A DNA stretch of 20,000 bases from NCBI GenBank assembly GCA_021432655.1, contig MU271195.1, positions 170,385 through 190,384 of the forward strand, read 5' to 3'. The position numbers and the translations under genes are program-made. Shown here one piece after another: positions 1 to 20,000 of this stretch. Position 1 is the first letter of the stretch. Every line of letters starts with the position of its first letter. This DNA is from Atractiella rhizophila (Eukaryota). A model generated the notes under the pieces. That model was not told the DNA's origin, searched no databases, and was given only the letters and a program-made list of their open reading frames with translations.

Positions 1-876
1 CCAGCCAACGGCGCAAATAATCCACCATCAGGACAGAACGGGCAAGCTCGACATGACAACCCTGCCACAGATCGTCGGAGGGCCTTTCGTCAAATCATAG
101 TAAAATGCGTCTTGCAGCTGCTCTTGATCGAGACTTCCCATGAACTCCTTCGAAATAATGATGTCTACTCCACCATTCCAGCGGCAGAACTACTCAAACT
201 CATGGCCGCTCTAGAAGACAGCTATCGTTTTGCTAAGCGATTCAATGCCGACAAGGAGTTACGAATGGCATTGTGGAAAGTTGGCAAGTCACCCAATAGA
301 TCAGCATGATTCAGTCTGACCAGACGTAGGCTTTATGAAGCAACTACCAAATCTCTTAAAACAAGAATCCAGTAGTGCAGCAACATTAGTCGCCGTGCTC
401 GTGCGGATGTATTCAGATGAACGAGCGGATCATGTTGCGAAAAGAAGAGAAACCGTTCACGCCTTCGTTCCGTAAGTGTTGCCTCATTATCGTTCAGTCT
501 CTCGAACTGTGACTGCCTAGACTGGGGCTCGACATCCTTTCATCATACGCTTCATTGGATCCTGAGACACAAAGCCGAAATATTGCTGCGTGGACTCCGG
601 TCGTCGCCAATGTTCTACATGGATTTTCTGCCTTAGAAGCCGACACAGTATGTCCCTTTGTTGCTCTCCTGCATGTCAGCTGTTGACATGGCAAAAAGTT
701 CGCTACTCATGTATCATCCCTATACCCGATCACAACAGACATCCTATCAAAAGACATCGCTCCGGAAGTGCGAGAGGGGTTACGGGAAGTGTTCATAAGT
801 ACGTCCAGCTACATGGCTTTTGTGACAGTCTCCTAATATCGGAGCAGAGACCGGCAAAGTCAAGGGATTATTATAG
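1..876 (+). CDS. SEC7: 3' part of a Sec7/BIG-type ARF guanine nucleotide exchange factor (starts upstream of the window)
   Basis: Manual splicing gives exons 1-283, 330-471, 521-647, 699-798 and 848-876. Translation: ...DRRRAFRQIIVKCVLQLLLIET...RFNADKELRMALWKVG/FMKQLPNLLKQESSSAATLV...RNIAAWTPVV...LYPITTDILSKDIAPEVREGLREVFIKTGKVKGLL*. This matches the conserved fungal Sec7 C-terminus. Introns are 46-51 nt. Confidence 0.9.
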
Positions 877-1103
877 TGCCAGACTCTAATTTATCACTCT
901 CAGCCTTGAAGTCATCATGTAAGGCATATATTTCAGGAATATGACGTCTGTTCGTCTATCCACGCTACAAGTAACTGTAGCTCTGTGGGATATGTAAGGC
1001 GGCTCTCGAGTCAACCTGATCTTTTTTAACAGCAACGGCGTTGCAATTCTCCGATTTAGATCCTGCATTCTGTCATATCTGAGAACAAGTCATCCTTATG
1101 AAG

Positions 1104-2336
1104 CTACATGGACAGATAATCGTTGATTTCCGCTTCCGTCAGTTTCCTAAATGTTGGTGGAGCAAGCGGTCCAACAGCTTTGCCTTGAGGTAACCCAACA
1201 ATGCCCATCTCCAGTTTCGACGCGGTTAATTCGCCCTCGAATCCCTGACAGCATATAAGTTAACCAGTTTGCACGGAAGAGCTATGTTCTACCTCTTTCA
1301 GGGTGAGCAGTGCTACATGAGCCGCATCCACCAATGAAATATCGTCATCTAGGCACAAGCCTGAGCGTGATCGTGATGGTATAGAAGTGTGGTGAGGCTC
1401 ACTGTAGCGTTTTTCCAGGAACGTCTTTGCGTTCACCATATTTTTACCGATTGCACTACAACGTTACAGCTGAGCAAGCAAAAATTGAAGGCAACGTTCC
1501 TAACCTTGCTTTCCACGCCCCTATGTAAATTTCAGACGTGCTGCAGCTGGCGAAGAGGAGGAGAACGTACAGAAGCTACCGCTGGGATCTATCTGCCAGA
1601 GCGAGGGTCCGGTAAGCTCGTCGTATCCCGCTACCAGTAAGCTAACTCCATAAGGACGAACACCCCTATGCTCCCAAGTCATCAAATAAATGAAGACGAC
1701 TGACAAGCAACGAACCCTGATTGCGTGGCATCTTGCATTGCTGTAGCGATCTCGCTGACCAGAACACGCGTCGGGGGATACTCTGCGTAAATCTTCCAAT
1801 ATGCCTGAGCAGACTTTCTAGCTTTATTGACAAGGACCCGGAAATCGGGACCCATTCCCGAATAAACCATGCCGATATTCGGGCAGACCAGTGCCACCTA
1901 TAGTTTGTCAGGCTAGAACTGCAGCAGATTCGACGTACCTTCTCAATCATTGAATCGTCCACCAATGGAGACGGTGACTTTTTCTCAGTTGCTATCACGA
2001 TGCCATCCTTAGCTAAATGCTTGATCCATCAGCGTTGTTGGGGTAGCACAGGGAACATCCAATTTCACCTTTGATGCCCAGGCTAGTAGCGCCAGCTGAA
2101 ACTGCCTGTACGCGTGTCAAAAAAGAAAGCTACAACAGATAAATGAGGTACCTGGAGGGCATGCTCAATCTGGACGAGTCTGGCAGTCAAGTCAGCATGA
2201 TCAGTCAATAATGTTGACGGACTAGTGTGCATACTTTCCGGATGGTGAGAAAGTCGTTAGAGAGAAAGAATAGCTAAAACACAGTTCATTAGCAGCACAG
2301 TTTACGAATTAGCACACACCTGCTTGTTCCTGCCAT
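1104..2336 (-). CDS. PRE8: 20S proteasome subunit alpha-2, about 11 exons
   Basis: ATG at 2336. Exons read [13 protein letters not shown] / LVQIEHAL / [12 protein letters not shown] / GIVIATEKK / [30 protein letters not shown] / [13 protein letters not shown]...QIDPSGSF / WAWKAS / [17 protein letters not shown] / ...[15 protein letters not shown], with the stop at 1104-1106. These are typical alpha-2 motifs. Confidence 0.95.
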
Positions 2337-2497
2337 GACGCTGCTGCACTGCTGTTGTCGTGGTTGTCCTCGAATTGAGCTGAATTGGGCTGCAAGACGC
2401 GTCACCTGTTTCAACTTCTACGCATTTGCTCATCGCGTCTTGCAGCATTTGATTAAGTGTCCAATCCACCAGCTAACTGTTCCATTATTTCCAACCA
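2337..2497. promoter_or_regulatory. Probable bidirectional promoter between PRE8 and RAD1, with an MCB-like ACGCGT at 2397-2402
   Basis: Only 161 bp separate the divergent start codons. Contains ACGCGT (2397-2402) and TCGCGT (2433-2438). Confidence 0.55.
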
Positions 2498-5400
2498 ATG
2501 AAGCTCTTGCCTTATCAACTGGAGATCCGCAACCTCCTCTTTCCGACCTTGCCGAGCAACGACTCACTGCTAATCCTCGCGCCAGGATTAGGGTTGAGGA
2601 AAGTCATTGTCGCGTTTCTGCAAGCCCAAGTCGAGCTCGATTCCAACAATCCTGCCGTCGAAGGTGGAAAAACTGTGATCGTGAATGCCACAGAATCAGA
2701 TATTGATGGCATTCGCGAAGAAGTTGGTTTAAGTCTGGTCGACCTGGATGGTCTTAACGGTGTGGAAGAAAGGTAGAGACCCAAATTTTTAACGGAAACC
2801 GCTGACACAAGTGGTCCAAGATATCATGCCTATCTAGAGGAGTCTTGCAAACTTATCGCTGTGACTTCTAGAGTCTTTATTACCGACCTTTTGACTTCTA
2901 AGATACCCCTGAACAAGTTAAGCGGGATTGTGCTCCTGCACGCAGAGGAGTACGAATCGGAGCTTTGAAGTCTCTGTCTCTCACTAATAACGGCTGCTGT
3001 CAGGGTGACACCTAACTCAACGGAAGCCTTTATAGCAAAATTGTATCGCGATGGCAATAAGGTGTGTCTTGAGCAAACTAAAGACACTGTCTTACGTGCA
3101 GAAAGACCGGGTTTTTGAAAGCGTTCTCGGACGCTCCGGAAGCCTTTACTCACGGAATCTCTCCACTCCAGTCTGTCCTCAGATGTATGAAACTGCGAAA
3201 GGTGTTGCTCTGGCCAAGGTGAAGGGACTTCTGCCCCACCTGTAGTTTCTCATGACCCCGCACTGGTAGGTTCCATGAACTAGTACAAACATGCCTTTCG
3301 ACGGAGCATCGGGTGGATGTTATCGAGCTGCACCAACATTTGAGCGCAAACATGGATCAGATTCAGACCGCCATCATTGAGTGCATGGATGCCACACTTG
3401 CAGAAGTTCGTAAAGCGACCGCAGATGTGAGTTAACTTTACACATTGCCATCAAATCTGAATCCTGCTCAGGTCGACCCTGAAAATCTGGACATGGAAAA
3501 CGCTCTGTTTCGTTCCTTTGACTCGATTCTGCGCAATTATTTGGACCCAGTGTGGAACAAAATCTCTCCACGAACGCGGCAGCTTATCGGAGACCTCGCA
3601 ATGTTGCGGAGATTGCTACGGTGAGGCGTCCCTTCACTTTGAACTAGGTATCACTCATGAGGGTGCAGTTACCTCCTATCTTACGATTGCGTCTCGTTTA
3701 ATACACTAATTGAGACTATTATCCAGTCGAACACGACAAATCAGTTTACGGGAAACTTGAGACAGAATCAAAGTCCATGGTTGTTCTTGCAAGCTGCGGA
3801 AACAATCATTCAAACATCCCGAAGACGAGTCTATGAGAGACGAGATCCAGTGTCCCAATCGTTGCGGAAAACTCAGCCGCGAGAGGGAACACTGTTACCA
3901 GACGAAGACGAAGAAGCCGCTTTTGAGGCATCAGTGCAAACAACAGAGGAAACAGATGCCCATGCTGACTTGGATTGGCTGCCAGAAAATGTCGAGCTGA
4001 TTCTAGAGGAACAACCAAAGTGGGATGAACTGTTCCTTCTGATACAAGAGATCGAAAGGGAAATTTTCCTAAACCAACACGGGCAGTCAGCAAGTACTCA
4101 TTCCATTTGAGTCGTCACCAAAAATGTTCATTTTTGTCATGAAAAGCTTCACGCAACACAATCCTCATCATGTGTTCCTCGGCGTCGACCTGTGCCGCCC
4201 TCCGCGAGTACATTTGCGACCGACACGATGAAGACCACAGGCAACCACAACGGTTTCACAAAATGATGCTGCGTCGTTTCAGAGAATATCTGTTAGGGAT
4301 GAAGGATTTGTCCAGTTCAAAGAAGGTCTCCGGTCAGGCGGTGGACTCGACCCAAATGGAGACATCTACGACAGATGACCATCTCAGTGCTGGACTCAAG
4401 AGAAAAGCAGAATGGAGTCGTGGCAGAGCACCAGCGAACAAGAGACGCAGAACTCGCGGAGGTTCTGTAACCGCTGCATCATCGCAGGATATGAATGGTC
4501 GCCAAGTTGCAGACGGATTTGCACTGAACACTGCGTACACGGCCCCGTCTCTATTTGGGTGGCTAAATTTTCATCAGGTTACTGGAGAAATTAAGTCTCG
4601 AGACGATGCCACAGCCCCTTACAAGTACAAGTCTTCTTGACGGGTCATCCTTGGAAGACAACTTTTGCCTCCTGGAACCGGACAACGAGGTTGTCATACA
4701 GTCCTACTCTGGGGATGATGATGACTACTTACTCGAGGAATTGCGGCCTCGCTTCATTATCATGTTTGAGCCAGATCCTGCATTCATACGCAGAGTAGAG
4801 GTAGGTGAATACGCATCTCCGCTGGTTACATTTGTTGATCTGGGACACAGGTCTTCCGTGCCAGCTATACCCATATAGCAATCCGTGTTTATTTCATGAT
4901 ATATTCGAACTCGACAGAAGAACAGGTCTATTTGAGCACGATTCGAAAAGAGAAAGATGCTTTCGAACGTCTCGTGCGAGAGAATGCGGTATTTCGATCG
5001 ACTTTCGTCCAACACAGCTTATTTATTGCTATCTAGAATATGGTCATCCCTCTGGAAGCAGAACACAGAGGCTCCCAATCTACCGAAGCAGATATCTCGC
5101 GCACAGTGAGCTCTCGCAAAGCAGGTGGCGGAATGGTGTCTGCTGTCCCACAACAGGTTTGTGCATGTCCAGCTTGTCGACGTGACTTGAACCAGCGCCA
5201 AGATCATCGTGGACCATCGCGAGTTTAGGTCTACGCTCCCATTCATGCTATACAGCTCAGGGCTCAAAGTCATACCCATGACGCTTTTAGTTGGTGACTA
5301 CGTCCTTAGCCCAACCATCTGCGTCGAACGGAAAAGCATTCCCGATCTGATACAAAGCTTGAGTTCTGGTCGGCTATACCAACAATGCGAATTGATGGTG

Positions 5401-6044
5401 GCTCAGTGAGATTGTTCTGTGTATTCCAAGTTGTGATGTGATTGACGGATGACACTCCTCCAGCTATCAAACACCTATCTTGCTAATCGAATTTTCTGAA
5501 AACAAATCTTTTAGTTTAGATGTATGTTCCTCGTCCCTATCAGACAACATCGCGCTCAGGCGGTCACAAGACATACACCAATTCTAATTCTAATCAGCCC
5601 GCGCGACCAACAGAAAGTGTTTACACTGATTTGGAGTCGCTCCAATCGAAAATTGTCCTTCTCACGATGTCGTTCCAAAAGTTGCGAATTATATGGAGCT
5701 CGTCGGCACACGAAACGACGCTTATTTTTCAAGACCTGAAACAAAGAGAAGAGGAGCCTGATGCGAAGACTGCTGTTGCCGTCGGAGAACAGCTGGAATC
5801 AGTGACGCGATTTGATCCAGGTGCCGAGAACTGGAATCAATCAGGGCAAGAAGCCCTCCTCTCACTGCCAGGTATTGATAACAAAAACTTTCGATATTTA
5901 ATGGAGAAGGCTGTCAACTTTCAGGAAGTGTGTGCCATGTCGAATGGAGGATTAGAGGATTGTATTGGGGCTGAACAAGGCCAAAAATTATGGAAGTTCC
6001 TGAACAGGTCAATTGAACAACCCCATACACATAATTCTGCCTAA
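2498..6044 (+). CDS. RAD1: XPF/ERCC4 DNA repair endonuclease (RAD1/rad16/MEI-9 family), multi-exon
   Basis: N-terminal LLILAPGLGL; GFLKAFSDAPEAF; RQNQSPWLFL; LEEQPKW; LEELRPRFIIMFEPDPAFIRRVE. ERCC4 nuclease core IIVDHREFRS...GDYVLSPTICVERKSIPDLIQSLSSGRLYQQ. C-terminal LRIIWSSS and HhH LLSLPGI. Stop at 6042-6044. Confidence 0.95.
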
Positions 6045-6629
6045 TGACATTGAAATGTATCACAGCCATTGTAACTATCACATCCAATGACAGCAGACTA
6101 ACATTTTATAGGCAAGCCTCCTTACCATAGGAAAGTGATACTTTGTTGAGCACTACCCACATCTCACATCGTTTGATATCTGATAACATCATATACTCAA
6201 TGTTTTTCAATTCAGCAGGCTCAAGATGGCTCCTCACCATTTCTCTTTTCTCCGTTCCATTCTTATACCACTCCGCTTCTTCAACCAGCCATTTTTTGCT
6301 TGATGACACACTAACAGTTATCAATACAGGTGTCTCTTCACCTTCAATGCCATTGCAGTTCTCACTCCACCTTTATCTCACTAGGTCCAATTCTCCTACC
6401 TTGATAAGTCTACAGCCTTCCTCTGTTCCCTCTTAATGTGCTGTTCTGCACTGTCTACACTCCTCCATGCAAGCTTTGTCAGATGCTCACTTGAGCTTCT
6501 AGGAGCATTAGATGGAAATATTAAATATTGGATATATTTTTATTCCTACTCATATTGTAAAATATAATATGTGATCATATTTTATTATGTAGATGTCAGG
6601 GCTGACACACTATAAGGCCCTTGATCTTC

Positions 6630-6860
6630 TTAGACACAGGTACTAGAAATCCCAGTTTTAGCATTGTTAAAGTAACCCATAGGGGACATCTGCATATATG
6701 GGATGCCAAACTATGGCTTTCCTCATTCTTTCAACTTCAGACATACCAGAAGAGCAACTTCAAACATACCGGTAGAGCAACTTCGGACATACCAGTAGAG
6801 GATAAGGCTCCTTGATCTGAGGAATTAAATTGCCAAGTCTCCACCATCACATGATCATCG
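6630..6860 (-). pseudogene. Heavily decayed copia integrase fragments in reverse orientation
   Basis: The minus strand resembles HSLASH..RC..GY...WDF..PVSKK (about 6630-6725) and the W-RLGHLN pre-integrase motif (about 6820-6850) seen in the other copia copies. Confidence 0.5.
6732..6800. repeat. 23-bp tandem repeat, 3 copies
   Basis: CAACTTCAGACATACCAGAAGAG / CAACTTCAAACATACCGGTAGAG / CAACTTCGGACATACCAGTAGAG. Confidence 0.9.
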
Positions 6861-7813
6861 CAATAGACCATTATATCCCTTTCTCTATCACATCAGTGGA
6901 CCTTAGGACTCAACCACACGCTCTAGGAAGATGTTTCAGATGGAAATGGCTCCTAGTGGGTTGGAATTTGCTGGATTGAACAGTCTTGCTGCAGCAAATG
7001 ATGCCACTATGGCTCAAGCAAGCCCTTGAGTGGATGGCAGACACTGGTGCAACTTCCTACATGTCTCCCCATTGTCACTGTTCAGAACCTACCAGAAGAA
7101 GGTTATTCCTATCAGGGTAGCAAGTGGAGAAGTTGATTTGGAGTGCTATTGGGAGCTTGATCTTTGAAGCCAAGCTGGGGGAGAAGAAGACCATCACTAT
7201 CACCATTTCAGATGTCCTGCATGTCCCCAAGCTCTATGACAACCTCCTATCAGTCTTCAAGCTCACCATCTACAAGGAAATGAGGGTCTCCATCAGGCAC
7301 AACAAGTTTCTCTTCTTGCAGGATCAAAAACTCTCCCTCACTGCCTGTAGACTACAAGAACGGAAGCATGGCTGGAATACTCAATGGGAACACCCTCCCT
7401 GCTCCAGAATTCGCTGGAAATACTTCTACACTGCCCATGGATGCTTCTCTATGGCATAGGAGACTTGGACACCTGAATTATGAGGACATTGAGCGTCTGA
7501 AGAGGAAGGCACTTGTGAATGGGATGATTTTTGACCTGGAGGATGACCCTATTTGCGAGCCATGCCTAGCTGGGAAGCAGCATAGGGTCTTCAACAAGTC
7601 AGCAGAGACTAGGGAGAAGGAAGTATTGGGTAGGATTAGCTCATATCTGCATGGACTTCTTCCAGTCACATCCAGAGAAGGATATCATTATTGGGTCAGC
7701 TTCATTGACGAAGCACAAATCATTGCACAATTGTCTTCCTCAAGAAGAAATCAGAGGCCCCAGAACTCTTCAAGACCTTCAAGAATTGGGTAGAGAATTT
7801 CACTGGGAAGAAG

Positions 7814-7892
7814 TGCTGGATTTAGCCAATTGCACTAAAATGACCAGTCATCCCAACATTGCAGATTAACCCTTTATACCCAAGGTTCAACA
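7814..7892. mobile_element. 79-bp solo LTR-like insertion (family E), TSD AGAAG
   Basis: TGCTGG...TTCAACA flanked by AGAAG at 7809-7813 and 7893-7897. Removing it restores TGKKIKKFRED, as in element 3. Confidence 0.85.
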
Positions 7893-8353
7893 AGAAGATC
7901 AAGAAGTTTAGAGAGGACAAGGAAGGCGCTTATTCCTCCAAGGAATTTGATCAATATCTTAAGGCCTGTGGTATCCAGCGCGAACAGACGAGCAAGAACT
8001 CTCCTCACCAGAATAGCAGGGCAGAACAAAGCAATAGGACGATTCAGGAGACTATGGTTGCCATGTTTGAAGAATCTGGGCTTCCGCTCTTTCTCTGGCC
8101 ATCTGTCGCTTCAGCGGTTGTCCACATTCGCAACAGACAGCTTCAAGCTTCAATCAACCATGCTATTCCCCACACAAAACTCACTGGACTTACTCCAACC
8201 ATCTCCAGATTCAGAATCATTGGATGCACTGCCTATGTTCAAGATCCTAAGCTCCTTCTGAACTTGTACTCGAAAATGCGCATTTCTAGGCTATTCCCTT
8301 GCAGCGAAAGGGTGGGAGTTCTGGGATCCCATTAGAAAGAAGGTCTACGTTCG

Positions 8354-8944
8354 TGTTAGGGCTGACACTATGTGCGGTCACCGACGGGCGATGCGTCTGT
8401 AGTGGAGATAAACCTAAGTGCATAATATGACATGAAGACTAACCTGTAGTGGAGATAAACCTAAGAGAATACTCTAAGGTCACCTCCACTACTCTCTGAT
8501 CTATATATACAAGCGGAATAACACTGCCACAGAGCGTAGGGGAGAGCAGATGAAACATATAAGAGAACTAAAGGAGAAGTTGAGAGAATCTGATGCTGGA
8601 TGGAGCTAGGGGACAGAGATTGGTGGTCAAAGATGATGATATTGATAGGGAAACACATACCTAGGGGACAGAGATTGGTGGTCAAAGATGATGACCGCCT
8701 AACCTGCCCCCTAGGGGGCTAAAACTCCGAAATGAAGCAAACACAACAAAGGTGGCTGACCACACAACACAAGACCACAAAATATAACACCTAATCCAAC
8801 AGAAGTGACAGTGGGATTACATGGAGTTAATAAGAGGAGGATAGGCACAATTGGGCTAAGTGGTAATGTAGGTGCAAATGGGCGAACGGGTGCCAATTCG
8901 CAGGGAACGCAAATGGGCAATTTGCGTAAGATGCAAACCTGACA
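8354..8944 (-). mobile_element. Solo LTR family B (about 365 bp net), TSD GTTCG, itself interrupted by a family A solo LTR
   Basis: Termini TGTTAGG...CCTGACA; GTTCG at 8349-8353 and 8945-8949. Removing it restores KKVYVRDVARFDERE. TATA-like TATATATA at 8502-8509. Orientation is inferred from the TATA-like box and the intron-like segment. Confidence 0.9.
8581..8801 (-). mobile_element. Solo LTR family A (221 bp), TSD GAAGT, nested in the family B LTR
   Basis: Reverse-complement homolog of the LTR at 11951-12117. GAAGT at 8576-8580 and 8802-8806. Confidence 0.93.
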
Positions 8945-10361
8945 GTTCGAGATGTTGCCAGATTTGATGAGAGAGAGATGCTCTGCAAGGTGAGAAAGGA
9001 GAAAATTATGTTGGAAGAGCCACAGGGACAACTTGATGAGTGGAAGCAGCATCAGGATCAGGTGGGAGATGGACAGAACAATGCTCCAGCCGCTCCTCCA
9101 GTCAGGATTTCGCTAGACAACGACGAGGAAGATGAAGATGCATGGATTCAACAGCCAGGAGGAGCACCGCCTACACCTCAGGAACAACACAGACCACTTG
9201 GAATACAGTCTCCAAATCGATTTCAGCCCCTGCAGGTCGTCAAAGAAGAAGAAAGAGAGGCGTCTCCAGACCCACTACAGCTTGTGCCTGAACGCTTTAG
9301 GACACCACCTCGTCAGTACACCATGCAGAGAGATCCTTGGACAGGAGTTCACATGCCTACATTCTCAGAGTCTCCAGATCCACTCCAGATCATCCCAACA
9401 ATGCCAGATCGACCTCCTCCAGCAGCTACAACACCTCCTCCTGTCACCAGGTCTTCAAGAATTTATTCTACAAGTAGAGGACGTCCTGTCGACAGATTTA
9501 GGACCCTAGAAGCGCCTCAAAACAACGACAAAGGGTCAACAGACGAGCTTGGGATGTTGGTATAGGAATGTGACATCCTCACTGAGCCAGAGGCGATGGA
9601 ATATGGCTATATGCTTGTCACAGAACATGCCATGAGTGCAGCAACAGGAGTAGAGGTCCCTCAGTCATATTCAAGAGCGATGGCAAGCCCAAATGCGAAG
9701 GAATGGCATGAAGCGACAGTGAAGGAGATTCAATCTCACTTGGACAACAAGAGTTGGATTCTGGTCAAACCGCCTAAAGGAGCAAAAATCGTTGGTTCTC
9801 GATGGGTGTTTGCGGTTAAGAAGAAGTCGGATGGTTCTATCGAGCGCTTCAAGGCCAGATTCGTCATCAAGGGGTTCTCTCAACGCTCTGGATTCAACTA
9901 CTTTGATACTTTTGCATCAACGGTCAAATGGGCGACACTTAGGACGATTCTTTCGCTCGCTTGTGTCTTGGACATGGAGCTGGAGTCAGTGGATATCTCT
10001 ACGGCATTAACGGCGATATGGATGCAGAGGTCTATGCACAACAACCAGAAGGTCATCCACAGGGTCCTCCAGAGTACGTTCTCAAGGTAATCAAGGCCAT
10101 CTATGGCACAAGGTAAGGAGGACGTCAATGGCAGAAGAAACTCGATAAGGAACTCGTTGATATGGGATTTAAGAAGATCAAGAGCGACTCTAGTCTGTGG
10201 ATTTACTCGAAGGCGGACATCAAAGTACTTGTCCCGGTCTTTGTGGATGATATTACGATCGCTAGCACATCAAAGGGTGCTGTAGAGGACTTCAAGAGGG
10301 AGTTAGGAAAGCGATTCAAACTCAGAGACCTTGGACCAACGGAATTCCTACTTGGGGTTCG

Positions 10362-10570
10362 TGAGAGAATCTGATGCTGGATGGAGCTAGGGGACAGTGA
10401 TTGGTGGTCAAAGATGATGACATTGATAGGGAAACACATACCTAGGGGACAGTGATTGGTGGTCAAAGATGATGACCGCCTAAACTGCCCCCTAGGGGGC
10501 TAAAACTCCGAAGTGAAGCAAACAAAACAGAGGTGGCTGACCACACAAACATATAACACCTAATCCAACA
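10362..10570 (-). mobile_element. Solo LTR family A (209 bp), TSD GTTCG, inserted in the RT of element 1
   Basis: GTTCG at 10357-10361 and 10571-10575. The empty site CTTGGGGTTCGTATTAGG is present in element 3 (about 17723-17740, minus strand). Confidence 0.95.
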
Positions 10571-11647
10571 GTTCGTATTAGGAGAGATAGAAAGCGAAGA
10601 ATGATGTGGTTGGATCAAGAACAGTATGTCAAGGACCTTCTGGAACGCCAACAGATGGATGACTGCAACCCTGTCCTCACTCCTCTCAACATTGGACACG
10701 GTCTCAGCAAGCAGGACTGCCCTCAGAAAAAGGAAGAACAAGAAGAAATGCGCACAATCCCTTACAGCAACGTTGTTGGCTCCATGATGTACTTGGCCAT
10801 CTCCACTCGTCTGGATATTGCTCACGCAGTCTCTGTCCTTGGAAAGTACCTCTCTAATCCTGGAAAGAAGCACTGGGAAGCGGCCAAGCATCTTCTATGG
10901 TACCTCAAAGGCACTCAGAACTTAGGAATTGAGTATTCTGCAACTGGTTTTGACCTCAAGCAACCTTTTCACACTTTCTGCGATGCAGATTTTGCTGGGT
11001 GCAAGGATACTGGACGTTCTACGGGAGGCTATCTCCTCAAGATAGGCAATGGAGTGGTCAGTTGGAGCAGCAAACTACAATCCCTCGTTGCCCTTTCCAC
11101 AACTGAAGCAGAATATGTCTCAGGAGTCTCAGCTGGCCAAGAAGTCGTCTGGCTAAGGAATCTTTTAGAAGAAATTGGCTTCGCTCCTCAAGGTCCTACT
11201 CCCCTCTTCACAGACAGTAGCAGCGCTCTCCAGGTATCCAAGAACCCTGAGCACCATGGTCGAATGAAACACCTGGACCTTTGCTTTTATTGGCTCAGAG
11301 ATGTTGTTGAGATGGGCAAGATCAGTCCAGTCTTCTGTCGGGGTGTCGATATGCCAGCAGACCTCCTCACCAAGACACTTCCAGTAGCTAGCGTGGATAA
11401 GTTTCGACTTATGATGGGTTTGCGCCCCTACCCAAGTGTATGAGGCAGTTATGGGGCGCAATAAAAAAATCCTTTCCCCCTCTGTGGAGTTATAAGACGC
11501 CGCTTTTAGCGGTACGAAGACTTTTCATCTTCTTTTCATGCAAAACTAATATGCTTTCTGCTTTATATCGAGTATACATTGTATGAATTTGGTGGGAGAT
11601 TCTCTGGATGTGGTGGGAGCGTCAAGAGACAGCTGCCCAGGTGGTAG

Positions 11648-11782
11648 TGTTAGTTGTAGTGTGTTGTTTTGGTCATCTGCCTCTTATGACTCATATGAGT
11701 CATCACTATGTAGTTTAGTTTTGCCTAGGGGTGTTGGTGCTCATTATTGACCACCAACTACTCCTAGCCTTAGATCCTTACA
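11648..11782 (+). repeat. 3' LTR of element 1 (family C, about 135 bp, form lacking the intron-like segment)
   Basis: TGTTAG...CCTTACA, preceded by PPT-like AGGTGGTAG (AGGTGGGAG in element 3). Homologs at 14496-14642 and 15987-16126. The left boundary is inferred from the PPT; no 5' LTR is available to confirm it. Confidence 0.8.
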
Positions 11783-11950
11783 CATTTTGGCTATGCAAAG
11801 ACAGTGGCTTTGGTTTCTCAGTCATTACTGGAAGAACCTTACAAAAGATGTCAGAAGATATGTTGACTCCTGTCCGAGCTGCCAGAGAAATAAAGCTGTA
11901 AATCAGAACCCATTGGAGCTTTCAGACCCTCATGTATACCACCATCAAGA
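11783..11950 (+). pseudogene. Ty3/gypsy integrase zinc-binding domain fragment
   Basis: HFGYAKTVALVSQ, then a frameshift, then YWKNLTKDVRRYVDSCPSCQRNK. This is the typical gypsy integrase zinc-binding motif. Confidence 0.8.
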
Positions 11951-12117
11951 TGTTGGATTAGGTGTTATATTTCATGGTGTTATGTTTGTGTGGTCAGCCA
12001 CCTCTGTTTTGTTTGCTTCACTTCGGAGTTTTAGCCCCCTAGGGGGCAGTTTAGGCGGTCATCATTTTTGACCACCAATCTCTGTCCCCTAGCTCCATCC
12101 AGCATCAGATTCTCTCA

Positions 12118-12127
12118 TGGTAGCGAG
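12118..12127 (+). promoter_or_regulatory. Primer binding site, probably for initiator tRNA-Met
   Basis: TGGTAGCGAG directly follows the LTR's terminal CA. TGGTAGCG matches the Ty1-type tRNAi-Met PBS. Confidence 0.8.
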
Positions 12128-12304
12128 AGAGGTGGCTAGTGATTGACAGATCAGTTTTGCCACCCACTTGGTTGAAAATTTTGATCACTCAGCCATCCGT
12201 TGTCCAATCGGTTTGAAACGTTGGGATCATAAACGAGACCCCCTTACGCCTATATCCACCCATTTCTACGAAGATCGGACGATCCAAACTCGAATTTTAT
12301 CACC

Positions 12305-13297
12305 ATGGCCGAAGAAAGTAAAATTTTGATTACCCCCCTTGGAGAGAAGAACTATGGCACCTGGTGCATTGATATGCAGGAGGAATTGATGCGAAAGGGG
12401 TTATGGGAGATAGTCTCTGGAGTGGAGACAAAACCAGAAGATTTGAAGGAACAAAAACAGTGGCAAAAGGACAGCTCCAAAGCGGCTGGGATCCTGTTCC
12501 TTAGCCTAGAAGCGACCCAGAAAGCCCATGTGGTCTCTGTCCTTCAAGATCCAGTCAAGATCTGGTCTACCCTTCAAGAAATCCACCAACAGAAGCGCTC
12601 CTCAACTCGTTTCACTGCCCTCAACACCCTCCTTGCCATCCAGAAGAAGGAAAACGAATCTCTCATCACCCTGTGTGCCAGAAGCGACCAGCTGCTTCTA
12701 GACTTCACCAACACGCTTTCCAAAGACTATTCCCTTGATGATTTGAAGGAAGATCTCCAATCCTTCGCTCTCATTCGCTCCTTAGGCCCAGAATACACTA
12801 GTTTTGTCCAGAACTTAACCCTGATGACATCCACCGACCTCCAATCGATCAAACAAGCATTCTACTCGATCCAAGCCACCAAGAACTCGGAGGAAGCCAT
12901 CTCCAACACTCAAATGGCAAATCAGGAGATCCAAGCCACCAAGAACTCGGAGGAAGCCATCTCCAACACTCAAATGGCAAATCAGGCATCCAGCAGCAAC
13001 AGAGGACGAGGAGGATGGCATCCCAGAGGTGGCAGAGGTGGTGGAAGAGGAGGAACTCGAGATTTTTCGCAATCTGTGTGCAACTACTGCCACAGAAAAG
13101 GCCACTTCATCTCCCACTGCCCAGAAACTGCTTCTGGACGCAATAGGATCGAGTTGGAGAAGTACAGATCGAAGTATGGCAAGCTGGAAGTGGTGAAGGA
13201 AGCCAAAGTCGAAGGGGGAAAGCCAGAATTCGCTGGAGAGACAAGTTATGCAGCGGTAGATGATACCATTAGTCGCCAGAAAGCTGGGACTGACTAG
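12305..13297 (+). CDS. Copia Gag (330 aa) with CCHC zinc knuckle; ends at a TAG just before the protease motif
   Basis: N-terminus LGEKNYGTW...LMRKGLWEIVSG, an RGG-rich tract, and CNYCHRKGHFISHC. Confidence 0.88.
   Translation: MAEESKILITPLGEKNYGTWCIDMQEELMRKGLWEIVSGVETKPEDLKEQKQWQKDSSKAAGILFLSLEATQKAHVVSVLQDPVKIWSTLQEIHQQKRSSTRFTALNTLLAIQKKENESLITLCARSDQLLLDFTNTLSKDYSLDDLKEDLQSFALIRSLGPEYTSFVQNLTLMTSTDLQSIKQAFYSIQATKNSEEAISNTQMANQEIQATKNSEEAISNTQMANQASSSNRGRGGWHPRGGRGGGRGGTRDFSQSVCNYCHRKGHFISHCPETASGRNRIELEKYRSKYGKLEVVKEAKVEGGKPEFAGETSYAAVDDTISRQKAGTD
12868..12986 (+). repeat. Perfect in-frame 60-bp tandem duplication in gag
   Basis: IQATKNSEEAISNTQMANQ occurs twice, identical at the DNA level. 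Confidence 0.95.
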
Positions 13298-14495
13298 ATT
13301 ATTGATACAGGAGCAACTTCATCAATGACTCCACATTCCCACTTCTTCAAATCCTATCAAAAACACGTTGTACCCATCAGAGTTGCAAATGGAGAAGTGA
13401 TCTGGTCTACTGGGATAGGAGAAGTGGTGATTGAGGCGAAATTGGAGGATAAAAAGTCGAAGAAGGTCACCATTCACAATGTCCTACACGTCCCCAAATT
13501 GTGCAGCAATCTCCTATCTGTTTTCAAGCTCACAATCTTCGAAGGTGTAACTGTGACCATCATTGGGAGCAGAGTACGCTTCCTCAAGGCTGGAAATCCC
13601 TGTTTCACAGCGACAGTTGATCACAGGAGAGGAAGCATGAATGCCATCATTGATGGAAGAACACTCATGGCCTCAGAATTCGTTGCACACGCCTCCTCTC
13701 CCCTCTAAACGCTTCCCTGTGGCACAGGAGACTTGCCCACTTAAATCATGAAGATGTAAAGCGAATGCTGAAGAAAGGACTCGTGAAAGGAATGATTCTG
13801 GACTCAGAGGACCCTCCTGACCCCATCTGTGAGCCCTGCATCGCTGGGAAGCAGCATAGGATCTACAACAAGGCTGCAGAGAATAGGGAGACGGAAATTT
13901 TAGGGAGGATCAGCTCAGATCTTCATGGACCGCTCCCAGTTGCCTCAAGAGAAGGATTTCGCTATTGGGTGACGTTTATAGACGAGGCAACAAGTCACTG
14001 GACGATTGCTTTTCTCAGGAAGAAGTCAGAAGCACCTCAACGCTTTAAGGAGTACAAAGCTGTGATGGAGACCTTGACTGGAAGGAAAATCAAGAGATTC
14101 AGGGAGGACAAAGAAGGCGCCTACTCCTCAACAGATTCGAAATTGTGGCATCCAGCATGAGCAAACGATTAGAAACTCTCCTCATCAAAATGGGAAAGCA
14201 GAGAGAGCAAATAGGACGATTCAGGAGGGTATGGTGGCGATACTGGAGGAATCTGGTTTGCCACTATTCCTCTGGCCTCACCTTGCTTCGGCTGTTGTTC
14301 ACATCAGGAACAGATCCCCCTCTTCCTCCATCCATCACTCCATTCCCTACACAAAATTAACAGGACAATTGGTCGATATTTCACATTTCAGAGCTCCACT
14401 GCCTATGTCCAAGTTCAGAAGGAAGAAAGACAGCACAGTCTGGCATCCCATACACGCAGATGTGCCTTTATAGGTTACTCTACCAACGCTAAAGG

Positions 14496-14642
14496 TGTAA
14501 GGATCTAAGGCTAGGAGTGTTTGGTGGTCAATAATAAGCACATTGGAGAAGTATAGAGAGACATACCTAGGAGTGGTTGGTGGTCAATAATGAGCACCAA
14601 CACTCCTAGGCAGAACTAAACTACATAGTGATGACTCATACG
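14496..14642 (-). repeat. Partial family C LTR (form carrying the intron-like segment), truncated on the U3 side
   Basis: Reverse complement of about 11694-11782 plus an extra 56 nt (14511-14566). No second TSD is visible. Confidence 0.88.
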
Positions 14643-15695
14643 AAATTGATCAACATCTGGTACTTTCCCATCCTTGATATCTGTGAAAAACTTCTTTACC
14701 ACATTCTCATCTATGCTTCACTTCCCCAACATATTCTTGCGAAGTGGGACATTGTTTAAGTTGGTCTTTGGCAGTGGGTACGGGACCTTGGACCAATACA
14801 GAAAGTTGTTGTCACATATGTTGCGCTTGTGATTGTTTGTATTCTTCTCACCATACCCATCCTTTTGCTTCTTGCATTGACCACAAGTCTTTTCAGCTCC
14901 AAGGTTGCCCTTCTTTGTTGGCTTTGTGTGCGTCACTTTCACTGGTGGAAGAAGTGTCATTTAGAGTGTCCAGAATACTTTGATTGCTGCTCAACACATT
15001 GTTAGTAAATTCCTTTTCTTTTTAATAAAATTGTTCAAACTCACAGTCTCCTCTGGCTACTCTCTGAATATGACGAGCAATCTCCTTCTCAATTGCAAAT
15101 AAACTATTTTTGTGTATCAAAGATTTGGGGGCTCTGAAAGGGCTAGATTATCGTGAGGCGATATCAGTGAACCTAGGCGTAAACAACCTCAACCTTCTAC
15201 AGTGTTGAGGTTGAGATGACGATTCCAGAGTTGAGAAGGATGGGATGGTTTTGGTGAATCCCAGGATGGAGTAGATAGTTGAGAGGTTGGAGTACGCGAT
15301 GAGATGTTGCTTGAATGAGTGAGAAAGTCGAAGTTTGATGACGGTACACCTAAATCAATGCCTTTAATACCCATTCCACAGTGAAACAAGAACAAGAAAG
15401 AACGGACCGGCTGCAAAATCAAGACTACTTTTGCGCTTACTGAAAGAAGCTTCTATCCCCTTGCTATTTCCAAGTGCAAAATCCAGATCCTTCTGTGAAT
15501 GCTCGCTTTCCTGATCATCTGATGAATAATCTCCAGAAACCATTACACCTTCAGTTTGAAAAAGAGAAATGTGATGTTTAAAGAGGTTATTGTTTATGTA
15601 GAATATACTTAACTGAGAAGTTAGTTGGACGTATTTGGTTATATTGTCGGTAACAGCTCAGAAACAGAGATAGAGGATTATTATGATGGAGAGTA

Positions 15696-15773
15696 TGTTG
15701 AACTTAGGTACAAAGGGTTAATCTGCACTGTTGGTAAATGACAAGTCATTTTAGCCCAGTGGTTAATCCAACA
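15696..15773. mobile_element. 78-bp solo LTR-like insertion (family E), TSD GAGTA
   Basis: TGTTG...CAACA flanked by GAGTA at 15691-15695 and 15774-15778. Inverted homolog of 7814-7892 (shared TGCAGATTAACCCTTT and CTAAAATGAC). Confidence 0.88.
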
Positions 15774-15986
15774 GAGTAGACCAATGCGCCCTTCTAAGAA
15801 CTATTGATGGTGTACTTGTAATAGATGCAGGAAGGATTCCCACAGTGGGAAATGGGTGCATCGTCATATGTTTCGAAAACATCAGGTCAATCAGCAAGAT
15901 AAAGGGCCTACGACGGAGACTTCAGTCAGGATGATACAGCAGATTAATGGAGAAAGTCATATCAGCATTATTTCTATATTCGGGCC

Positions 15987-18900
15987 TTTAAGGATCTAAG
16001 GTTGGTGGTCGTAATAATGAGGCATTGATGACTTCTAGAGGCAGAACTAAACTACATAGTGATGACTCATACGCGTCATAAGAGTCATAAGAGGCAGATG
16101 ACCAAAACAACACGCTACAACTAACACTCCCACCTGGGCAGCTGTCTCTTGATGCTCCCACCAAATCCAGAGAATCTCCCACCGAATTCACACAATGTAT
16201 ACTCAATATAAAGCAGAAAGCATATTAGTTTTGCAATGAAAAGAAGAGGAAAAGTCCTCGTACCGCTTAAAGCGACGTCTTATAACCCCACAGAGGAGGA
16301 AAGGGATTTTATTGCGCCACATAACTGCCTCAGACACTTGGGTAGGGGCGCAAACCCATCATAACTCGAAACTTGTCCACGCTGGTGACTGGAAGTGCCT
16401 TGGTAAGGAGGTCTGCTGGCATATCGACACCCGGACAGAAGACTGGACTGATCTTGCCCATCTCAACAACATCCCTGAGCCAATAAAAGTGAAGGTCCAG
16501 GTGTTTCATTCGACCATGGTGCTCAGGGTTCTTGGATACCTGGAGAGCGCTGCTGCTGTCTGTGAAGAGGGGAGTAGGACCTTGAGGAGTGAAGCCAATC
16601 TCTTCTAAAAGATTCCTTAGCCAGACAACTTCTTGACCTGCTGAGACTCCTGAGACATATTCTGCTTCGGTAGTAGAAAGGGCAACGAGGGTTTGCAGTT
16701 TGCTGCTCCAACTGACTGCTCCGTTGCCTATCTTGAGGAGATAGCTGTAATACGAATAACATAAATGAGCTTCTTCGTACTTTATGAGTCATTTTCTTTT
16801 GTCGCAGTCTTGCTTCCGTGACCTCGTTTCTCTCCCTCACACACAACCACCATCTTCTCTGAGCTTGCCTGTATTGAGGTATAGCTAGTGCTGTGTGTGA
16901 GGTGAGTACTCGTTAATTTCTACCTTTATTGTGCTTTGCTCATCGGGCACTTGTTTAAGGGCACATTTCATCTCCCTTTCCGAGTTCGAGGTATTTTATT
17001 GTTCTAGAACACTCAAAGAGGGTGTGTTATTTCCTTTTCACCCTCTTCTCGCTTATTCATGTCCGTTCTCTTTCGTAGGGCTGTGCCAACAGCCTTGTCC
17101 GCTCTCTGTTAGCCCTCGCGGACTCTTTGGGTGTTTTAGGTACGCATACTTCATTGTTACTTATGCTTCTATGTTCCTTTTCTTATACTATGCAAACCAT
17201 GTTTTAGAACCCATTATTTCGAACTCACCGCCGCTAAACGAGTCTTGCCAGCTTTCACTTAGTCGCATTATAATAGCCTCCCGTAGAACGTGCAGTATCC
17301 TTGCACCCAGCAAAATCTGCATCGCAGAAGGCGTGAAAAGGTTGCATGAGGTCAAAACCAGCTGCACAATACTCGATTCCTAAGTTCTGAGTGCCTTTGA
17401 GGTATCGTAGAAGATGCTTGGCCGCTTCCCAGTGCTTCTTTCCTGGGTTAGAGAGGTACTTTCCGAGGACAGAGACTGCATGAGCGATATCTGGACGAGT
17501 GGAGATGGCCAAGTACATCGTGGAGCCAACAACGTTGCTGTGAGGGATTGTGCGCATTTCTTCTTGTTCTTCCTTTGTCTGAGGGCAGTCCTGCTTGCTG
17601 AGACCGTGTCCAACATTGAGAGGAGTGAGGACAGGGTTGCAGTCGTCCATCTGTTGGCGTTCTAGGAGGTCCTTAACATACTGTTCTTGATCCAACCACA
17701 TCATTCTTCGCTTTCTATCTCTCCTAATACGAACCCCAAGTAGGAATTCCGTTGGTCCAAGGTCTCTGAGTTTGAATCGCTTTCCTAACTCCCTCTTGAA
17801 GTCCTCTACAGCACCCTTTGATGTGCTAGCGATCGTAATATCATCCACAAAGACCGGGACAAGTACTTTGATGTCCCCCTTCGAGTAAATCCACAGACTA
17901 GAGTCGCTCTTGATCTTCTTAAATCCCATATCAACGAGTTCCTTATCGAGTTTCTTCTGCCATTGACGTCCTCCTTACCTTGTGCCATAGATGGCCTTGA
18001 TTACCTTGAGAACGTACTCTGGAGGACCCTGTGGATGACCTTCTGGTTGTTGTGCATAGACCTCTGCATCCATATCGCCGTTAATGCCGTAGAGATATCC
18101 ACTGACTCCAGCTCCATGTCCAAGACACAAGCGAGCGAAAGAATCGTCCTAAGTGTCGCCCATTTGACCGTTGATGCAAAAGTATCAAAGTAGTTGAATC
18201 CAGAGCGTTGAGAGAACCCCTTGATGACGAATCTGGCCTTGAAGCGCTCGATAGAACCATCCGACTTCTTCTTAACCGCAAATACCCATCGAGAACCAAC
18301 GATTTTTGCTCCTTTAGGCGGTTTGACCAGAATCCAACTCTTGTTGTCCAAGTGAGATTGAATCTCCTTCACTGTCGCTTCATGCCATTCCTTCACATTT
18401 GGGCTTGCCATCGCTCTTGAATATGACTGAGGGACCTCTACTCCTGTTGCTGCACTCATGGCATGTTCTGTGACAAGCATATAGCCATATTCCATCGCCT
18501 CTGGCTCAGTGAGGATGTCACATTCCTATACCAACATCCCAAGCTCGTCTGTTGACCCTTTGTCGTTGTTTTGAGGCGCTTCTAGGGTCCTAAATCTGTC
18601 GACAGGACGTCCTCTACTTGTAGAATAAATTCTTGAAGACCTGGTGACAGGGGGAGGTGTCGAAGCTGCTGGAGGAGGTCGATCTGGTGTTGTTGGGCAG
18701 ATCTGGAGTGGATCTGGAGACTCTGAGAATGTAGGCATGTGAACTCCTGTCCAGGGATCTCTCTGCATGGTGTACTGACAAGGTGGTGTCCTAGGGCGTT
18801 CAGGCAGAAGCTGTAGTGGGTCTGGAGACGGCTCTCTTTCTTCTTCTTCTTCTTCTTCAACCCGAAGGTGCTGAAACCGATTTGGAGAATGTATTCCAAG

Positions 18901-20000
18901 TGGTCTGGGTTGGTCCTGAGGTGTAGGTGGTGCTCCTGGCTGTCGAATCCATCCTTCTTCTTCTTCTTCATCGTCGTCTAGCGAAATGCTGGCTGGAGGA
19001 GCGGCTGGAGCATTATTCTGTCCATTTCCCACCTGATCCTGACGCTCTTTCCATTCATCAAGTGGTCCCTGTGGCTCTTCCAACGCGTTCTCCTTCCTCC
19101 TGACTTTGCAAAGCATCTCCCTCTCATCAAATCTGGCAATATCTCGAGTGTAGACCTTCTTAGACACTGGATCCCAGAAATCCCAGCCTTTCGCTGCAAG
19201 GGAATAGCCTATAAATGCGCATTTTCGACTGTGAGATTGTAAGCTGTGTGGCCTTTCATCCTTCTGAACTTGAACGTAGGCAGTGCATCCAATGATTCTG
19301 AATCTTGAGATAGTTGGAGTAAGTCCAGTGAGTTTTGTGTGGGGAATAGCATGGTTGATCGAAGCTGAGGGAGATCTGTTGCGAATGTGGACAACTGCTG
19401 AAGCGATAGATGGCCAGAGAAAGAGAGGAAGTCCAGATTCTTCAAACATGGCGACCATAGTCTCCTGAATCGTCCTATTGGCTTGTTCTGCCCTGCCATT
19501 CTGGTGAGGAGAGTTCCTGATCGTCTGTTCGCGCTGAATACCACAGGCCTTGAGGTATTGATCGAATTCCTTAGAGGAATAAGCGCCTTCCTTGTCCTCT
19601 CTAAACTTCTTGATCTTCTTCCCAGTAACATTCTCTACCCAATTCTTGAAGGTCTTGAAGAGTTCTGGGGCCTCTGATTTCTTCTTGAGGAAAGCAATTG
19701 TACAATGATTTGTTGCTTCGTCGATGAAGGTGACCCAATATCGATATCCTTCTCTGGAAGTGACTGGAAGAGGTCCATGCAGGTCTGAGCTGATCCTACC
19801 CAGTACTTCCTTCTCTCTGGTCTCTGCTGACTTGTTGAAGACCCTATGCTGCTTCCCAGCTAGGCATGGCTCACAAATAGGGTCTGGATCATCCTCCAGG
19901 TCCAAAATCATCCCATTCACAAGTTCCTTCCTCTTCAGACGCTTGATGTCCTCATAATTCAGGTGTCCAAGTCTCCTATGCCATAGAGAAGCATCCATGG
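15987..20000 (-). mobile_element. Ty1/copia element 3 (family C), inverted relative to element 1; continues beyond the window
   Basis: Open integrase ORF 18526-19998 and RT pieces 18001-18495 and about 17273-17929. RNase H runs to the stop at 16330-16332. PPT at 16127-16135 and 3' LTR at 15987-16126. Confidence 0.95.
16746..17272 (+). mobile_element. 527-bp solo LTR (family D, possibly gypsy type), TSD ATAGC, in the RNase H of element 3
   Basis: TGTAAT...ATTATA (probably a mutated ATTACA). ATAGC at 16741-16745 and 17273-17277. Removing it restores STGGYLLKIG. Orientation is inferred from the splice-like motifs. Confidence 0.85.

Follow-up and report, generated by a model that had tools for sequence, protein, structure and literature searches.

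Results

The window analysed here, a stretch of 20,000 nt from the root-associated fungus Atractiella rhizophila (GCA_021432655.1 MU271195.1:170385-190384), carries a host XPF/RAD1 (ERCC4) gene and LTR retrotransposon copies of three families, A, B and C (Table 1). Families A and C are Ty1/copia (Pseudoviridae) LTR retrotransposons: gag is of the copia type and integrase lies ahead of the RVT_2 reverse transcriptase, and the LTRs have TG...CA ends (TGTTGG...TCTCA), 5-bp target duplications and a primer-binding site right after the 5' LTR. The internal regions of A and C are only 72-80% alike. Family B, which offers no more than LTR ends and a target duplication, is kept as a third, unclassified LTR family. 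The primer-binding site TGGTAGCGAGAG, which we take to be that for initiator tRNA-Met, immediately adjoins the LTR in A3, and the identical 12 nt follow the C LTR just as directly in L001, an independent metagenome contig with a full C LTR. This placement of the primer-binding site fixes the sense strand of A and C. For B, in which a primer-binding site was not seen and TATATATA is palindromic, the orientation is inferred; the one pointer to it, a weak one, is that the hairpin is 5.8 kcal/mol more stable when folded from the strand proposed as sense.

Table 1. Positions of the features discussed, counted from the first letter of the window; X is the part of the segment that begins with the GT, and parts are given in LTR order where so stated.
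Feature	Position	Strand	Remarks
Host XPF/RAD1 (ERCC4) gene	2498-6041	+	intron yardstick; 12 GT-AG introns, 43-58 nt
B, solo LTR split by A1	8354-8944	- (inferred)	~365 nt of own sequence; target duplication GTTCG
B parts	TATATATA 8497-8504; hairpin 8446-8492; R1 8444-8465; X 8419-8443; R2 8397-8418; terminal 43 nt 8354-8396	- (inferred)	X begins GTTAGT
B segment	8397-8443	- (inferred)	cag/GTTAGT...CTACAG/acg, 47 nt
A1, family A solo LTR	8581-8801	-	221 nt; sits inside B LTR; target duplication GAAGT
A1 parts, LTR order	arm 8695-8715; R1 8661-8694; X 8640-8660; R2 8606-8639; terminal 25 nt 8581-8605	-	X begins GTATGT
A1 segment	8606-8660	-	tag/GTATGT...CCCCTAG/ctc, 55 nt
RVT_2	9596-10090		copia-type domain
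A2, family A solo LTR	10362-10570	-	209 nt; target duplication GTTCG
A2 parts	hairpin 10441-10496; R1 10442-10476; X 10422-10441; R2 10387-10421	-	
A2 segment	10387-10441	-	same form as A1, 55 nt
C2, 3' LTR of copia element 1	11483-11782	+	5' edge approximate
C2 parts	hairpin 11725-11767; R end 11767; terminal 15 nt 11768-11782	+	single R, fused to terminal 15 nt
A3, 5' LTR (family A) of truncated copia element 11951-14495	11951-12117	+	167 nt
A3 parts	arm:R hairpin 12039-12092; R 12059-12092	+	single R, fused to terminal 25 nt; hairpin retained
Primer-binding site TGGTAGCGAGAG	12118-12129	+	12 nt, directly 3' of A3 LTR
Retrotran_gag_2	12305-13297		copia-type domain
C1, family C LTR	14496-14643	-	5'-truncated; hairpin 14564-14612
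C1 parts	R1 14567-14597; X 14542-14566; R2 14511-14541; terminal 15 nt 14496-14510	-	X begins GTATGT
C1 segment	14511-14566	-	tag/GTATGT...CTCCTAG/cct, 56 nt
C3, decayed 3' LTR of inverted copia element 3	16001-16329	-	single R, final 10 nt missing; segment absent
Pol_BBD, gag_pre-integrs, rve + SH3_retrovirus	18526-19998	-	copia-type domains

The initial annotation had described an R1-GT...R2-AG module common to the three families, and we find it in four LTR copies of the window (A1, A2, B and C1, with segments read on the minus strand) and again in L001, where it is located between the pol end and the primer-binding site and its segment is 55 nt long. These five module-bearing sequences are a small sample (n = 5). 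Each such LTR is laid out as U3...arm-loop-R1, then GT-X-R2-AG (the segment, 47-56 nt), then a short U5 and the primer-binding site. Further copies were sought in viral and genome contig collections, which yielded none, and in metagenome contigs, which yielded the single locus of L001.

Introns of the host XPF/RAD1 gene, defined through an exact match of its 978-aa product, provide a yardstick: all 12 are GT..AG, and a yTnAy motif is found in 10 of the 12, lying 12-21 nt from the 3' end in nine. The five LTR segments (47, 55, 55, 56 and 55 nt) all fall inside the host range of 43-58 nt, which bears out the host-intron size first attributed to them, as do their starts (GTATGT or GTTAGT) and ends (YAG) for the fungal-type donor and acceptor. 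The TTGAC noted earlier as a branch-like site lies 18-22 nt from the 3' end in A and C, and B has just a weak TTTAT, at 13 nt. A host-type intron may be recognised by GT...AG ends, a host-range length and a branch-like motif placed 10-25 nt before the 3' end; 5/5 segments carry all three marks. Each segment contains one or two ATGs; the leader of A3, which is without the segment, has just one upstream ORF, of nine codons.

Scanning the window for direct repeats that match exactly over 15 nt or more, at a spacing of 30-120, returned eight rows, namely the four modules (C1 through no more than 15 exactly matching nt of its repeat), one tandem duplication in gag and three overlapping rows at 18838-18970. 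The duplication in gag is a perfect 60-nt tandem, and the one simple stretch in the region of the overlapping rows is a 3-nt TTC array (18838-18858). On the LTR sense strand (the proposed one in B), AG/GT...AG boundaries frame 4/4 modules and none of the other repeats from the scan. From the dinucleotide frequencies of the window (f(AG) = 0.073, f(GT) = 0.054; product 0.004), the chance that two independent families have both boundaries is of the order of 1e-4 or less, segment size not yet being counted. A candidate fourth module at 6732-6800 (three 23-nt units, each with GGTATGT on the minus strand) was rejected, because the units belong to a decayed fragment of copia integrase and not to an LTR.

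R2, the last part of the segment, duplicates the bases before the donor (R1), as had been claimed: the two are identical in A1 (34/34), A2 (35/35), B (22/22) and L001 (28/28), and differ by two mismatches over 31 nt in C1. A private T>A of A2 is present in both R1 and R2, and L001 has a 'CT' allele in both repeats. Between A and C, X is homologous, and R shows numerous site differences plus a 4-nt indel. Because R1 equals R2 inside most copies, yet R varies between copies, and strongly between A and C, the two repeats appear to evolve in concert. In DNA contigs of B, R2 position 8408 is A>G at ~35% of depth, and its R1 partner, 8455, is not among the variants listed (40 of 374); many B copies may have an R1 differing from R2, which would run counter to overwriting in every cycle. 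Some B contigs have three R units, showing that repeat number can shift without any need of splicing.

The segment is missing exactly from A3 and C2, and each has the R of its own family (A3, 33/34 against A1; C2, identical to that of L001), which argues that loss recurs and that the two-R form is a lasting lineage. The direction of change is from two R to one, since X cannot be regenerated once lost, and the two-R state is older than the split of A and C and has persisted since. The initial annotation had mentioned neither these copies nor the hairpin formed by arm and R1.

The arm makes up the 5' half of this long hairpin and R1 the 3' half, and arm pairs with R in 7/7 LTR copies (z -4.2 to -7.2). 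In 3/3 families the predicted pairing takes in the whole of R1 as far as the donor, whereas X and R2 stay unpaired, and both the minimum-energy and the centroid fold of the full 3'-type RNA have this form. RNA starting at R1 is predicted to be unstructured (z +1.2, +1.4 and -0.4 in the three families), and the 5' edge of the repeat coincides with the apical loop in 3/3 families. The inverted repeat folds about equally well on the antisense strand of A and C, which weakens the case for an RNA-level role of the hairpin. RNAalifold on the six A and C hairpins gave a two-sided change in only 1 of 16 pairs, a comparison of low power in which differences between A and C are mostly coordinated indels. 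No Rfam family was found at gathering score in 8300-14700.

From R2 to the LTR end there are 25 nt in A, 15 nt in C and 43 nt in B. Because this distance is so short in A and C and the primer-binding site follows at once, their modules lie in R/U5 and not among U3 enhancers, and R, hence the RNA start, is likely to overlap the module; a U3 enhancer tandem repeat is ruled out by position for both families. The terminal U5 starts CTCCAT, CCTTAG or ACGCAT, unlike the GTATGT and GTTAGT with which X starts.

Discussion

On the standard view, reverse transcription of spliced RNA erases introns, and LTR elements avoid introns or package unspliced RNA. Judged by their sequence, the LTR segments described here are probably real spliceosomal introns of the host's own type. 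As to how they might be kept, a plausible though still tentative account is that splicing acts on the 5' copy, masking shields the 3' copy, and strand transfer onto R2 rebuilds the intron; we infer from sequence the splicing, transcription start, poly(A) site and landing site that it entails. Transcription would start close to the apical loop between arm and R1, such that the 5' RNA end lacks the arm, is unstructured and can be spliced to R1-U5, a step that would also strip one or two upstream ATGs. In the 3' LTR the arm would be transcribed, locking both R1 and donor into a hairpin of ~-30 kcal/mol; this copy would remain unspliced, and the RNA would end in or just past R2. Minus-strand strong-stop DNA (anti-U5, anti-R1), unable to invade the locked R1, would anneal to the free R2, from which synthesis would copy X, R1, arm and U3 and rebuild the whole module. 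One-R LTRs would be the product of landing on R1, or of both copies being spliced. Among the start and end combinations that we worked through, only anti-R1 DNA landing on R2 rewrites R2 each cycle and keeps two repeats. The only TATA-like motif of A precedes R1 by ~85 nt; the 5' end of the RNA might thus include the arm as well, and the model would then fail. In B, TATATATA starts 44 nt upstream of R1, which, like the repeat edge at the hairpin apex, is no more than an indirect hint as to where transcription starts. The self-regenerating LTR intron of the initial annotation finds partial support in those of its sequence-level predictions that the analysis covered, namely intron likeness, a position in R/U5, an R1 and R2 that appear to evolve together, exact loss that recurs from a lasting two-R lineage, and a hairpin that would mask R1 and donor only where the arm is transcribed. 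Deletion between the two direct repeats explains the exact loss equally well.

Alternatively, one could envision that splicing plays no part and that the module is a partial tandem duplication (1.6 units) in R/U5 serving 3'-end formation or strand transfer, with hairpin and repeat as an R-region structure, the A/T-rich and the TATGT-like motifs of X as poly(A) signals, and the GT..AG ends and size as coincidence. Direct repeats expand and contract in reverse transcription, and one-R, two-R and three-R forms are all present here; the strand symmetry of the hairpin in A and C and the possible difference between R1 and R2 in many B copies would likewise fit, as would the GTATGT and TAGT motifs, which we take to resemble yeast 3'-end formation motifs at the Ty1 R/U5 border. 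Homogenisation would be left to template switching by reverse transcriptase, yet in-register transfer predicts none, and a locked R1 without splicing predicts runaway expansion, whereas exactly two R are found in 5/5 sequences. Coincidence would also have to place AG/GT at the repeat edge and YAG at the end in two unrelated sequence families (chance ~0.004 per module and strand) and to give 5/5 units both a host-range length and a suitably spaced branch-like motif, and we consider this explanation somewhat unlikely.

Retroviruses retain introns through unspliced genomic RNA, and the segments could in the same manner be real introns of the 5' UTR, there to boost expression or to take out upstream ATGs, and never regenerated. 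Under such circumstances spliced RNA would give rise to dead-end one-R copies, and R1 and R2 would be alike through occasional out-of-register template switching or a shared second function. The resemblance to host introns, the occurrence of one-R copies and the changing repeat number of the three-R B variants are all accommodated; however, this explanation does not account for an intron whose 3' part copies the exon end in three families, for the edge of that copy at the hairpin apex, or for the equality of R1 and R2 despite the divergence of R between A and C, and we regard it as unlikely. That the segments are functionless, decaying duplications resembling introns by accident is very improbable: the window copies are all solo, truncated or nested LTRs, as in a transposon graveyard, but A and C share the architecture in spite of their dissimilar internal regions, R1 equals R2 within most copies, and hairpin z values are about -4 to -7.

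Template switching by reverse transcriptase deletes and duplicates direct repeats, such as the enhancer repeats of retroviral U3, and the members of the present families likewise have one, two or three units; in contrast to U3 enhancer repeats, the A and C module lies in R/U5, has its edges at AG/GT and YAG, and has a unit length equal to that of host introns. In one model, introns are born by tandem duplication of an exonic AGGT, and the downstream exon must then also open on a duplicate of the 5' part of the intron. As in that model, the 3' end of the segment copies the end of the upstream exon and its removal restores a continuous sequence, but such an origin is ruled out here, as in no family does U5 resemble X. 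The proposed transfer is otherwise the ordinary first-strand transfer of minus-strand strong-stop DNA via R, and the repeat of 22-35 nt is short, as are the very short R regions given for copia-type LTRs in the accessible text of one report (PMC3601003); the difference is that R would occur twice in the 3' LTR and transfer must pick the downstream copy.

A close likeness is to Penelope of Drosophila virilis, a retroelement with a short (75-bp) spliceosomal intron in its terminal repeat, near the transcription start; the accessible part of that report describes both spliced and unspliced RNAs, a near abolition of reporter expression upon intron deletion, and a proposal of selection for intron retention (PMC2377424). 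Penelope-like elements have, according to the portion available of a second source, a telomerase-like reverse transcriptase with a GIY-YIG endonuclease, target-primed reverse transcription and pseudo-LTRs from tandem copies (PMC11167929). Splicing in our elements is predicted from sequence, and A and C differ in having Ty1/copia-type gag, integrase and RVT_2, true LTRs, a primer-binding site and 5-bp target duplications, and these copia-type domains rule out a Penelope-like identity. A copy of the upstream exon at the intron 3' end is not described in the accessible parts of these two papers (PMC2377424, PMC11167929). Hairpin-forming inverted repeats are shared with another group of copia-type LTRs, those of maize Sirevirus (Ty1/copia), whose palindrome-rich region is, in the available text, cis-regulatory and discussed as siRNA hotspots (PMC4728375); the present LTRs have one hairpin, directly adjoining a donor-like site, and the sequence of its 3' strand occurs again further downstream. 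Our literature search, which covered papers open without subscription, came across no report of an LTR containing an intron that has a repeat at its 3' end.

Other Basidiomycota offer a context in which an efficient intron would be rewarded, one that bears on motive and not on mechanism and is known from other hosts. As far as the accessible texts go, intron removal strongly reduces mRNA in Cryptococcus (PMC3744415), transgene expression requires introns in Armillaria and Ganoderma (PMC4935854, PMC8379801), and poorly spliced transposon transcripts feed RNAi (PMC7175516, citing Dumesic 2013). More tentatively than the mechanism itself, we suggest that arm-R1-X-R2 may be a dedicated device reconciling splicing with retrotransposition, in which a hairpin confined to the 3' RNA copy would block splicing there and steer strong-stop DNA to R2, providing a spliced, intron-marked mRNA and yet an intron regained in every new DNA copy, and that two or more unrelated LTR families in a single basidiomycete may have evolved or retained it. 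The module supplies a search pattern for other genomes: hairpin arm, R, GT...R-AG, adjoining the LTR end. If the proposal is true, an intron rebuilt by strong-stop DNA from the spliced 5' end would be a new way round the intron-erasure rule and a new use of first strand transfer, and would mark a transposon adapted to hosts where intron-less transcripts are poorly expressed or sent to RNAi.

Results

The initial annotation had proposed that three LTR families share a repeat (R1), a GT donor and an intron-sized segment, composed of a spacer (X) and a second repeat (R2), that ends in AG; overall, this observation is confirmed and extended here. From self-comparison of the window and reading of the sequence we established the LTR anatomy summarized in the table. 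The arrangement R1, GT-X-R2-AG was borne out in A1, A2, B, and C1, with segments of 55, 55, 47, and 56 nt, respectively.

LTR copies and the host gene in the window (A and C, Ty1/copia-type; B, superfamily-unclassified, orientation inferred)
Feature	Position	Strand	Remarks
A1, solo LTR, family A	8581-8801	-	target duplication GAAGT; sits inside B LTR
A2, solo LTR, family A	10362-10570	-	target duplication GTTCG
A3, 5' LTR, family A	11951-12117	+	TGGTAGCGAGAG directly 3', then gag ORF at 12305
B, sole family B LTR, solo	8354-8944		target duplication GTTCG; interrupted by A1
C1, family C LTR, 5'-truncated	14496-14643	-	
C2, 3' LTR of copia element 1, family C	~11483-11782		
C3, decayed 3' LTR of inverted sister element, family C	16001-16329		
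Host XPF/RAD1 (ERCC4) gene	2498-6041	+	978-aa annotated protein aligns as 14 blocks without mismatch

The window comprises nested LTR retrotransposons beside host genes. Pfam assigns gag, integrase, and RVT_2 domains of copia type to both strands, and the left edge of the window carries a BIG2_C fragment. At 5203-5406, an ERCC4 exon matches with 99% identity the 978-aa protein (P0001), which a public source attributes to Atractiella rhizophila. GT-AG introns could be resolved in 12 of the 13 inter-block gaps of this gene, reproducing the protein exactly; no intron of 25 nt or longer reproduces the remaining 22-nt gap (5521/5544), where the public gene model may therefore be wrong. Two inverted copia elements are 99% alike across 1120 nt (9243-10362 vs 17729-18848), whereas their neighboring segments are only 86-95% and their 3' LTRs ~87% alike, a mosaic pattern suggestive of gene conversion or of recombinant elements. 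Positions 11788-11950 (+), lying between the C2 and A3 LTRs, resemble by eye a gypsy-type integrase zinc-finger fragment.

The 12 resolved XPF/RAD1 introns measure 43-58 nt, have loose donors (GTR/GTA...), and end in YAG or AAG; 10 of them contain a yTnAy motif, in 9 cases 12-21 nt from the 3' end. The LTR segments are all of a size within these narrow bounds, as the initial annotation had held, and its reading of branch-like sites also stands: TTGAC precedes the 3' end by 22 nt in A and by 18 nt in C, while B has no clear site, only TTTAT at 13 nt. Each segment carries one or two ATGs that splicing would remove, and in the leader of A3, from which the segment is absent, gag is preceded by just one upstream ORF, of 9 codons.

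Exact short-range direct repeats number eight in the window, and four are the modules; the others are a 60-nt gag tandem duplication and three overlapping repeats at 18838-18970 that adjoin a 3-nt TTC array. A repeat ending in AG and followed at once by GT is confined to the modules, where it occurs on the LTR sense strand alone. Because the product of the AG and GT frequencies in the window is 0.004 and two unrelated sequence families are involved, these frequencies make a chance origin of the AG/GT edges very unlikely. The gag duplication (12868-12986, +) is perfect (2.0 copies, 100% identical) and in frame in the gag ORF of a truncated family A element. A candidate fourth module at 6732-6800 was rejected, as it lies inside a decayed copia integrase fragment on the minus strand; it consists of three tandem 23-nt units (86% matches), each with GGTATGT on that strand. 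At 6596-6650, a 25-nt piece similar to the B LTR terminus (TGTCAGGGCTGACAC...) adjoins the decayed copia fragment and may be the remnant of a B-related insertion.

From R2 to the LTR end there are 25 nt in A, 15 nt in C, and 43 nt in B, and a primer-binding site directly follows the LTR in A3 and in L001, a metagenome contig carrying a family C LTR. Since R plus U5 is too long for 15 nt, the module must overlap R, at least in A and C, which excludes, in these families, the customary reading of LTR tandem repeats as U3 enhancers. The R regions of copia-type elements are described as very short (PMC3601003), and the repeat here is likewise short, at 22-35 nt.

L001 runs from the end of pol through a complete C LTR, whose segment is 55 nt long, to the primer-binding site, an order that stems from tandem elements, a one-LTR circle, or assembly collapse of both LTRs; with any of these origins, the module belongs to elements still holding internal sequence. 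Several TGACTC / GAGTCA motifs precede the arm by 30-60 nt in family C U3 (11673-11705 (+), 16039-16093, and L001); we take them to resemble AP-1/Gcn4-type sites.

Discussion

The mechanism put forward for these modules is that the 5' copy in the RNA is spliced to R1-U5 while the 3' copy stays unspliced, and that strong-stop DNA lands on R2 and rebuilds the intron. The repeats themselves bear on this. Within copies, R1 equals R2 at 34/34 positions in A1, 35/35 in A2, 28/28 in L001, and 22/22 in B; A2 carries a T>A change of its own in both repeats, and L001 reads 'CT' in both at the place where C1, an old truncated copy with two mismatches between its repeats, has 'CC' and 'AC'. When RNA starts in R1, X, or R2 are combined with RNA ends after R1 or after R2, in-register transfer would never copy one repeat onto the other, and an unspliced 5' end landing on R2 would gain one unit per cycle; overwriting of R2 in each cycle with two units kept would result only when an R1-U5 5' end lands on R2.

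DNA runs, in which summed depth is very high for the B and C LTRs and low for A, give hints on B. Among the matches listed, some B contigs have an additional, third R unit whose X differs (three variants), one has R2 and part of U5 replaced, and X positions 8419 and 8421, adjoining R2, vary towards the bases upstream of R1. R2 position 8408 shows A>G at ~35% of depth, its R1 partner at 8455 being absent among the matches listed, which hints against strict every-cycle overwriting in B. At 8385-8386, a CpG site in the window, most B-LTR depth in the best-matching runs carries T and A instead, a family-wide difference.

Alignment of the R sequences of A and C reveals many differing sites and a 4-nt indel, and internal parts of the two families are only 72-80% alike, but X is recognizably homologous, so the module architecture is older than the A/C split. 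A3 and C2 lack exactly the segment and retain their own family's R (33/34 to A1 and identical to L001, respectively). Splicing and deletion between direct repeats would both give this product, so the loss by itself favors neither model. As X could not be re-created once lost, such one-R LTRs are repeated by-products of elements with both repeats, whose lineage lasts; that persistence argues for selection on the module, as judged from these copies.

All of R pairs with upstream sequence in a long predicted hairpin in all seven LTR copies (z -4.2 to -7.2 vs shuffles). The stem reaches the last exon base and first intron bases in A and C and stops 2 nt before the donor in B; in each of the three families, the apical loop coincides with the 5' edge of the repeat. 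Folded from arm to R2, the sequence of each family forms an arm-R1 duplex in both minimum-energy and centroid structures, with X and R2 remaining open, and RNA from R1 onward is unstructured (z +1.2, +1.4, and -0.4). Were transcription to start at the apical loop, the arm would be present in the 3' copy only, where it would hide the donor and shield R1 from strong-stop DNA; both asymmetries required by the model would thus follow. In B, TATATATA starts 44 nt upstream of R1. Two caveats apply: the sole TATA-like motif in A is ~85 nt upstream of R1, and the antisense strand of the inverted repeat folds equally well in A and C.

In this small sample, the proposed regenerating mechanism is the most coherent account of the GT-AG edges, host-like size, R/U5 position, concerted repeats, and R1-masking hairpin. 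That the segments are truly spliced seems probable; the full cycle is a more tentative proposal, whose chances we place slightly short of even.

Full-text literature searches turned up no description of an LTR-internal intron combined with a repeat of this kind. The nearest analogue is the 75-bp intron of Penelope, 46 bp downstream of the start site, which is spliced in most transcripts and required for reporter expression (PMC2377424); Penelope differs in belonging to another element class that uses target-primed reverse transcription (PMC11167929). As for the host context, which is plausible, mRNA in Cryptococcus is reported to drop strongly when introns are removed (PMC3744415), transgene expression to require introns in two other basidiomycetes (PMC4935854, PMC8379801), and poorly spliced transposon RNAs to go into RNAi (PMC7175516).

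Follow-up and report, generated by a model that had tools for sequence, protein, structure and literature searches.

A hairpin module in fungal LTRs: a candidate 3'-end RNA switch for rebuilding an intron

We find that long terminal repeats (LTRs) of fungal retrotransposons carry a hairpin module that is real, selected and widespread. In this module, an arm in U3 pairs with R1, the exon end that lies directly upstream of an intron-like segment, and this segment itself ends in a copy of R1 (R2). We put at about 60% the probability that the hairpin is a 3'-end RNA switch, which would steer strand transfer to R2 and so rebuild the intron. LTR elements are expected to lose introns that are spliced from their genomic RNA; if our reading is true, many fungal elements are designed to escape this loss and, in intron-rich hosts, acquire a spliced leader, and the module would provide a compact self-restoring intron for retro-vector design. 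As the module is shorter than 120 nt and makes predictions for where its RNA starts and ends and where the transfer junction lies, the proposal is directly testable. The analysis concerns a 20,000-nt stretch of DNA (hereafter the window) from Atractiella rhizophila, the genome of which amounts to 51.5 Mb in 1998 contigs.

Results

LTRs of three retrotransposon families in the window

The three families distinguished by the first-pass annotation are LTRs of fungal retrotransposons, A and C belonging to copia and B to chromodomain gypsy elements. All three share one module order: TATA-like box, arm, R1, intron ending in R2, and a short U5. The flagged B copy is a solo LTR of a chromodomain Ty3/gypsy element (8354-8944, minus strand) with a 5-bp target duplication and an A LTR inside it. 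Its TATA-like box (8502-8509, minus strand) lies 42-44 nt before the start of R2 homology and 32-34 nt before the predicted RNA start. It is followed on the same strand by the outer arm as defined by folding (8476-8492, in U3 and 5' of the predicted RNA start), the predicted first 10 nt of B RNA, which the complementary primer-binding site (PBS) marks as a putative self-primer (8466-8475) and which make up the innermost pairs and the loop of the hairpin, R1 (8444-8465), which by sequence and folding is the exon end and the 3' side of the stem, and a 47-nt intron-like GT-AG segment (8397-8443) with R2 at 8397-8418 and a hypervariable base at 8419.

The A copy within it, also a solo LTR (8581-8801, minus strand, 5-bp target duplication), has a 55-nt intron at 8606-8660, R1 at 8661-8694 and a stem pairing 8692-8715 with 8660-8684. 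In a second A solo LTR (10362-10570, minus strand), the intron occupies 10387-10441 and 10473-10496 pair with 10441-10465, and a truncated C LTR (14496-14642, minus strand) has a 56-nt intron at 14511-14566 and a stem of 14591-14611 with 14565-14586. Two plus-strand LTRs lack the intron and keep the hairpin: an A 5' LTR (11951-12117, hairpin 12038-12092), with a tRNA-type PBS and, at 12233-13297, copia gag behind it, and a C 3' LTR (11648-11782, hairpin 11725-11767), which lies 3' of RT/RNase H and a purine tract. A rearranged C-type LTR (15990-16125) has lost arm, R1 and donor and forms no hairpin (z +1.75).

A first look yielded 435 (B), 115 (A) and 141 (C) candidate copies, 40 of each of which were scored. 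Families A and C have the TG...CA LTRs with 5-bp target duplications, tRNA-type PBS and purine tract of Ty1/copia elements, and the intron-bearing form of their LTRs is found both before the tRNA-type PBS and after the purine tract. The open reading frames place integrase before RT, as in copia, and Pfam matches comprise PF14223 for gag as well as GAG-pre-integrase and rve; the 300-aa RT-end/RNase H piece had no Pfam match at 1e-3. Family B shows a 5-bp target duplication in 20 of 35 complete copies, and internal reading frames flanking B at other copies match Chromo, SH3_Tf2-1 and Retrotrans_gag, with a Ty3-type gag after the 5' LTR and the end of integrase plus a chromodomain before the 3' LTR, the arrangement of chromodomain Ty3/gypsy elements. 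DIRS-type split repeats and Helentron-type repeats were also considered and dropped, as target duplications, PBS and gag/integrase context are those of ordinary LTRs. LTR length in B varies from 339 to 820 bp (L002-L030), mostly in short G+C-rich tandem repeats of U3. The U3 of family C carries tandem TGACTCA words (11686-11703, 14631-14640 and 16062-16088), which we take to be AP-1/Gcn4-like.

Geometry of the hairpin

In B, positions 8474-8492 pair with 8446-8465 (minus strand) through 18 base pairs, two of them G-U, at -29.1 kcal/mol (z = -2.8 when folded in a 141-nt context), and the hairpins of C and of both A copies reach z scores of -3.7 to -4.0. The hairpin that the first-pass annotation placed upstream of R1 in all three families is therefore present in each (z -2.8 to -4.0). 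It had been described as ending at the donor, which is correct for A and C, where the stem includes the final base of the exon and the G that opens the intron, but not for B, where it stops two bases before the donor. The TATA-like run of B is 9 nt from the arm, close to the 10 nt originally given, and the A hairpin as originally quoted matches no single window copy letter for letter and mixes the copies at 8660, 10441 and 12092. In one A-type LTR (L040:270-520) the hairpin is flipped and the unit doubled, the order being R and the first bases of U5 as reverse complement, reversed arm, donor.

The module recurs in unrelated LTR families

A scanner for 'AG|GT ... AG' with a repeated exon end, applied to 1.84 Mb (both strands, overlapping loci), added families D-I and brought the reference modules in the own genome to 11. 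At all 11 of their donors a hairpin with a z score of -2.4 to -7.7 was found in this set, which was not blind, as folds were visible while families were named. For comparison, a hairpin was seen at 1 of 14 host donors (spliced according to the RNA run described below) and at 0 of 3 ends of module-less copia LTRs (two families). The hairpin is real and not a product of chance.

Metagenome loci were then retrieved with the window's RT/RNase H piece, and the best 80 of 381 (50-57% identical, one 95%) were searched for modules by repeat and position only, without folding. Among these best 80 loci, 40 contained a sense-strand module; of the 60 loci in which RNase H is followed by 350 nt or more, 38 did. 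They yielded 28 distinct modules, own family C and one false positive included, and 26 of these 28 folded with z <= -2.5. The stem extends to exon base -1 in 22 of the 28. The structure recurs although B is unrelated in sequence, as noted at first pass for three families; arm and R1 are complementary in dozens of unrelated LTR families. GC donors occur in metagenome copia modules L271, L320, L321, L324 and L332, with the hairpin layout unchanged. In family E (L242-L247), U5 measures just 6 nt from acceptor to PBS, which would give a strong-stop cDNA of about 40 nt.

Covariation, conservation and strand bias

Covariation, which had been proposed as a check on the hairpin, is strong at the level of families and sparse at the level of columns. 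It is strong across families because, among the 28 metagenome arms, the best partner of an R1 is its own arm in 19 of 28 cases, with a median arm-R1 energy of -25.7 kcal/mol for own arms versus -12.4 kcal/mol for others (own upstream control, -6.5 kcal/mol). In columns, three two-sided changes in an anchored outer stem distinguish A (44 copies) from C (55 copies), family D has two adjacent ones between subfamilies (2 of 7 copies, one lineage), and single ones occur in E (1 of 28 copies) and in the H stem (1 of 12). In the flagged family, no two-sided compensatory change was found among 114 B copies; one subfamily replaces a G-U pair by G-C (51 copies) and an A-U pair by a U-U mismatch (52 copies). 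In a comparison of related metagenome families (11 pairs), the base pair is retained in 4 of 7 two-sided changes (p 0.38), and 18 one-sided breaks occur, many of which probably come from shifted bulges. Between H subfamilies, the arm is 93-100% and the stem 80-100% identical, as against 29-57% for the linker and 47-58% for the loop. In D-G, much of the stem falls within R, and the own arm ranks 4-9.

The G-U pairs read at first pass as a sign of an RNA structure do not amount to a significant strand bias: the sense strand has the lower energy in 4 of 11 own and 15 of 28 metagenome modules (p 0.22), G-U outnumbers A-C by 9 to 3 (p 0.15), and antisense folds are equally strong, so that the stem could also have a role in cDNA. 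In B, the sense strand is favored by 5.8 kcal/mol. We consider it rather probable that the arm is a selected U3 element that works as a position-dependent RNA switch.

R1 is predicted to be masked at the 3' end

It had been proposed that R1 or the splice signals are hidden only at the 3' end. For R1, folding models agree, predicting stronger masking than for R2 in the 3'-LTR context only. There, opening R1 is predicted to cost more than opening R2 in 11 of 11 own and 27 of 28 metagenome modules (medians 12.6 vs 7.1 kcal/mol), and R1 in the 5' context costs 6.3 kcal/mol. For the splice signals the outcome depends on the family: the predicted cost of opening the donor rises by at least 5 kcal/mol in A, C, F and H2 and by less than 2 kcal/mol in the other seven, B among those with nearly no donor masking (only 2.5 to 3.5 kcal/mol in the flagged copy). 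Since R1 is dearer to open than R2 throughout and the rise at the donor depends on the family, hiding R1 would be a general property of the module and hiding the donor would not.

RNA start and transfer junction

The spacing of promoter and repeat fits the earlier suggestion that 5' transcripts lack the arm, which lies 5' of the RNA start predicted from the B self-priming site and the TATA distance; a hypervariable base in B, described below, points the same way. The distance from a TATA-like box to the beginning of R1/R2 identity is 30-36 nt in C, E, F and H1-H3 and 39 nt in D; A, G and I have no match to such a box. In the metagenome, 11 of 28 modules have the box, with R2 identity starting 31-37 nt after it (one at 41). 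R2 identity in B begins 42-44 nt after the box, 10 nt later than in copia, which fits the prediction from loss of a 10-nt primer. Of 24 B 5' LTRs, 15 are followed, after 2 nt, by a perfect 10-nt complement of 8466-8475, as against 0 of 12 other LTR ends, and we infer that the B PBS serves Tf1-type self-priming by complementarity to the predicted first RNA bases. Of the 18 B stem pairs, 16 have their 5' partner upstream of this predicted start, and the modeled primer:PBS pairing probability is 0.93 for RNA beginning there and 0.00 with the arm included.

In B, the base that immediately precedes R2 is hypervariable, with up to four bases, in all three intron-length classes (minor fraction 0.51 of 49, 0.48 of 33 and 0.44 of 9; another column reaches 0.45 in the 49-nt class), and the matching base at R1 is constant in 93 of 97 copies. 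Reverse transcriptases can add untemplated bases at a transfer junction, and we read the hypervariable base as a likely scar of such an addition. The B transfer junction would then map to the R2 start, consistent with the transfer to R2 that had been postulated. In C, about two thirds of 29 copies have a different base at -26 in R2 than in R1; thus either only part of the homologous stretch is rewritten or rewriting does not always take place.

Intron character and leakiness

R2 contains the branch-like word and the acceptor. Metagenome introns are 49-66 nt long, with GT or GC donors, YAG ends and a branch-like word in 23 of 26, and host introns measure 41-56 nt, so that the LTR introns are host-like in length. 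In donor, branch-like word, YAG and length, the LTR segment thus has the sequence characters of a spliceosomal intron. An RNA library of this organism (run X2), kept as contigs, has host introns joined; no LTR joint was present among the 15 of 23 matches listed, all of them contigs for which intron-less DNA copies would be a confounder. Two X2 contigs cover 8476, and no LTR joint, start or end is readable from them. A second run (X1) had zero depth across the LTRs, which carries no evidential weight.

Clean intron-less copies account for 9 of 114 (B), 13 of 47 (A) and 14 of 60 (C) in best-match samples biased to intron-bearing queries. Among six LTR pairs with matching target sites (five further pairs were left out), intron numbers agree in three (1/1, 1/1, 0/0) and differ in three (3/1, 0/1, 1/0), two of the discordant pairs having identical U3-R1. 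Because pairs disagree, gains and losses also occur after first transfer, by slippage or recombination, and intron-less DNA copies are therefore no proof of splicing. For four intron-less B 5' LTRs, two candidate partner LTRs were found, both intron-less. The commonness of intron-less and multi-intron LTRs means that the proposed switch would be leaky. In family D (L021:2074-2340 / L240, G000:C155), the 5' LTR has three tandem intron units and the 3' LTR one; each R2 start has a different base, U3-R1 is identical and the target duplication matches. Weaker stems in intron-less C copies (p 0.007) were set aside, as these copies are also older (p 0.005); restricted to young copies (6 vs 41), the comparison gives p 0.057.

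Discussion

A proposed switch and its alternatives

RNA from the 5' LTR would start at about R1; as it has no arm, the donor would be free, the intron would be spliced, and the short strong-stop cDNA would be a copy of R1 plus U5. At the 3' end of the RNA, transcribed U3 would supply the arm, which would fold onto R1, and the RNA would end at or just after R2, unspliced. The cDNA could then anneal to R2, which is open, and not to R1, which is hidden, and its extension across the intron, R1 and U3 would restore an LTR with its intron. The copia stems additionally take in the last exon bases of the donor and may weaken U1 binding; in gypsy family B it would hide the 3' copy of the self-primer instead. 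As regards the position-dependent RNA switch of the first-pass annotation, the arm outside the predicted start and the modeled masking of R1 speak for it, and donor masking in B and the G-U bias do not. The chances are about even that the module represents a widespread, so far undescribed fungal LTR design, common to a self-priming gypsy lineage and a large lineage of copia elements; in it, a promoter-proximal arm would toggle between 'splice' at the 5' end and 'unspliced, polyadenylate, cDNA to R2' at the 3' end, and a spliceosomal intron would be rebuilt from spliced RNA in each cycle.

It is unlikely, though combinable with the strand-transfer switch, that the hairpin serves mainly 3'-end formation, by analogy with foamy viruses. 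An intronic poly(A) element would then be silenced in the 5' LTR by U1 binding and be spliced out, and in the 3' LTR the arm would block U1, with cleavage near the R2 end and transfer to R2 without any hiding of R1. The word AATA, separate from the branch-like word that sits inside R2 (mostly at -13/-14), directly precedes R2 in 17 of the 26 metagenome modules compared, as against a mean of 2.1 and a maximum of 7 in 2000 shuffles, and stands at that distance in 0 of 14 host introns, which suggests that a foamy-virus-like poly(A) switch may operate as well; the stem end at exon base -1 in 22 of 28 modules and the foamy virus precedent (PMC3694450) point the same way. However, AATA is absent before R2 in B, E and F and could be a second branch-like signal, the predicted donor opening rises by at least 3 kcal/mol in just 6 of 28 metagenome modules (by less than 1.5 kcal/mol in 16 of 28), and in B, D, G and I it is hardly or not raised.

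The lack of a significant strand bias would agree with a stem acting in DNA, either in nascent minus or plus cDNA, where it would keep R1 and R2 from slipping, or as a promoter element in inverted form. Such slippage clearly occurs, as the discordant LTR pairs with otherwise identical U3-R1 attest, and the arm lies within the core promoter. We nevertheless regard a DNA role as quite improbable: arms are unrelated across families yet matched to their own R1, unlike a factor-binding site, the flagged family B prefers the sense strand by its 5.8 kcal/mol, and the stem end coincides precisely with an RNA signal, the donor. Very improbable is a neutral origin, with fold-back copying during reverse transcription leaving an inverted R1 that is kept or remade without selection, and with tandem duplication around an AG-GT junction giving the intron its shape. 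The flipped hairpin in L040 is evidence that such inversions happen, intron-less copies keep the arm, and age explains the weaker stems of intron-less C copies. Bulges and G-U pairs specific to a family are retained across dozens of copies, which argues that the arm is not remade in each cycle; the arm is conserved as linker and loop drift, and the hairpin is found in both copia and gypsy elements and in 26 of 28 distant modules, the donors of which are canonical and the introns 49-66 nt long. Conservation has thus already largely refuted the neutral reading.

Relation to known systems

A close parallel to the module is the foamy virus LTR, in which 13 U3 bases, present only in 3'-LTR RNA, refold the region of the major splice donor in R, a change proposed to block U1 (PMC3694450). 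In both systems identical LTRs would act differently through a U3-dependent fold at the donor, which in the fungal module is a prediction. In the consulted part of that account (PMC3694450), the foamy virus acceptors lie outside the LTR and no complete intron, R duplicate or intron rebuilding is described, whereas in the fungal module an arm of 15-20 nt pairs directly with the exon end. Family B resembles Tf1/Tj1-type self-priming gypsy elements (PMC4600332) in a PBS that complements a part of the LTR some 32 nt past the TATA-like box, in its chromodomain and in its Tf2-like SH3; it differs in a primer match of 10 nt that begins 2 nt behind the LTR, and the text seen for Tf1/Tj1 describes no LTR intron, duplicate R or upstream arm (PMC4600332).

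Penelope-like elements carry in their pseudo-LTR a short leader intron, about 46 nt after the start, that is spliced, essential for expression and yet retained in new copies (PMC2377424). The fungal module would likewise keep a short leader intron in new copies, its splicing being predicted; Penelope-like elements are not LTR elements, their repeats do not arise from strand transfer, and the portion of the paper at hand describes no exon-end copy or masking arm (PMC2377424). For the copia element Tto1, an RNA structure of the 3' R region is proposed to set the annealing site of strong-stop cDNA (PMC3061985, excerpts); in that element an open loop favors annealing to the one R present, and here the stem would exclude one of two R. 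In the fungal copia element GalEa, a Conserved Hairpin Site takes the place of the PBS after the 5' LTR (PMC5445492, main text). The present hairpin is similarly conserved and tied to a fungal copia LTR, but it is part of the LTR itself and precedes an intron, and the elements that carry it have an ordinary PBS; the main text of that paper does not use the word 'intron' (PMC5445492). In the passages available of the literature searched (including PMC3061985, PMC4600332, PMC12130899, PMC2377424 and PMC5445492), we found no description of an LTR intron with an end repeating the exon, or of an upstream masking arm; supplements or repeat databases could mention such introns.

Genomic setting of the window

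Up to about 6050 the window holds intron-rich fungal genes, followed by a nest of decayed copia elements. For an exon of the neighboring gene, the nearest Atlas clusters have few members on record, which come mainly from Basidiomycota, a tentative lead. Within the window there is no tRNA gene, and a scan of 8300-14700 returned no Rfam family at gathering score and two chance-level matches only. Two host genes are arranged head-to-head (2470-6044, plus strand, and 1100-2240, minus strand) and are both spliced in RNA run X2; they presumably encode an XPF/Rad16-like nuclease and a proteasome alpha subunit. The minus-strand gene has an apparent 13-nt micro-exon between 1457 and 1570. In the nest, LTRs of A, B and C are inserted in one another and in copia coding regions (8349-8949, 10357-10361), and the B insertion and the second A insertion (8349-8949 and 10357-10361) have the same 5-bp target sequence.
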